Of a DNA stretch of 64,000 nt, positions 1 through 64,000 are shown one piece after another; positions within the stretch are counted from its first letter, which is position 1; each line of letters starts with the position of its first letter. A program made the position numbers and the translations under genes. The notes beneath the pieces were generated by a model, which made no database searches, was not told the origin of the DNA, and worked only from the letters and a program-made list of their open reading frames with translations. The DNA is from Chloroflexota bacterium. Lineage in GTDB: Bacteria; Chloroflexota; Dehalococcoidia; DSTF01; JACRBR01. The stretch covers positions 13,076 to 77,075 of the forward strand of contig JANNPX010000014.1 in assembly GCA_031400455.1 (NCBI GenBank), given 5' to 3'.

Positions 1-1566
1 ATCGACGGACAGGCGCCGAACGTCGATGCGGAGCGGCTGAGCGCATGGGTCGCCGAGGGTGGCGCCACGGGCGAGTCGGCCGCGAGTCCGTTCGAGCCCG
101 TCTCGTGCACGGACGGGGCGCAGTCGTTCGACATCACGCACGGATCCGTCGTGATCGCAGCGATCACGTCCTGCACGAACACGTCGAATCCACGCGTGAT
201 GATCGCCGCCGGACTGCTCGCGAAGAACGCCGTCGAGCGCGGCCTGAAGTCGAAGCCGTGGGTGAAGACCAGCCTCGCACCCGGATCCAAAGTCGTCACG
301 GACTATCTGGACGAAGCAGGACTGACGCAGTATCTCGAAGCGCTTGGCTTCTATCTCGTCGGCTACGGCTGTACGACCTGCATCGGCAACTCCGGCCCAC
401 TCCCCCCCCACATCTCGGATGCGATACGCGAAGGCAATCTCGTCGCAGCCTCGGTTGTGTCAGGTAACCGGAACTTCGAGGGACGGATCCAGCAGGAGAT
501 CAAGGCGAACTACCTGGCATCGCCGCCGCTCGTCGTCGCGTACGCCCTTGCTGGCACGATGGACATCGACCTGCACGGCGAACCGCTCGGTGTCGGCAAG
601 AGTGGCGCCCCGGTGTACCTCAGCGACGTCTGGCCAACGCAGGCCCAGGTCGAAGCGGCCGTGCGCAATGCAGTGAAGTCCGAAATGTTCCAGGAGAAAT
701 ATCGCTACGTCTTCGAAGGCGAGGACACCTGGCGCAACCTCGATATCCCGCAGGGCGAACGCTACGAGTGGGATCCAGACTCGACCTACATCAAGCGGCC
801 GCCGTACTTCGACGGCATGCCCGTCGAGCCGCCTCCGTCCGCTGACGTGCGTGGCGCGCGCGTGCTCGCGTTGCTCGGTGACTCGGTGACGACCGATCAC
901 ATCTCGCCCGCTGGAACGATCCCGAAGAATACACCTGCGGGCAAGTACCTGATGCAGCTCGAGGTCGCGCCCGAAGACTTCAACTCGTACGGGACGCGCC
1001 GCGGCAATCACGAGGTGATGGTGCGCGGCACCTTCGCGAATATTCGCCTGCGCAACCTGTTGGCGCCCGGCACGGAGGGCGGCTTTACGAAGCATCTGCC
1101 GGATGGCAAAGAGATGTACATCTTCGACGCGTCGGAGAAGTACCGCGACGAAGGTGTGCCGCTGATTATCATCGCCGGCGCCGAGTACGGCACCGGCTCA
1201 TCACGCGACTGGGCGGCGAAAGGCACGGCGTTGCTTGGCGTGCGCGCCGTCATCGCCAAGAGCTACGAGCGCATCCACCGCAGCAACCTCATCGGCATGG
1301 GCGTGCTGCCGCTGCAGTTCGAGCCTGGAGAGGACCGCGAGACGCTCGGCCTCACCGGCGCCGAGCGCTACGACGTCGAGGGCATCACCGGCGGCGTGAC
1401 ACCGGGCAAGCGCCTGACAGTGCGCGTCCGCTCGGACGATGGCGGCCGGGCCGCTGCCGAGAAGACGTTCACCGCCATCTGCCGCATCGATACCCCAGTC
1501 GAGGTCGACTACTACAACCACGGCGGCATCCTGCCGTTTGTCTTGCGCCAGTTGGTGAAGGCGTAG
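1..1566 (+). CDS. acnA: Aconitate hydratase AcnA, 5'-truncated by the window edge
   Basis: Frame is open from base 1. Motifs AAITSCTNTSNP, GYGCTTCIGNSG, SGNRNFEGR, DSVTTDHISPAG and YGTGSSRDWAAKG. Confidence 0.97.
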   Translation: MDGQAPNVDAERLSAWVAEGGATGESAASPFEPVSCTDGAQSFDITHGSVVIAAITSCTNTSNPRVMIAAGLLAKNAVERGLKSKPWVKTSLAPGSKVVTDYLDEAGLTQYLEALGFYLVGYGCTTCIGNSGPLPPHISDAIREGNLVAASVVSGNRNFEGRIQQEIKANYLASPPLVVAYALAGTMDIDLHGEPLGVGKSGAPVYLSDVWPTQAQVEAAVRNAVKSEMFQEKYRYVFEGEDTWRNLDIPQGERYEWDPDSTYIKRPPYFDGMPVEPPPSADVRGARVLALLGDSVTTDHISPAGTIPKNTPAGKYLMQLEVAPEDFNSYGTRRGNHEVMVRGTFANIRLRNLLAPGTEGGFTKHLPDGKEMYIFDASEKYRDEGVPLIIIAGAEYGTGSSRDWAAKGTALLGVRAVIAKSYERIHRSNLIGMGVLPLQFEPGEDRETLGLTGAERYDVEGITGGVTPGKRLTVRVRSDDGGRAAAEKTFTAICRIDTPVEVDYYNHGGILPFVLRQLVKA

Positions 1567-1581
1567 GGTGGCGGGAGTTCG

Positions 1582-2418
1582 TCACTCCACCCACGCCACC
1601 GCCTCACACCAGAACGTCGCGCGAAACGCGCCGGGGTTCGCGCCCCACGCGCGCCATGCATCCGCCATCGCCGCCAGCTCGTCGCGCGTTGCGAGACCGA
1701 GCGCGACGGCGTGATCGATCAGCGGCGGTGATTCGAGATAGCGCGCCTGCCACTCGCCGGCCAGTCGCGTCGCGTCCGCCGTGCCCTCGTATGTTGCGGT
1801 TGCCGAACCGATCGTGCGAGCGAAGCCGGCGTCGTGCAGCAGTTCGCGCAGGCGCTTGCCGACGCGCGGATCGCCCGGGTTGCCCTGTGCTCGCAGCGAC
1901 GCCAGCAGCTCGAACGAGCGATCGATGATCGGTGTGCGCGGATGCAGCACGATGCCGTCGTGATCCGCGTCGGCTATGCCGATGACCCCGCCCGGTCGCA
2001 GCACGCGCCGCAGTTCGCGTAGCGCGGCGAGCGGATCGGCGAGATGCTGCAGCACGGCGTGACAGAACGCCGCGTCGAACGACGCATCCTCGAACGGCAG
2101 CGCGTACACGTCGCCGACGTCGAAGCGTACGTTCGTGACGCCGCGCTCCGCGGCGAGCGAGCGCGCTGCCTCGATGGCGTCAACACTGACGTCGATGCCG
2201 AACGCTTCGGCCGGGGTGATCGCTTCGGCAAGTCCGACGGTGATGCTGCCGGGGCCGCATCCGACATCGAGCAGGCGCATGCCCGGTTCCAGGTGCGGCA
2301 GCAGGAACGCTGCATTGCGCGCGGCGGTGCGCCGTGCGTGCGCAGGCGAATGCGCGGGCCGCAGCCAACGCTCGAAAGCTTCACCGGTCTTCTGTACGTC
2401 GAGATTCTTCGATTCCAT
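1582..2418 (-). CDS. Class I SAM-dependent methyltransferase (UbiE-like)
   Basis: LLDVGCGPG motif I; LPFEDASFD; LRRVLRPGG. Confidence 0.9.
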   Translation of the reverse strand: MESKNLDVQKTGEAFERWLRPAHSPAHARRTAARNAAFLLPHLEPGMRLLDVGCGPGSITVGLAEAITPAEAFGIDVSVDAIEAARSLAAERGVTNVRFDVGDVYALPFEDASFDAAFCHAVLQHLADPLAALRELRRVLRPGGVIGIADADHDGIVLHPRTPIIDRSFELLASLRAQGNPGDPRVGKRLRELLHDAGFARTIGSATATYEGTADATRLAGEWQARYLESPPLIDHAVALGLATRDELAAMADAWRAWGANPGAFRATFWCEAVAWVE

Positions 2419-2499
2419 GATCAGTCAACTCCTGGCTAAGAAATGAAAACGCCGCGAGCACATGCGCCCACGGCCGCCAGGTTGCCCGAACGATCGAAG

Positions 2500-2562
2500 C
2501 TAGGGGAGGCCCGAGGTGCGCGCGTGATCGAAAGACACATCGAGCCTTGCTTTCCAGCTCAC
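2500..2562 (-). CDS. Putative 20-aa leader peptide (MSWKARLDVSFDHARTSGLP) upstream of the methyltransferase
   Basis: GGGAGGTG Shine-Dalgarno just before a GTG; in-frame TAG about 80 nt upstream of the methyltransferase ATG. Confidence 0.4.
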   Translation of the reverse strand: MSWKARLDVSFDHARTSGLP

Positions 2563-2725
2563 CGGCACCTCCCTTCCGTGTGATGCGCGCCGTCCAAGCG
2601 GCACAGCCACGAGCGCATTCTAGCAGCAGATGCTCGCGCCGCGCACCAACTTTCGTGCCCCTTCGCCTCCTTCGTGGTTAAATCAGCGCACCGACGATCA
2701 GGGACCAACCGACGAGGAGACCACA

Positions 2726-3781
2726 ATGAAGACCGCCATCGGCTTCAACATGACCGGCAACGAGGACTGGGACGAGCTCTCGACGTACGCGATCGAGGCG
2801 GAGCGCATGGGCGTCGGATACGCGTGGTCTGCCGAATCGTGGGGGCACGATGCCGTCACGCCGCTCGCGTACCTCGCCGCGAAGACGCTGACGCTGAAAC
2901 TCGGCGCGGGCATCATGCAGGCCGTCGCGCGCACGCCCGCCAACCTTGCGATGACGGCGATGACGCTGGAGTCGATGTCGGGCGGGCGCTTCATCCTCGG
3001 CCTCGGCGCCAGCGGACCGCAAGTGGTCGAGGGATGGCACGGCGTGCCGTTCCGCAAGCCGATCCAGCGCATCCGCGAGCTAATCGAGATCGTGCGCATC
3101 GTCTCGGCAGGCGAGCGGCTGATCTACGACGGCCAGATCTATCACCTGCCGCTGCCTGGCGGCGAAGGGAAGGCGCTGAAGTCCGGCGCGCAGCCGCAAC
3201 CGAACATTCCGATCTACCTCGCGACGCTGAGCCCCAAGAGCCTCGAGCTCACCGGCGAGATGGCTGACGGCTGGCTCGGCACGTCGTTCATCCCGGAGCA
3301 GGCCGAGGAGGTGTTCTTCAAGCACATGCGCGCCGGCGCCGCGAAGAGCGGTCGCGCGTTCTCGGAGATCGACATCCAGGCAGGCGGTGCGGTCGCGTTT
3401 TCGGATGACGTGGATAAGCTCGTCGCTCGCAACCGGCCGGGCATCGCCTTCACGCTCGGCGCGATGGGATCGAAGGATCACAACTTCTACAACGCGGCGT
3501 TCCGCCGCGCCGGTTACGAGGAGGAGGGCATCGCCGTCCAGCGCCTCTGGATCGAAGGTAAGCGCAAAGAGGCCGCTGACCTGGTGCCCGACGAGATGGT
3601 GCTCGCAGTCAACATGCTGGGCACGGAAGCGATGGTCCGTGACCGCATCCGCGCCTACCGCGACGCCGGCGTCACGACGTTGCGCATCCACCCCGAAGGG
3701 CGCACGCTCGACGAGCGGCTGGAGACGCTCGGTCGCGCGGTCGATCTCGTACGGTCGGTGGCGGCGGAAAAGGTAGCTTGA
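2726..3781 (+). CDS. LLM-class (probably F420-dependent) oxidoreductase
   Basis: AESWGHDA, RTPANLAMTA, SGGRFILGLGASGPQVVEGWHG; GAGGAG RBS before ATG 2726. Confidence 0.92.
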   Translation: MKTAIGFNMTGNEDWDELSTYAIEAERMGVGYAWSAESWGHDAVTPLAYLAAKTLTLKLGAGIMQAVARTPANLAMTAMTLESMSGGRFILGLGASGPQVVEGWHGVPFRKPIQRIRELIEIVRIVSAGERLIYDGQIYHLPLPGGEGKALKSGAQPQPNIPIYLATLSPKSLELTGEMADGWLGTSFIPEQAEEVFFKHMRAGAAKSGRAFSEIDIQAGGAVAFSDDVDKLVARNRPGIAFTLGAMGSKDHNFYNAAFRRAGYEEEGIAVQRLWIEGKRKEAADLVPDEMVLAVNMLGTEAMVRDRIRAYRDAGVTTLRIHPEGRTLDERLETLGRAVDLVRSVAAEKVA

Positions 3782-3819
3782 GCCTTCCGTGTTCGATCGG
3801 ACAACAGCGCCCGTCCCAC

Positions 3820-3888
3820 TGTCATGCAGAGCGTAGCGAAGCATCTTTCCCGATCGGAGAAGATCCTTCGGCTACGCTCAGGATGGCA
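3820..3888. repeat. REP-like imperfect palindrome (TGTCAT..GAGCGTAGCGAAG..ATCT / AGATCCTTCG..CGCTCAGGATG.CA)
   Basis: Inverted arms between convergent genes; related copy at 46944-46992. Confidence 0.7.
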
Positions 3889-3938
3889 CGTCTGGAGTGC
3901 TCTCTCCTGGACGGATATCCCGGCGACGGTCGTCGCCG

Positions 3939-4820
3939 TTACGGCCGCTTCGGCAGCTTTAGCTGCCGCTCGATCAGCCCGTCGCGCATGCGATCCGGCA
4001 CGACCTTCGCCATGATGGCCTGTATTCGCGTTTGGCTGTCGCCGACGAGGTAGCGGGTCTTCGGTTTCTTCGCCGTCAGCGCGTGCGTGACGGCCTTGGC
4101 AACTTCCACGGGCGGGAGCCCCTTGTCGGCCGTGATCTCCGCAAACGCCCGGAGGGCCGCGATGGCCTTGCCGTACAGGGCGTGACCTTCGGGCGGCAAC
4201 GTCGCCTCCATCCGATCGGCTTCGGCGGTCGACTTCTCCCATATCGGCGTCGCGATGCTGCCGGGCTCGATCACGGCGACCTGGATGCCCCACGGCCGCA
4301 ACTCGGCGCGCAGCGAGTCGGTGAGCGCCTCGAGCGCGAACTTGGACGCGCTGTACGGGCCGAGGAACGGCGTCGAGAGCCGGCCGCCGATCGAACCCAT
4401 GTTCACAACGCGTCCACGCGCCTTGCGGATCGACGCGAGAAACGCCTGCGTCACGGCGATCTGGCCGATCACGTTGATCTCGAGCTGACGCCGCAGGTCC
4501 TCGATCGGCACGAACTCCAGCGGCGCGGCGATCGCGATGCCGGCGTTGTTCACCAGCCCGTCCAGCCCGCGATCGCCCAGTTCACGCAGCACCAGCTCTC
4601 GCGCCGCGGCGATCGATGCCGCGTCGACCACATCGATCCGCACCGGCACCAGCCGCGAGGACGCCTTCGCGCGAAGCGCCTCGCCATCGGCGTCCTTGCG
4701 TACGCCCGCGAACACGCGCCAACCAAGTTGATCGAGATACAGCGCGCACGCCTCGCCGATCCCCGTCGACGCGCCCGTTATCAGTACTGACCGTGTCCCC
4801 GCCGTGTCATTCGTCGTCAT
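3939..4820 (-). CDS. Short-chain dehydrogenase/reductase (retinol/17beta-HSD-like)
   Basis: TGASTGIG, NNAG, YSASK catalytic motif. Confidence 0.93.
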   Translation of the reverse strand: MTTNDTAGTRSVLITGASTGIGEACALYLDQLGWRVFAGVRKDADGEALRAKASSRLVPVRIDVVDAASIAAARELVLRELGDRGLDGLVNNAGIAIAAPLEFVPIEDLRRQLEINVIGQIAVTQAFLASIRKARGRVVNMGSIGGRLSTPFLGPYSASKFALEALTDSLRAELRPWGIQVAVIEPGSIATPIWEKSTAEADRMEATLPPEGHALYGKAIAALRAFAEITADKGLPPVEVAKAVTHALTAKKPKTRYLVGDSQTRIQAIMAKVVPDRMRDGLIERQLKLPKRP

Positions 4821-4959
4821 CTCGTACTCCTGCCGTTTGTTTGGTAGTTCTTCTGTGCGCAGTCAACGCCATCTATCGTTCGTCGCGCCGGCGATATGAA
4901 TCGTAGTCTTGTGTTTTTCCGAGACCTGCCGATCGTACACGAAGCCGCGCGAACGGCCG

Positions 4960-4989
4960 AGCGCCGACTCGATGATTCGAGTCGGCGCT
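4960..4989 (-). terminator. Strong hairpin downstream of the capsid gene (possible terminator)
   Basis: 13-bp perfect stem AGCGCCGACTCGA-tgat-TCGAGTCGGCGCT; no clear U-tract. Confidence 0.45.
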
Positions 4990-5016
4990 GCGACGGTTCT
5001 GTGCTCGATGGCGTCC

Positions 5017-5041
5017 GCGCGGGCTGGAAAGCCCGCGCTAC
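5017..5041 (-). repeat. GTAG-type REP
   Basis: Reverse complement reads GTAG-CGCGGGCTTTCCAGCCCGCGC (tetranucleotide foot plus palindrome). Confidence 0.6.
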
Positions 5042-5056
5042 GTCGGCCCTCCCCGC

Positions 5057-5944
5057 TTACGGCCGGACGCCCGTCAACTTCGCCACCTTGATCGTGTTGA
5101 AGAGCGCTGTGCTGACATACCACTTCACGCGTGTCCGCGTCGCATCCTTCGTCTCCAGGCTGCCGATCGTCTCGACCTGCAGTCCCCCCGGCGCGGTCAG
5201 TCCCGCGAGCGCGCCCTCGCCGGTCTGCATTGCGTACACCGTCGAGCAATCGGTACTGCTGCCGACCGTCTTGGTGTCGGAGATGTAGTCCGACACGCCG
5301 ATCGGCACGCCGTCGTAGAACGACACCATCTGCCCGAACTCGTTGCGGTCCATCTGCAGGAAGCCGCCCGTCGTCCGCGCCAGGCTGTTCAGCGATCGCC
5401 GCGTGCGCTTGCTCATGACAAGCATCGCCGGCGGCCCGCCTTTCACGAGGTCGATCACTTCGTCGAGCTTGGCGAGCGTGAGGGTCGCACCGTTCGCGCC
5501 CATCGTCGCGATCTGCCCGCCGGTGGTCAGCTTGTCGATACCATCGAATGACTTCGCATCGACGGACGTGTCGCCGTTGATGAACGTATCCTCGAACTTC
5601 TGCTGCACCGCCTTCGCCTTCAGCCGGATGACCGCGGCCTGCAGATCCTGAAGGTTGCTGCGCGTCGTCAGCAGGAAGTTGTCGATGTCCGCATCGCCGC
5701 CGACGATCGACAGGGTCGCCGTGATCTGCGAGAAGGTCGGCGTGCCTTCCGTCCAGGTATCGCCGACGGTGAAGAACGTCGCCGCCGGATTCGTGTTCTC
5801 GCGGTTGTACGTGAGCCCGTTGCCCGTGATTTCGATGAACGGCAGCATCTGCAAGATCGGCGAATCGAGCACGATCGTCTCGATCACCCCCTGCAGCACG
5901 ATGTCGTTCGAGAGCTTTGCCGATTCCGCAAGTGTCAGAGCCAT
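5057..5944 (-). CDS. Phage-type major capsid protein (HK97 fold likely)
   Basis: MALTLAESAKLSND..QGVIETIV..SPIL..LPF, YNRE, GGDADIDNF...RSN, FINGD...FDGI and TRVKWY match the pattern of a known major capsid protein family; GGAGA RBS. Confidence 0.85.
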   Translation of the reverse strand: MALTLAESAKLSNDIVLQGVIETIVLDSPILQMLPFIEITGNGLTYNRENTNPAATFFTVGDTWTEGTPTFSQITATLSIVGGDADIDNFLLTTRSNLQDLQAAVIRLKAKAVQQKFEDTFINGDTSVDAKSFDGIDKLTTGGQIATMGANGATLTLAKLDEVIDLVKGGPPAMLVMSKRTRRSLNSLARTTGGFLQMDRNEFGQMVSFYDGVPIGVSDYISDTKTVGSSTDCSTVYAMQTGEGALAGLTAPGGLQVETIGSLETKDATRTRVKWYVSTALFNTIKVAKLTGVRP

Positions 5945-6006
5945 TGGTTGGTCTCCTTGTGACTGGTGTCTGGTGATTGAGAGTTTGGTCTGGCGCGCGC
6001 CGAGAA

Positions 6007-6501
6007 CTACGAACTTCTCGTCGCCAACCCGTGCTTGATCTTCTGCTCTGGCGTCAGCGCGCTCAGATCGGGCGCCGACCGTGGCGGTGCGCCTGCGGGC
6101 ACGCGGCCCGCCTGCGCCTGTGTCTCCATGTGCGAGCGCACGCGCCCGACGATCTCTCGCGCCGCGCTCACTGACGCGTCGATCGCGTCGACATCGCCGC
6201 CGGCGATCAGGTCGGCCGGCAGCGCTGGCTCGGTTCGCACGACGAGATCGCGATAGCGCTCCGCCGCCGTCTGCGCTCGCTGTGTCGCCGCATCGACCTG
6301 CTCGCGCAGTGAGGCCGCGTCTGCGGCCGCTGCCGCTGCTGCGTCGTGCGACGTGCGCACGTCGTCGCGCAGGAACGCCGCTTCCGCCACGGCGTTCGCC
6401 GCGTCCCGCTGCAACCGCTCGACCTCAGCCCGCGCATCGGCGAGTTGTTCCTGGAGCACTGCCAACTCCTCCCCCTCCGGGACACTCAGGGCGTCGTCCA
6501 C
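6007..6501 (-). CDS. Putative capsid scaffolding protein
   Basis: Ala/Glu-rich coiled coil with C-terminal GAPPR..PDLSALTPEQKIKHGL; directly upstream of the capsid gene; GGAGGTG RBS. Confidence 0.7.
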   Translation of the reverse strand: MDDALSVPEGEELAVLQEQLADARAEVERLQRDAANAVAEAAFLRDDVRTSHDAAAAAAADAASLREQVDAATQRAQTAAERYRDLVVRTEPALPADLIAGGDVDAIDASVSAAREIVGRVRSHMETQAQAGRVPAGAPPRSAPDLSALTPEQKIKHGLATRSS

Positions 6502-6757
6502 CTTCCACCTCCTGTCCAGAACCTCATGACGATGCGGCGAGCGTAGGTGAGGCGTAGATCGATCTCCAACAGGCGCAGATCACCGGACGCCATGCACGCA
6601 TCACCGAAGTGCACCCCTGTCCGCGCCGTGGAGCAGGGTGGCCGATCGAAGAGTCGCCGCAGGAGACAGGCCGGGGTGAGCTGCGCGCAGCGCCTACGGC
6701 ACTTCTCCTTCCTCCCCCACCGCCCTACTCTGGATCCGAGACTGAAGGAGCAAGAAC

Positions 6758-7780
6758 ATGCCAGACAAGCGCAAGTACTGGGGCGTCATTAGCCCGCTGC
6801 CCGCACCGATCCTCACCGCGCAGGCGCAACAGATCGAATCGATGGGGCTCGAAGGTATCTTCGCGCCGCAGGTGTACGGCCCTCCGTTCATCCCGCTCGC
6901 CGCGGCGGCCGCCGTCACGCAGCGCGTGCGTCTGGCGACAGGCATCGCGCTGGCGTTTGCGCGGAGCCCGTTCGAGACGGCGGTTGCCGCGATGGATCTC
7001 GACCGCATCAGCGGCGGCCGCTTCACGCTCGGCCTCGGCACCAGCGTGAAGTCGTGGAGCGAGGGCTTCTTCGGCATGGAGTACGGCAAGCCCGTCGAGC
7101 ATCTGCGCGAGGTCGTCGAGATCGTCCGTTTGGTGATCGCGAAGAGCCACACCGGCGAGCTCACGCGTTACGACGGCAAGTACCACCAGCTAGATTTCGG
7201 CGAGTTCAATCCGCTGGGCGCGCCGCTCCGCACGGACTTGCCGATCTGGATCGCCGCCCTGCGCACGCCGCTGATCCGCCTCGGCGCAGAGATCGCTGAC
7301 GGTGTGATCGGGCACCCGATCTGGTCGATCGACTGGGCGACGACGAAGGTGCAGGACGATCTGAAGGCCGGCCTCGCGAAGGGCGGCCGCAAGCGCTCGG
7401 ACATCGAGTTCAACATGTGGCTGTTCGTCGCACCGAACGACGATCGTAAGCAGTCCATCGAGGACGCCCGCGCAACGGTCGCCTTCTACGGCGGCGTTGC
7501 GCAGTACGAGGAGTATTTCGCGGCGCACGGCTTCCGCAACGAAGCGCGCCAACTACAGGAAGGCGTGCAGCGCGGCGATTACTTGAGCGTGAAGCACCTG
7601 GTGACCGACGAGATGGCGCAGACCTTCGTCGTTTGCGGCACGCCCGACGAAGTGAAGAAGCAGGTCGAGCGCATCTGGACCACTGCCGACAGCGCCTCTC
7701 TCGGCCCGCCCGTGTACGGCCTCGATGGCGGCGCGATCCTCCGCTACTACGCAAAGATCGCAGAGCTGTTCTATGGGTGA
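6758..7780 (+). CDS. LLM-class flavin/F420-dependent oxidoreductase
   Basis: LATGIALAFARSP, SGGRFTLGLG, AEIADGVIGH. Confidence 0.92.
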   Translation: MPDKRKYWGVISPLPAPILTAQAQQIESMGLEGIFAPQVYGPPFIPLAAAAAVTQRVRLATGIALAFARSPFETAVAAMDLDRISGGRFTLGLGTSVKSWSEGFFGMEYGKPVEHLREVVEIVRLVIAKSHTGELTRYDGKYHQLDFGEFNPLGAPLRTDLPIWIAALRTPLIRLGAEIADGVIGHPIWSIDWATTKVQDDLKAGLAKGGRKRSDIEFNMWLFVAPNDDRKQSIEDARATVAFYGGVAQYEEYFAAHGFRNEARQLQEGVQRGDYLSVKHLVTDEMAQTFVVCGTPDEVKKQVERIWTTADSASLGPPVYGLDGGAILRYYAKIAELFYG

Positions 7781-7801
7781 GTCGTGGTGTCGGAGATGGA
7801 T

Positions 7802-7940
7802 GCAGGCGAGGACGCCTGCGCCACGCGTGTTGTGCTGAATCGGGCTGAAGGACACGTTGAGTGAGCGCGTCGAAGGACTCCGGCAGCGACGATAAATCGG
7901 TTCCGAGAACTGCTCGCGTGGCGCAGGCGTCCCCGCCTGC
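7802..7940. repeat. Inverted pair of GTGG-type REPs at the RAYT 5' end
   Basis: 7802-7824 (minus strand) GTGGCGCAGGCGTCCTCGCCTGC and 7918-7940 (plus strand) GTGGCGCAGGCGTCCCCGCCTGC. Confidence 0.8.
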
Positions 7941-8445
7941 CGTTGCGGCGAAGCCGCCTCAGACTGCGTACAAGCGCTATCTTCCTCATCTCCAGCGAGA
8001 TGGGAAGCCCGTGTTCATCACATTCTCGACCTGGAAGCGCAACACGTTGCCGGAACGAGCGCGGCAACCGGTGCTCGATTGCATCATCGCGGGACACGAT
8101 GTCCGGTTCCGGCTTCACGCGGCGGTTGTGATGCCCGATCACGTCCATGTTCTCCTGACGGCGATCCGAGATCAGCACGGCGAGACTTACGGACTCGCGC
8201 AGATCATGCAAGCTGTGAAAGGCGCGTCAGCGCACGCGGTGAACAGGGCCCTGTCTCGTTCGGGCCGCGTATGGCAACCCGAGTCCTTCGATGCGCTCCT
8301 CCGCTCGGACGAATCGATGCGCCAGAAATCCGAATACATCTGCGCGAACCCGGTGCGCGCGGGCCTGGTTGAGCGAGAGGATCAATGGCCCTGGCTCTGG
8401 CGAGAGTGGATTGAGGGGCTCTCACCGGCCGAGGAGCAACGTTAG
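7861..8445 (+). mobile_element. REP-associated tyrosine transposase (RAYT, IS200-like Y1 HUH); start uncertain
   Basis: LPHL..G..FITF, VMPDHVH (HUH), WQPESFD, YICANPVRAGL; flanked by REP palindromes. Confidence 0.9.
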
Positions 8446-8455
8446 CACGAGCGCC

Positions 8456-8473
8456 CACAGCCGGGCGGCTGTG
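8456..8473. repeat. REP-like palindrome downstream of RAYT
   Basis: CACAGCCG-GG-CGGCTGTG; fuller copy at 51390-51413. Confidence 0.6.
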
Positions 8474-8520
8474 ATCCGGCGCCGCAGGGAACTCAGTCCC
8501 TTCGTGATCTCCGCAGTTCC

Positions 8521-9852
8521 TTACGCGAACGCTGCCGCAAGCTCCGCCGCGGCCTCCCGCGGATCATCGGCGCCGCAGACGGCGCTGATCACCGCCGCTG
8601 AGTCCGCGCCCGCCGCGACTACGCTCGCGATGTTTGATGCGTTGATGCCGCCGATCGCGACGACCGGTACGCCCACCGCGGCCTTCACTTCGCGCAGGCG
8701 ATCCAGGCTCGCCGCGCGCGTCACGTCCTTCGATGATGTCGCGAAGATGGCGCCGATCGCGACGTAATCCGCGCCCGCAACCTCCGCAAGCCGCGCCTCC
8801 TCGGCGTTGTTGGTGGAGACGCCGATGATCATCTTGTTGCCGACGAGCGGCCGCACGTCTGCGATCGCGGCATCACCTTGGCCGAGGTGCACCCCATCGG
8901 CGCCCGCAACGACCGCGAGGCCGGGATAGTCGTTCGCGAACGAAATCGCGCCGCGCTGCCGGCAAAGCTCGAAGATCGCGCGCGCATCGTCGATCTGCTC
9001 GTGTTCGCTGCGGCGCTTGTCGCGCCACTGGATCACGGAAGCGCCGCCTTCGATCGCCGCGCGCGCAACGTCGATCGGCGATCGCCCGCGGCAGGCGTCC
9101 GGGTCGATGATCACGTAGAGGCCGGAGATCGTGCGCCGTCGCAGCCGCGCGGCAGCCGGCGCATCGAGTACCCAATGCACGTCGGCGTGCATCTGTAGCC
9201 ACGACGCGGGCACGTCGGCCGACGGCGGGCCTTCGATCGCCTCACGCACGATCGCGGCCTTGGCCGTTCCCGATGCCAGCACGACGATTCGTTTCGCTTC
9301 CAGCAGCTCCGCCACCCCCAGCGTGATTCCCTGCGTCGGTACGGCGGCCAGTGAGCCGAACGTCGCCGCATGTGACTCGCGCGATGCCGCCGTCAGCTCG
9401 ACGACCCGGGCGCGGGAGTCGCGTGCCGATCCCGGCTCGTTGAACGCGACGTGCCCGTTGACTCCAACACCGAGGACGCACAGGTCGAGGCCGCCCGCTC
9501 GCCGGATTGCATCGGCGAACGCGCGGATGTGTGCCTCGGGATCCTGCGCTGACGGGTTCGGGCAGTGCAGCGCTCGCTGCCCGAGATTGATGTGCTCTCG
9601 GTAGAAGTCGCTATTCGTGCCGGGCGTCGTGCGCGTCGTGCCGGCGAACTCATCGATTGCGTAGATGTCCGCGCGCGAGAAGTCCGCCGTGCCGGACGCC
9701 ATGCGTCGCGCCAAGTCCTGGTACGTGGCAATTGGTGTGTTACCGGTTGGCAGGCCGAGCCGCGCATCGGGCCGCTGGCGAACCGCATCGCAGATGATGT
9801 CCGCTGCTCGCATTGCCAGCGCTTGCTCGTCGGCCACGATCTCGATGCGCAT
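8521..9852 (-). CDS. nagB-thiE: Fusion of glucosamine-6-phosphate deaminase (NagB) and thiamine-phosphate synthase (ThiE)
   Basis: N-part: LGLPTGNTP, IDEF, LGVGVNGHVAFNEPG, VPASWLQ. C-part: LYVI, QWRDK, ADGVHLGQGD, DYVAIGAIFATSSK, PVVAIGGIN, SAAVISAV. No stop codon between the two parts. Confidence 0.88.
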   Translation of the reverse strand: MRIEIVADEQALAMRAADIICDAVRQRPDARLGLPTGNTPIATYQDLARRMASGTADFSRADIYAIDEFAGTTRTTPGTNSDFYREHINLGQRALHCPNPSAQDPEAHIRAFADAIRRAGGLDLCVLGVGVNGHVAFNEPGSARDSRARVVELTAASRESHAATFGSLAAVPTQGITLGVAELLEAKRIVVLASGTAKAAIVREAIEGPPSADVPASWLQMHADVHWVLDAPAAARLRRRTISGLYVIIDPDACRGRSPIDVARAAIEGGASVIQWRDKRRSEHEQIDDARAIFELCRQRGAISFANDYPGLAVVAGADGVHLGQGDAAIADVRPLVGNKMIIGVSTNNAEEARLAEVAGADYVAIGAIFATSSKDVTRAASLDRLREVKAAVGVPVVAIGGINASNIASVVAAGADSAAVISAVCGADDPREAAAELAAAFA

Positions 9853-9977
9853 CGGCGGCATCCTAGCATCGTCCTGCCGTTGACCGTAGCCCGCCCCGCA
9901 TCGATCATGCGGGACGCCCATCTCGTGGCGCGCCAACATCGCATATCCCGCCTCGGCGGGCGGAAGTGGAGCCTCAG

Positions 9978-10985
9978 ATGACGAAGCGGCTCGGTATCCA
10001 GATCGGTTTCACCGGCAGCCCGACAGAGCGCGACGAGATCGTTAAGCGCGTGCAGGTCGCAGACGACCTCGGTGTCGAGTCCGCGTGGGTGGCAGAAGCG
10101 TGGGGCCGCGACGCCTTCAGCATCGTCACGCAGCTCGCGCTGACGACGAAAAAGATCCAACTCGGCACCGCCATCGTCAACGTCTTCAGCCGCACGCCAG
10201 CGGTGATGGCGATGACGTTCGGCACGCTCGACGAACTCTCCGGCGGCCGCGCGATCATCGGCCTCGGCAGTTCCGGCGCGAACGTCGTCGAGCACTGGCA
10301 TGGCGTGCCGTTCGAGAAGCCCGCAACGCGGCTCCGCGAGTACATCGAGATCATCAACATGATCATGAGGCGCGAGAAGCTGAACTATGACGGAAAGGTC
10401 TTCAAGCTCGCCCGCGGCTTCACGGCGCAGTTCCCGACGTTTCGCGATCACATCCCCACGTACATCGCCTCGATTACCCCCAAGAGCATGGAGCAGACCG
10501 GCGAGGTCGCGGACGGCTGGATCCCGATCTACTGGCCGAAGGACAAGATCAAGTCCGGCATTGACACGCTGCTCGTCGGCGCGAAGAAGGCCGGCAAGGG
10601 CCGTGCCGACCTCACCGTCGCTCCCGCCCTGGTAATGCAGATCACCGAGGCGGGCTCCGACGACCAGATTCGCATGGCCGCGCGCGGCCCGATCGCCTTC
10701 TATGTCGGCCGCATGGGCTCCTACTACTACGAGATGCTGGAGCGCCACGGCTTCGAGGCCGAAGTAGCAAAGATCAAGGAAGGCTGGGCCGCCCGCGACC
10801 CGAAGGCGGCCGCCGCTGGCGTATCCGACCACATGCTCGACCAGACGGCCATCGTCGGGCCAATCGAGAAGTGCGTCGAGGAGATGAACGAACGCCGCGC
10901 CCTTGGCGTGGATCTGCCGCTGATCCCGATGCCCGGGCGTGATGCCTCCGAGATGGGGAAGATCCTCGAGAAGCTGCTCGCGTAA
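9978..10985 (+). CDS. LLM-class (probably F420-dependent) oxidoreductase
   Basis: AEAWGRDA, SRTPAVMAM, SGGRAIIGLGSSGANVVEHWHG. Confidence 0.92.
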   Translation: MTKRLGIQIGFTGSPTERDEIVKRVQVADDLGVESAWVAEAWGRDAFSIVTQLALTTKKIQLGTAIVNVFSRTPAVMAMTFGTLDELSGGRAIIGLGSSGANVVEHWHGVPFEKPATRLREYIEIINMIMRREKLNYDGKVFKLARGFTAQFPTFRDHIPTYIASITPKSMEQTGEVADGWIPIYWPKDKIKSGIDTLLVGAKKAGKGRADLTVAPALVMQITEAGSDDQIRMAARGPIAFYVGRMGSYYYEMLERHGFEAEVAKIKEGWAARDPKAAAAGVSDHMLDQTAIVGPIEKCVEEMNERRALGVDLPLIPMPGRDASEMGKILEKLLA

Positions 10986-11016
10986 GCACGTTCGCACCGC
11001 TTCTCGGGGCACGAAT

Positions 11017-11054
11017 GTGGCAAGCGAGGTGTCACGTGACATAACGCTTGCCAC
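11017..11054. repeat. Nested palindrome GTGGCAAGCG..TGTCACGTGACA..CGCTTGCCAC
   Basis: 10-bp outer arms around a perfect 12-bp inner palindrome, downstream of the LLM gene. Confidence 0.6.
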
Positions 11055-11245
11055 GAGCCGGAGTCCTTTCGTTCCGCATCACCTGCACAGAATCCGCCGG
11101 AACCTGCCGATACTACTCCTGAAATACAGACCGGAAGTGACCGGGCAGCGTCAACATTGGCGCCGCCGTAACGTCAACTATCCGGCCTGCGTTTGTGAGG
11201 GTAGGCGGGTTCTGTCGGCATGACGAACCGCGCCAGAGGGGCGCT

Positions 11246-11668
11246 ATGCGGATCATCGGTCGGTCGCCCAGCAAGCGTCGGAGCAGGCGCGGCGAGCGCG
11301 GTCAGAGTTGCGTCGAGATCGGCATCATTCTGCCGCTCTTTCTCATCTTGATCCTCGGCGTCGTCGAAGTGAACGCGGCGATGAACTCGTACATCAGCGT
11401 CGTCAGCGCCAGCCGCGACGGCGCGCGCCTTGGAACAAAGGGCGCGGCCACGGACGCCGCCATTCAGGCGCTGGTCCAGAAAGACCTCGAACGCCTGCCG
11501 AACACCACGCCGCTCTCCAACATCACGATCACCCATCCGACCGTTGCGGGCACCGAATCCGTGAAGGTCCAGGCATGCTACGACCACTCGCTCCTGGTGG
11601 GTGTGAGGCTCGTCGTGCCCGAGGACTTCCACATGTGCGCAACCACGACGATGCCAAAACTGAATTGA
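11246..11668 (+). CDS. TadE-family minor pilin
   Basis: RGERGQSCVE class III signal, hydrophobic helix, ASRDGAR. Confidence 0.88.
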   Translation: MRIIGRSPSKRRSRRGERGQSCVEIGIILPLFLILILGVVEVNAAMNSYISVVSASRDGARLGTKGAATDAAIQALVQKDLERLPNTTPLSNITITHPTVAGTESVKVQACYDHSLLVGVRLVVPEDFHMCATTTMPKLN

Positions 11669-11676
11669 GGACCGCC

Positions 11677-12999
11677 ATGGGGCTGCTGAAGAAGATCCAC
11701 GCCAATGATTCGGCCCAGGTGTTGCCGATGTTCGTCATGCTGCTCGTCGTCTTGGTCGGCATGATCGGCCTCGCGACGGATCTCAGCAAGATCTACGTCG
11801 CGCGTGCCGAACTCTCGCGCTCGGTCGACGCTGCGGCGCTCGCTGGCGCGAAGGAGCTCCCCGATATCACTGCCGCGGACCTCAAAGCTCGCGCCTACAT
11901 CACGGAGAACGAGCCGTACGCGACGATCGATGTCTCCGTCTATCCTGATGTCCCTGCGCAGCAGGTCGGCGTAACCGCGACGAAGACCGTGAACACCATC
12001 TTCATGAAGATGTTCGGTATTGGCAGCGTGAAAGTCAGCAACGACGCGTTGGCTGGCTTCGGAGTGATCCCGGTCGACGCTTACGTGACGCTGGACGCCA
12101 CGGGAAGCATGAACGACGGCAATGGCACCTCGAGCGACCCTGACTGCAACTCGACGGAAACCGGTGGCAACGGCCCGGGCGACGTGTGTCCGATCAAGGA
12201 AGCCAAGGATGGTGCAGTCAACTTCGTCAATACGCTGCTGAGCGACAACGACGTGAGTGGCCTCACACTCGTCGGACTCGGAGCGTTCCGCGGTTGCTAC
12301 AACCTCCCACGAAACAACACGAAGTGCGTAGATGCGACGGCTCCCGGCTCGATGATCACGAACCTCACCGGCACAAAGTCGACCCTGCTCACCGGCGTCG
12401 GCAATATCTATGCGATCCGTGGCCCCGGTCAGCCTGTCGGCGGTTCTGGGACGAACATCTGCGAGGCGCTGAAGAAGGGGCAAGATGTCTTGTTTGGCGC
12501 AGGCTCTCACTCGGCATCCAACACGCGTCGCTTCCTGGTCATCCTCGGTGACGGTGACAACGTCTACAACGCCGACGAAGTGAACCAGACCAGCCCGCAA
12601 TCCCCGGAGTCGCCGTGCCGTCCTTCGAGCCCGAGCACCAACGACGGCAACGTCGGCTCCGCCTGTCTCAACAACACCCAGACGCAGGAAGGTAAGGTCG
12701 ACACGCTGTCGCAGACCGAAGCGACGACGCTCAAGAACGCGGGTGTCGAGATCTACGTCATCGCATTCAGCCTCTGCGGCGGCATCCCAGCGAATAACTC
12801 CGCGCTCTGCAATACCGCGACCATCGGCCTGACGGGTGCCGGGTATCCCGATAGCACCGCCGACCGTAACCTTCTGAAGTGCGTTGCCGCGTCGTCCGGT
12901 GGGACGAACGACCACTACTTCGAGACGGCGACGGCCTCCGAGTTGCCCGGCATTTTCTCGACCATCGCTCAGCAGATCTCCTTCAGGTTGATTCAGTGA
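11677..12999 (+). CDS. TadG-like pilus-tip protein with vWA domain
   Basis: Pilin-like N-terminus, DAAALAGA, MIDAS-like LDATGSM, GTNI, ILGDG, GVEIYVIAF. Confidence 0.87.
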   Translation: MGLLKKIHANDSAQVLPMFVMLLVVLVGMIGLATDLSKIYVARAELSRSVDAAALAGAKELPDITAADLKARAYITENEPYATIDVSVYPDVPAQQVGVTATKTVNTIFMKMFGIGSVKVSNDALAGFGVIPVDAYVTLDATGSMNDGNGTSSDPDCNSTETGGNGPGDVCPIKEAKDGAVNFVNTLLSDNDVSGLTLVGLGAFRGCYNLPRNNTKCVDATAPGSMITNLTGTKSTLLTGVGNIYAIRGPGQPVGGSGTNICEALKKGQDVLFGAGSHSASNTRRFLVILGDGDNVYNADEVNQTSPQSPESPCRPSSPSTNDGNVGSACLNNTQTQEGKVDTLSQTEATTLKNAGVEIYVIAFSLCGGIPANNSALCNTATIGLTGAGYPDSTADRNLLKCVAASSGGTNDHYFETATASELPGIFSTIAQQISFRLIQ

Positions 13000-13493
13000 T
13001 GCGAAAACTATTCCGCTTGCGCGGACTCCTACGCAGGCCCGAGAGCGGCCAGTCGCTCGCTGAGTTCGCGCTCATCGCGCCGATCTTCTTCCTGCTGGTG
13101 TTCGGCATGGTGGACCTGTCGCGCGCGTTCCAGTCGTACACGACCATCCAGGAGTCGGCCCGCAGCGGCGCGCGCTACGCGGTCACGGGGCGCATCGATT
13201 GCACCGGTGTCGCCATCCAGAGCCGCGACGCCTGTATCAGGAAGACCGTCGCCGACCGCGTTGCCGCGCTCACGAACCCCACGTCCACGACCGTTTCCTA
13301 CCGCAGTTGGGGGTACCCCGCGTACGCCGATCCGCCTGTGCAAAACAATGCAGGCGTGCAGTGCGATGCGGTCGAGATCGAGGTGCATTACACGTACGAG
13401 CCGATGACCCCGATCTTCAGCAAGCTCATCGGCACCGTCGGCATGGCTGCGAAAGAGCGCCTCGTCAACGAACCGTTCGGCCCCTGCTCGTAG
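12999..13493 (+). CDS. TadE-family minor pilin
   Basis: ESGQSLAEFALIAP, ARSGARYA; TGA/ATG overlap with the upstream gene. Confidence 0.9.
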   Translation: MRKLFRLRGLLRRPESGQSLAEFALIAPIFFLLVFGMVDLSRAFQSYTTIQESARSGARYAVTGRIDCTGVAIQSRDACIRKTVADRVAALTNPTSTTVSYRSWGYPAYADPPVQNNAGVQCDAVEIEVHYTYEPMTPIFSKLIGTVGMAAKERLVNEPFGPCS

Positions 13494-13592
13494 CTCCCAC
13501 CTCTCGTCCGATCTTGTAGGGCCACGTGGCGGACAGCTTCGCGGGTGTGCGAATGCCGGCGCGTCGGACTCGCCCTTTGCGCACGGATCAGC

Positions 13593-13621
13593 TTGACACT
13601 AGTAGGGGCCGGTGTTAGATT
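13593..13621 (+). promoter_or_regulatory. Sigma70-type promoter for the Rieske/cyt b operon
   Basis: TTGACA, 17 bp spacer, TAGATT with an extended -10 TG. Confidence 0.65.
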
Positions 13622-13700
13622 CCCGATTGAAACGGGATTCACAAATGGCGTCAGGGATCCGGCCACGCGGCTAGCCCGGCGCTGTCAGGAGCCTCCCTTC

Positions 13701-13877
13701 ATGACGCGGGTTCTGCTGAGTGTGCCCACCCCGTCGAGCTTCTACGACTACTTCAGGAATCTCGTCGATTGGCCGCCGAAATCGACTTCTGACGCTGGCG
13801 AGCTTATCCTCGTCGGCTTCACACTGGCAGTCTCGATGAGCATCATGGTCGCATTTGGCCAGTGGTGGTCGCGGTAG
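13701..13877 (+). CDS. Small single-TM protein leading the bc operon
   Basis: AGGAG RBS; 58 aa with a C-terminal hydrophobic helix; ends 17 nt before cyt b. Confidence 0.55.
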   Translation: MTRVLLSVPTPSSFYDYFRNLVDWPPKSTSDAGELILVGFTLAVSMSIMVAFGQWWSR

Positions 13878-13894
13878 TCGGAGGAATGTAGCGG

Positions 13895-14650
13895 ATGTCG
13901 GTCTCGGAGCAGCCAAAAGGCCCCGGTCTGGGCGACTTCATCTACGATAAGCTCTTCCACAACTACATCTGGCGGTCGATCTTCCGCTCCGGCTACCCCA
14001 ACACCCCCCGGAACCAGATGCTCGCGGTCGCGACCAGCGTGTTCCTGCACCTGCACCCGACCCGCATTCACAAGACCCACGTCAAGATCACGCATACCTA
14101 CTGCCTCGGCGGTCTCAGCTTCTTCATGTTCCTCGGGTTGACCGTCACGGGCGTGATGCTCATGTTCTACTATGTGCCCTCGGTCGACCGCGCATACAGC
14201 GACGTCGCCGCTCTAAACACGAACGTTCGCTTCGGCATGCTGATTCGCAACCTGCACCGCTGGATGGCGCACGCCATGGTGATCACCGTGCTGCTGCACA
14301 TGATGCGCGTCTTCTACATGGGCGCGTACAAGCCGCCGCGTGAGTTCAACTGGGTCGTCGGCGTCATCCTGCTCGTGCTTACGCTGCTGCTTTCGTTCAC
14401 CGGCTACCTGCTGCCGTGGGACCAACTGGCGCTCTGGGCTATCACCGTGGGCACGAACATCGCCGGATCGGCGCCCGTGCTGGGTGGCCAAACGCGCTTC
14501 GTTATGATCGGCGGCTTCGAAGTCGGGCCGGAGGCACTGATCCGTTTCTACACGCTCCACGTCATCGGCTTACCGCTGCTCGCCGCCATCTTCATGTCGG
14601 TGCACTTCTGGCGCATCCGCCGTGACGGCGGCCTGGCGCGTCCGCTCTAG
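13895..14650 (+). CDS. petB: Cytochrome b6-like (short) cytochrome b
   Basis: [50 protein letters not shown]. Confidence 0.95.
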
Positions 14651-14668
14651 GCAGAAGGTAGGAGCACC

Positions 14669-15793
14669 ATGGCGATAGCGACAGAAAAGGCCGCCGGCGC
14701 GAAAGAGACCGTCCGCCAGAAGCGTGAACGCGATCAAGAGCTCCTCGTCTGGCCAGATCTCGTCTTTATCGAGTTCATCTGCGCCATCCTCTTTACGCTG
14801 ACCTTCGTACTGCTCTCTGTGTTCGTCAACGCGCCGCTGCTCGACCGCGCGAACGCCAACATCACCCCCAACCCCTCAAAGGCGCCCTGGTACCTGATGA
14901 GCCTGCAGGAGTTGCTCCTGCACATGGACAAGGGCCTGGCTGGCGTTACCGTCCCCACTATTGCGCTGGTCGTGCTGATGGCTATCCCGTACACGGACAG
15001 GAGCAACGACGGCCAGGGCACCTGGTTCGGCACGGCAAACGCGGTCAAGATCACCGTCTTCAGCGCGATCTACTCGTCGTTCGTCATCCCGTGGACCATC
15101 CTCTGGGACGACGGTGCCCACGTCCGGATTTTCCGCCAGTTCCCGGTCACGTTCCACCTCACGGACGGCAAGATCCGCTGGCTCGGCGATCGTCAGCCGT
15201 TCGAGTCGTGGACGTGGCTCGGTATCGGCGACGTGTTCCAAGCCATCTGGGGTTTCGTCTTCCTCAAGAACCGCCTCGCGATCCGCGACGAGTGGCAGTG
15301 GAGCCTTAAAGTCCCGTTCCAGCCCGGATCCGGGAATCACGACGGCTACCTCGACTGGCCGCGCGACGTCGACCGCATACCCATTCCGCTTAACGGCACG
15401 TGGCTTTGGCACTGGGGCGAGCCCGGCTGGATGCCCGGTTGGATGAGTCACGTCTACTGGTATGACAAGCACCTCAATATCCCAGCGATCATGGCAGAGT
15501 ATGTCGTGCCGATCGTTGCGACGCTCTTCTTCATCTTCGCCCTGCTCGCCATCATCTGGAAACTCGGATGGCTCAACACGGTCCGAGATGGATGGATCGC
15601 GATCTTCACCGGCTTCATCATGTTCTACTTCTCGCTGACGATTATTGGCGCCGCATTCCGCGGCCGCGGACAGCAGCTTGTGCCAGCGCCCAGCGTGCCG
15701 GACCTCGCAGATGATCCCGGCATCATGCGCCAGATCACACCAGACAGCCTGCGTTACGGAATCTACGATCCTGGAAGCGATACCCATGCCTGA
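14669..15793 (+). CDS. petD: Cytochrome b subunit IV-like protein with a long membrane extension
   Basis: VWPDLVFIEF, TPNPSKAPWY (PEWY-equivalent), IPYTDRS; lies between cyt b and Rieske. Confidence 0.8.
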   Translation: MAIATEKAAGAKETVRQKRERDQELLVWPDLVFIEFICAILFTLTFVLLSVFVNAPLLDRANANITPNPSKAPWYLMSLQELLLHMDKGLAGVTVPTIALVVLMAIPYTDRSNDGQGTWFGTANAVKITVFSAIYSSFVIPWTILWDDGAHVRIFRQFPVTFHLTDGKIRWLGDRQPFESWTWLGIGDVFQAIWGFVFLKNRLAIRDEWQWSLKVPFQPGSGNHDGYLDWPRDVDRIPIPLNGTWLWHWGEPGWMPGWMSHVYWYDKHLNIPAIMAEYVVPIVATLFFIFALLAIIWKLGWLNTVRDGWIAIFTGFIMFYFSLTIIGAAFRGRGQQLVPAPSVPDLADDPGIMRQITPDSLRYGIYDPGSDTHA

Positions 15794-16481
15794 CGAGACC
15801 GAAGAAGCGCCGAAGCCGGCGAAGGCCGACGCTGAGACAGCCGTTACGAAGGCAGCTCCCGCAGGCGGCGCGCTCGCCACTCCCGGCGCGCCTGCGATCG
15901 TTGTTGTTCAGCCCGCGCCAACCGGCGTCCAGATGCCGAACGTGTCGCGCCGTAAAGTGATGCTCATTGGCTTCTGGGGAGCAATGGGGGCGATGATGCT
16001 GGGCATCGTCACGACGATCCTGAACAGCCTCTATCCGCGCAATGTCGCGGGGTTCGGTGGCACCGTCTACGTCGGCACCGTCGACCAGCTCAAGAGCGCG
16101 ACGGGGCAGAAGCTCCACAACCTGGATGCGAAGGCGTGGATCGTGCTGCTCACGGGCGAACAGGTGCGGCGAAATCCAGGTGCGCAGGAGGGCTCCGTCA
16201 TTGCCCTTTACCACAAGTGCCCACATCTGGGTTGCACCGTGCCGTGGCGCGCGGACTTCTCGCGTGAGGATCCGCGCAGCCAGGAGACCTACGGCGGCTG
16301 GTTCAACTGTCCCTGCCACGGTTCTACGTACAGCGACGCGGGCGTCCTCGTCTTCGGCCCGGCCCCGCGGTCGATGGACACAATGGAACTGTCGATCGTT
16401 GATGGGAAGATGACCATCAGCACCGGCAAGATCAGGCTGGGCGATGAGAACAATGCCACGCGGGCGATTCTGCCGGGCTAG
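15786..16481 (+). CDS. petC: Rieske iron-sulfur protein
   Basis: Tat-like SRRK plus TM; CPHLGC and CPCHGSTY; GPAPRSM. Confidence 0.95.
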   Translation: MPDETEEAPKPAKADAETAVTKAAPAGGALATPGAPAIVVVQPAPTGVQMPNVSRRKVMLIGFWGAMGAMMLGIVTTILNSLYPRNVAGFGGTVYVGTVDQLKSATGQKLHNLDAKAWIVLLTGEQVRRNPGAQEGSVIALYHKCPHLGCTVPWRADFSREDPRSQETYGGWFNCPCHGSTYSDAGVLVFGPAPRSMDTMELSIVDGKMTISTGKIRLGDENNATRAILPG

Positions 16482-16499
16482 GCGCCAAAAAGGGCACGC

Positions 16500-17729
16500 A
16501 TGAACACCAGCAAGCAGATCAACATCATGGTGGCGCTCGTCTTCATGTCGGTGCTGGCGACCGGCGCATACACGATGTGGGATCCCGATCGAACGGCCGA
16601 CGCCCGCAAGGGCGAACTGCACCGGACGGTCGAGCGTGGCGCGTTCCTGTTCTCCCAAAACTGCGTCGTGTGCCACGGCGACAGCGGCGAGGGTGGCTCT
16701 GCGTCAAACCGCCTGAAGCTCGCGCCCGCGCTCAATCGCCCCGATCTGCAGGGTATCGACGCAACGACCGGCCTCGTGAGCGAAACCGACAAGAAGCTGC
16801 AGTTCAAGCTCATCGTCAATACCCTCACCTGCGGTCGCATCGGCAAGGCGATGCCCACGTGGGGGCAATCGCAGGGCGGCACACTGAACGACGAGCAGAT
16901 CCGCCAGCTGGCCACGATGATGACCGAGGGCACCGGCTGGGAGACGTCGAAGGAATTCGCCATCGAGGGTGACGAGGAGTATCACTACACGGGCTACGCC
17001 AGCGCCGGCATCAAACTCGCGCAGGCGCTCGATGCAACCAGCACAACCGTGTTCCTCTCCGACGTCGCGGTTCTCGGCAAAGGACTGCGCATCGCGGTTC
17101 CATTGCCGGGCGAGGATCCCGCTGAGGAAGGCACCCCCAAGGTCGAGCTTATGCTCATCACCGAGACGCCAAACAAGGATCAGAAGAGCGTTGCCGTTGA
17201 GCGCGGCCTGGGCACGACCAGTCCAGTTGCGCACGACGCAGGCGCTGCGGCGTGGCTGCCTCCCGTCCCGCCGGACCCGGCGCCGATCACGCAGCCGGCT
17301 TGCGGCCAGAACCTGCCCGCGGCGGTGCCGACGGCTGGCGCGGCGGATCCGTCGGCCACACTCAGCATCATCGCCCAGGGCACCGCGTGGGATACGACGA
17401 CGCTTGTTGGCATCGCTGGTGTGCCGCTGACCCTCACGTACGACAACAGGGACGCGGGGGTTGCCCACAATATCAACTTCTTCAACGGTGCGGACGCGAC
17501 TGCTGAGAGCATCGCTTCAACGGAGATAGCTCCCGGCCCTGAGACGCTGACCCTCAACTTCGGGCCGCTTGACGCAGGTGACTACTTCTACCAGTGCGAT
17601 ATCCACCCCGGCCAGATGGAGGGCACGTTGAGTGTCGTCGAAGCGGGCGCCGCTCCCGCTGCCGATGCGGCGCCGACAGCTGCGGCCGATGCGCCCGCCG
17701 CCGACGAGACGCCGGTCGCGACGCCTTGA
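16500..17729 (+). CDS. Membrane-anchored cytochrome c fused to a C-terminal cupredoxin
   Basis: N-terminal TM, CVVCH, MPTWG axial Met; C-terminal HNINF...YQCDIHPGQM type-1 Cu ligands. Confidence 0.9.
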   Translation: MNTSKQINIMVALVFMSVLATGAYTMWDPDRTADARKGELHRTVERGAFLFSQNCVVCHGDSGEGGSASNRLKLAPALNRPDLQGIDATTGLVSETDKKLQFKLIVNTLTCGRIGKAMPTWGQSQGGTLNDEQIRQLATMMTEGTGWETSKEFAIEGDEEYHYTGYASAGIKLAQALDATSTTVFLSDVAVLGKGLRIAVPLPGEDPAEEGTPKVELMLITETPNKDQKSVAVERGLGTTSPVAHDAGAAAWLPPVPPDPAPITQPACGQNLPAAVPTAGAADPSATLSIIAQGTAWDTTTLVGIAGVPLTLTYDNRDAGVAHNINFFNGADATAESIASTEIAPGPETLTLNFGPLDAGDYFYQCDIHPGQMEGTLSVVEAGAAPAADAAPTAAADAPAADETPVATP

Positions 17730-17816
17730 CGTACCGGCGACCGCAAACTTAGACTGCCGCGCAGGACGCGTATGGGACGCGTCCTGTCCTGATCTCACAC
17801 AATCACGGAGGGCGTC

Positions 17817-18104
17817 ATGCCGGCACAAGTAGGAAAGCGATACATCGCGGCGAGCGGCGCGGAACTCATCATCACGAAGGGCGCCGACGGCACGCTGCAA
17901 GACGGCGACACGCCTATGAACATGAAAGAGGACGGCCCGCCGGCGTCAGGTGGTTCCGGTGGCGATGTCGTCCTCGGCAAGCGCTACGCGTCCGCGGACG
18001 GCGCGGTCGAGGCGCTCTGCATCAAGCCCGGCGCCTGCGACCTTCGCTACAACGGCGAACCGATGGAGCTGATGCAGCCCAAGGTGCTCCCCTCCGCCGA
18101 CTGA
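17817..18104 (+). CDS. Small protein with an internally duplicated GKRY module
   Basis: GGAGG RBS; VGKRYIAASGAELIITKG..PM and LGKRYASADGAVEALCIKPG..PM; ends in LPSAD. Confidence 0.75.
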   Translation: MPAQVGKRYIAASGAELIITKGADGTLQDGDTPMNMKEDGPPASGGSGGDVVLGKRYASADGAVEALCIKPGACDLRYNGEPMELMQPKVLPSAD

Positions 18105-18189
18105 TCATCGAATTCTGCCGAACGCAAGAACGACCGTCGCAGTTGCGACGGTCGTTCGCTTTGATACGTACTCCGCGCCTGCTCGCCGT

Positions 18190-19350
18190 CTAGATCAGCG
18201 GCGTGCCTGGCTCCAATCCCATCAACACCCGCCCCACCGTCTCGTAGTTGGACGGTGCCACCATGAAGTGCTGCGTCACCGCATTGACGTCGCGCAGACA
18301 GCGCTGCAGCACGCTCGATTCGTAATTCGATGTGCCGCCGCCCTGCCGATACGCGATCTCCGCTGCCTGTGCCGCGCAGTCGACGGCGTGTGTCACGGCC
18401 AGCTTGATCCGCGCCCGCATCTCCATATCGATCGTTTCGCCGCGCGCCGAGCGATTCAGCAGTTCGCCCACCGCTTCGTACAGGAAGGCCCTCCCGCCCT
18501 GGAGCATTCCCTCCGCCCGCGCGATCTCGTGTTGGGCGACGGCCTTCTCCTGCAGCTTCGATGGCGCGAAGAGCGGCGTCTTGTTCTGCGCGAGCGCCAG
18601 TAGCTCGTCGATCGCTCGCCGCGCGGCACCCAGCGCGACGGGTGCGAGCGCCAAGCCGAACAGCGTGAACATCGGGATTGCGCCCGGCGGCCCGGCGGGC
18701 GGGCCGCCAAGCGAAACGGCGGCCGTCCGCTCTTCCGGCACGAACAGATCGTTCACCGTTACATCGTGGCTCCCCGTGCCGCGCAATCCGAACACGTGCC
18801 ACGTATCCAGCACTTCGATGTCAGTCGTCGGCACGACGGCGAGTCGAAAATCCGGTGCTCCGCTCGGCGCCATCCTCGGCTTGTCGCCTTCGAAGACGAT
18901 GGTGCCCATGAACATCCATTCGGAGTTCTGGCACCCGCTGGCGTATGCCCAGCGCCCGGTGACGCGGTATCCTCCCTCGACCGGTATCGCCCGGCCGGAT
19001 GGCGACCCCACGCCGCAGATCGCGATGCCAGGCTTGAGGATCTCGCGCGCCACGGCGTCGCTGATCCCCGGCGTCCCGATAGAGCCGCTCCCGATCGCCG
19101 CACACCATCCCGCCGATGCGTCCGCGATCGATATTTCTTCGACCGTGCGCATCGTCGTGATCAGGTCCGCGCCGAGACCGCCGTATTCGACGGGACGCGC
19201 CATGCCGAATATGCGGTGCTGTTTGAAGGCGCGCGTGAGCCCATCGGGCAGCCGTCGCAACTGCTGCCCTTCTTCGCTGTGCGACTCGATTTCGGCGCGC
19301 AGCCCCTTGGCGGTCTCGACCATGTCGGTCGGCTGGATGGTCGTGGTCAT
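18190..19350 (-). CDS. Acyl-CoA dehydrogenase-fold flavin-dependent monooxygenase (HsaA-like)
   Basis: DASAGWC, GRWAYASGC, DTWHVFGLRGTGSHD, LQRCLRD. Confidence 0.9.
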   Translation of the reverse strand: MTTTIQPTDMVETAKGLRAEIESHSEEGQQLRRLPDGLTRAFKQHRIFGMARPVEYGGLGADLITTMRTVEEISIADASAGWCAAIGSGSIGTPGISDAVAREILKPGIAICGVGSPSGRAIPVEGGYRVTGRWAYASGCQNSEWMFMGTIVFEGDKPRMAPSGAPDFRLAVVPTTDIEVLDTWHVFGLRGTGSHDVTVNDLFVPEERTAAVSLGGPPAGPPGAIPMFTLFGLALAPVALGAARRAIDELLALAQNKTPLFAPSKLQEKAVAQHEIARAEGMLQGGRAFLYEAVGELLNRSARGETIDMEMRARIKLAVTHAVDCAAQAAEIAYRQGGGTSNYESSVLQRCLRDVNAVTQHFMVAPSNYETVGRVLMGLEPGTPLI

Positions 19351-19465
19351 GATGTTGCCTCCTGGGGAGCGCAGCCGAGCCGGAACTGGCGGACGTCGTC
19401 GGGTCGGTGAGAGCCACGCGTCAACGTTCTACCGAATCAGGACGACTACGTGAAGCGAGTCAGAT

Positions 19466-19663
19466 GGAGCGCGGGCGCCCCGCCCGTAGCGTGCTGGCTC
19501 AATGGTAGTGTCGTGCTTCTAGCGCTTCACTACCGCTGGAGCTTGGCCTAGGCACCGCACGCGGCGGACATCCGCCAGACGTGGGGCGTACTGCGTTGGT
19601 CCGGCTGTCTCCTTCGGCGACTTGAAATTGCCGGACCCACCGCCGAGGGCGGCTATGCTCCAC
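19466..19663. repeat. Intergenic region bounded by REP-like palindromes
   Basis: GGAGCGCGGGCGCCCCGCCCG at the left; minus-strand GTGGAGCATAGCCGCCCTCGGCGGTG at the right. Confidence 0.45.
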
Positions 19664-19704
19664 GCTTCGCGTCGCGTTAGCAGGGGTCAATTTGTATCAC
19701 GCGC

Positions 19705-20577
19705 TCAGTGCGGCGAGGGCGTGCGCTCCGGATTCTCAACGGGCCGCGGCAGCTCGGAATCGGTCGTCGCGGCGGCATCAGGGACGTGCCGCCGTGCGTA
19801 GGGCAGCACCCCGCGCTTGCCCGCCGCCATTGGCAGGTCGCTCAGCACCACCTCGACGCCGAACACGTCGCGAATGAGGTCGACGGTGAGCACTTCCTCT
19901 GCCGGGCCGTTGCCGATGATCCGGCCGTCCCGCATGGCGATCACGCGCTCGCAATAGATCGCCGTCATCCACAGGTCGTGCATCGATACGACGACCGTTA
20001 CGCCGTGGTTCTTCAGCTCGGAAAGGAGATCCAGCAGCTCGAACTGGTGGGCCAAGTCGAGGAATGCCGTGGGCTCGTCCAGCAGCAGGATGTCCGGCCG
20101 CTGCGCCAGCGCCATCGCCGTCCATGCGCGGCGCAGCTCGCCGTGCGAGAGCTGCTTCAGCGACCGCGACCGCATCTCCTGCACCTGCATCGCGGTCAGC
20201 GCCCACTCGACCGACTGGCGATCAGCCGCGGCGTCTCGATGCAGTAGCGTCTGATGAGGGAACCGCCCGCGATACACCAACTCTTCGACCGTCAGGTCGG
20301 GGACGCCATCGACCTGTTGCCCAAGGAACGCGAGCTTCTTCGCCACGTCGCGTCCGGGCTGCTGATGCAGCACCTCGCCATCGAGCAGCACCACGCCGTG
20401 CTGTGGCTTCAGCAACCGGCCCAGCGCTCGCAACAGGGTCGACTTCCCGGCGCCGTTCGGCCCGATCAGTCCCGTGATCCGGCGGTCGTCGATGACAAGA
20501 TCGATGTTCTCGATGCGGAAGCCGTCCCGGCCGTAGCCTGCGGTGAGATTCCGTGCTTCCAGCCTCATGCGCGCCAC
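19705..20577 (-). CDS. Iron-siderophore/cobalamin ABC transporter ATPase
   Basis: GPNGAGKST, LSHGE (signature variant), LLLDEPT, H-loop SMHD. Confidence 0.93.
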   Translation of the reverse strand: MARMRLEARNLTAGYGRDGFRIENIDLVIDDRRITGLIGPNGAGKSTLLRALGRLLKPQHGVVLLDGEVLHQQPGRDVAKKLAFLGQQVDGVPDLTVEELVYRGRFPHQTLLHRDAAADRQSVEWALTAMQVQEMRSRSLKQLSHGELRRAWTAMALAQRPDILLLDEPTAFLDLAHQFELLDLLSELKNHGVTVVVSMHDLWMTAIYCERVIAMRDGRIIGNGPAEEVLTVDLIRDVFGVEVVLSDLPMAAGKRGVLPYARRHVPDAAATTDSELPRPVENPERTPSPH

Positions 20578-21590
20578 CGCACCATGTACAGCAGGAACGG
20601 CGCCCCGACGATGGCCGTCACGATGCCCAGCGGAATCTCCACCGGCTTATCGACGACGCGGGCGAGCAGGTCGGCATACACCACCAGCGCCGCGCCCAGG
20701 ATGGCCGAGAGCGGCAACAGGCTGCGATGGTCGTCGCCGGTGAGGAACCGCGCGAGGTGCGGGATCAGCAGCCCGACGAACGCCACCATGCCCGCGACGC
20801 TCACCGCGGCGCCCGCGAGCATCGCTGCGGCCGCAATCGCGAACACGCGCGTCCGTTCGACGCTGAGCCCCAGCGACTGCGCGGCTTCATCGCCGAGCGA
20901 CAGGATGTTCATGTCGCGCGAGAGCAGGAGCGCCGCGACGAGTCCCGCCGTGACGTATGGCCACACGGCGTAGAACTCGTCCCAGCCGCGTCCGAACAGG
21001 CCGCCGGCGAGGAATGACAGCGATGCCTGCGTGGTCAGGTTCGACGTCACGAGGATCATCGTGATCGCCGAGGTCAGCATCGATGCGATCGCAACTCCAG
21101 AGAGCGCCAGCCGCACGGGCGACACCCCTCCACGCCACGACAGCCCGTAGAGCAGCGCTGCCGCAGTGAGCGCCCCGCCGAACGCGATCGGTGCAAGGGC
21201 TGCAGCCGGCACGTCTTGCGATACGCGTATTGCCACCGATGCCGCGAGTCCGCCGCCCGCTGTGAGCCCCAGGATGTGCGGATCCGCGAGGGGATTACGC
21301 GTCACGCCCTGTAGGAGCGCGCCCGCAACACCCAGGCTGGCCCCGACGAGCAGCGCCAGTAGTACGCGCGGCATCCGCAGATCCCAGACAATCGTGTGGG
21401 CCAGCGGGTCGTTGCGATCCAGCAGCCCATTCAGCACCCGCGCCGGGGAGAGGGTCACGGCTCCGAGCGAGAGGCCGAGCACCACGGCGAGCGCCAACAA
21501 CGCCAGCGGCGCGCCCCATGCCAGCAGTGTCCGCGCGGCGGTGCTGCGGCGTTCGCTTCTCACCCGGGGCGCGGCCGCCACGATGCTCAC
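20565..21590 (-). CDS. FecCD/BtuC-family ABC permease
   Basis: LRMPR, RNPLADP, GDEAAQSLG, FVGLLIPH, EIPLGIVT. Confidence 0.95.
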   Translation of the reverse strand: MSIVAAAPRVRSERRSTAARTLLAWGAPLALLALAVVLGLSLGAVTLSPARVLNGLLDRNDPLAHTIVWDLRMPRVLLALLVGASLGVAGALLQGVTRNPLADPHILGLTAGGGLAASVAIRVSQDVPAAALAPIAFGGALTAAALLYGLSWRGGVSPVRLALSGVAIASMLTSAITMILVTSNLTTQASLSFLAGGLFGRGWDEFYAVWPYVTAGLVAALLLSRDMNILSLGDEAAQSLGLSVERTRVFAIAAAAMLAGAAVSVAGMVAFVGLLIPHLARFLTGDDHRSLLPLSAILGAALVVYADLLARVVDKPVEIPLGIVTAIVGAPFLLYMVRWRA

Positions 21591-22609
21591 GGGTAGAGCA
21601 GCTTCGACAGTTCGGTCAACGCATCACCCGCGCGTGGGCCCGGCGCCTGCAGGTAGATCACCAAGCTGATCTCGCTGACCCGTTTGTTCTGCACCGCAGG
21701 TACGTCCGCCCACGCCGGGTTCGACGACAGCGAAGCCGTGAGTGTCGTCCCGCCGGGAGGCCCCGCGGTGATTGAGAGTACGACATCCGGCTTCGATGTC
21801 AGGATCGTTTCCAGGCTCAGTTTCGTGTAGCCGGGAAAGCGCCCGACGTCCGGTGCGCCCTTGGCAACATTGTTGCCGCCGAGGAGCTGCACGAGATCGC
21901 CGACGTATGACTCCGGTTTCGCCGCGTAGAAGTCTTCGGGGGACCCGTTCAGCACCAGCACCGTGGGCTTCTCGGCCGGGAGCTTCGCCTTGAGGTTGCT
22001 CAGCGTTTTCTCCAGCTTCGTCGCGGCCAGTTCGCCCGCCGCCTGCGCGTCCAGCACTTCGCCGATGATACGCAGCCCTTTCGGTACGTCGGTGAACACC
22101 TGCGCACCGACGTAGACCACCGGCACGCCCAGCCCGGTCAGACTCTCCAGAAGTTGAGGCTGTATGACGCTGTCGGCGACGATCAGATCAGGCTTCTCGG
22201 CCGCGATCAGCTCGAGGTTCGGCTGGTACGACGGTCCGATGTCCTTCGCGCTCGTCGCAGCGTCGGGAAACTTCACTGAGGTCGATCGCGTCTTGCTCGT
22301 CGCGCCGACGGCAAAGACGTATTCGACGGTCGTCGGGCTGATCGCGGCGACCGCCACCGGCTTCGCAGCGATGGTCACACTGCGCCCGAGCATGTCCGTC
22401 ACGGTCAGTGGGTAGGTCGTCGCCTTGGCGGCCGTCGTTGCTGCGGCCGTCGTGCCAGGAGTTGCCGCCGACTGCGTAGCCCCCGGCGTCGTCGCGCCTC
22501 CTGCCGCCGCCGTCTTCGTCTTGTCGCCGTCGCTTGTGCCGCCGCAGGCCGCAGCCAGCACCATCGCGCCGAGCGCCAACACGCTCAGCAGCTTCACTCC
22601 GTGTCGCAT
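21587..22609 (-). CDS. ABC substrate-binding lipoprotein (BtuF/FepB family)
   Basis: Lipobox LAAAC, Thr/Ala linker, YPLTVTDMLGR, PNLELI..KPDLI, PAVQNKRV. Confidence 0.93.
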   Translation of the reverse strand: MRHGVKLLSVLALGAMVLAAACGGTSDGDKTKTAAAGGATTPGATQSAATPGTTAAATTAAKATTYPLTVTDMLGRSVTIAAKPVAVAAISPTTVEYVFAVGATSKTRSTSVKFPDAATSAKDIGPSYQPNLELIAAEKPDLIVADSVIQPQLLESLTGLGVPVVYVGAQVFTDVPKGLRIIGEVLDAQAAGELAATKLEKTLSNLKAKLPAEKPTVLVLNGSPEDFYAAKPESYVGDLVQLLGGNNVAKGAPDVGRFPGYTKLSLETILTSKPDVVLSITAGPPGGTTLTASLSSNPAWADVPAVQNKRVSEISLVIYLQAPGPRAGDALTELSKLLYP

Positions 22610-22850
22610 CCGTCCTCCTCCAACGCTGCGGCGAACCTTCGCCGCGCCGATGGAGCGTATCCAGCCGCCCCGCCCTGCCGGAAGCCCTGAAGCGCGCAGC
22701 TTCCCCGGGGCGTGCGGCGAACCTGAGCAAACCCCGCAAAGCTCGCCGACAGTGGCACTTGAGCGGCTTGCAGCGCGCCCACGCCCAGACGGGCGTTGCT
22801 ACCAGCTTGCAGCGCCGCCGAATCCGCCGCGACCGCGATACACTCGATGA

Positions 22851-24368
22851 ATGGACGACGCACCCACGCCGCCGCCTCGGCGGCGGCGCTACGCCCGCCG
22901 CGCGGTCGATGGTGGCAGCCGGTTGGCCGGTGGCGCCTCCCGCGGCGCTGATGAGCTCTATCGCCGCGCCGATCACGTGGTCAACCGGGGCCAGCACCAC
23001 GCCTTCCGGTTCCTCTGGTTCTTTCTACCGGAGCCGGCGATCGCCCGCAGCGTCCGCTTCCAGCACCTCATGGTGTCGGTATTCTTCGCGGATTCAGCCC
23101 GCGACGCGATTCGATACGGTGCTCTGATCGCCGTGGCGAGCAGCGGCGGATCGGCGCTCGATGCCGCTCTGGTCGGCGTTGCCTCGCTGGTGCCTCCGAC
23201 GTTGTTCGGGCTGTACGGCGGCGCCGTCGCCGACGGAATGCCGAAACGTGTCGCTCTCGGTGTCGTGTACGGTCTCGACGCGGCCGTCTGCTTCATCGTG
23301 CCGATCTGGTTCGGCACGAATCTCGCCGCCATCATCGCTCTGATCTTTGCCGTGAACGTGTTCGGCCAGGTCTCCGGCCCGACCGAGCAGTCCATGGCTC
23401 CCCTCGTCGCGTCTGAAGAAGAGCTCGCGACGGCGAACTCGCTCTCAAGCCTGGTCTCCAACCTCGGCACGGTCTTCGGTACCGCCCTCCTCGCGCCGAT
23501 CCTCGTGCGCGTCGCAGGTGTGCGGGCGATCTTCTACGTTGCCGGCATCCTGTTGTTCATGGCTTCTACGCGGGTCCTCAACGTGCGTTCTCGCCGCGAT
23601 CAACAGACAGTGCGCTGGCGGCGTCCCAAGGTGAACGCCATCTTGACCATCCGCTGGCTCGCCGAACAGCCCGCCGTAGCTACGATGATCGTCGTCGGCG
23701 TGCTCGCCGGCACGGCCAACGTCGTTTTGCAGACGCTGGCGCCGCTCTACGTGCAAACCGTCCTCGATGTGGATCCTGCCGACGCTGTCTATGTCTTCGC
23801 GCCCTCGTCGATCGGCCTGGCGCTCGCACTGTTGGCAGCGCCGAAGCTCATCCGCCTGAGGGGCGAGCGGCAGTCAGCGATCGTCGGATTCCTGTGCACG
23901 GCCACGGCGCTCTGCCTGCTTGGCCTCGTGCGCCGTGACCTTGCAGGCATCATCGATCCCATCAACCCCCTGCGATTTGCTAGCGCTGTGGGGATTGAAA
24001 TGGGGCGCCCGCTTCGCACAGCGAGCTTCCTCGTGCTGCCGCTCGGGTTCGGCATGTCGCTCACGACCATGTCGGTGCAAACGTACATCAATCGTCGTGT
24101 GCCGCTCGCGCTGCAGGGGCGGGCGTTTGCGCTGCAGAGCACCCTCAAGAACGGTTCCGCGATCGTGCCGCTGCTCACGCTGGGCGCCGCCGCGGGCGTG
24201 TTTGGCGTCGACAACGTGCTGGTCTTTTCGCCTGTACTGCTGTTCGCCGTCGCCATATCGCTGATCGCACTCAGCGAGCACTTTGGTGGGAGGGCACCTC
24301 ACACGCGGCTTGAGGTGCTGTCGTCGTTTTGGGAGGAGCCGCCGACAGCGGAGCTGGCTCCGCCGTAG
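22851..24368 (+). CDS. MFS transporter
   Basis: About 12 TM segments; GGAVADGMPKR motif A; VPLALQGRAF. Confidence 0.88.
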   Translation: MDDAPTPPPRRRRYARRAVDGGSRLAGGASRGADELYRRADHVVNRGQHHAFRFLWFFLPEPAIARSVRFQHLMVSVFFADSARDAIRYGALIAVASSGGSALDAALVGVASLVPPTLFGLYGGAVADGMPKRVALGVVYGLDAAVCFIVPIWFGTNLAAIIALIFAVNVFGQVSGPTEQSMAPLVASEEELATANSLSSLVSNLGTVFGTALLAPILVRVAGVRAIFYVAGILLFMASTRVLNVRSRRDQQTVRWRRPKVNAILTIRWLAEQPAVATMIVVGVLAGTANVVLQTLAPLYVQTVLDVDPADAVYVFAPSSIGLALALLAAPKLIRLRGERQSAIVGFLCTATALCLLGLVRRDLAGIIDPINPLRFASAVGIEMGRPLRTASFLVLPLGFGMSLTTMSVQTYINRRVPLALQGRAFALQSTLKNGSAIVPLLTLGAAAGVFGVDNVLVFSPVLLFAVAISLIALSEHFGGRAPHTRLEVLSSFWEEPPTAELAPP

Positions 24369-24776
24369 ATCGGGACACGAAAAAGTCGCGAAGGCGACGC
24401 CCTCGCGACAGTGCTTCTATCTTGTGGTCAACGGTCCCGGCCAGGGCGCTAAGTCTCTTGTTGCCGTTATGAGCGCCCTGGCCGCATCCGCCTCTCGCGC
24501 CGGGGAGGTTAACTCCGGCGCGACTCAAGCCCTACACCTGGAGTATCGGCGCAAGATGTTAGATCCGTATGAAGCGGAACCCGAACTCATGCTAAATGTC
24601 GCGGATTCTGGCCGGTCGGCGGCGTGCTCCGAAGCTGGGACTTGACACTTGGTGGTGCGCAGTTGGTAGGGTTCCTGTGCGCAACCAAAGGATGGGTTGG
24701 AACGATAGGCCGGCAGAACTGTGGCGGGGCTGCCGGCCTCCGTTTACCTTCCGCGATCCGCGGGTCGCGCCATCCA

Positions 24777-25550
24777 CTACCCGTGCCTGGTAGAGATTCC
24801 TCCGTCGACGGGGATCACCGTGCCCGTCAGATAGGCACCCGCCCGCGACGACAGAAAGATCGCCGTCCCGGCCATGTCTTCTGGCCTGCCGATGCGCCCC
24901 AACGGACACGACGCGCGGATCTGATCGCCGAAGCGCTTCAGTGTCTCCGCCATCATCTTGCTCTCGAACGGACCCGGCGCGATCGCGTTGACCGTGATGC
25001 GGCTCGGCGCGAGCCGGTGCGCCAGCGTGCGCGTCAAGTGGTGTACGGCCGCCTTGCTCGATGAGTAAGCGTATGTCTCCAGCGTCGGCGCCTGCAGCCC
25101 ATCGATTGAGCCGATGTTGATCACGCGCGCCGGATCGTCATCGCTGGCTGCGCGCTCCAGCAGCGGCACCATCAGGCGCGTGAGGTTGAACACGCTCTTT
25201 ACGTTCAGCGCGAACACCTTGTCGAACGCCGCGTCGGGGTACTCGGCAAGCGGCGCGCCCCAGTTCGATCCGGCGTTGTTCACCAGAATGTGCAGCGACT
25301 CCTCCCGCTTCCCGACTTCTGTCGCCAGTTCGCGGCATCCGGCGTCGCTGCCGAGATCAGCCGGGATGGCGATGCATGTGCCGACCTTCGACAGGTCTTC
25401 CGCAACTTCCGCGCACACCTCCGCGTTGCGAGACGACACGTACACACGCGCGCCGGCTTCCACGAATCCGCGCGCGATCATCAGTCCGATGCCGCGCGAG
25501 CCGCCCGTCACCACTGCCACTTTGCCTTCAATCGAGAACAACCCACTCAC
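24777..25550 (-). CDS. SDR family oxidoreductase
   Basis: TGGSRGIG, NNAG, YSSSK, VDGG. Confidence 0.95.
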   Translation of the reverse strand: MSGLFSIEGKVAVVTGGSRGIGLMIARGFVEAGARVYVSSRNAEVCAEVAEDLSKVGTCIAIPADLGSDAGCRELATEVGKREESLHILVNNAGSNWGAPLAEYPDAAFDKVFALNVKSVFNLTRLMVPLLERAASDDDPARVINIGSIDGLQAPTLETYAYSSSKAAVHHLTRTLAHRLAPSRITVNAIAPGPFESKMMAETLKRFGDQIRASCPLGRIGRPEDMAGTAIFLSSRAGAYLTGTVIPVDGGISTRHG

Positions 25551-25669
25551 CAGGACGGCTCCTTTCAGCCAGCGCGTTCAAACCCCGAGATCGTGCGTGG
25601 CCCACGCCTCCACGTCAAGGACGCGCCGCGGCGGCTTTCGCGCGCCATTCCCGCGGGCGACAATGACTC

Positions 25670-26392
25670 ATGCACCGGAACGGCAACGGCAGCGACTCCA
25701 CCGACCTCATCGTCGCGCACACGTCGGACCTTCATTTGGGTGGTCGCTGGCACAAGGGCGGTGATCTCGACACGCTGCGGGCCGTGCTGGACGCCGCCGA
25801 GGAGACCCACGCGCACGTCCTCATCCTCGCCGGCGACATCTTCGACAGCCACCGCGCCGCTCCGCACATCGTCGAAGGCGCCACCGAGATGATGGCGGGC
25901 GCCTCATGCCAGATCATCCTGCTCCCGGGCAACCACGACCCCGCGACGCCCGACGCGGTGTACCGCCGTCATGGGATGACGGACGTGCCGAACCTGCACA
26001 TCCTCGGCATCACCACCGGCGCCGCCGCGCGCTTCGACGAACTCGGTCTCGAAGTTACCGGCATCGCACACGCCGACTACGCGGACTTCACGCCGCTCGC
26101 CGCGGTGTCCCCGCGGACGATAGAACACCACGTCGTTGTCGCGCACGGGCACTGGGTGACGGGCCCGCAGGACGCGCACCGAGGCTGGCTGATCCACGAC
26201 CACGAGATCGCCGCGTCAGGTGCTGACTACGTGGCGCTTGGCCATTGGGATCTGGCGCAGCCCGCCGGCGACGGCTCCGTACCTGCGTACTACTCCGGCT
26301 CGCCGGAACTGGCGCGCACGGTCAATATCGTGCGCTTCGCCGAAGGCGCTCCTGCCGACGTCCGTCGCCATCCGTTGCGGCTCGAACAATAA
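25670..26392 (+). CDS. Calcineurin-like metallophosphoesterase (SbcD/Mre11-like)
   Basis: HTSDLHLG, AGDIFD, PGNHD, VAHG, ALGHWD, YSGSPE. Confidence 0.9.
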   Translation: MHRNGNGSDSTDLIVAHTSDLHLGGRWHKGGDLDTLRAVLDAAEETHAHVLILAGDIFDSHRAAPHIVEGATEMMAGASCQIILLPGNHDPATPDAVYRRHGMTDVPNLHILGITTGAAARFDELGLEVTGIAHADYADFTPLAAVSPRTIEHHVVVAHGHWVTGPQDAHRGWLIHDHEIAASGADYVALGHWDLAQPAGDGSVPAYYSGSPELARTVNIVRFAEGAPADVRRHPLRLEQ

Positions 26393-26423
26393 CGCTCGTG
26401 GTGTGGTGTGGTGTGGCGTGGCG

Positions 26424-27149
26424 TCAGGCCGGCGCGGCGTGCATCGATGCCATCGAAGCCGGCTCACGGTCTTCCAGGTGCCCGTCTTCCAGCCAGACGA
26501 TGCGGTCGGCGTACGGCAGCACGCGATGATCGTGGCTCACCATCAACACCGCCGTGCCCATGTCGTGCGCGATCATCTGCAGCATCGACATCACCTCGGC
26601 GCCTCGAGCGCCGTCCAGGCTCGCCGTCGGCTCGTCGGCCATGATCACGAGCGGGTTGTTGGCGACCGCCCGGGCGATAGCGACGCGCTGACGCTCGCCG
26701 CCGCTCAGTGTCCGCGGCCGATAGTCCTTCCGGTGGGTTAGCCCCAGGATCGATAGCAACTCGGCGGCGCGAGCCTGGGCGTTCTTGCCGGGCACCTTGG
26801 CCCGTCGCATCACCAGCTCCAGGTTCTGGCTCACGGTCAGCGAGTCCATCAGGTTGAACTCTTGGAAGACGAACCCCACCTTGTGCAGCCGCACGTCTGC
26901 TAGCTGGTCGCCGTTCAGCGAGGAGAGCGGCGTGCCGGCGATGATCACTTCACCCGACGTCGGCTTGCGAAGGGCGCCGGCTATCGTCAGCAGCGTCGAC
27001 TTGCCGGCGCCGGAAGGCCCCATCGTGATCACAACCTGCCGCGGCAAGAGTTGGAGTGATACCGAACGCATCGCGTGCGTCGGGTTCGTCTTGTCACCGA
27101 ACACCTGGCTGACGTTGACCAGTTCGAGTACCGGCGTCTCCGTCTGCAT
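26424..27149 (-). CDS. ABC ATPase, LolD/MacB family
   Basis: GPSGAGKST, GFVFQ, LSGGERQRVAIARA, DEPT. Confidence 0.95.
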   Translation of the reverse strand: MQTETPVLELVNVSQVFGDKTNPTHAMRSVSLQLLPRQVVITMGPSGAGKSTLLTIAGALRKPTSGEVIIAGTPLSSLNGDQLADVRLHKVGFVFQEFNLMDSLTVSQNLELVMRRAKVPGKNAQARAAELLSILGLTHRKDYRPRTLSGGERQRVAIARAVANNPLVIMADEPTASLDGARGAEVMSMLQMIAHDMGTAVLMVSHDHRVLPYADRIVWLEDGHLEDREPASMASMHAAPA

Positions 27150-27153
27150 CGCT

Positions 27154-28263
27154 CTATCCTTTGAACGCCACGGCCGGATCGATAGCGCCCACATGCCGCG
27201 CCGGCACGATCGACGCAGCAGCCGCCATGAACACCGTCGCCGCCAGCACGAGCACGATGTCCATCGGCCGCACGAGCACGATGAACGTTGCTACCAGCCG
27301 GTCGGCGAACATACTCACGATCAGCGTCAGGACCATGCCGAACACGAATCCCAACAGGCCTGTCACGATACTCTGGATCAACACGAGTCCGTAGAGATCG
27401 CGGTTGTTGAATCCGATCGCTTTCATCACACCAAACTCCCGCTGGCGCTCGACCGTCGCTGTATAGATCGTCAGGCTTGTGATCGCGATGCCAACGATGA
27501 GCGCGATCCCAAGGATCAACACGATGATCGGAATGATGTTGTCCAGGATGCGGTGGCGGGTTGCGGACGCGAACTCCTTCGACGTGAAAACGGTCACCCC
27601 TGGGTTCGCCGCGATCATTTCAGACTGCAATTGCGCGAATGACGCGCCGGGCTTCAAGCTGAATAACCAGAACGTCACGAGGTCGCCCATGTCGAGGAGT
27701 TCGCCGGCCGACTTCACATCGACGAACGACGCCTGCGTAAACGCGAAGTTGCCGCCGGTCGCGATGCCGATCACGTCGAAGGTCTTGTCGTTGCTGGTCA
27801 GCTTGTCGCCGACCCCCACGCCCGATGTGCGCGACAAGACGCTATCGATGACGATCTGGTTGCCGGTGGGGTTGCCCTTCCCTTTGACGATCTTCACGGG
27901 TCCGCCAATGCCCGACGCGACGTCGTAGCCGATGAGGTGCGTTTCGAACTTGTCCTTATCGTGAAGGAACTGCATAGGGCGCACGATCATCGGGTGAACG
28001 TCGGCTACGTCACTGCGCGCGCGCATCTCGTCGCCCATGGAGCCGGGCAGGATCGAAGCGGCGTTGATGAAATCCGTCGTGCCCTGTCGCGCGACCCAGC
28101 CGTCGGCGTGCACGTCTTCCACGAACCCGCCGACCTTCTCGTTCCACCCCTGGTAGAGCCCGATCAGTACGCTGATCAGGAAGACGGCGAAGCCAATGCC
28201 GGCCGCCGAGAAGGCGAAGCGCGTGCGCTCGGTCACGAGGTTCCGCACCGCGAGCAAGATCAT
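27154..28263 (-). CDS. ABC permease, MacB/FtsX family
   Basis: TM1, large periplasmic domain, then ERQREFGVMKAIG and 3 TMs; ends IDPAVAFK. Confidence 0.93.
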   Translation of the reverse strand: MILLAVRNLVTERTRFAFSAAGIGFAVFLISVLIGLYQGWNEKVGGFVEDVHADGWVARQGTTDFINAASILPGSMGDEMRARSDVADVHPMIVRPMQFLHDKDKFETHLIGYDVASGIGGPVKIVKGKGNPTGNQIVIDSVLSRTSGVGVGDKLTSNDKTFDVIGIATGGNFAFTQASFVDVKSAGELLDMGDLVTFWLFSLKPGASFAQLQSEMIAANPGVTVFTSKEFASATRHRILDNIIPIIVLILGIALIVGIAITSLTIYTATVERQREFGVMKAIGFNNRDLYGLVLIQSIVTGLLGFVFGMVLTLIVSMFADRLVATFIVLVRPMDIVLVLAATVFMAAAASIVPARHVGAIDPAVAFKG

Positions 28264-30017
28264 CCTGCCTCCGTCCTGATGTACGGCATCGCCGCAAGGA
28301 GCGTGGGAGCTGCGTCCATCACCGTACGATATCCGACAGCGGCGATCTCGTCGCCACGCTTGAAGTCGCGCACGCCGCCGCCACCCTCGACGCAGACCTC
28401 GATGTTGACGTCGGCGTCCACGTGGCTCACCTCCGAGAGGTGGTTCACCATGATCTCAAGCGAGCGGAGGATCGTCTCGATCGCGAAGGGGCGCTGCGGC
28501 TTCTCGTTCAGGCCGTCGCGCGGCGAAGTGTGCGATCCCGTCAGTCGCACGCCGATGACAAGGCCCGCGCCCAACTCGCGGCATTGCTGCACCGGCACCG
28601 GGTGCAGCACACTCCCGTCGACGAGATAGCTTCCGAGGGCAGCCGATGGTGGATACACGCCCGGAATTGCCATGCTGGCGAGCAACCTCGGCCAGGCCAG
28701 ACCGGAGGTGAAGGTCACCGCCGTTCGCCGAAAGAGGTCCGTCGCCACAACCGCCAGCGGTAGGTCCAGGTCCTCGATGTGGCGTTCTCCGCCAAGGCCG
28801 CGCAGCCCTTCCTTCAAGCCGCTGTTGCTCAGGAACGAATGGATCGGCAGCGTCGGCCGTACCGCCTTCGCGGCGACGCGTGCTGTGTGCTCCGTCAGTT
28901 CGTCCACCGTCATGCCGGCAGCGATGCCCGCCGCAATGGGCGCACCGATGCTGCACCCCGCGATGATGTCGATCGGCACGTCGAGTTCATCCAGGGCGCG
29001 CAGCACGCCCAGGTGCGCCAGCCCTTTCGCCGCTCCGGCGCCGAGCGCTACGCCGATACGTCGGTGCGTCAGCACGCGCGCCAGTCTCGCAATCGGAGTC
29101 CGCGGACCGTTCGAGTCTGACTCTGGCGGCACGATGCCCACGACCGGCAGTCCGACTCGCGCGGTCAGACGCCGCAGCGCTGGCTGCGTCCAGCGTTCGT
29201 CCCCAATCACGATGACCTGCCCGGCGGAATCATGTTCTGAGGTGGTGTACCCGTCGCTGGTTTCGTGGGCGACGTGCAATACCGATGATGCATTCGGCGC
29301 GATCTGATGGAACGCCGTCTCGCCGCCGAACAGGACGATCTCGTCGAATTCGTGCGAGAGCCGTTCTATGAGGCGCGGCAGTTCCGCCACGTCGGAACCA
29401 CTAATTGGCTGTACGGAGACCTTCGCGGCCTCCAGGTTCTGCTGACGGCTCGCATCGATGAAGCCTTCGCCCGCGACCAGCACCCTCACCCGCCCTGATG
29501 CCACGCTCGCCATGGCGGCGGGCAGGAGTGCCAACGCGCGCACGTCCGCGGGCCTACAACAAATGACGTGAACTCGCGCGGTGTGCAGGGCAAGCAGCCG
29601 CTCGTTCGCATGCTTCAGCCGCCCTGCCAGCGTTGCCGAGAGCGCCTCTATGAGGCGGGATCGCACGTCACCGACGCCCGCGAGCCGCGCCTGCGTCATC
29701 GCGTAGGTTTGGACAGCCGTCCCGGCGATCACGTCCGCGGAGGCGGGGTCACCGGTCAGTAGCGACATCTCACCTACGCACTCGCCGAAGCCGAGGCGCC
29801 CCAACTCGCGGCGCTCTCCGTTGTTGTTCGTCGCCATCACCGCTGCTACGCCCTCGACAATCACCTGGAAGAGCGGCTCAATCGTCCCTTGCGCGACCAG
29901 TACCTCGCCCGGCTGGTAGGTGCGTAGATCCATCACGGATCGAAGCGCGTCCCACTCGGTATCCGAGAGAAGCTGGAACAGCGTGCTCGCGAGCGTACGA
30001 TTCTCGATGTTTGGCAT
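28260..30017 (-). CDS. cNMP-binding domain plus patatin-like phospholipase (NTE-like)
   Basis: N-terminal GEVLVAQG..GECVGEMSLL cNMP fold; GAGAAKG, GCSIG nucleophile, ASMAIPG, VDGS. Confidence 0.92.
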   Translation of the reverse strand: MPNIENRTLASTLFQLLSDTEWDALRSVMDLRTYQPGEVLVAQGTIEPLFQVIVEGVAAVMATNNNGERRELGRLGFGECVGEMSLLTGDPASADVIAGTAVQTYAMTQARLAGVGDVRSRLIEALSATLAGRLKHANERLLALHTARVHVICCRPADVRALALLPAAMASVASGRVRVLVAGEGFIDASRQQNLEAAKVSVQPISGSDVAELPRLIERLSHEFDEIVLFGGETAFHQIAPNASSVLHVAHETSDGYTTSEHDSAGQVIVIGDERWTQPALRRLTARVGLPVVGIVPPESDSNGPRTPIARLARVLTHRRIGVALGAGAAKGLAHLGVLRALDELDVPIDIIAGCSIGAPIAAGIAAGMTVDELTEHTARVAAKAVRPTLPIHSFLSNSGLKEGLRGLGGERHIEDLDLPLAVVATDLFRRTAVTFTSGLAWPRLLASMAIPGVYPPSAALGSYLVDGSVLHPVPVQQCRELGAGLVIGVRLTGSHTSPRDGLNEKPQRPFAIETILRSLEIMVNHLSEVSHVDADVNIEVCVEGGGGVRDFKRGDEIAAVGYRTVMDAAPTLLAAMPYIRTEAG

Positions 30018-30131
30018 CAGCGATAGATTGCGCCTATCTGAGGCGAGACGCAAGCGATGATTGCGGAGCTTCGCTTCTTGACGGGCGAACGTTGCGCTCG
30101 CGTTAATTCGGGGCGGCATCGGTCGGGGCCG

Positions 30132-30160
30132 TTGACACGGGACAGGGCATCCCTCAGACT
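30132..30160 (+). promoter_or_regulatory. Possible sigma70 promoter for the giant protein gene
   Basis: TTGACA, 17 bp spacer, CAGACT (weak -10). Confidence 0.35.
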
Positions 30161-30284
30161 TTCTGGAGCTAGCCCGAAACTCCCCGCAGGGCACATCAGG
30201 CGACGCGGATCCGCTATGAGGACGTGTAGGGCAGCGGACGCCAGACCGACGCGACGATTTCGACAGCGGTTAGAGAGTTAAACC

Positions 30285-33200
30285 TTGCGTCACCTCCTTC
30301 GTACCCACTCGCTCGGCGTTGTGCTCGTGATTGCGGCCCTTGCGTCGCTGACTGCTATCGCGCCGCGTCTATGGCAGTCGGGTTCCGCACCCGCTACCGA
30401 GGCGGCAGGGATCGCGACTTCGGGTCGTGACCCGGCTCCGCTATTCGACCGCGACGACGAATCCAGAAGCCCAACTCGTACGCCGACCAAGACTCCCACG
30501 AAGACACCGACGCCCACGCGGACGGCCACGAAGACATCGACGCCCACGCGGACAGCCACCGCGACATCGACATCGACGCCGACATCCACGCCCACCCCCA
30601 CGGCGACACCGACGCTCCCCCCGGCGCTGGCGAACTTCGTAGTCACAGACGCCGCGTGGAAGTTCAGTCGCAGTCCGGGACAGGACTGGCAGAATGCGGC
30701 GTTCAACGACGGCACATGGGGCGCGGCGGTCGCGCCGAGCCAGGGGCTCTGCACATCGGGCGTCCCCAATCCCCAGATCGCCGCGCCTATGTGGGCGCCG
30801 AATCCGGTGGCATTCGAGACGGTGTACTTCCGTAGACTGTTTGCGCTCGACCAGGTGCCCACATCTGCGACGATCTTCACCGTCTTCGACGATATCGGCG
30901 ATCTCTACGTCAACGGGACGCTCGTTCGGACGGACAACAACCCGATCGTCGACGCGGAGCCGATGTCCGATGACATCGCCGCGCTCCTGCGGATCGGCGT
31001 GAACGTGATCGCCCTCCGTGTCACGGATGCGGCTGGGGCATGTCAGGCCGTGCAGGTGACCACGAGCTTCGTCGACCCGATCAACAGCCTCGCGCTCACC
31101 GTGGATCGCAACGCCGCGCCCGCGGGGCTCTCGCAGATACCGCTCGGCTCGATACCGATCGAAGCCATTGGAAGCAGCGGGAACGTCGCATCATCGGCGA
31201 TCCGCAACATGAACCTCGAGAGTTCACAGCTCAGCAGCATCCGGCTCTCGTCGATCCGGCTGAGCAGCATCGCGCTCGCCAGCACGCGGCTGAGCAGCAT
31301 CCAGCTTTCGTCGATTCCCATCACCTACCCAGGTGGCTGGGAGGCGATCCTCGACGGCACGGCGCTCGACGGCGTACCGCTGCAACAAGTGACGCTTGGG
31401 CAGCTCGCCGCGCTGAGCCCGGCGCCCGCTGCTCTGGATCCGAATTCGCCGGAACCGCTCACGATCGGCCAAGTGGACCTCAGTTCAACTGAACTCCGCT
31501 CGCTCAGTCTCGCGGCGGTCGCTCTCGGCAGTACGCGGCTCAGCTCGATCGCAGTCCCGGCAGGTGCGGCCGATTGGTGCGACGCGATCGCGCAAGCCGG
31601 ATCGACGTGCGCCGACCTCGGCTACACATCCGGCGATATCGGCGACGCCACGCTCATCGAACTCAACGTCAGGGGAGTGCGGCTCAGCTCCATCCAGCTC
31701 AGCAGCATCCGGCTCAGCAGCATCGATCTCGCCAGCTCTGAGCTCGGTTCGATTCGGCTCAGCAGCATCCGGCTCAGTTCGATTCAGCTCAGCAGCATCC
31801 GCCTCAGCTCCATTCGGCTCAGCAGCATCACCACGCCGGGCGGAGCCATCGCTTCCGTTCGGCTCAGTTCGATCGACCTGCCGGCGGGGGCCGCCAGCTG
31901 GTGCGAGTACTTCGCGACCAACGGACCCACATGCGCCGCGCTTGGCATCAGCGATACCAGCACGCTCTTCGAGGTCGCCGCCGCGCTCACGCAACAGAAC
32001 ATCCCGATCGCGTCGAGTGCGCTGGCGCCCATCCGGCTCAGCAGCATCCGGCTCAGCTCGATCCAGCTCAGCAGCATCAGGCTCAGCTCGATTCCGCTCG
32101 ACAGCATCGCGATCAGCGACACGCGGCTCAGCAGCATCCGGCTCAGCTCGATTCGGCTCAGCAGCATCGCGCCGGACGCGTCTCGACTCAGCAGCATCCG
32201 GCTCAGCTCCATCGCCAATGTCGACACGATTGTGTCTTGCGACATCGTTGCGTGCGCATCGGCTACGCTCGGTGATGCAGGCGACTTGAACGCAATCCTG
32301 CCGGACGCACTGCTTGGCGCTCTCGGCGCCTATGACGACGTCACCGTTCAAGACATCCTCGACGATCTTGGCGCGTCACCCGCCGAAGTTGCGTACTTCC
32401 TCAGCCTCTTCTACGGCGAGGTCACGGTCGGCGAGGTCGCGAACGACCCGACCGTGAACCTCGGCGATACGACGCTCGGACAGCTGCTGCTGGCGCTGCT
32501 CGTGAAGTCGGACTACCCGTGGGAGAACCTGCCGCTCGACGCCATCAACTCGCCCCTCGTCCCCGGTGGTGGCACGCCGCTCAATTACACCGCGACGTTC
32601 AACTACGCCGGTCCGCCCGCCGTCGAACCGACGCTGCTCCGGGTCGCCCTCCCGGACACCTTCCGCTACCTGCCCGGCACCACGACGATCACCATCACGG
32701 GCGCGCCCGTTGTGACGCTGCAAACGGAACCATCCGTTAGCGGTGCGACCGTCACGTGGGACGTGCCCGGCCTGATAGCGGGCGATCTCGTGCGCGTCGA
32801 CTTCCAGGCCCGTGCGGGCCTCCGTCTTGGCACGCAGACATCGTCGGTCGCCGCCCTTCGCGCGCCGTACCCGGAGACAAACGCCACGCTGCAAGCGCCC
32901 GTCACCATCGGCGAGAATTTTGAGTCGAACGACGACCCTGCCACAGCTCCCATTGTCGCGCCCGACACGCTCTATCTCTCGCACATCAGCAGCGCGACCG
33001 ACCGAGACTTCTTCCGCATTCCGGCCAGCTTCCAGCCCGGGCAGCGGGTGCAGGTTCTGCTGAGCCACCAGTCGCAGGACAACGACATTGCGCTCTTCAG
33101 CCCGGCGGCATCGCAGCTGCGCCCGTCCACCGGTGAACCGCTGCAGAGCCTGCCGCTCGATGACGACGGACGCGATATCAACAGCGCGGGCAACAACCCG

Positions 33201-36200
33201 CAGCCGCAGACGCTGCAGGACGTCGGAATCGCCGCGGCGCGGCTCAGCAGCATTCAGCTGAGCAGCATTCGGCTCAGTAGCATCTCTGCAAACCGCGGTT
33301 CCGCGGACGAATCCGTCGCCGCGCTCTCCACCGATTCCGATTCGGGTTACTACACGGTGCAGATCGGCGGCTACAACGGCGCGTCCGGCGTCGACCCGTA
33401 CATCATGCGCCTCAAGGTCGACGATCCCCCGCCCGATCCCGCCTGCGCCGCGCGCACGTTCCCGAATGCGGGCTCCGGGGTTGCCGGCACCACGCCGGCA
33501 TCGTTCCCGAACGACACCAACACGATCTTCCTCGTGAACGAGAAGCGCCTGGGCGATACCTATGGCGCATCAGCCGCGACGAGCGTGATGACCGCGCTGA
33601 CAACGCTCGCCGGGCGAAGCGATCTCGGCGTGCGTGGCGCTGTGCTGTCGATCGATGGCTCATCGTCCGTCGCAGGCGCGTACGCGGCCTGGGATGCAGC
33701 CCCGTGTTCGACCTCCACTGCGAACGCGGTCGTGAAGGCGATCAACGCGCTGGTCGACCAATATCGCACCAACATGCCGCAGCTCCAGAACATTGTCGTC
33801 GTCGGCGCCGATCAACTCGTGCCGTTCGCGCGCATCCCCGACCTCACTCGCATCTCGAACGAAGGCGACTACGCCGCTGATGCGCAGGCCACCGGCAACC
33901 CGGAATTCGCGAGCAGTTTCATCGCGCGCAACATCCTCACGGATGACGCGTACGCCGACTTCAATCCGACGCCCTGGCTCGACCGCCAGATCTTCGTGCC
34001 GCAGGTGGCCATTGGCCGGATGGTCGAAACGCCGGATCAGATCATCGCCCAGGTCAACCAGTTCATCGACTTCAGCGGCCGACTCGATCCGGACACCGCC
34101 CTGACGACCGGCTACGACTTCCTCGCCGACGGCGCGAACGAGATCGGGGCGTCGCTCGACACGCTGGTGGGCATTCCGAACGCGCAGCGCCTGATCAACG
34201 AAACGTGGACGAGCGCCGACCTTCAGGCGGCGCTCAACGACGCGACGCCGGTGCCGGATGTGGTGTCCCTGAACGCGCACTTCGATCAGTACCGGCTGCT
34301 CCCGGGCGCCGGCAACAGCACGAACGATGAGTCCGACCTCTACACCACGGCGGACATCGCGCGCGCCCCGGCCGATCCGCTCCTGCTGGAAGCGCGCGTC
34401 ATCTTCTCGATGGGCTGCCACTCCGGCCTGAACGCGCCCGACTTCCTCGTCGGTTCGCCGAACGCCGATCAGGCGCAGCGACTGCTCGACTGGCCGCAGG
34501 CGTTCTCCGATCAGGGTGCCGCGGTCTACGTCGCCAACACCGGTTACGGCTACGGCGATACGGATATCGTCGCGTACTCCGAGAAGGTGATGTCGCTGTT
34601 CGCCGAGCGCATCGGCAGCAAGACGGGCAGCACCCTCACCATTGGACAGGCACTGGCATACGCCAAGCAGGAGTACTTCGGCAGCCTGGTGCAGTACGAG
34701 GCCTACGATGAGAAGGCGCTACAGGAAACGACCTTCTACGGATTGCCCATGTTCCGCATCGGTCCGCCGATTCAGACGCCGCCACCCCTGTTGTCGGCAC
34801 TCTCGTCGCCGTCGCTGTCGGCCCTGTCATTGCCACCATTCGAGACCGATCCCCGCACCGGGCTCAACGCCTTCAGCATTGACGCTTCGCCGTCATTCGC
34901 CCTGATCGATCTCGGCGCGAAGGGCGCGTATTACACCAGCGATGGTGGTAGCGAGGCGAACGCCGGCCGTCCGATACAGCCGCAGTTCAGCGTCGACCTT
35001 CCTGTGTCGACGGATGGCTCGAAACCGCACGGCATCATCGTGACCGGGCTGCAGTCCACCGATACGCACGGCTTCAACGCGGTCTTCTCGAGCCCCGTGA
35101 CCGACGGCTCGGTGCCCGAACAGCCGACTGATACCATCTTCCCGTCGTCGATTCACAACCTCACCGCGTTCACGACGCCGTTCGGCCCCCAACATCGTGC
35201 AGTCTTCATGCCCGGACAGTTCCTGCCCGAAACGGGACAACCGGTGGGTACGGGTACACAACGCCTGTTCACAGGCATCCAGGCTACGGTGCTCTACTCG
35301 AACAGCAGCGACGTAACGCCGCCGACGATCATTCAGACACGCGCCGCCATCATCGGCGCGGACGCCAGCTTCGTCGTCGAAGCCGAAGACGACCTGCCCG
35401 ACAACGTCATGAGCGTGTTCGTACTGTTCCGTGCGCAGTCGAGCCCCGCGTGGTCCGCGCTCGACCTCGTGAACGAACCCGGCACGAATCGCTGGACAGG
35501 CTCAGCTCCCGCGGGCGGTCCGGTCGAGTACATGGTCTACGCTATCGATGCGGGCGGGAACGTCGCGCTCTCGACCAACAAGGGCGAGTTTCACCACACC
35601 GAGTCCGTGCCGCCGTCCAGCGGCCTGACGGTCACGGTCGCGGGTACGATAGCCGGCGGTGGCTGGTACAGCTCCGCGAGCATCACGGTCGCTGGCGCGC
35701 CGGGCGCCACCTTCGAGACGAGCGTTGACGGCAAGCCGTTCCTGCCCTACACCGGCGCGGTCGCTATTACCGGCCCGGGCGTGCACGTCGTCAATGCGCG
35801 GGGCTCCGACTTCTCCAGCGGCGGCGCCATCGTGCCTGTCGATGCCACGCCACCCACCGTGGCGATCACGGCGCCCGCGCTCAACGGAACGCTGCTCAAG
35901 AATCAGCCGGTCGCGGCATCATATGCATGTGCCGACGCCGGCTCCGGCGTGGCGACATGCCTGGGCTCGGTCGCCAACGGTGCGCCGATTGACACGTCGG
36001 CGTCTGGCCCGAAGGTGTTCCAGGTGACGGCAAGTGATGTCGCCGGCAACCTCAGCGTTGTCAATCATGCATATTCGGTCAGCACGTGCGCGTTCGGCAA
36101 CACCGCCTGCGACGGGCTCCCCGATGCGTACAAGCTCGCGCAGGCCTGCTTCGCGCAGTACCCACTCACGCAAGACATCGGCGCGCTCGACACGGACGGG

Positions 36201-36533
36201 GATGGTCTAACGAACCTCGAAGAGTTCGTCTACCTCACGGATCCGTGCAAGGTGGACACCGACGACGATGGCTATACCGATGACCGGGAGGTTACGCTCG
36301 CTAGCAACCCGCTGATCTACTGCGGGATCATGCGGGCTGATGTGACTGGTGATGGCGTCATCAGCATCATGGATCTCAGCCTGGTCGCCGGATACTGGCA
36401 GCAGTCGGTGCCACCGGCACCTGCCCGTTACGACCAGGACGGCGACGCACAGATAAGCATCATCGATCTCTCGAGGATGGCGGCCTGGTTCTCGCGCAAC
36501 ATCTCGCAGTGTCCGAGCGCTCCCAGTCCGTAG
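30285..36533 (+). CDS. Giant secreted multidomain protein: PT linker, jelly-roll domain, (R/Q)LSSI repeats, PPC-like domain, C25 (gingipain-like) peptidase, Ig-like domains, Ca-binding repeats, dockerin-like C-terminus
   Basis: Signal peptide; TVYFRR..DDIGDLYVNG; VVVGADQLVPF, TDDAYAD, VAIGRM, NAHF and MGCHSG; DTDGDG/DTDDDG; ADVTGDGVISIMDL and YDQDGDAQISIIDL. Confidence 0.85.
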   Translation: MRHLLRTHSLGVVLVIAALASLTAIAPRLWQSGSAPATEAAGIATSGRDPAPLFDRDDESRSPTRTPTKTPTKTPTPTRTATKTSTPTRTATATSTSTPTSTPTPTATPTLPPALANFVVTDAAWKFSRSPGQDWQNAAFNDGTWGAAVAPSQGLCTSGVPNPQIAAPMWAPNPVAFETVYFRRLFALDQVPTSATIFTVFDDIGDLYVNGTLVRTDNNPIVDAEPMSDDIAALLRIGVNVIALRVTDAAGACQAVQVTTSFVDPINSLALTVDRNAAPAGLSQIPLGSIPIEAIGSSGNVASSAIRNMNLESSQLSSIRLSSIRLSSIALASTRLSSIQLSSIPITYPGGWEAILDGTALDGVPLQQVTLGQLAALSPAPAALDPNSPEPLTIGQVDLSSTELRSLSLAAVALGSTRLSSIAVPAGAADWCDAIAQAGSTCADLGYTSGDIGDATLIELNVRGVRLSSIQLSSIRLSSIDLASSELGSIRLSSIRLSSIQLSSIRLSSIRLSSITTPGGAIASVRLSSIDLPAGAASWCEYFATNGPTCAALGISDTSTLFEVAAALTQQNIPIASSALAPIRLSSIRLSSIQLSSIRLSSIPLDSIAISDTRLSSIRLSSIRLSSIAPDASRLSSIRLSSIANVDTIVSCDIVACASATLGDAGDLNAILPDALLGALGAYDDVTVQDILDDLGASPAEVAYFLSLFYGEVTVGEVANDPTVNLGDTTLGQLLLALLVKSDYPWENLPLDAINSPLVPGGGTPLNYTATFNYAGPPAVEPTLLRVALPDTFRYLPGTTTITITGAPVVTLQTEPSVSGATVTWDVPGLIAGDLVRVDFQARAGLRLGTQTSSVAALRAPYPETNATLQAPVTIGENFESNDDPATAPIVAPDTLYLSHISSATDRDFFRIPASFQPGQRVQVLLSHQSQDNDIALFSPAASQLRPSTGEPLQSLPLDDDGRDINSAGNNPQPQTLQDVGIAAARLSSIQLSSIRLSSISANRGSADESVAALSTDSDSGYYTVQIGGYNGASGVDPYIMRLKVDDPPPDPACAARTFPNAGSGVAGTTPASFPNDTNTIFLVNEKRLGDTYGASAATSVMTALTTLAGRSDLGVRGAVLSIDGSSSVAGAYAAWDAAPCSTSTANAVVKAINALVDQYRTNMPQLQNIVVVGADQLVPFARIPDLTRISNEGDYAADAQATGNPEFASSFIARNILTDDAYADFNPTPWLDRQIFVPQVAIGRMVETPDQIIAQVNQFIDFSGRLDPDTALTTGYDFLADGANEIGASLDTLVGIPNAQRLINETWTSADLQAALNDATPVPDVVSLNAHFDQYRLLPGAGNSTNDESDLYTTADIARAPADPLLLEARVIFSMGCHSGLNAPDFLVGSPNADQAQRLLDWPQAFSDQGAAVYVANTGYGYGDTDIVAYSEKVMSLFAERIGSKTGSTLTIGQALAYAKQEYFGSLVQYEAYDEKALQETTFYGLPMFRIGPPIQTPPPLLSALSSPSLSALSLPPFETDPRTGLNAFSIDASPSFALIDLGAKGAYYTSDGGSEANAGRPIQPQFSVDLPVSTDGSKPHGIIVTGLQSTDTHGFNAVFSSPVTDGSVPEQPTDTIFPSSIHNLTAFTTPFGPQHRAVFMPGQFLPETGQPVGTGTQRLFTGIQATVLYSNSSDVTPPTIIQTRAAIIGADASFVVEAEDDLPDNVMSVFVLFRAQSSPAWSALDLVNEPGTNRWTGSAPAGGPVEYMVYAIDAGGNVALSTNKGEFHHTESVPPSSGLTVTVAGTIAGGGWYSSASITVAGAPGATFETSVDGKPFLPYTGAVAITGPGVHVVNARGSDFSSGGAIVPVDATPPTVAITAPALNGTLLKNQPVAASYACADAGSGVATCLGSVANGAPIDTSASGPKVFQVTASDVAGNLSVVNHAYSVSTCAFGNTACDGLPDAYKLAQACFAQYPLTQDIGALDTDGDGLTNLEEFVYLTDPCKVDTDDDGYTDDREVTLASNPLIYCGIMRADVTGDGVISIMDLSLVAGYWQQSVPPAPARYDQDGDAQISIIDLSRMAAWFSRNISQCPSAPSP
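31227..33284 (+). repeat. Coding 15-bp tandem repeats (CGGCTCAGCAGCATC = RLSSI)
   Basis: About 27 xLSSI units counted by eye: four blocks in 31227-32213 and one block at 33240-33284. Confidence 0.95.
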
Positions 36534-36580
36534 GGGTCTGACGTCCGGAGAGCGATCGCCGGCGCCGGTAGAATAGGCGC

Positions 36581-39500
36581 ATGACGGCCAGCCTCACCCC
36601 TTACGTTCCACGGCTACTGGTCGAGTGGGATCGGGTCGCTCCCAGCGATGCGTACCGCTTGATCGACGGTACGCTCGTCTTCATCGACATCTCCGGCTTC
36701 ACGGCTATGTCCGAACGCCTCGCACGGAGCGGCAAGGTGGGTGCCGAAGAAGTCACGGAAGTGATGAACGCCAGCTTCACACGTCTCCTGGAACACGCCT
36801 ACGCTGAAGGCGGGTCCCTGCTCAAGTTCGGCGGCGATGCGCTGCTCCTCTTTTACTCTGGCGAACGCCATGCCCAGCGTGGCTGTCGCGCCGCGATGTC
36901 AATGCGCCAGGAGTTGCGGCGAGCGGGTCGTTTTCGCACGTCGGCGGGCCTGGTCGGGCTGCGCATGTCTGTCGGCGTGCACAGTGGCGAGTGTGCGTTC
37001 TTCCTCGCCGGCGATTCCCATCGTGAGTTGATCATCGCTGGCCCCACCGTGACGAAGACCGTCGAAATGGAGGCGACGGCGCAGACGGGGGAGATCCTCG
37101 TGAGCGCCGAGATCGCCGCGATGTTGCCGGCGGGCGGCTCCGTCGCCCATCCATCCGGCGGGTTCCTGCTGAAGAAGGCCCCGCCGTCAACCGGAGATAG
37201 CGCGCCCGAGGATGCGGCGCTGGTCTTCGCGCATGGAGATATCTTCGTTCCGGTAGCGATTCGCCAGCATCTGGGTGAGACCGCGGCGGAGAGTGAACAT
37301 CGTCAGGTCACGGTAGCGTTCATCCATTTCGACCGCACCGACGCATTGCTTGCGGCCGATGGTCCCGCGGCGCTCGCAGCGAAGCTCGACTCGCTCATGC
37401 GGAACGTGCAGGCGGCAACGCTCGAACATGACGTCTGCGTGCTCGGTACCGATATCGACAAAGATGGCGGAAAGATCATCCTCACGGCAGGCGTGCCCCG
37501 CAGTAACGATAACGACGAGGAGCGAATGCTCCGCGCTCTCCGCGCCATCGTCGACGCGAGTGCCGATCTTCCTTTGCGCGTCGGCGTCAATCGCGGCCCC
37601 GTGTTCGCCGGCGACATCGGTCCGTCATATCGCAAGACGTACACGGTGATGGGCGATGCCGTGAACCTCGCGGCGCGGCTCATGGCGAAAGCTGAACCGG
37701 GCCAGATCCTGTCGACCGAGAGCGTCATCGAGCGTTCCCGCACGCAGTTCAAGACGCGCGCGCTCGAACCCTTCAGCGTGAAGGGGAAGGCCCGGCCGAT
37801 CACGGCGTTCGCGATCGGTTCTATGCGGGCGCTTCGGGCCAGAGGCGACGCCAGCCGCGTTCCGCTTGTCGGGCGCGAGCAGGAGATGCACCTGCTCACC
37901 GCGACGCTCGACTCCATCCACGTCCAGGGCACGGCCATTGTCGAGCTGATCGGCCCCGCCGGCATCGGGAAGTCGCGGCTCATTCGTGAACTCGCGGCGT
38001 CGCGCGAAGGTATCGCGTACTTCGAGACGACCGCCGAGCAGTACGCCTCAGCGACACCGTACTTCGCCTTCGGTGCGTTCCTGCGGTCCGTCCTTGGGAT
38101 AGCGCCGCAGAGCCGCGGTGCGAACGCGGTCGCAACCCTCACCGAACGCGTCAACGAGCACGCCCCTTTGCTCGCGCCGTGGCTGCCGCTGGTCGCGCTC
38201 GTGATGGATCTCCGCGTCCCATCGACGCCCGAGGTCGACCAGCTCGACCCGCGCTTCCGCCGCAACCGGCTGCATGAAGTGGTCACTGAGCTCTTGACGC
38301 GGCTCTTGCCGCGCCCGGCCGTGATCGCCTTCGATGACGCGCATTGGCTCGACGAAGCTTCGCGCGACCTCCTGCGGTACGTCATGGCAAGCGTTGACCA
38401 GGTGCCGTGGCTTATCTGCATCCCCCGCCGGCCAGACGACGCCCTCTCGTTCGCTCCCGATGCGCCGAACGCCGCCGTTATCAGGCTCGAACCGCTCGCG
38501 CCGGACGCCGCGCTCGCCCTCGTGGCGGCGGTCGCAAGTGACGCGCCCATCTCCCAGCACGAGTTGCGCGCCCTCGCCGAGCGCGCCGGCGGCAACCCGC
38601 TCTTCCTCCGCGAGATCGTCGCCAACCGCCTCGCCCAGCAGGAGGGCGCTGGCATGCCTGAGAGTGTGGAAGCGTTGCTTACCGCACGCATCGATCGCCT
38701 GGCGCCGGACGATCGACGGCTCCTGCGTTACGCATCCGTCTTCGGCACCAGCATCAGCACGGAGGCGCTGGACGGCAGCCTTGCGGGCCTGGTTGCATCT
38801 GAGGGCGAGGCGAGCTGGCTGCGTCTCGATGAGTTCCTCGTGACGGATGTGCCGGGGAGCGTCCGTTTCAAACACGCGGTCGTTCAGGAGGTCGCGTACG
38901 AAGGCCTGCCGTTTCGCCTGCGGCGAGAGCTGCACGAACGCATAGGCCTGTACCTTGAGCGCACTGCTGGCGAGCGTGCAGACGACGACGCCGACCTGCT
39001 CTCTGTCCATTTCTCGCGAGCGCAGGATTACCGGCGCGCCTACCGCTATGCGCGAATCGCGGGCGATCGTTCGAAAGCCCGGTTTGCCAACGTTGAGGCA
39101 TCGGAGGCGTACGCCCGCGCGATCTCTGCCGCACGCCTGCTAGACGATGTCCCCTCAGTGGAACTCGCGGCGCTGCTCGAATCGCGCGGCGACGTCTGCG
39201 AGCTTGCCGGGCGCTACGCCGATGCGGCGTCCGCGTATCAGGCCGCCGGTCGCATTGATGGTTATCACGGCGCAGCGCCGGGCGGACTCGCGCTGAAGCA
39301 GGGTGTGATTCGCGAGCGGACGGGCCGGTACACGCCTGCGCTCCGGTGGTACGGGCGTGCGTTGCGGGCGGAGGATGGCGATCCGCGCGATCGCGCCAAG
39401 CTAGGGCTCGCCTACGCCGGCGTACGGTTCCGCCAGGGCCGTTACGCAGACTGCGCACACTGGGCTCGCACGGCGCTACGCGACGCCCAAGCGGTGGGTG

Positions 39501-40381
39501 ACCGGGCCGGTGAGGCGCATGCCTATTACCTGCTCGATCACGCGTTCACCATGCTGGGTGATGCGGAGAGCGGCCGTTTCCGAGCGCTCGCGCTTCCCAT
39601 CTTTGAAGAGCTCGGCGACCTAGTTGGTCAGGCGAACGTGCTCAACAATCTCGGTGTCGCCGCCACTATCGAAGGACGCTGGGACGAAGCGATCGGTTCG
39701 TTCGAGCGGAGCAAGGTTGCGCGCGACAAGGCAGGTGATGTCGTCGGCGCAGCCACGGCGTCCAACAACATCGGCGAAGTACTGTTGAGCCAGGGCCACA
39801 CCGCCGAGGCGGAGGCAATTTTCAAGGACGCTCTGCGCGTCTGGCGAGCGGCGAACTATCCGATTGGCGTCGCGGTGGCCACGAGCGCGCTGGGGCTCGC
39901 CGCGTCGCGTGCGGGCCGCGCCGTCGAGTCCGAGGCGTTGCTGAACGAGGCTCTCGATGCGTTCCGCGAACTGCGCGCGGAGAGCTTTGTAGTGGAAACC
40001 AAGGCAAGGTTGGCTGAGCAGGCGCTGATGTGCGGCAACGACTCGATCGCCCGGCAGCGTATCACTGAGGCGCTCGATCATGCTGAGCGGGTCGACGGTG
40101 TTGGCGAGGCGAACGCCGCCCTCCACCGCCTGCTAGGTGAAGTCCAGGCCCGCGCCGGGGAGCCTGACGCCGCTGCCAAGTCATTTGAGGAGAGCGTGCG
40201 CGTCGCCCGCGCGATTAACGCCGACTACGAGATCGCGCTGACGCTCGATGCGTTCGCGCGACTGCGGATGGCGCAGGGACAGCCGGCGGACGAAGAAGTG
40301 CGCCAGGCTCGCGAGATCCAGCAGCGGCTTGGGATCTTGGCGCTGCCGTCCCCGCCAGCGCCAGTGCGTTCAGACACCTAG
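36581..40381 (+). CDS. Tandem class III adenylate/guanylate cyclase domains, STAND AAA ATPase and TPR repeats (soluble-AC-like)
   Basis: FIDISGFT, KFGGDA; second domain GDAVNLAARL; Walker A GPAGIGKS, Walker B IAFDDAH, GGNPLF; TPRs with NNLG/NNIG. Confidence 0.93.
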   Translation: MTASLTPYVPRLLVEWDRVAPSDAYRLIDGTLVFIDISGFTAMSERLARSGKVGAEEVTEVMNASFTRLLEHAYAEGGSLLKFGGDALLLFYSGERHAQRGCRAAMSMRQELRRAGRFRTSAGLVGLRMSVGVHSGECAFFLAGDSHRELIIAGPTVTKTVEMEATAQTGEILVSAEIAAMLPAGGSVAHPSGGFLLKKAPPSTGDSAPEDAALVFAHGDIFVPVAIRQHLGETAAESEHRQVTVAFIHFDRTDALLAADGPAALAAKLDSLMRNVQAATLEHDVCVLGTDIDKDGGKIILTAGVPRSNDNDEERMLRALRAIVDASADLPLRVGVNRGPVFAGDIGPSYRKTYTVMGDAVNLAARLMAKAEPGQILSTESVIERSRTQFKTRALEPFSVKGKARPITAFAIGSMRALRARGDASRVPLVGREQEMHLLTATLDSIHVQGTAIVELIGPAGIGKSRLIRELAASREGIAYFETTAEQYASATPYFAFGAFLRSVLGIAPQSRGANAVATLTERVNEHAPLLAPWLPLVALVMDLRVPSTPEVDQLDPRFRRNRLHEVVTELLTRLLPRPAVIAFDDAHWLDEASRDLLRYVMASVDQVPWLICIPRRPDDALSFAPDAPNAAVIRLEPLAPDAALALVAAVASDAPISQHELRALAERAGGNPLFLREIVANRLAQQEGAGMPESVEALLTARIDRLAPDDRRLLRYASVFGTSISTEALDGSLAGLVASEGEASWLRLDEFLVTDVPGSVRFKHAVVQEVAYEGLPFRLRRELHERIGLYLERTAGERADDDADLLSVHFSRAQDYRRAYRYARIAGDRSKARFANVEASEAYARAISAARLLDDVPSVELAALLESRGDVCELAGRYADAASAYQAAGRIDGYHGAAPGGLALKQGVIRERTGRYTPALRWYGRALRAEDGDPRDRAKLGLAYAGVRFRQGRYADCAHWARTALRDAQAVGDRAGEAHAYYLLDHAFTMLGDAESGRFRALALPIFEELGDLVGQANVLNNLGVAATIEGRWDEAIGSFERSKVARDKAGDVVGAATASNNIGEVLLSQGHTAEAEAIFKDALRVWRAANYPIGVAVATSALGLAASRAGRAVESEALLNEALDAFRELRAESFVVETKARLAEQALMCGNDSIARQRITEALDHAERVDGVGEANAALHRLLGEVQARAGEPDAAAKSFEESVRVARAINADYEIALTLDAFARLRMAQGQPADEEVRQAREIQQRLGILALPSPPAPVRSDT

Positions 40382-40501
40382 CTTCCGACTGGCCCGTTGA
40401 CAGGTACGGGCGATCGGCGGATACTAACCGCACGGTCGGAACATTGCCACTGGTTGGTCAGGATGCAAGCCGCTGCTATGAGCCCGCTGGAGTCCCAACT
40501 G

Positions 40502-40951
40502 ATGACCGATACGCCAGGCGCGCTCACCGCACCCCACGTGCTCGAATACCCGTATACCCGTAGTGTCGGTCCCGTGTTGGGCCGATTCTTCGCGGGCTTG
40601 CGCGAGCGCCGCATCGAAGGCATCCGCTCCAAATCGGGGCGCGTGCTCGTGCCACCGCAGGAATATGACCCCGAGACGGGCGAAGAACTGGCCGGCTGGG
40701 TTGCCGTAGCCGATGCGGGCGTCGTCACCACGTGGGCCTGGGTGCACGAGCCGCGTGCGCACCATCCGCTCGATCGTCCGTTTGCGTTTGCGCTGGTGCG
40801 GCTGGACGGCGCTGACAGCGCGATACTGCACGCTGTCGACGGCGGCGACGAATCGCGGATGGCCACTGGCATGCGCGTGCGCGCTCGCTGGCGCGATGAG
40901 ACCCAGGGTGACATCCACGACATCGTCTGCTTCGAGCCGGAGGCGTTGTGA
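40502..40951 (+). CDS. DUF35/OB-fold protein with a degenerate Zn ribbon
   Basis: YTRSVGP, GRVLVPP, PFAFALVRLDGAD, GMRV; no CxxC motif. Confidence 0.85.
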   Translation: MTDTPGALTAPHVLEYPYTRSVGPVLGRFFAGLRERRIEGIRSKSGRVLVPPQEYDPETGEELAGWVAVADAGVVTTWAWVHEPRAHHPLDRPFAFALVRLDGADSAILHAVDGGDESRMATGMRVRARWRDETQGDIHDIVCFEPEAL

Positions 40952-41436
40952 GCGATCCGGTGATGGTGATCGGTACGCCGATCCGGCTGGAGTACACGTT
41001 TACCGCTGGGGAGGCGCAAACGCGCTTCCTGCGCGCGCTGGCGGAGGGGAAGCTGATCGGGCAGCGCTGCCCGTCGTGCCTCAAGGTGTACATCCCGCCC
41101 CGCGGGTCGTGCCCGACGTGCGCCGTTCCGACGCAGGAAGCCGTGCAGGTGTCCGACAGGGGCACGGTGACAACGTTCTGCATCGTCAACATCCCGTTCC
41201 CGGGGCAGGCGATCAAGCCGCCGTTTGTCGCCGCGTCGGTGCTGCTGGATGGCGCGGACATCGCGATCTTCCACCTCTTGCAGGAGGTCGATGCGGCGGA
41301 TGCGCGCATGGGGATGCGCGTCGAAGCGGTCTGGGTGCCGCGCGAAGAGCTGCGCGCGAGCATGGAAAGCGTCCGCTACTTCCGCCCGACGGGTGAGCCT
41401 GACGCGGCGTACGATTCGTACAAGGAGCACCTGTGA
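40948..41436 (+). CDS. Zn-ribbon/OB-fold DUF35 protein
   Basis: CPSC..PPRGSCPTC, GTVTTF, GMRVEAVW; ends YKEHL. Confidence 0.9.
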   Translation: MSDPVMVIGTPIRLEYTFTAGEAQTRFLRALAEGKLIGQRCPSCLKVYIPPRGSCPTCAVPTQEAVQVSDRGTVTTFCIVNIPFPGQAIKPPFVAASVLLDGADIAIFHLLQEVDAADARMGMRVEAVWVPREELRASMESVRYFRPTGEPDAAYDSYKEHL

Positions 41437-42494
41437 TGCGCGATGTCGCAGTGGTCTCCTTCGCGCAGTCGCCGTACGTGCGCAACGATACCCAGCGCAA
41501 CGAGGTCGAGATCCTGATGCCGGTCATCTCGGACGCGATCGAGCGCTCCGGCATCCCGCGCAAGGAGATCGGATTCACGGTGTCGGGGAGTTGCGACTAC
41601 CTTGCGGGGCAGCCGTTCGCCTTCGTGAGCGCGCTCGACGCAGTGGGGGCGTGGCCGCCGATTCGGGAGTCGCATGTCGAGATGGACGGCGCGTGGGCGT
41701 TGTACGAAGCGTGGGTGCAGATCCAGTGCGGGGACGTCGATTCGGCGCTCATCTACGCGTTCGGGAAGTCGTCGCTGGGCGATCTGCGCGATGTGATGAC
41801 GTTGCAGCTCGACCCGTACTGCGTCGCGCCGTTGTGGCCAGACAGCATCAGCGTCGCCGCGCTCCAGGCACGCGCGATGCTCGACGCCGGCCGCTGTACC
41901 GAGGGCGATATGGCGGAGATTGCCGCGCGGAGCCGCCGCGATGGGCAATCGAACGCAGCCGCGCAGCTCACGGGCGATTTTGACACTGGTGCGCTGCTTC
42001 GCGAGCCGTATGTGGTGTCGCCGCTGCGGCGGCACGACTGCCCGCCGATCTCCGATGGGGCGGCTGCCGTCGTTCTGGCGGCGGGCGATCTCGCGCGGCG
42101 CGTTAGCAAGCGCCCCGCGTGGATCAGTGGCATCGACCATCGTATTGAACCCGCGAGCCTCGGCGTCCGCGATCTCACCCAGTCGCCGTCCACGAAGCTG
42201 GCGGGCGAACGCGCGGGGGCGGTGGGCGTGACCCTCGATGTTGCGGAGTTGCACGCGCCGTTCACGCATCAAGAGTTGATCCTTCGCGAGGCACTCGGTC
42301 TTGGCGCGGGCGTACGCATCAACCCGTCCGGCGGCGCGCTGGCGGCGAACGCGGTGATGGTCGCAGGGCTCGCGCGCATCGGCGAAGCGGCGGTGCGTAT
42401 CATCGATGGCAGCGCGAACCGCGCGCTGGCACATGCGACGTCCGGTCCATGCCTGCAACAGAATCTGGTCTGCGTCATGGAGGCGCGGCTATGA
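41436..42494 (+). CDS. ltp4: Thiolase-like protein (Ltp4-like)
   Basis: SGSCDYLAG, ESHVEMDGAWALYEAW, NPSGGAL, HATSGPCLQQNLV. Confidence 0.8.
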   Translation: MRDVAVVSFAQSPYVRNDTQRNEVEILMPVISDAIERSGIPRKEIGFTVSGSCDYLAGQPFAFVSALDAVGAWPPIRESHVEMDGAWALYEAWVQIQCGDVDSALIYAFGKSSLGDLRDVMTLQLDPYCVAPLWPDSISVAALQARAMLDAGRCTEGDMAEIAARSRRDGQSNAAAQLTGDFDTGALLREPYVVSPLRRHDCPPISDGAAAVVLAAGDLARRVSKRPAWISGIDHRIEPASLGVRDLTQSPSTKLAGERAGAVGVTLDVAELHAPFTHQELILREALGLGAGVRINPSGGALAANAVMVAGLARIGEAAVRIIDGSANRALAHATSGPCLQQNLVCVMEARL

Positions 42495-42552
42495 TCGTTC
42501 TCGCTTTCTCTGCCTGGCGCGCTCTGAGCGCGCAACGGGGCACCGGCCACCA

Positions 42553-42599
42553 CCCCTCTCTCCGCCTCGCCACGTCGAGCAGGCCGGCGGAGAGGGGGG
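42553..42599. repeat. CCCCTCTC..GAGAGGGG-type palindromic repeat
   Basis: Stem-loop between ltp4 and ltp3; related element at 45574-45609. Confidence 0.55.
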
Positions 42600-42621
42600 C
42601 GCCCCCGAACGAGGTGCGCTG

Positions 42622-43785
42622 ATGGCGGAACGGTGTGCAGTGATCGGCATCGGACAGACGAAGCACGCTTCGAAGCGCGCGGACGTGTCGATCGCTGGCC
42701 TCGTCCGCGAGGCGGCGCAGCGCGCGCTTGACGACGCGGAACTGACGTACGCGGACATCGACGCCGTCGTCATCGGCAAGGCGCCGGACATGTTCGAGGG
42801 CGTGATGATGCCGGAGCTGTATCTCGCGGACGCGCTCGGCGCCGCCGGCAAGCCGATGCTGCGCGTACACACGGCGGGCAGCGTCGGTGGATCGACGGCG
42901 ATCGTCGCGTCGCACCTCGTTGAGGCGGGCGTACACGAGCGCGTGCTGACCGTCGCGTTCGAAAAGCAGTCTGAGTCGGACGCGATGTGGGCGCTGGCGC
43001 CGAAGCTCCCGTTTCAGCCGACGACAGTCGCCGGCGCTGGCGGGTACTTCGCGCCGCATATCCGGTCGTACATGCGGCGCTCGGGTGCGCCGGCCGACAC
43101 GGGGATGCGCGTGGTCGTGAAGGATCGATTGAATGCGCTGAAGAATCCGTACGCGCACCTGCACCAGGGCGACATCACGTTGGAGTCCGTCGCCGCATCG
43201 CCGATGCTGTGGGATCCGATCCGTTACGCGGAGACGTGTCCGTCGTCTGACGGCGCTTGCGCGATGGTGCTGGGGTCCGAGAAGGCGGCGGAGCGCGCGC
43301 CACGCGCGCCCGCGTGGATCCACGCTTCGGCTATGCGGAGCGAGCCGACGATGTTCTCCGGGCGCGACCAGGTGAGCCCGCAAGCCGGGAAGGACTGCGC
43401 TGCCGACGTGTATCGCCAGGCGGGGATCACGAACCCGCGCAAGGAAATCGACTGCGCCGAGATCTACGTGCCGTTCAGCTGGTTCGAGCCGATGTGGATG
43501 GAGAACCTGGGCTTTGCGGACGAGGGCGCAGGGTGGAAGATGACCGTCGAAGGCGCGACGGCGATGGATGGCGACTTGCCCGTGAATATGTCGGGCGGTG
43601 TGCTGTCGTCGAACCCGATCGGCGCGTCCGGCATGTTGCGCTTCGCGGAGGCGGCGATGCAGGTGCGGGGCACGGCAGGCGCGCACCAACTCGATGGCGT
43701 CAGCCGCGCGCTCGGGCATGCGTACGGCGGCGGCTCGCAGTTCTTCTCGATGTGGATCGTCGGGAGGGAGCGGGCGAGTTCGTAG
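42622..43785 (+). CDS. ltp3: Thiolase-like protein (Ltp3-like aldol-lyase)
   Basis: GKAPDMFEG, HTAGSVGG, ETCPSSDGA, GGVLSSNPIGASG, HAYGGGSQ. Confidence 0.85.
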   Translation: MAERCAVIGIGQTKHASKRADVSIAGLVREAAQRALDDAELTYADIDAVVIGKAPDMFEGVMMPELYLADALGAAGKPMLRVHTAGSVGGSTAIVASHLVEAGVHERVLTVAFEKQSESDAMWALAPKLPFQPTTVAGAGGYFAPHIRSYMRRSGAPADTGMRVVVKDRLNALKNPYAHLHQGDITLESVAASPMLWDPIRYAETCPSSDGACAMVLGSEKAAERAPRAPAWIHASAMRSEPTMFSGRDQVSPQAGKDCAADVYRQAGITNPRKEIDCAEIYVPFSWFEPMWMENLGFADEGAGWKMTVEGATAMDGDLPVNMSGGVLSSNPIGASGMLRFAEAAMQVRGTAGAHQLDGVSRALGHAYGGGSQFFSMWIVGRERASS

Positions 43786-43827
43786 TGGGTAGTTCGTAGT
43801 CTGTAGTTCTGCGGGTGACAGAACAAA

Positions 43828-43843
43828 TGTGTCACGTGAAACA
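43828..43843. promoter_or_regulatory. parS-like site
   Basis: TGTGTCACGTGAAACA, one mismatch to TGTTTCACGTGAAACA; intergenic. Confidence 0.55.
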
Positions 43844-43914
43844 TTGGGCGTAGACGAGGCAAAAGGCGACATAATAGAAGGCGCCAAAGGATTAGGAAGC
43901 GGGCGGGCGGATCG

Positions 43915-45579
43915 ATGACGTTGCAGTTTCAACTTGCTGACCTGTTCGAGAGCGTGGCGGACGCGGTGCCGGAGCGGGAAGCTGTCGTGTATGGCGACCG
44001 GCGGCTGACGTTCCGTCAGTTCGACGATCGGGCGACGCAGCTCGCGCACTATCTGCGCGGGCAGGGGGTTGGCGCGGGCGACCGCGTTGGGCTCTACCTC
44101 TACAACTGCAACGAGTATCTCGAGGGGGCGCTGGCGGCGTTCAAGCTCGGCGCTTCGCCGGTCAATATCAACTTCCGGTACGTCGAGGAGGAGTTGCGGT
44201 ACCTCTGCGACGACGCCGACTTGAAGACGATGATCTTCCATCGCGAGTTCGCGCCGCGGGTTGCCTTCGTTGCGCCGAAGCTGCCTGCGCTGCGCACGCT
44301 CGTGTTCGTCGACGATGGAAGTGGTGCTGATGTTGGGGCGTTCGCGCCGGCCGGAGACGGGCCGCCACGCAGGGCGGCCCCTCCGGGGTCTACGGGCGCG
44401 CCGGCGATCGAATACGAATCGGCGATCAGCGAGCAGTCGAGCGCGCGGGACTTTGGGGAGCGGTCCGGCGACGACGTGTACCTGCTCTATACGGGCGGCA
44501 CGACGGGCATGCCGAAGGGCGTGATGTGGCGGCACGAGGATCTGTTCTTCGCTGGCCTGCAGGGTGGCAATCCGGGCGGGCCCGATATCACCGCGCCGGA
44601 GCAACTTGGCGCGAACGCTGCTGCGGGGAATCCGACCGTGACGTTGCCGGTCGCGCCGCTGATGCACGGCAACGGCCACTGGTCGTGCATGATCGGCATG
44701 CATAGCGGCGGCAAGGTGGTGTTGACGCAGTCACGTCGGCTGGATGCGCACGAGATCTGGTCGCTGGTCGAGCGCGAGAAGGTGAGCGTGATGTCGATCG
44801 TCGGCGATGCGATGGCCCGGCCGATGGCGCAGGCGCTGGAGGAGAAGGACTACGACGTTTCGTCCGTGTTCGCGTTCTCGTCGGCGGGGGCGCTGTTCTC
44901 CGAGGATGTGAAGGAGCGGTTGCGCGCGAAGCTTAAGACGACGCTGATCATCGACGCCTTCGGGATGTCGGAAGCGGGGCACCAGGGCATGAACCTCGGG
45001 AAGAACGCTGACGGCAAGTTACGCTTCTCGATCGACGCGCTGACGGCAGTGTTGGACGATGACCTGCGCCCCGTCGAGGCGGGGAGCGGCAAAGTGGGCA
45101 TGCTGGCCCGCACGGGGCGGCTTCCGCTGGGCTACTGGAAGGATCCCGAGAAGACCGCAAAGACCTTCGTGACCGACCCGGAAGGACGGCGCTGGGTGAT
45201 GGCCGGCGACATGGCGACGATCGATCAGGACGGGACGGCGGTCGTGCTGGGTCGCGGGTCGCTGTGCATCAACAGCGGTGGCGAGAAGATCTATCCGGAG
45301 GAAGTCGAACTGGCGCTGCGCTCGCATCCGGGCGTGTACGACGCGGTGGTCGTCGGTGTGCCTGACGAGCGGTGGGGGCAGCGTGTTGCGGCGGTTGTGC
45401 AGGCGCAGCCGGGCGCGGTGTTGACGCTGGACGAGTTGGCGGAGCACTGCTCGACGCATATCGCGCGCTACAAGCTGCCGCGCGAGTTGCATCTTGTGGA
45501 GTCGATGCAGCGGTCGCCGGCGGGGAAGGCGGATTATGCGTGGGCGAAGGGCGTCGCTTTGGGCGACGCGGGACCCTAA
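43915..45579 (+). CDS. fadD19: Acyl-CoA synthetase (FadD19-like)
   Basis: YTGGTTGMPKGVMW, APLMHG, GYWKDPEKT, CINSGGEKIYPEEVE, RSPAGKADY. Confidence 0.85.
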   Translation: MTLQFQLADLFESVADAVPEREAVVYGDRRLTFRQFDDRATQLAHYLRGQGVGAGDRVGLYLYNCNEYLEGALAAFKLGASPVNINFRYVEEELRYLCDDADLKTMIFHREFAPRVAFVAPKLPALRTLVFVDDGSGADVGAFAPAGDGPPRRAAPPGSTGAPAIEYESAISEQSSARDFGERSGDDVYLLYTGGTTGMPKGVMWRHEDLFFAGLQGGNPGGPDITAPEQLGANAAAGNPTVTLPVAPLMHGNGHWSCMIGMHSGGKVVLTQSRRLDAHEIWSLVEREKVSVMSIVGDAMARPMAQALEEKDYDVSSVFAFSSAGALFSEDVKERLRAKLKTTLIIDAFGMSEAGHQGMNLGKNADGKLRFSIDALTAVLDDDLRPVEAGSGKVGMLARTGRLPLGYWKDPEKTAKTFVTDPEGRRWVMAGDMATIDQDGTAVVLGRGSLCINSGGEKIYPEEVELALRSHPGVYDAVVVGVPDERWGQRVAAVVQAQPGAVLTLDELAEHCSTHIARYKLPRELHLVESMQRSPAGKADYAWAKGVALGDAGP

Positions 45580-45609
45580 CCCCCGGCCCCTTCCCCGCGA
45601 GGGAAGGGG
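45574..45609. repeat. CCCTAACCCCCGGCCCCTTCCCC..GGGAAGGGG palindromic repeat
   Basis: Hairpin overlapping the fadD stop codon. Confidence 0.55.
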
Positions 45610-45658
45610 AGCTTTTGAAGCGGGAACTAAGCGCAATAGCGGGCCGAGGATTGAGTGA

Positions 45659-46468
45659 ATGGCTGAACCACATCTGCTGATCGAACGGGAGGGGCACGTT
45701 GTCACGCTGACGATGAACCGGCCCGAGGTGAAGAACGCCATCTCGATGGAGATGCTGTGCCGGCTGGCTGATGCGTGGGTGATGATCGACGACGATCCGG
45801 AGGTGCGGTGCGCGATCCTCACGGGTACGGGCAGCGACTTCTGCGCGGGCGCGGACCTCGACAAGCTGGTGGCGCGGTCGATGCAGAATCTGCCGCCGGA
45901 GGACGAGTGGGAGGCGCGGATCCGCGCTGACTACGGTGTGATCTTCGAGGGGCTGCTGCGCAACCGGCAGTTGAAGAAGCCGCTTATCGCTGCCGTCGAA
46001 GGGTACTGCGTCGCGGGCGGCACGGAGATCCTGCAGGCGACGGACATCCGCGTGGCGGGTGAGGGCTCGACGTTCGGGATCACGGAGGCGAAGTGGAGTC
46101 TGTATCCGCAGGGCGGGTCGGTGATCCGGCTGCGGCGTCAGATTCCGTACACGAAGGCGATGGAGATGCTGCTGACGGCCGACATGTATCCGGCCGAGGA
46201 GGCGCTGAGCTTCGGGCTGATCGGGCGCATTGTGCCGAAGGGGCAGGCGCTGACTGTTGCAAAGGAAATGGCCGAGAAGGTGGCGTCGAACGGGCCGGTG
46301 GCGATTCTCAAGATCAAAGAAGCGGTGCAGCGAACGGAGTGCCTGCCGGAGCAGGATGCGCTCGCGCTCGACTTGCAGATCGGGATGCAGGTGACAGCGA
46401 CGGAGGACGCTCGGGAGGGGCCGCGGGCGTTCAAGGAGAAGCGGAAGCCGGTGTTCAAGGGGCGGTGA
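45659..46468 (+). CDS. echA19: Enoyl-CoA hydratase (EchA19-like)
   Basis: FCAGADL, AGGTEILQATDIRVA, EGPRAFKEKR. Confidence 0.85.
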   Translation: MAEPHLLIEREGHVVTLTMNRPEVKNAISMEMLCRLADAWVMIDDDPEVRCAILTGTGSDFCAGADLDKLVARSMQNLPPEDEWEARIRADYGVIFEGLLRNRQLKKPLIAAVEGYCVAGGTEILQATDIRVAGEGSTFGITEAKWSLYPQGGSVIRLRRQIPYTKAMEMLLTADMYPAEEALSFGLIGRIVPKGQALTVAKEMAEKVASNGPVAILKIKEAVQRTECLPEQDALALDLQIGMQVTATEDAREGPRAFKEKRKPVFKGR

Positions 46469-46845
46469 TGACGGAGTCCGAAACTGAGGCGATGGGTGTG
46501 CTCGACGCGTTCATGACGGCGTGGAACGGACGCGACGTGACCGCGTTCGCCGCCACCTTCAACTATCCGTCGGTGCGGATCGCCAGCGGGCGGGTGCGGA
46601 TCATCGAGAGTGCGGCGTCGCACAGGTCCGATATGTTCGAGTTGATGGCGGCGCAGGGGTGGCATCACAGCGCGTGGTTGCGGCGGGATGTCATTCACAG
46701 CGGCGAGGATAAGGTGCATTTCAATACGCGGTTCGGGCGGTACCGGGAGGACGGCAGCACGATCGGGGAGTACGACTCGATCTACATCGTGAGCGGGCAG
46801 GATGGGAACTGGGGCGTGCAGGGGCGATCGAGCTTTGCGCCGTGA
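46468..46845 (+). CDS. NTF2/SnoaL-like protein
   Basis: TGA/ATG overlap; LDAFMTAWNGRD..FNYPSVRI..GWHHS..DKVH..SIYIV..RSSFAP. Confidence 0.75.
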   Translation: MTESETEAMGVLDAFMTAWNGRDVTAFAATFNYPSVRIASGRVRIIESAASHRSDMFELMAAQGWHHSAWLRRDVIHSGEDKVHFNTRFGRYREDGSTIGEYDSIYIVSGQDGNWGVQGRSSFAP

Positions 46846-46943
46846 TGGCGACGAAGTACGTAGTTGGTAGTTCGTGGTTTGTAGTTCTTGCGGCGGCTGC
46901 ACGGAGAGTGTTCGTGGGGTTGGGCCGCCGTGCTGGGTGGAGA

Positions 46944-46992
46944 AGATCCGTCGCTTCGCTCAGGATGACACGAAGCGTCGCTCTGGATGACA
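46944..46992. repeat. REP-like ..CGCTCAGGATGACA element (doubled half-site)
   Basis: Matches the right arm of the 3820-3888 element. Confidence 0.6.
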
Positions 46993-47037
46993 GTAGATGA
47001 GAATGGCGACCGAGACCTGATGACTGGGGACTGAAGT

Positions 47038-48228
47038 ATGGATTTTCTGCTATCCGAAGAGCACAACATGATGCGGGCGTCCGTCAAGCAGATGCTTTCG
47101 AAGTACGAGCATCGCAAGAAGGAGTGGCGCGAGATGACGCATCGCGACCACAAGTTCAACTATGAGCTGTGGAACGAGTTCGCGAATCTCGGGCTGTTCG
47201 GCTGCCTGGTGCCGGAGGAGTATGGCGGCAACAACACGGGGCTGCTGGCGCTGACGCTGGCGTTCGAGGATATCTGCACGCTCGGCTTCTCACCCAGCCT
47301 GATGCTGGTAACGTGCATGGACATGGCGTGCATCCTCAAGAATGGCAGCGAGGAGATGAAGCGGAAGATCGTGCCGGGCGTGCTCTCCGGCAAGACGATC
47401 CTGGTGTTCGCCGTGACGGAGCCAAACGCCGGCAGCAATACTTTTCGCATCGAGACGGTGGCGAAGCGTAACGGCGATTCGTACGTGATGAACGGGCAGA
47501 AGATCTTCATTACGGGCGTCGAGGTTGCGGACTACATGCTCGTTGTTGCGCGCACGACGACGCGGGATGAGGTCGTGGAGCAGAAGCTGCCGAAGTCGCA
47601 CGGGCTGTCGCTGTTTCTCGTCGACCCGAAGTCGAAGGGCGTGACGAAGACGCCGATCCCGACCGTCGCGACCGAGGGCGTGTACCAGTGGCAGCTCTTC
47701 TTCGATAATGTCGAGATTCCTGCGGAGAATCTCGTCGGCGTTGAGGATCAGGGGGCGATGGCGATGTTCAACTCGCTCAACCCCGAGCGTATCCTAGTCG
47801 GCGGCATCTGCTGCGGCATGGCGCAGCAGGCGATTACGATGGCGGTCAACTACGCGAAGGACCGCCGCGTCTTCAGAGAAACGCCGATCGGCGCGTATCA
47901 GGGCGTGCAGCATCCGCTGGCCGAAGCGAAGATCCACCTCGAAGCGGCGCGCCTGATGACGTATCGCGCGGCGTGGGCGTTCGACCAGAATCTTAACCCC
48001 GGCGTCGTCGGCAACTACGCGAACCAGGCGAAGCTGCTCGCGGCCGACGTGGCGCTAGAGGCTGTGGATGCGTCGCTGGAGACGCATGGCGGCATCGGGT
48101 TTGCGGAGGAGACGGGGCTGGCGCAGTTGTGGAACGGCGCGCGGGTGCTGAAGACGGCGCCGCTGAATCGCGAGATGATTCTGAACTACGTGGCGGAGCA
48201 GGATCTGGGGTTGCCGCGGAGTTACTAA
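47038..48228 (+). CDS. Acyl-CoA dehydrogenase
   Basis: PEEYGG, FAVTEPNAGSN, NGQKIFITG, LNPERI, PIGAYQGVQH, THGGIG. Confidence 0.95.
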   Translation: MDFLLSEEHNMMRASVKQMLSKYEHRKKEWREMTHRDHKFNYELWNEFANLGLFGCLVPEEYGGNNTGLLALTLAFEDICTLGFSPSLMLVTCMDMACILKNGSEEMKRKIVPGVLSGKTILVFAVTEPNAGSNTFRIETVAKRNGDSYVMNGQKIFITGVEVADYMLVVARTTTRDEVVEQKLPKSHGLSLFLVDPKSKGVTKTPIPTVATEGVYQWQLFFDNVEIPAENLVGVEDQGAMAMFNSLNPERILVGGICCGMAQQAITMAVNYAKDRRVFRETPIGAYQGVQHPLAEAKIHLEAARLMTYRAAWAFDQNLNPGVVGNYANQAKLLAADVALEAVDASLETHGGIGFAEETGLAQLWNGARVLKTAPLNREMILNYVAEQDLGLPRSY

Positions 48229-48267
48229 GAACAATCAAGCATGGCTGCGCCATCAGGAGACTAGACA

Positions 48268-49398
48268 ATGCGCACGAAACTTTGTGACCAGTTCGGGATC
48301 GAGTTCCCCATCTTCGCGTTTTCGCACTGCCGGGATGTTGTGGCGGCGGTGTCGAAGGCGGGGGGATTCGGGGTGCTGGGGGCGCTGGCGTTCTCGCCGG
48401 AGCAGCTGCAGATCGAGCTGGCGTGGATCGACGAGCACATCGACGGGAAGCCGTATGGCGTCGATATCGTGATGCCGGCGTCGTTGGCGGAAGGCGCGGC
48501 TGACGCGACGAAGTCGCAGCTCGAGGCGATGATCCCCCAGAAGCACCGCGAGTTCATCGAGGCGACTCTGTCGAAGTACGGCGTGCCGCCGCTGCCCGAA
48601 GGTGTCGCCGGCGCGGAGTCGCTGCTGGGGTGGACACCGTCGGGCGGGCACTCGCACGTCGATGTCGCGCTGAAGCACGACATCCGCCTGCTCGTCAACG
48701 CGCTCGGGCCGCCGCCGCCGGATGTCGTCGAGCAAGCGCACCGTCGCAACGTGCCTGTGGCGGCGCTGATCGGGTCGCCGGAGCAGGCGCTGAAGCAGGT
48801 CGCGGTGGGCGTCGACATCATCGTCGCGTCGGGGACGGAGGCGGGCGGGCACACGGGCGAGATCTCGACGATGGTGCTGACGCCGCAGGTCGTCGATGCG
48901 GTGTCGCCGACGCCGGTGCTCGCGGCGGGCGGCATCGGCACGGGACGCCAGATCGCGGCGGCGCTGGCGCTGGGTGCGGAGGGTGTGTGGACGGGGAGCG
49001 TGTGGCTGACGACGAAGGAGAGCGACCTGCAGCCGGCGGTCGTCGAGAAGGTGATGCACGCGACGTCGCGCGACACCGTGCGATCTCGCGCGATGACGGG
49101 CAAGCCGGCACGCCAGCTCCGTACGCCGTGGACGGAGGCATGGGAGTCGCCGGAATCGCCGGGAACGCTGCCGATGCCGCTGCAGTTCATGGCGACGGCG
49201 GAGGCGTACTCGCGCATGTTCCGCGCGGCGGAGGCTGACCCGAACTCGCCAGCGGCGCAACTTGCCGGGACGCCGATCGGGCAGATTGCGGGGATGATGA
49301 ACAGCGTGCGGCCGGTGCGGGAGGTCATCTTCGACATGGTGGAGGAGTACGCGACGGCCGTGGAGCGGCTGGAGGCGTTGGGGATCGCTGCTTCGTAG
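48268..49398 (+). CDS. Nitronate monooxygenase / FabK-like flavoprotein
   Basis: FAFSHCRDVV, GTEAGGHTG, VLAAGGIG, GVWTGSVW, TGKPARQL. Confidence 0.9.
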   Translation: MRTKLCDQFGIEFPIFAFSHCRDVVAAVSKAGGFGVLGALAFSPEQLQIELAWIDEHIDGKPYGVDIVMPASLAEGAADATKSQLEAMIPQKHREFIEATLSKYGVPPLPEGVAGAESLLGWTPSGGHSHVDVALKHDIRLLVNALGPPPPDVVEQAHRRNVPVAALIGSPEQALKQVAVGVDIIVASGTEAGGHTGEISTMVLTPQVVDAVSPTPVLAAGGIGTGRQIAAALALGAEGVWTGSVWLTTKESDLQPAVVEKVMHATSRDTVRSRAMTGKPARQLRTPWTEAWESPESPGTLPMPLQFMATAEAYSRMFRAAEADPNSPAAQLAGTPIGQIAGMMNSVRPVREVIFDMVEEYATAVERLEALGIAAS

Positions 49399-49409
49399 TG
49401 CAACCTCGT

Positions 49410-50015
49410 TCACGGTGGGGGTCTGTTAGCCTGCGCTGCGTCCAGCTCGCAGGCTTGGGCCACGATAAGGATGAGGTGCTCGAAGTCACCGATCTCTCGA
49501 AGGACTTCGCCGCGGTCGCCCACGATCTGTTTCAGCGTCGGACGGCCGCGATATGCCGGCTCGGGCGCTAGCTCCACTCGCGATACAGAGTCCCGATCGA
49601 ACGCAATGTATTGCAGGCAGGTGGTCCCGTCCGAGGCTGCGTACCAGGGATTCCCGATGTCGCCGACGCCGTCATCGAAAACGCGCCAGGCGTGCGCGAT
49701 GAGGCGGTCGCGAATGCTGCTTTTCACGCCGTCGATCTCAGAATTGGTTGCGTAGAAGTAGGTGTAGGCCGCGTCGTCTCCGACGCGGAGCTCACCACGG
49801 CCCACGCTTTGTTCACCAGTGAGTTCATACGGGCGCGCATAGCTTGCTAGGTGGGTATCGCCCGGCTGCGGGCTGCACTCCGTCGCTATCACAACCACTA
49901 GTGCGATCGCGCCGAAGAACGCCGCGATCAACCCGACGAGCGCCCCGATCGATGTGAGGATGGTTCGCCGCAAGAACGACCATCGTACGTGCACTGAAAC
50001 CTCCGAATTGACCAT
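49410..50015 (-). CDS. Hypothetical membrane-anchored protein
   Basis: Fills the intergenic gap; N-terminal TM; no recognised motif. Confidence 0.5.
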   Translation of the reverse strand: MVNSEVSVHVRWSFLRRTILTSIGALVGLIAAFFGAIALVVVIATECSPQPGDTHLASYARPYELTGEQSVGRGELRVGDDAAYTYFYATNSEIDGVKSSIRDRLIAHAWRVFDDGVGDIGNPWYAASDGTTCLQYIAFDRDSVSRVELAPEPAYRGRPTLKQIVGDRGEVLREIGDFEHLILIVAQACELDAAQANRPPP

Positions 50016-50175
50016 CGGCTACCGGTGCGTCGTTCGCTTCGCAAAGATACCCTCGAACGACCGACAATATCAGCGACCGATCGCCCGCGACCCGCCATGG
50101 AGACGGCCCTGAACGTACGCCGCTCTGCCGATATACTCGCACAATCCGACGCGCGAAGCCGAACGGGAGACACGC

Positions 50176-51339
50176 ATGACTACCGCAACTGCCAACGACC
50201 TGATCGCTACCGCTGTGTCGCTCGGGCCGACGATACGGGGGTTCGCGGATGAGACGGAGCGGGGGCGGCAGTGTCCGCCGGCGCTCGTCGAGATACTCCA
50301 CGAGAGCCGGCTGTTCGACATGATCCTGCCGAAGAAGTACGGCGGGCTGGAGACGGACATTCCGACGATGGTGCGCGTGCTGGAGGAGCTTGCAATCGCG
50401 GATGGGTCGACGGCGTGGGCGGTGGGCATCGGCGCGGGTACCAGCATCATCTCCGCTGCGCTGCCCGAAGCGACGGCGCGCGAGATCTACAAGCCACGCG
50501 TCGTCACCGGTGGCGCGCAGGCGCCGAACGGGCGGGCGGTGCCGGTCGACGGCGGATATCGCGTCAGCGGGCGCTGGGGATTCGCGAGCGGATGCACGCA
50601 CTGCTCTTGGCTCGTCGGCGGCACGCTGGTGATGGACGGCGACGCGCCGCGGATGATCGACGGGTTTCCGGATCTTCGGACGATGGTCTTTCCGGTGAGT
50701 GAGGTCGAGATCATCGACACGTGGAACGTGTCCGGCCTGCGCGGCACGGGCAGCCGCGACATGCAGGTGAAGGATGTATTCGTGCCGGAGGAACGCGCGG
50801 TGTCGTTTCTCGCGTCGCAGCAGCGCTATGTCGACGGTCCGACCTATCGCTTCCCGGTGCTGGGGTTCCTCGCGCTGACGATCGCGTCGATCCCGCTCGG
50901 CATCGCGCGACGTGCCATCGATGAATTGCTGGTGCTGGCCGGGTCGAAGATGCCGATGGGCAGCGCGAACAAACTCCGCGACCGCGGGGTCGTTCAGTAC
51001 GAGATCGCGCAGGCGGAAGCGAAGCTGCGATCAGCGCGGGCGTGGCTGTACGAGGTGACCGATGCGATGTGGGACCAGGTCGTCCGAGGCGATGAGGTGA
51101 GCATGCACGACCGGGCGATGCTGCGCTCGGCCTGCGCGCACGCGGCGATCGAATCTGCGCGCGCGGCGGACACGGCGTACACGCTCGGCGGGGGCACATC
51201 GATCTACGAGACGAGCGTGCTGCAGCGTTGCATGCGCGACACGCACGCCGCGACGCAGCACGTGATGCTGTCGCCGGCGAACTACGAGGTGGCCGGGCGG
51301 CTGATGCTGGGGCTGGCGCCCGCTTCGCCGATGGTGTGA
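50176..51339 (+). CDS. HsaA-like flavin-dependent monooxygenase (ACAD fold); paralog of 18190-19350
   Basis: DGSTAW, GRWGFASGC, DTWNVSGLRGTGS, LQRCMRD. Confidence 0.9.
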   Translation: MTTATANDLIATAVSLGPTIRGFADETERGRQCPPALVEILHESRLFDMILPKKYGGLETDIPTMVRVLEELAIADGSTAWAVGIGAGTSIISAALPEATAREIYKPRVVTGGAQAPNGRAVPVDGGYRVSGRWGFASGCTHCSWLVGGTLVMDGDAPRMIDGFPDLRTMVFPVSEVEIIDTWNVSGLRGTGSRDMQVKDVFVPEERAVSFLASQQRYVDGPTYRFPVLGFLALTIASIPLGIARRAIDELLVLAGSKMPMGSANKLRDRGVVQYEIAQAEAKLRSARAWLYEVTDAMWDQVVRGDEVSMHDRAMLRSACAHAAIESARAADTAYTLGGGTSIYETSVLQRCMRDTHAATQHVMLSPANYEVAGRLMLGLAPASPMV

Positions 51340-51389
51340 GGGGTAGCGGTCGGCTGGTCAGCGACTTCGCTCACGTCCGTACATTGGAT

Positions 51390-51413
51390 CACAGCCGGGG
51401 ACGGCTGTGCCAC
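51390..51413 (-). repeat. GTGG-type REP
   Basis: Reverse complement GTGGCACAGCCGTCCCCGGCTGTG. Confidence 0.7.
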
Positions 51414-51463
51414 ACGCTTCGCGTCTTGCGACTCGAAATCAACCTGCTTGTCGGCGACGTTCT

Positions 51464-52057
51464 CTAGTCCCAGCCGTAGCGTTGGGCTAGCTGGCCTACG
51501 TTCAGCGTTGGGGCGTGGCGTTCGAGGCCCATGGCGTGTCCCGTCTCGTGGAGGATGAGGCGGTTGCGGCGCGCCTCGATGTCCGGGCCGTCGGGGATGA
51601 TGTCGTTGAGGTAGATGTCCGCCTGGGCGATTTCTCCGTTGCAGTTCACCGGCAGCGTCGATGGCGGGTAATTGCAGGCGAGACCATCCGCATCGTAAAC
51701 GGTGGCGAATCCGCCGGCGCCGACGGGGAAGTTATAGCCGCGCAGCTCCGGCGGCTGGCGGTCGTTGTAGCGGTGGAACGTCATGATGATGTTCGCGCCG
51801 TCGATCTTGCGCTGGAACTCGATGCGGGGAGCCGCGTCGCCGTACGCCTCGATGGCGGCGTCGATGGCCGGTGTCCAGTCGGTGCCTCCCGTGTCGTCGA
51901 TGATGGCGATGCGGAGGGGTTCGGTGGAGCCGAATTCGTAGTTGAGCGCGGGGCGTCCACTGAACGGGATCGCGCCGCACGCTGTAGCGACGGCGGCGGC
52001 GAGCACGAGGGCCGTGATCGCGCAGGCGCGTTGCAGGGTGCGTGGGCAGGTGGGCAA
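51464..52057 (-). CDS. Lipoprotein, metzincin-like zinc metalloprotease
   Basis: Lipobox-like ATAC; ADIYLN; HETGHAMGLERH. Confidence 0.8.
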   Translation of the reverse strand: MPTCPRTLQRACAITALVLAAAVATACGAIPFSGRPALNYEFGSTEPLRIAIIDDTGGTDWTPAIDAAIEAYGDAAPRIEFQRKIDGANIIMTFHRYNDRQPPELRGYNFPVGAGGFATVYDADGLACNYPPSTLPVNCNGEIAQADIYLNDIIPDGPDIEARRNRLILHETGHAMGLERHAPTLNVGQLAQRYGWD

Positions 52058-52224
52058 GCTTGTCTGCCTGGCGGGGCAGTGTCATCGGCGGGGTACCGAT
52101 GTGACGTGCGCGGGTCACGCGGCGTCGTAGATCCAAACGGGGTGTTTGGGGCGGCGTGTCAAGTCGGGTGACTATGTTGGGGTTGCGGAGTGGATGAACT
52201 TGACGAGACGCGGCACCTTCGAAA

Positions 52225-52396
52225 CCGGAGCTGAAGCTCCCCGCTACGGAGGTCTCCGCCCGGCGGCGAGGGGATCGAGATGGAGTGGGTGCCTGAGTAC
52301 CGGGGCGCGATTGGATCGTAGGGCGGGCGCAACGGGTTGCGCCCCTACGGCCGATCGGTGGTTGCTACGGGGCCGGAGCTGAAGCTCCTCCGCTAC
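52225..52396. repeat. Cluster of GTAG-type REPs
   Basis: Two copies of CCGGAGCTGAAGCTCC..CGCTAC plus GGGCGCAACGGGTTGCGCCCCTAC. Confidence 0.7.
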
Positions 52397-52863
52397 GAGG
52401 TGGGGTGCTGGCTGTTATTGCGGGCGGGTTTGGGCCAGATGAGGTAGGCGATGGCGGCCCACTGGATGGTGTCAAGCGCCCAGTTGATGAGGGGAAGCTT
52501 GGCGAGTGAGGGGCCGATGGGGATCTCCGGGATGCACGGGGCGCGGTCGAGGGCGAGGTGGGAGCCGACGATGGCCATGCCGGCGAGGGTATCGACGATG
52601 AGGTCACGCTCGCCTTCGACGCTTTCGGCGCTGAGGATTCCTGCGAAGCCGGCGATCGCTCCGCCGGTCAGCGCGAACGCGCCGGTGTGCGTCCAGGTGC
52701 GGTGCATCTTCCACGCGTCGCGATGGATAAGCCATCCGAGCGGGATATCGATATCGGGCAGGTTGCCGGCGAAGGCCGCGGCCGCGAGGCCGGTGCGGGA
52801 TCTCACGCCCATGCGGCGGGCGATGGCCATCCCTATGAACGCGTGTCCGAACGGTGCTGCCAC
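52393..52863 (-). CDS. Membrane metal-dependent hydrolase (YdjM-like)
   Basis: GH.., LPDID, HRTWTH, SHLALD. Confidence 0.8.
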   Translation of the reverse strand: MAAPFGHAFIGMAIARRMGVRSRTGLAAAAFAGNLPDIDIPLGWLIHRDAWKMHRTWTHTGAFALTGGAIAGFAGILSAESVEGERDLIVDTLAGMAIVGSHLALDRAPCIPEIPIGPSLAKLPLINWALDTIQWAAIAYLIWPKPARNNSQHPTS

Positions 52864-52925
52864 GATGGATCCTTCCGCCTGATTCGTCGCGGACTCAGGA
52901 TATCGGACGCGATCGGCAGCTTCGC

Positions 52926-53819
52926 CTACGCGGCGCGCTCGGCCTTTTTCGCCGCGGCCGGTAGTGCGGTGACGCGCTCACCCGCTTCGGCGCCGCGCAG
53001 GATGCCGTTGAGGCGATCGGCGGCGCGGAGCACTTGCAGATCGATGCCGACGCTGCGGGCGAGATCGAGTAGCGATTTGCTGTCCTTCGGCAGGCACTTG
53101 CCGCCGTAGCCGCGGTAACCGGAGTCGAGCACGTCCATGTGCGACGCGCCGATGCGCAGGTCAGCGGCGACGATGTCGCGCACACTGTCGTAGCCGATGT
53201 CGAGGCGATCGCAGAGGTCGTAGATCTCGTTCGCGTAGCTCACCTTCACGGCGAGGAACGAGTTCGCGACGTATTTGGCCATTTCGGCTTCGCTGGCGCC
53301 GCAGATCTGCTCGTACGGGGCGCGTGGCATAAGCGCCATGATGCGCTCAGCATCGCCGGCGCTTTCCGCCGTGCATCCTACGATCTGGCGGTCGGGGCTG
53401 ATGAAGTCTTCGAAGGCCGTGGCCTCGCGCAAGAACTCTGGATTGAAGATGAAGCGGTGCTGCGGCATGCGCTCCTGGAGGAGCTGCGTTGTGCCGGGCA
53501 GCACGGTGGACTTGATGACGACGAGCCGGCTGCCGCGCACGGACGCCACGGCGGACAGGAGGTAGCTGTCGTCGAAGCCGTGCCCGGGCGAGTAGGGCGT
53601 CGGCACGCAGATGAACACTGTGTCGGCGTCGTCGAGCGCCTCCATGGAGGCGTAGCCCTTCGGCGGATCGTACACGCGCACGTCGTGGCCTGCGGACTCG
53701 AGGTAGGCACGCAGCGAGCCGCCAACGATGCCCGTTCCCATGATGCCGATGGCGCCCGTGGCGTCAGCGCCCTTGGCGTCAGGCTGCGTGTTTGGTAATG
53801 CCCGCATGCTGTACCCCAT
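52926..53819 (-). CDS. UDP-glucose/GDP-mannose dehydrogenase family protein lacking the C-terminal domain; start uncertain
   Basis: GTGIVG, ICVPTP, IKSTVLPGT, NPEFLRE, KYVAN, GYGGKCLPKD. Confidence 0.88.
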   Translation of the reverse strand: MGYSMRALPNTQPDAKGADATGAIGIMGTGIVGGSLRAYLESAGHDVRVYDPPKGYASMEALDDADTVFICVPTPYSPGHGFDDSYLLSAVASVRGSRLVVIKSTVLPGTTQLLQERMPQHRFIFNPEFLREATAFEDFISPDRQIVGCTAESAGDAERIMALMPRAPYEQICGASEAEMAKYVANSFLAVKVSYANEIYDLCDRLDIGYDSVRDIVAADLRIGASHMDVLDSGYRGYGGKCLPKDSKSLLDLARSVGIDLQVLRAADRLNGILRGAEAGERVTALPAAAKKAERAA

Positions 53820-54816
53820 TCTCGCTGTCGTTCTGTGTCGGCGCGGTGTGGACGACGCGCAACCGCGGCGCCTCGTCGGCCTTCGATGAGTTGTCTGACT
53901 TGAGGCGAAGCAACACGTCTTCGATCATGCGGCGGTTCCACGAGATCGCCGTCGCGAGCATGCCCATCATGATGAGTTGGACGCCGATGAAGGAGAGCAC
54001 AGTGCCGATGACGAGCGACTGCACATGCCCCTGCGTCTCGCCGGTGGCGGCGAGCACGCCGTAGCGCGCGAACGGTATCGCGCCGGCGAGGAGCAACAGG
54101 CTCCCGAGCGTGCCGTAGACCTGCATGGGCCGGTAGAGCAGGAAGCTGCGCAGGATGACGCCGCCGGCGCGGACGACGTGGCTGGCGATGCTCTTGATCA
54201 GGCGCGACGGCCGCGCCACGTGGCGCGCCGCGATCGGCACGTTGGCGATGCGGAGGCGCTGGTCGATGGCGTTGATCAGCGTCTCGTGTGTGTAGGTGTG
54301 GTCCGAGAGGACGTTGAGGCGCATGGCAGCTTCGGCGGTGTAGGCGCGGAAGCCAGTCGATACGTCGACGCCTGGCAGACGCAGCGCGCGTTGCATGATG
54401 TAGTTCGCGGCCTTGTTCCCGTACTTGTTGGCTTTCTTCATCGGCAGGTCGTCGATGAGCCGGCTGCCTATAGAGATGTCGGCCTCGTGCGCCAGGATGG
54501 GCGCGATGAGCTCGCCGATGCGGCTCTGGTCGTAGTGGTTGTCGGCGTCGGTGTTGACGATGATGCCGGCGCCGCGCGCGATGGCCTCGTTGAGCGCGAG
54601 CTTGAAGGTCGCAGCGAGTCCGCGCGTGGTGTGGTTCGAGATGACGTAATCCGCGCCGGCACGGAGCGCCTCCTCGACGGTGTCGTCGCGCGACCCGTCG
54701 TCGACGACGAGGACTTCGACGCGATCGATGCCGGGGAGCGAGCGCGGGATCTCGCGGATGACTTCGGCGATCGTCGGCGCTTCGTTGAGCGCCGGGATCG
54801 TAACGATGAGTTTCAC
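53779..54816 (-). CDS. GT2 glycosyltransferase (polyprenol-phosphate type) with 2 C-terminal TMs
   Basis: IPALNE, VVDDGSRD, TDADNHY, IGSR, TGFRAY. Confidence 0.92.
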   Translation of the reverse strand: MKLIVTIPALNEAPTIAEVIREIPRSLPGIDRVEVLVVDDGSRDDTVEEALRAGADYVISNHTTRGLAATFKLALNEAIARGAGIIVNTDADNHYDQSRIGELIAPILAHEADISIGSRLIDDLPMKKANKYGNKAANYIMQRALRLPGVDVSTGFRAYTAEAAMRLNVLSDHTYTHETLINAIDQRLRIANVPIAARHVARPSRLIKSIASHVVRAGGVILRSFLLYRPMQVYGTLGSLLLLAGAIPFARYGVLAATGETQGHVQSLVIGTVLSFIGVQLIMMGMLATAISWNRRMIEDVLLRLKSDNSSKADEAPRLRVVHTAPTQNDSENGVQHAGITKHAA

Positions 54817-54973
54817 GAAGAGACTCCCTTCTCTTATTCGAGAAGTGTCCGTCGAATCGTGGTGAGCGTCTGTGCGGGAACACCCTGCCCGCCGATTGGC
54901 AGTACCAGTAATGCTCCGCGCGAGTTTGCGGACGGCGCCCGTGTGGCGCCGGCCCGCCCCCTCTCCCCCGGGA

Positions 54974-55010
54974 ACACAAAGAAGACCCGATTGCAGGGTC
55001 TTCTTTGTGT
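54974..55010. terminator. Rho-independent terminator after the small surface-protein gene
   Basis: 15-bp perfect stem ACACAAAGAAGACCC-gattgca-GGGTCTTCTTTGTGT, 17 nt after the stop at 55028. Confidence 0.8.
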
Positions 55011-55027
55011 GCGGTTCTCGGTGCTTC

Positions 55028-55417
55028 TTACTGCTTGCGGCTGTTCGGCAAGCGTCCGGCGATGGTCAACGCGGTACCCGCGGCCAGAATCGAGCCGGCG
55101 AGTACGAGGAACAGCAGGCCGTGGCCGTTGCTGCCCGTGTCGCCGTAACCGGCCGAAGGAAGCGTGCCTGCGCCAGCCTGGTCACCCGTGTACGCGTTGC
55201 CGGCGGCGCCCGTCGGCGGCTCCACTGGCGACTGCGGCGGCGTGCTTGCTGCGGGCGTGGCGGCGGCGGTCGCAACTGCGGTCAGCGTCGGCGCCGGAGC
55301 GGTGTCCGTGCCGGCGCCGGACGTTGTCGTAACAGCCATGCCGGCAAAGGTGAGTGCGAGCACCGCGGCGCAAGCGCCGAGGGTCATGACTGCACGCTTC
55401 GACTTCACATTCAGCAT
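55028..55417 (-). CDS. Small Thr/Pro/Ala-rich secreted protein with a sortase-like LPSAG-TM-basic tail
   Basis: GGAGG RBS; signal peptide; LPSAG followed by a hydrophobic helix and RKQ. Confidence 0.75.
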   Translation of the reverse strand: MLNVKSKRAVMTLGACAAVLALTFAGMAVTTTSGAGTDTAPAPTLTAVATAAATPAASTPPQSPVEPPTGAAGNAYTGDQAGAGTLPSAGYGDTGSNGHGLLFLVLAGSILAAGTALTIAGRLPNSRKQ

Positions 55418-55771
55418 CGATCCTCCAATGTGTGTGTGGGCCACGTCGAAACGGCGACCCGATCCCTGTACCCCTTTGGTCTCTTGTTCATGGTCGGCGC
55501 GAGATGGCCCAACTTGAGGCTGATACTGGGCGAAAGTGACGCATTCCGCGTTACGGGGAGCTGGGCAGGAGCCGGAATCGGTGCGCCGCCGGCCGATTCA
55601 GGGGCGTTCCCTCACTGATTGCTGGGTGGTAGCCCCCGAGACTGTTGTTGAATCTGCCGGCGAGGCCGCGAAGGCCAACATCCGCACCAGCAACCGGTGC
55701 GGCGGCCGATGCCATAGACAGGGGTTTGGGATGACGCGAGGACGGATGGCCGCGCACCGCCTGGAACGTGC

Positions 55772-57796
55772 ATGCAGCTAACGGCGTCGATGGCGGCCGT
55801 GCCCGTGCGGCGGATACCCCATGTGGTGTCTGCGGTTGGTGCGGTGATCGCCTTCGTTGCGCTGGTTCTGCCTCTGGCGTTCGCGCACCCGGCGAACCTG
55901 ACATCCGACGAATCGCTGTATCTCGCTGAGGCGCACGCGCTGGCGAGCGGGCACGGGCTGGCGTATCCGTCGGGCGAGCCGGTGACGCATCGCGCGCCGC
56001 TTTATCCGCTAGTGCTTGCACCCGCTGTGGCGATTTCCGGCGACGATGGCGCCTATGCCGTGGTGAAGGCGATCATCATCATCAACGTGTTGCTGGTCGC
56101 GCTGATCGCATGGCGCATGGCGGGAGCGATCGGCGGCGCGGTGGCGGGCATCACGGCCGGGGGCTCGGCGTATCTCAACGGGCTCGGCACGACGCTCTAC
56201 CTCGATCCCCTCCAGAGCATGCTGATGCTGCTGGCGGTGGCAGCGCTTGCGGAGGCGATCCGGCGGCCGCATGTCGCGTGGTTCGCGGCTGCGGGCGCCA
56301 GCGTCGGATTGTCGTTTCTGGTCAAGGAAGCCGCGGTGCAATGGGTGCCGCTGGGCGTGCTGGCCTGGCTGGCGCTGCCGGCGCTGCGGACGCGCATCGG
56401 AGCGCGCGGCGCTGTGGCGTTTTCGATCGCGCTGGCGCTGGTTGTTACGCCGTGGTTCGTCTGGGTTTGGGTACAGACTGACACCGTGTTCATGTTCGGT
56501 CCGCCGGCGGGGGCGCGCGCGCTGGCTCTCGCGGTTGTAGCGGCGGGCGGCGTCGCCGGGGCGGCTGCGCTGTGGCGCGGACGGCCGCCGGTTGCGACGC
56601 GAACTGCGGTGCGCTTCGCGGCGCCGATCGCGATCGCGATTGGCGTGCTGTGGGGTGGCGCCGTGCTGTACACGCTGGAGCACGAGGACGCGTGGAACCA
56701 CACGATCGCCTACTGGCGCACCGTGCCGCGCTATCTGGCGGCTGTCGCGCCGTCGGCACAGCCGTACTTCCTGCTCGGCGGCGCGCTTTGCTGGCTGGGC
56801 GTGCGATCGGTCCGCCGTGACGATGATGCGCGATTGCTGGCGATCGTGGCGCTGATGTTCTTGCCGATCGCAGTGTTTGCGGCGAACCGGTCGCTGCAGC
56901 TGCGCGACGCGCTGCCGATCGTGTACATCGCGCACATCGCGCTTGGGATCGCCGCGGCAGACGCGGCGGGCGCCCTGCGGCGGTCGGTGACGCCGGGGCA
57001 GGCGCTGGCGCTGGGGCTGGTCGTTGCGGCGGCGGCGGGCGGTTTCGTGGTGCAGCAGGCGCGCTCGTTCACGTCGGCGAATGCGGACGCGGCGGCGATC
57101 GGCGCGCGAGCGGACTCGTGGGACAGTGACTTCGTGCGGGAGATCGCGGCCTCCATGGACGCGCACATCCCGACGGGCGCGAACGTGGTGAGCAGCCGGC
57201 TCTACTTTTCGAGCCTGTACGTGCACACGGACGAGCGCTACCGGATTCGCCAGATGCCGACCGTGGGCGTCGACGTTGTTGACGGCGATCAGGTGCTCAA
57301 GCGCCGATCGAACCTGTTCCGATGGGAGGACCATGACCTTCGGCCTGCGAAGGCCGGGGATACGTGGCTATGGCTGAAGCGCTACGAGGGCAAGAACTAC
57401 TGGGTCGGGCTTGGCGCGCAGGAGCTGCTCGAGTACTTGCCGGCCAACGATGTGGGCTACGTCCTGCTGACGGGCGAGGATCTGGCGTTCAGTTCGCTGC
57501 ACTCGGCCGCGTATCTCAGCGGGCATCCGGGCTTCAGGCTCATCGATAGCAAGCAGCGTTCGGCCTCGGAGCAGTTCTACCTGTACGCGGTGGACCGAAC
57601 GAAGCTCGAGCCGAAGGCTCACAGCACGGCGATCAGCCCGGAGGATGCGGCGCAACTGACGAGGGAGAGCGGGCGCAGCCTGGAGCAGATAGCGCGGGCG
57701 CTGGGCGCGCCCATGCGCGTGACGGACGAGAACTCCGGCCTATCACCGCCGGAGCAACAGGCCGCGGTGGAGGGTATCGACCTAGGCCTGCCGTAA
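55772..57796 (+). CDS. GT-C (ArnT/PMT-like) membrane glycosyltransferase
   Basis: TSDESLY after TM1, HRAPLYP, multi-TM core, FLVKE, soluble C-terminal domain. Confidence 0.82.
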   Translation: MQLTASMAAVPVRRIPHVVSAVGAVIAFVALVLPLAFAHPANLTSDESLYLAEAHALASGHGLAYPSGEPVTHRAPLYPLVLAPAVAISGDDGAYAVVKAIIIINVLLVALIAWRMAGAIGGAVAGITAGGSAYLNGLGTTLYLDPLQSMLMLLAVAALAEAIRRPHVAWFAAAGASVGLSFLVKEAAVQWVPLGVLAWLALPALRTRIGARGAVAFSIALALVVTPWFVWVWVQTDTVFMFGPPAGARALALAVVAAGGVAGAAALWRGRPPVATRTAVRFAAPIAIAIGVLWGGAVLYTLEHEDAWNHTIAYWRTVPRYLAAVAPSAQPYFLLGGALCWLGVRSVRRDDDARLLAIVALMFLPIAVFAANRSLQLRDALPIVYIAHIALGIAAADAAGALRRSVTPGQALALGLVVAAAAGGFVVQQARSFTSANADAAAIGARADSWDSDFVREIAASMDAHIPTGANVVSSRLYFSSLYVHTDERYRIRQMPTVGVDVVDGDQVLKRRSNLFRWEDHDLRPAKAGDTWLWLKRYEGKNYWVGLGAQELLEYLPANDVGYVLLTGEDLAFSSLHSAAYLSGHPGFRLIDSKQRSASEQFYLYAVDRTKLEPKAHSTAISPEDAAQLTRESGRSLEQIARALGAPMRVTDENSGLSPPEQQAAVEGIDLGLP

Positions 57797-57931
57797 GGGC
57801 AGGTAGGGGAGCGAGCGGCGGCGCGTAGGTGGTTCGCTGAGTGCGTGCGCGCTCCGGCCTGCACATACTCCAATAGGTACGCGCGCGACGCCGATGGCGA
57901 TCGCGAGGAGCGCTACCCCGGGGAGTGGAAC

Positions 57932-59146
57932 GTGACGAAGAGACCTCGACTCGCCGTCAGCGTCACAATGATCGGCTCGCTCCCGCCGCAGCGCGGCGTC
58001 AGTCCATATCTGGTCGACCTGTGCACCTCGCTGGCAGCTCGCGACGACGTCGATCTCGATGTCATTGCGTTTCGGAGCCTCTATCCACGCGCGCTCTATC
58101 CCGGCGGTGACCCTGACGACGGATCAACGCCGGTTGCCGTTCGGGGCGCCGCGACCCGCCGTCCGCTTCGCTGGTGGAATCCGTTCGGCTGGCTGCTGGC
58201 TGGCCTGACGCTCAGGGGCGATATCGTCCACGCGCAGTGGTGGAGCTATCCGCTGGCGCCGATGTACGTCGTATTGCTGGCGTGCGCTCGGGTGCGGCGA
58301 AAGACCGTCGTTCTGACGATTCACAACGTAGAGCCGCATGAGGGCGGGGTGCTGCGCCGGCTGGCGAACCGGGCGGTACTGCCGTTTGCGCACCGCATCA
58401 TCGTGCACACCGAGCAGAACGCGAAGACGCTTCGGACGATGCGGCGCACTTCTACCGCGATCGATGTGATTCCAATAGGCGTGCGCGCGGCGGACGCTGT
58501 GCCTGTTGCAGCGGGTGCGGCGCGTGAGCGGATTGGCGTCGCGCCGGATGCGCCGACGGTGCTGTTCTTTGGGAATATCCGTCCGTACAAGGGAGTACCG
58601 CTGCTGTTGCGGGCGTTCCGTGATGTGCAGGCGGCGCTGCCGTTGGCGCGGCTGATCATCGCGGGCGAAGCCTGGGGCACCGGTGCGGAGGAGATCCGTG
58701 GGGAGGTCGTACGGCTGGGGCTCGATGCGGCCGTGATTGCACATCTTTCGTACCTGCCAGAGTCTGACGTGGCGCAGTATTTCGCGGCGGCGGACGTCGT
58801 CGTGTTCCCATATACGCACTTCGATGCGCAGAGCGCCGCGGCGTGCGTTGCGCTCGCGTACGGCAAGGCGATCGTCGTCACCGATACCGGCGGACTTCCG
58901 GACCTGGCGGCTGTGAACGCAGTGGTGCCCGCGAACGACCCTGCGCGGCTTGCAGGTGTGTTGCTTCGCGCACTGAGCGAACCGGCGTGGCGCGGGGAGC
59001 TGGAAGCGCAGGCGCGGGCGACCGCCGCGCGCATGAGCTGGCCCGCGGTCGCGGCGACGACGGCGGAGTTGTACGCGCAGCTCGTGCGTCCACAGGAGAC
59101 GTCGCCCGTGGCCGCGATGGAACTTCGGACGGGCGAGTCAGAATGA
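57932..59146 (+). CDS. GT4 glycosyltransferase
   Basis: HNVEPHE, FFGNIRPYKG, VFPY..QSA..A.GK..GGLP. Confidence 0.92.
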   Translation: MTKRPRLAVSVTMIGSLPPQRGVSPYLVDLCTSLAARDDVDLDVIAFRSLYPRALYPGGDPDDGSTPVAVRGAATRRPLRWWNPFGWLLAGLTLRGDIVHAQWWSYPLAPMYVVLLACARVRRKTVVLTIHNVEPHEGGVLRRLANRAVLPFAHRIIVHTEQNAKTLRTMRRTSTAIDVIPIGVRAADAVPVAAGAARERIGVAPDAPTVLFFGNIRPYKGVPLLLRAFRDVQAALPLARLIIAGEAWGTGAEEIRGEVVRLGLDAAVIAHLSYLPESDVAQYFAAADVVVFPYTHFDAQSAAACVALAYGKAIVVTDTGGLPDLAAVNAVVPANDPARLAGVLLRALSEPAWRGELEAQARATAARMSWPAVAATTAELYAQLVRPQETSPVAAMELRTGESE

Positions 59147-60216
59147 AACTGCTGATGGTGTCGCCGTACCCGATCTATCCGACGAATGACGGCGGCCGCG
59201 TGCGCATCCGTCAGATCGCTACGCACCTGTCTGAGCGGCATGATGTCCATCTGACCGCGCCGGGCGGCGACGGCGACGAGGCTTCGCCGTTCGTGTTTCA
59301 TCAATCGCCAGCAGGCGGCGGCGCGCAGCTCGTCAGCCCGCGCACCATTGCGCATCTGCATTCGCTTATCCGCGAGGTGCGTCCGGACGCGGTGCTGCTG
59401 GAGTACATGTGGCTGGCAGCGCACCTTGCGCCGTTGGCTGCCCGCGCGGGTGTACGACTGCTGCTCGATAAGCCCGATGTGGATACCGTGCGCTTTCGCC
59501 GCGCCGGCCGGCGCATCTGGCCGCTAGTGAACCTGTATGAGCGCATGGCGCTGCGACTGGCTTCTCGTGTGTACGCCACGTCGGACGTCGACCGTGATCG
59601 GCTGATCGGGCTGGGCGCTCGGGCGAGCAGCACGAGCATTGTGCCGAACGGCGTGGACACGGCGGTCTTTCGTCCGGGCGATGCGGATGTGCGGGCGCTC
59701 ACACGTGCATCGCTCGGGGTTGGGCCTGATGACGCGATGCTGTTCTTCTTCGGGCAGCTTTCGTACGCGCCGAACGCCGATGCGATTGGCGGACTGGTGC
59801 GGCTGATGCCGTCGCTGCCGCCTTCGTTTCGGCTGTTCGTCGCCGGCCGCGGTCCGGTCGATGACCTACGCCGAGAGTATGGGTCGGTGCGCGTCACGTT
59901 CCTCGGCGCCGTCGATGCGGTGGCGCCGCTGCTGCGGGCGGCTGACGCTGTGCCGGCGCTCGTGACCCACGGGAGCGGCACACGGCTGAAGATCCTCGAA
60001 AGCCTGGCCTGCGGCGTGCCGACGGTGACGACTCCGGTTGGCGCGGAAGGTCTGGATCGCGCGATTTGCGGCGATCACCTGCGCGTTGTGACACCAGGCG
60101 GTGACATCGGCGGCGCCATCATCGATGCCGTGCGCACGCGCCACGCAATGCCGGGCTCACGCTTCGTGCAGACATACGACTGGCGATCGATCGTCGGGCG
60201 GATGGAGGTCGCATGA
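59143..60216 (+). CDS. GT4 glycosyltransferase
   Basis: PTNDGG, VPNGVD, YAPN, GSGTRLKILESLACGVP. Confidence 0.92.
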   Translation: MKLLMVSPYPIYPTNDGGRVRIRQIATHLSERHDVHLTAPGGDGDEASPFVFHQSPAGGGAQLVSPRTIAHLHSLIREVRPDAVLLEYMWLAAHLAPLAARAGVRLLLDKPDVDTVRFRRAGRRIWPLVNLYERMALRLASRVYATSDVDRDRLIGLGARASSTSIVPNGVDTAVFRPGDADVRALTRASLGVGPDDAMLFFFGQLSYAPNADAIGGLVRLMPSLPPSFRLFVAGRGPVDDLRREYGSVRVTFLGAVDAVAPLLRAADAVPALVTHGSGTRLKILESLACGVPTVTTPVGAEGLDRAICGDHLRVVTPGGDIGGAIIDAVRTRHAMPGSRFVQTYDWRSIVGRMEVA

Positions 60217-62456
60217 CCGAAGCCGCCGCGCAGATGGCGCGACGTTTGTGGTACGTGACCGGGATGCTGATGGTGGCTGCGCTCGTGCGCCCGCGCAGGC
60301 AGGCCGAAGCGGTCGCTTTGCCGCGGGCGCGGCAGCCGCAGTTGCTCTGGGCGCCGCGCGTTCAGAATTGGCCGGGCGTCAAAGCGCGCTGGTCGGCGCG
60401 AGCGGGGATGCTGGGCCTGGTGGCGGTGCTGGTGGCGGCGATTCTCAGCCGGGTTCGGTACATCGTTGCCTTTGACGGGACGTACGGCAGTGGCGACGCT
60501 CACGGGATTCTCGTTCGCGCGCTCTTTCTGCGCGAGGGCAATCTCACGCCTTCGCCGCAGGTGGCGCTGACCAGCAACATCTTCGACCAGCCGCCGCTGT
60601 TGCCCGCCGCGCTTGCATTGCTCTCGCGCGTGCCGGGCGTATCGCTCGAGATCGCACCGCTGATCCTGATGCCGGCGCTGACGCTGGTTGCGGTTGTCGT
60701 GTTGTACCGGCTGCTGGCGCGCACGCTGGGTATGCCGATGGCGGTTGCCGCGTCGCTGGTGTTCGCCGTGTTTCCGCGCTGGTCGTTTGATTCGACGGAG
60801 CCCGACAAGGGGCCTGCCGTTGTGAGCCTGTTCATCTTCGCCCTCGCCGCAACGGAAGCGGGTAACCGCGATCGACGGTTCCTGCTGCTCGGTGGCTTCT
60901 TCTTGGCCCTGGCGATGATGACGCATACGACGGCGTACTTCTTTCTGCCGGTGCTGCTAAGCGCGCACCTGGCGTGGAACGCCGGCTCGATTCGGAGCGC
61001 ATTCAGCAAACACGCCGTGGCCGCGCTGGCGCTCCCGGCACTCGCCGTCATCGCGTATTTCGTGCTGGCGCGGCAGTTCGCGGGGCCACCGCTTGAGGAT
61101 GCGACCGGAGCGGCGGCGGGCGGCGTATTGCCGTCGTTCGTGCAGACGTATGTGGACGCGATGAAGAACCTCGTGACCGGCGGCTTCAGCGAGAGTGCCT
61201 GGGGCGTGTACTTTACGGGCATTCGCGACCAGCTCGGCTGGCCGTTGTTCGTCTGCGCGGTAGGTGGCTTCGTGGTGGCCGCGTATCAGATGGTGATTCA
61301 GCGCCGTTGGGAACTGGCGCCGTACGTGTTGTGGGCGGGGCTGGTGACGCTGGCGTTCGCGATTCAGTATCCGGCCGCGTCGCATGCCAGCCGCTATCCC
61401 GGGTACGTGACGCCGGCGTACATCGTGCTGGCGTGCTACTTCGGGCTGAAGCTCGGTGGGTTAGCGGCGCTCTGGCGCAGCAGGCTGCCGCGGATTGCCG
61501 GCGCGTGTGGCCTCGCGGCGATCGCAGGGTATGCGGGGGCGACATACGCGCTGGCGCCCGATCCGGGGCTGCGCGACCTGTACGCTTCGCACGCGAAGGC
61601 TGGCAGCTATATCGACGAGCGGTCGCTGCTGGACGACGGTGGCGTGCTGTACATGGGGTGGCCATCGATCACGTTGAGCATCCTGGAGCCGCGGCCGGAC
61701 TACGAGGATCGCCTATTCACATTCGGGTTCGGGTTGCGGCACCTAGAGTCCATCGACGCGGAGTTCCTCCGAAGTAACAACATCCACTACTACCTCCACG
61801 ATCACACGGGCAGCGACTATTACCAGTCGGCCGACGCTGTGCTGGACACGTTCGCGCGCACCATATTGCTCGAGGAAGTGGCAACCTTCACCGGCCGGCC
61901 GGGGTCCTACACAACGTTGTACCGGCTACGGGAGCGCACGAACGTTGCGACTGACGCTCTGCCAGCGATGTTCGCTGCGGCCCGCACGTCCCCGTCCCGG
62001 AACGTCGATCTCGCGAATGGTGGACTCTGCGTGCGAAGTGACGGCGCGCTCTCTGACTGGAGCGGGAATGGGATCGTGTCCTTCGAGGCCTCGCGGCAAG
62101 GGGCGAACGGCTGCGGCGTGGCCGTGACGAACTCCAAGGAATGGGGCGGCGTCCGTCAGACGGTGCCGTTCAGCGTGCCGGGGCAGCCGTTCACGACGAT
62201 CGCCGCGTTGCGACCGCTCGCGTCCGATCCCGCCAGCGACGCGGTGGTGTCGATCTTCGCCGGGTCGCTCGAGATTGGCGAAGCGTCTACGCCGCTGTAT
62301 CCAGGATTGAACTACGTCGTGCTGGAGGCGTTCACACCGGCGAGCGGCGATTCGATCCGAGTCGTTGTTTCGACCGGCGCGGGGGACGATGGTGATGTCG
62401 CCATCGACGGCGTCGCGATCACCGATGGACTGCTTGGTAGCCAGCCGGCGCGCTAA
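60213..62456 (+). CDS. GT-C membrane glycosyltransferase with a C-terminal beta-sandwich (CBM-like) domain
   Basis: GSGDAHG, DQPPL, multi-TM core, SRY; C-terminal LANGG..W..GVRQTV..IDGVAI. Confidence 0.78.
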   Translation: MTEAAAQMARRLWYVTGMLMVAALVRPRRQAEAVALPRARQPQLLWAPRVQNWPGVKARWSARAGMLGLVAVLVAAILSRVRYIVAFDGTYGSGDAHGILVRALFLREGNLTPSPQVALTSNIFDQPPLLPAALALLSRVPGVSLEIAPLILMPALTLVAVVVLYRLLARTLGMPMAVAASLVFAVFPRWSFDSTEPDKGPAVVSLFIFALAATEAGNRDRRFLLLGGFFLALAMMTHTTAYFFLPVLLSAHLAWNAGSIRSAFSKHAVAALALPALAVIAYFVLARQFAGPPLEDATGAAAGGVLPSFVQTYVDAMKNLVTGGFSESAWGVYFTGIRDQLGWPLFVCAVGGFVVAAYQMVIQRRWELAPYVLWAGLVTLAFAIQYPAASHASRYPGYVTPAYIVLACYFGLKLGGLAALWRSRLPRIAGACGLAAIAGYAGATYALAPDPGLRDLYASHAKAGSYIDERSLLDDGGVLYMGWPSITLSILEPRPDYEDRLFTFGFGLRHLESIDAEFLRSNNIHYYLHDHTGSDYYQSADAVLDTFARTILLEEVATFTGRPGSYTTLYRLRERTNVATDALPAMFAAARTSPSRNVDLANGGLCVRSDGALSDWSGNGIVSFEASRQGANGCGVAVTNSKEWGGVRQTVPFSVPGQPFTTIAALRPLASDPASDAVVSIFAGSLEIGEASTPLYPGLNYVVLEAFTPASGDSIRVVVSTGAGDDGDVAIDGVAITDGLLGSQPAR

Positions 62457-62483
62457 CCGCGCGGTTCACGCTGCTGAGTCGGG

Positions 62484-63452
62484 ATGGGAAGGACGTGTCA
62501 GATGGTCGCGCAGCAAGAAGCTCCGAGTGTGAGCAGGGCCGGGCGAGCGCATCGAGGCGTGCTTGCGGCCTTCCGGGTTGTGGCGCGGCCGTTCGTGGGG
62601 ACACAGCTCGGAACGTCGATCACGCGACACGTCCCGTTCGCGCGGGACGTGTATTACGGGCTGTATTCGCGGGTGTCGCACACGCGGATCGATGTTGCGA
62701 CGCCATCGGGGATGTTGACGGTGGATCTGACGGACCGGAGCGTGGCGCAGAAACTGTATCTCGGGTGCGCTTACGAGCCGAAGGAGTACGAGCTGCTCTC
62801 CCGTCTGCTGGAGCCGGGGATGACGTTCTTCGACGTCGGCGCCCACGTGGGGTATTACACGCTGCTTGCGTCGAAGCGCGTCGGTGCGGGCGGGCGGGTG
62901 GTCGCGTTTGAGCCGGATACGCGCAACTTCCAGTTGCTGACGGAAAACGTGCGAAGTAACGGGCTCACGAACGTCGAGCCTGTCAACATGGCTGTCGGAA
63001 GTCATGACGGTGATCTTCAGCTCTATCGTGATCCCGACTACGCAGGCGACCATCGCATCCACGCCATCGCCGGGCGCGCATCGATTACCGTACGGTGCAC
63101 GACGCTCGACGCATTCTGCTCGGGCGGGAGCGGGCCTGACGTGATGAAGATGGATGTACAAGGTGCGGAAGGCGAGGTGCTTGCCGGGATGATGCGCTTA
63201 CTCCGAGAGGCGCCGCCGCGGGCGATTGTCGCCGAGTACTGGCCGGCCGAGCTTGCGTCCGTGGGCACCGATCCTCAACAACTTGTCGATGGTGTGCTCG
63301 CGTCGGGCTACACCGTCTACAACGTGCCGGATGAGTCCGCGGCCGTGCGCGTCGACGATGTCGCGGCACTCGTGCGGTCGCTCCCCGGTGCGCAGGACTA
63401 CACGAATCTCCTGTTTGTCAGGAACGACAGTCTGCCGGGCTGGCTGCCGTGA
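62484..63452 (+). CDS. FkbM-family methyltransferase
   Basis: YEP, DVGAHVGYYT, AFEP, KMDVQGAE..VL.GM. Confidence 0.93.
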   Translation: MGRTCQMVAQQEAPSVSRAGRAHRGVLAAFRVVARPFVGTQLGTSITRHVPFARDVYYGLYSRVSHTRIDVATPSGMLTVDLTDRSVAQKLYLGCAYEPKEYELLSRLLEPGMTFFDVGAHVGYYTLLASKRVGAGGRVVAFEPDTRNFQLLTENVRSNGLTNVEPVNMAVGSHDGDLQLYRDPDYAGDHRIHAIAGRASITVRCTTLDAFCSGGSGPDVMKMDVQGAEGEVLAGMMRLLREAPPRAIVAEYWPAELASVGTDPQQLVDGVLASGYTVYNVPDESAAVRVDDVAALVRSLPGAQDYTNLLFVRNDSLPGWLP

Positions 63453-64000
63453 CGTTTGGCAATAGCCGGTCGCGCGGTCGACGAGGTACGGCGTCTGTGC
63501 TGGCTTCGTCGCTGCGTGCGATGTCGCTCACGCTGAGATCTGGTACCACGGAGTACATCGCTGCGGAAGGCATCAACCGCTGCTGCCGATTCCTGCTGCT
63601 TCTCGTCATCGCGCACCATGTCGGGGCGGCGGGGTTTGGGGACTGGGTGATCGCCGTTGCACTCGGCACCGTGCTCTCGAACGCCGGCGATCTCGGCCTG
63701 GCGACGGAGATCACGCGCGAACTCTCTGCACGGCCTGGGCGGCTGCGGGCCTGTTTGCAGAGTATGTGGATCGCGGTGCTGGCAGCGGGAGGCGTTTCTA
63801 CGCTTGCGCTGGGCGCGGTCGCGCTGGTGCTAAGCAGCGGCGACGCGCGAACGATCCTGCTTTGCGCGGGCATTGGCGGCGTCCTCGAGAGCGCGGCGCT
63901 GCTACTGCTTGCGCCACTGCGCGCGACGCAGCGCCTGCGCCCCGAGGGGGCGATGCGCGCGCTACAGGGCGTAATCCTGCTGGCAGGGGGACTGGCCTTG
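63449..64000 (+). CDS. Oligosaccharide flippase (Wzx-like), 3'-truncated by the window edge
   Basis: GTGA overlap with the FkbM stop; hand translation of the 5' part gives ..GAAGFGDW..GDLGLATEITRE.. within hydrophobic segments. Confidence 0.8.
   Translation, partial: MTFGNSRSRGRRGTASVLASSLRAMSLTLRSGTTEYIAAEGINRCCRFLLLLVIAHHVGAAGFGDWVIAVALGTVLSNAGDLGLATEITRELSARPGRLRACLQSMWIAVLAAGGVSTLALGAVALVLSSGDARTILLCAGIGGVLESAALLLLAPLRATQRLRPEGAMRALQGVILLAGGLAL

Follow-up and report, generated by a model that had tools for sequence, protein, structure and literature searches.

The window analysed here (the whole stretch of DNA, 64,000 nt) carries five genes of interest arranged in two divergent arms. On the forward strand, the gene of a giant, putatively secreted protein (30285..36533; 2082 aa by translation) is followed after 47 nt (36534-36580) by the gene of a class IIIb adenylyl cyclase of the soluble adenylyl cyclase (sAC) type (36581..40381; 1266 aa; Pfam), hereafter the hub cyclase. 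On the reverse strand lie the genes of an NTE/RssA-type lipase (28260..30017; 585 aa; Pfam), a MacB/DevC-type (type VII) ABC permease (27154..28263; 369 aa; Pfam FtsX and MacB_PCD) and a DevA/MacB-type ABC ATPase (26424..27194; 256 aa; Pfam ABC_tran). The stop of the lipase and the start of the permease share an ATGA overlap, by which the permease appears to be translationally coupled to the lipase. The longest open reading frame of the lipase extends to 30194, but its true start is likely the Met at 30017, which fits homologues of 585 aa. With this start, the intergenic region between the two arms (30018..30284, read from the sequence) measures 267 nt; with the start at 30194 it would measure 90 nt. 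The five open reading frames are as the original prediction described them, and Pfam backs all of its domain calls except that of the giant.

The hub cyclase begins with two Pfam Guanylate_cyc domains, CHD1 (about aa 20-190, nt 36638-37150) and CHD2 (aa 239-408, nt 37295-37804), followed by an AAA_16 STAND NTPase (aa 428-608, nt 37862-38404) and TPR repeats (about aa 840-1240), all on the forward strand and all found with Pfam. The motifs FIDISG and GGDA in domain 1 and NLAAR in domain 2, from which a single sAC-like composite site had been predicted, are present. Domain 2 lacks both metal-binding Asp (H249 and K298 occupy those columns), and the Asn/Arg pair is absent from domain 1. Among proteins of solved structure, human ADCY10 is the closest (E 1.2e-23), and both halves match it. 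In a set of 41 orthologues, half 1 keeps its metal Asp residues in 40 (D36) and 39 (D86), and half 2 retains its Asn (N362) in 36 and its Arg (R366) in 41; the class IIIb position (T355 here) is Thr or Ser in 33, and the Walker A Lys (K464) is present in all 41. Together with the ADCY10 match, this conservation demonstrates at the level of sequence one intact composite class IIIb active site. The cyclase is single-copy in its genome at E<=1e-40. By its domain order, C1-C2-STAND ATPase-TPR, it is evidently a bacterial counterpart of full-length sAC. As in ADCY10/sACfl, two halves of one chain would form one active site, with the metal Asp pair in half 1 and the Thr, Asn and Arg in half 2, and a P-loop region and then TPR motifs come after the cyclase halves. 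A Val of the hub cyclase aligns with human R176, which we take to be the bicarbonate-binding Arg, and a bicarbonate response is therefore not to be assumed. P-loop and TPR motifs are among the features described for human sAC (PMC3475452). In class IIIb, of which sAC is a member, Thr replaces the substrate-binding Asp, and the prokaryotic class IIIb cyclases examined in the same source respond to inorganic carbon (PMC2613629). Our literature search found no conserved gene partners of sAC-like cyclases, as seen here, in print.

The giant protein is modular. From the N-terminus, it comprises a signal or anchor segment, a Pro-Thr linker, repeats, a PPC-like region, a gingipain-fold core, an Ig-like tail, TSP3 and a dockerin; 27 five-residue repeats, (R/Q)LSSI, lie between aa 315 and 1000, and the Pfam matches are to dockerin, TSP3 and pentapeptide models. 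The N-terminus, with basic residues ahead of a hydrophobic run, reads like that of a membrane-anchored protein or of one with a signal peptide. The separation of a cytoplasmic cyclase from an exported giant was counted against explaining the locus as a signalling unit. The giant had been called a C25-like protein of the caspase fold, a label for which neither Pfam nor NCBIfam gives a match on the window protein. Structure carries it further: a model of residues 1040-1600 (33402..35084, forward strand; pLDDT 64, pTM 0.69) has as its best Foldseek matches the gingipains RgpB (4ief/1cvr) and Kgp, with E from 7e-9 to 1e-6. All 81 family members have His1332 (nt 34278-34280) and Cys1378 (nt 34416-34418), which are candidate catalytic residues; each comes after a beta-strand, as in clan CD. 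Some homologues are named C25 peptidases in the sources, and PF01364 is found on 7 of the 120 homologues listed. The label is thus supported by the Foldseek matches, the invariant His and Cys and the names and PF01364 matches of homologues. Like the gingipains (family C25, clan CD), the giant would be exported, as read from its N-terminus. In contrast to them, its core shows only 10-15% sequence identity and lacks a Pfam C25 match, and the whole, a 2082-aa Chloroflexota protein and putative protease, also has arrays of five-residue repeats, a dockerin and a PPC-like region. More than 548 genome loci encode relatives, which bear varied extra modules.

In 55 of the best 80 giant loci, from Chloroflexota and Actinomycetota, the cyclase lies within 10 kb of the giant, a count that, like the others given here, overstates independence because the compared genomes are related. 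Relative to the giant, the cyclase is upstream and divergent in 31 of these loci, downstream on the same strand in 13, convergent in 7 and upstream on the same strand in 4. Two further loci carry, at a contig end, the TPR and/or NTPase part of the cyclase without the cyclase domain. Where both flanks are complete, the cyclase is present in 40 of 46 loci; of the six without it, two carry a two-component system together with a MacB/BceB-like pump in its place. No gene family other than the cyclase is conserved around the giant. The reverse search, starting from the cyclase, recovered the protease in 16 of 20 Chloroflexota loci (two of the others are cut by contig ends and two lack it). The giant is present in 8 of 41 related genomes, that of the window included, and all eight also have the cyclase orthologue, on a separate contig in one of them (G009). 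In another genome, G271, the genes of giant and cyclase share 4 nt. These neighbourhoods show a deeply conserved, near-obligatory gene pair spanning two phyla, and the linkage claimed in the original prediction is confirmed to this extent.

The lipase arm behaves as a unit of its own. The lipase has a patatin domain (nt about 28584-29048) and a cyclic-nucleotide-binding domain (nt about 29682-29924) by Pfam, and matches the NCBIfam RssA model with E 1.9e-27, below that model's cut-off. Its GAGAAKG, GCSIG and DG motifs are invariant in 31 of 31 homologues. The ATPase scores 218 bits against the NCBIfam DevA family (cut-off 295.8 bits), and the score of the permease with the DevC model is likewise below cut-off. 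In relatives the permease always comes after the lipase, and natural lipase-permease fusions exist (P0197, L028). Judged from gene order, lipase, permease and ATPase form a fixed, obligatory triple within this Dehalococcoidia family. The lipase shares with NTE/PNPLA6-7 and the bacterial RssA-type patatins a cyclic-nucleotide-binding domain followed by a patatin domain, has intact GxGxxG, GxSxG and DG motifs, and has homologues labelled 'NTE family protein' by JGI. It differs from the NTE type in having one sensor domain and no membrane anchor, in an Arg to Ala change in the nucleotide pocket, and in its constant coupling, occasionally as a fusion to the permease, to a MacB-type pump. The pump itself has the four-helix FtsX permease, MacB periplasmic core domain and separate ATPase of the MacB/DevCA/LolCDE type VII transporters, but unlike in DevCA-type systems, no DevB/HlyD-type adaptor was found among the ORFs scanned. 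An arrangement akin to the window unit, a MacB-like pump with cyclic-nucleotide-binding domains, occurs in Mycobacterium tuberculosis as Rv2563/Rv2564 with Rv2565, the last of which is presumably a patatin. The MacB-like Rv2563/Rv2564 are described as uncertain in function (PMC7761784), and a table in PMC4886424 lists Rv2564 and Rv2565 with cyclic-nucleotide-binding domains.

Of the 10 relatives in which the arrangement can be resolved, 6 have the lipase unit next to the cyclase; gene order varies among them, and the giant need not be present. In G020, G021 and G023, where no giant was found, the cyclase directly adjoins patatin, permease and ATPase in three different orders; G018, the metagenome contig L102 and the window add three more, with the giant present. 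The link of cyclase, patatin and ABC genes therefore holds within the family. In the other four (G008, G014, G015 and G019) the unit has no cyclase orthologue nearby, G019 being only 51% complete and the G015 locus visible only on its downstream side because of a contig end. A further metagenome contig, L103, carries the lipase alone. The self-contained five-gene circuit originally proposed is better described as a pair and a separate triple, often but not always juxtaposed. Neither the cyclase-protease nor the cyclase-lipase pairing was found in print in our literature search.

The lipase had also been called cNMP-gated, which is unproven because its binding cassette, in all 31 homologues compared, has PASA for PR[ST]A and hence an Ala where the phosphate-holding Arg belongs. 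With this Arg missing, control of the lipase by cAMP may be weak, altered or absent. A lipase paralogue on contig C38 also lacks it, whereas other cyclic-nucleotide-binding proteins near the cyclase-giant pair retain it. Genes for receiver proteins with a cyclic-nucleotide-binding domain are present in 16 of the best 80 giant loci. In G004 the position of the lipase is taken by a glutaminase whose cyclic-nucleotide pocket is canonical. At L028 and L072, both from Actinomycetota, giant and cyclase have close by them a MacB-type permease together with an ATPase that carries a fused cyclic-nucleotide-binding domain. In the window's own genome, a second lipase of the same type is immediately followed by another cyclase gene, the longest ORF of which overlaps it, and the glutaminase lies about 3 kb from a third cyclase. 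With 35 cyclase-domain matches and 8 cNMP-binding domains in this genome, cross-talk is likely and the assignment of cyclase to receiver is not exclusive.

We favour, with a probability of about 0.6, the view that the region is a chromosomal cAMP-signalling neighbourhood for cell-surface physiology rather than an abortive-infection defence. The TPR/STAND part would sense a cytoplasmic cue and switch on the cyclase, and cAMP would then act on receiver proteins whose genes lie close by: the lipase-exporter unit in the window, the glutaminase with its cyclic-nucleotide-binding domain in sister genomes, and in Actinomycetota possibly ABC ATPases, transporters of the SulP and MFS types and CRP-type regulators. 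Membrane lipids or export may change as a result, together with the display or activity of the surface protease.

The same observations could arise from two unrelated modules, a functional cyclase-giant pair next to a lipid or envelope exporter under non-cAMP control, kept together by inherited synteny. The Arg to Ala change and the relatives and contig in which the lipase stands apart from the cyclase fit this account, as does the confinement of close juxtaposition to one Dehalococcoidia family (L028, L072 and L095 excepted). Yet adjacency to the cyclase persists through at least six gene orders, also where the giant has been lost or a different enzyme with a receiver domain stands in for the lipase. 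Such persistence is not what plain synteny would predict and counts against the account, as do analogous MacB-type pumps with a receiver domain that adjoin the pair in another phylum; we regard this account as rather unlikely. Still more doubtful is a transcriptional regulator-target pair, in which the cyclase would be a MalT-like STAND sensor of a product that the protease makes outside the cell, cAMP would act through a CRP-type regulator on expression of the giant gene, and the lipase-exporter unit would be a member of the regulon instead of a direct receiver of cAMP. The commonest layout of the pair is the divergent one typical of regulators and their targets, the TPR region matches the Pfam MalT-like TPR model below cut-off (24.2 against 45 bits), L041 and L169/L170/L175 have CRP-type genes close to the pair, L028 has a receiver-LuxR gene there, and the Arg-less lipase pocket would also agree. 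But no CRP-type gene is conserved at the locus, and in some Chloroflexota the two genes share an operon with a 4-nt overlap, an uncommon arrangement for a regulator with its target.

Defence was one of the roles considered in the original prediction. In an abortive-infection or conflict system of the Pycsar/CBASS type, STAND-TPR would sense phage and the cyclase product would turn on the patatin, which would destroy the membrane. The locus does share with Pycsar a class III cyclase encoded with an effector bearing a cyclic-nucleotide-binding domain, and with CBASS a patatin as membrane-acting enzyme, and there are weak PADLOC matches, to PycC with 52 bits and to models of Pycsar and phospholipase effectors. 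We nevertheless consider defence very improbable, because these matches are domain-level only and the flanking genes are housekeeping ones for respiration, transport and lipid metabolism. The window ORFs scanned included no mobile or defence genes, and the locus is inherited within the lineage, not island-like. Moreover, sAC is the closest relative of the cyclase, which has a Thr-type adenine pocket and STAND-TPR; the effector is an NTE/RssA-type lipase coupled to an exporter and lacking the pocket Arg; there is no CD-NTase, in contrast to CBASS; and the chromosomal, conserved locus has an exported giant partner, inherited with the cyclase across two phyla, which no such defence system has. 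The recurring cyclase, giant protease and lipase-exporter neighbours point instead to a so far undescribed unit of cAMP signalling that serves the cell surface.

The region 26424-40381 of the window holds five genes in two divergent arms, according to the ORF map and Pfam. The reverse strand carries three genes: one whose product combines a cyclic-nucleotide-binding (CNB) domain with a patatin domain (28260-30194 as the longest ORF; the start is probably the Met at 30017, giving 585 aa, the usual length of homologues), an FtsX/MacB_PCD permease gene (27154-28263) and an ABC ATPase gene (26424-27194), the latter two identified by ORF and Pfam. The stop of the patatin gene and the start of the permease gene overlap in ATGA. 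On the forward strand, the ORF of a giant protein of 2082 aa (30285-36533) is followed after a gap of 47 nt by that of a 1266-aa protein (36581-40381), in which Pfam identifies two cyclase homology domains, an AAA_16 STAND-type NTPase and TPR. The five-gene observation of the original prediction is thereby confirmed, the ORFs, domains and ATGA overlap being as described, and all the motifs it quoted are found in the translation. Genes for ordinary metabolism and transport flank the region, with a cytochrome b/Rieske cluster, an iron-type ABC importer, an MFS transporter, a short-chain dehydrogenase and a metallophosphoesterase to one side and ChsH2-like, thiolase, acyl-CoA ligase and enoyl-CoA hydratase genes to the other. 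GC skew across the window changes sign, from negative as far as about 36 kb to positive beyond about 40 kb, with its cumulative minimum at 36-40 kb, in the region of the cyclase gene, and genes downstream of the switch are mostly on the forward strand. This switch could represent an origin or terminus of replication, or else the breakpoint of an inversion.

The cyclase may be compared with human soluble adenylyl cyclase (sAC, ADCY10). Pfam places Guanylate_cyc on two stretches of the one chain, and ADCY10 is the top solved-structure relative of residues 1-420 (E 1.2e-23), with both halves aligning. In half 1, D36 lies in FIDISG and D86 in KFGGDA, the counterparts in ADCY10 being FVDISG and KFAGDA; the Lys of KFGGD is present. 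In half 2, T355, N362 and R366 lie within YTVMGDAVNLAAR, aligned with the human stretch YTVIGQKVNLAAR; N362 and R366 pair with the NLAAR motif of ADCY10, and the Thr of human EYTVIG is the counterpart of T355. At the metal Asp columns, half 2 carries His and Lys instead, and half 1 lacks the Asn/Arg pair; therefore one composite active site is expected. The single composite site proposed originally is thus borne out, the catalytic residues being split between the halves as in ADCY10. Among 41 full-length orthologues from 41 loci, the metal Asp pair is kept in 40 and 39, the transition-state Asn in 36 and the Arg in all 41, as is the Walker A Lys. The class IIIb position is Thr or Ser in 33 and Ala in 7. 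For the substrate-specifying Lys of half 2 there are two candidates: K294, which has the canonical spacing and is unconserved, and K298, which is conserved (34/41).

A passage in PMC2613629 places sAC in class IIIb, gives Thr instead of the substrate-binding Asp as part of the mark of that class, and states that a response to inorganic carbon had been seen in every prokaryotic class IIIb cyclase studied by then. The C-terminal part of the window protein matches AAA_16 (E 7.5e-25) and TPR_12 (E 4e-25) in Pfam. For human sAC, a passage in PMC3475452 describes the C-terminal 1131 residues as containing a P-loop and putative TPR motifs and being otherwise unexplained, and calls the function of most of the protein unknown. 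The window protein, with two cyclase halves, a P-loop NTPase and TPR, therefore has the full-length sAC build; the likeness in the C-terminal part is one of domain types. These features show an enzyme predicted to be an intact sAC-type class IIIb tandem cyclase. Caution is in place regarding a bicarbonate response, as Val in the window cyclase aligns with R176 of human sAC, which we take to be the bicarbonate-binding Arg. The gene is single-copy in its genome by a search at E<=1e-40. In another genome (G001, loci L012/L017 on contig C6), the orthologue is found in two overlapping pieces, covering query residues 1-663 and 656-797 in frames of 670 and 801 aa, which suggests a frameshift or an assembly error.

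The giant protein, also single-copy in this genome, consists of a basic-then-hydrophobic N-terminus, which we read as a probable signal peptide or anchor, followed by a Pro-Thr linker, repeats, a conserved core, Ig-like domains, a TSP3 repeat and a dockerin. Pfam and NCBIfam name the dockerin, the TSP3 repeat and pentapeptide-like repeats, with no family for the core; PF01364, the C25 model, gives no match to the giant at E<=0.01, and designed pentapeptide-repeat proteins are its only matches by sequence among solved structures. With no family for the core from either source, the fold had to be modelled. The core (aa 1040-1600) has at least 553 database relatives of 1150-3640 aa, whose additional modules vary widely (beta-propellers, beta-helices, PKD domains and binding-protein domains). 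A few of these relatives are named C25 peptidases, and PF01364 is found in 7 of 120 among the matches listed. A model built from a 14-sequence alignment has moderate confidence (pLDDT 64, pTM 0.69); its best Foldseek matches are gingipain R (4ief, E 7e-9; 1cvr, E 1e-8), with gingipain K also matched (RgpB and Kgp), and separase and CHAT proteases rank after the gingipains. These matches place the moderate-confidence model in the caspase-hemoglobinase fold. His1332 and Cys1378 are invariant in all 81 core sequences, each following a beta-strand of the model (E287-291 and E333-336), which fits a candidate clan CD dyad. The five-residue repeat (R/Q)LSSI occurs in 27 copies at aa 315-1000 (window 31227-33284), three of them within a PPC-like region. 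At the corresponding place, a distant member from genome G271 (L167, 4447-8028) carries GGQIASI repeats, and the family consensus is of the PLxSI type. Possibly, the repeats form a beta-helix stalk, or they may be cleavage sites for the protease itself.

The cyclase and the giant travel together. A scan with the core, using one genome per species, gave at least 548 loci, and the best 80 were kept with up to 10 kb on each side; Dehalococcoidia, other Chloroflexota and many Actinomycetota are represented. Within the flanks of 55 of these 80 best loci lies a tandem-cyclase/STAND/TPR orthologue, which is upstream and divergent in 31, downstream on the same strand in 13, downstream and convergent in 7 and upstream on the same strand in 4. 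Two further loci (L035 and L045) have the TPR and/or NTPase part, without a cyclase domain, at a contig end. Full flanks are available for only 6 of the 25 loci without the cyclase, and among those of the 80 loci that have full flanks the cyclase is present in 40 of 46. In the reverse direction, a sample of 300 Chloroflexota genomes gave a tandem-cyclase match at E<=1e-40 in 24 besides the window's own; in one locus from each of 20 of those 24, a C25-like core adjoins the cyclase in 16, a contig end cuts the neighbourhood in 2 and no core is seen in 2. One of these genomes, G271, has the cyclase gene and a 1193-aa C25-like gene sharing a 4-nt overlap; the C25-like protein has a clear signal-peptide-like start and a PPC domain in addition to its own repeats. 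Among the 40 genomes nearest to that of the window, the giant is found in 7, all 7 of which have a full-length cyclase orthologue. Identities of the core and of the cyclase to the window copies correlate across the 55 loci (r = 0.77), a correlation that shared descent alone could produce.

In clustering of ORFs from the 80 giant loci and the window (81 sources), the only widely conserved families are the giant (80/81) and the cyclase (57/81); the next real family is found in 9, and no third conserved gene around the pair emerged. Two larger clusters of about 210 aa (42 and 35 sources) were judged, from the coordinates of their representatives only, to be shadow ORFs opposite the cyclase and giant genes. 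The linkage that had been claimed from the window is therefore conserved across genomes when tested by co-occurrence (55/80 giant loci, 16/20 cyclase loci), and the cyclase is a near-obligatory partner of the exported gingipain-fold protein in two phyla. Each family is known singly; in the literature searched, with subscription journals mostly outside its scope, we found no printed report of an sAC-type cyclase paired with a C25-like protein.

The second partner is the lipase unit of CNB-patatin, permease and ATPase. In three genomes with a cyclase orthologue and no detectable giant (G020, G021 and G023), the cyclase lies directly beside patatin, permease and ATPase in three different orders (convergent, co-directional and divergent), the patatin of G023 being truncated. 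The order in G018 is patatin, permease, ATPase and giant on the same strand with the cyclase convergent, and a metagenome contig (L102) has giant, cyclase, patatin, permease and ATPase on a single strand. In G011, read across two contigs, the cyclase is divergent from the giant and the patatin comes after the giant. G004, of the same genus as the window, has a glutaminase with a C-terminal CNB domain in the place of the patatin, and in G018 a glutaminase-STAS-CNB gene is found just upstream of the patatin. In every relative with visible context, the genes after the patatin are those of the permease and the ATPase. In four genomes (G008, G014, G015 and G019), the sequence fetched around the unit holds neither cyclase nor giant, and a search of these genomes gave no full-length cyclase orthologue; G019 is only 51% complete, and in G015 the contig ends just upstream of the unit. 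G016 was left out of the tally because of its short contigs; counting the contexts of the other relatives therefore gives 6 with the cyclase and 4 without. The five genes as one obligatory system were thus rejected. The linked circuit of the original prediction holds insofar as the lipase unit recurs by the cyclase in 6 relatives and many orders, and fails insofar as the unit stands without a cyclase in 4. The data show an association of cyclase, lipase and pump that is recurrent and tolerant of rearrangement, and that extends to other CNB-domain proteins. An IS1595-family transposase gene (L099, contig C19, 5262-6287) is found immediately upstream of the patatin-permease-ATPase-cyclase run of G021, and may have had a part in rearrangements of the neighbourhood. 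In G020 (L097, contig C84, 89-2846), the patatin unit is directly preceded by glutamate synthase genes, namely the C-terminal part of GltB and a GltD-like gene. These genes, and the glutaminase-CNB genes at or near that position in G004 and G018, may reflect a glutamine/glutamate link, or a coincidence.

The lipase resembles patatins of the NTE/RssA type, with which it shares the CNB domain and the patatin motifs. All 31 homologues have GAGAAKG, GCSIG (Ser356) and D467-G468 unchanged, so that GxGxxG, GxSxG and DG are intact. The CNB fold is recognized by Pfam (cNMP_binding, E 2.2e-15), and PKA, PKG and CAP also match. In CAP/PKA-type domains, an Arg of the phosphate-binding cassette holds the cyclic phosphate. 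The cassette of the window lipase is GEMSLLTGDPASA, where PKG and PKA have PRSA or RRTA; its PASA aligns with these, placing Ala at the Arg position, and the canonical GE...R[ST]A is absent. The cassette Glu is kept, with Asp instead in at least two relatives (G020 and L106), and the Ala is invariant in all 31 homologues, down to 48% identity. The Arg is also missing from a paralogous CNB-patatin on contig C38 of the same genome, and is kept in the other CNB proteins with a readable cassette, among them an actinobacterial CNB-patatin (L095), an ABC ATPase-CNB protein (L072) and both glutaminases. The lipase CNB domain is in use, as its conservation indicates; it may bind cAMP, have only low affinity for it, or take another ligand. 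The cNMP-patatin first proposed therefore stands as to CNB fold and catalytic motifs, and lacks the canonical cyclic-nucleotide cassette.

In Pfam, the permease matches PF02687 and PF12704 and the separate ATPase PF00005. The unit shares with MacB/DevCA type VII exporters the FtsX four-helix permease, the MacB periplasmic core and the separate ATPase. The permease scores 51 bits with the DevC equivalog (cut-off 290) and the ATPase 218 bits with that of DevA (cut-off 296), and the flanking ORFs scanned include no adaptor of the DevB/HlyD type. Rv2563/Rv2564 of Mycobacterium tuberculosis are the nearest described counterpart of this arm: they are described in a passage of PMC7761784 as MacB-like and uncharacterised, and CNB domains are listed for Rv2564 and the neighbouring Rv2565 in a table of PMC4886424. 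Two patatin-permease fusions are known, a database homologue (P0197, 930 aa, 49% identical) and an open frame in a Nocardioidaceae locus (L028); either one may conceivably be the product of misassembly at the overlap. The evidence for a putative contact between lipase and pump consists of the ATGA coupling and these two natural fusions.

Other putative receivers occur around the cyclase-giant pair. In two actinomycetotal loci (L028 and L072), the giant and the cyclase have as neighbours a MacB-type permease and an ATPase that bears a CNB domain at its C-terminus. In locus L040 (19-5620), which has no cyclase, the genes directly preceding the giant encode a HisKA_3 kinase, a LuxR-type response regulator, an ABC ATPase and a MacB/BceB-like permease of 836 aa, and L042 has an ABC ATPase match at the corresponding position. 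This suggests that a pump of this kind may take its input from a two-component system instead, as in L040. A home-made profile detects CNB domains at 16 of the 80 loci of the giant and at 3 of the 20 centred on the cyclase. By Pfam their carriers include SulP-STAS transporters (4), MFS transporters (4) and ABC ATPases (2), besides CRP-type regulators, a LuxR-type regulator, an M50-like protein, the L095 patatin and glutaminases. The genome of the window has 8 CNB domains in 3.33 Mb, or about 0.05 expected per 21 kb, so the 16 of 80 represent about a fourfold enrichment, a rough figure as the background rate is that of this one genome. The same genome has 35 cyclase-domain matches. In locus L188 (contig C38, 3969-6973), its second CNB-patatin is directly followed by an alpha/beta-hydrolase-cyclase fusion gene, the longest ORF of which extends into the patatin gene, and in locus L189 (contig C57, 3851-10273) a glutaminase-STAS-CNB gene lies about 3 kb from another alpha/beta-hydrolase-cyclase fusion; such cyclase-receiver neighbourhoods are thus a habit of this genome. 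Contig C37 (677-11768) carries six cyclase domains in open frames of 448-550 aa within 11 kb.

Two interpretations of the locus may be weighed. The original prediction allowed for a role in defence, and a Pycsar- or CBASS-like abortive-infection function would make the lipase a killing effector switched on by the cyclase product. PADLOC does match components of the locus, but at the level of domains only: PycC models reach at most 52 bits on single domains, and effector models cover the CNB or the patatin alone. Pycsar itself combines a pyrimidine cyclase, PycC, with a CNB effector that kills through a TIR or membrane-spanning domain, and it lies in a defence context. Here the cyclase has an adenine/Thr-type pocket, an exported protein of 2000 residues is one of its partners, the flanks are housekeeping genes, the window ORFs scanned include neither defence genes nor mobile elements, and the arrangement is inherited across two phyla. 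An abortive-infection role is therefore very improbable, and the defence reading was set aside after the PADLOC scan and flank annotation. As a whole, the earlier interpretation keeps its linkage and its composite cyclase, and is weakened as to a self-contained circuit and a role in defence. It follows as a caution that not every cluster of a cyclase and a cNMP-domain patatin should be taken for phage defence.

The locus is instead probably a variant of cAMP signalling modules, no new kind of system. In such a module, the STAND-TPR part would sense a cytoplasmic cue, cAMP from the cyclase would act on receivers encoded locally, and the outputs would be envelope lipids, export and a surface protease. 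A more specific and tentative proposal, to which we assign a probability of roughly 0.15, is that the sAC-type sensor controls the exported giant across the membrane through a MacB-type mechanotransmission pump: cAMP would act on the receiver on the pump, and the periplasmic domain of the pump would release, anchor or activate the giant, by analogy with FtsEX, which activates wall hydrolases. The receiver domain would be located on the coupled lipase in the window, and fused to the ATPase in Actinomycetota. If this proposal were true, the STAND-TPR half of sAC would be the ancestral input of an inside-out switch for a surface protease.

New from the window and its relatives are the presence of both partners on one cyclase, the exchange of one receiver for another in a single place (lipase or glutaminase), the fusions of lipase with permease and the absence of the pocket Arg. 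The regulatory two-thirds of sAC, with its P-loop and TPR, are poorly understood, and bacterial proteins of the same build have a near-constant partner, a giant gingipain-fold protein. In the lineage of the window, the second recurrent partner is a sensor-domain lipase bound to an export pump. Both partners lead to concrete, testable hypotheses on what such cyclases may sense and control. They also tie a second messenger to two widespread and unstudied families: the C25-like giants found in soil Chloroflexota and Actinomycetota, and MacB-type pumps that bear cyclic-nucleotide domains and whose mycobacterial counterpart is uncharacterised.
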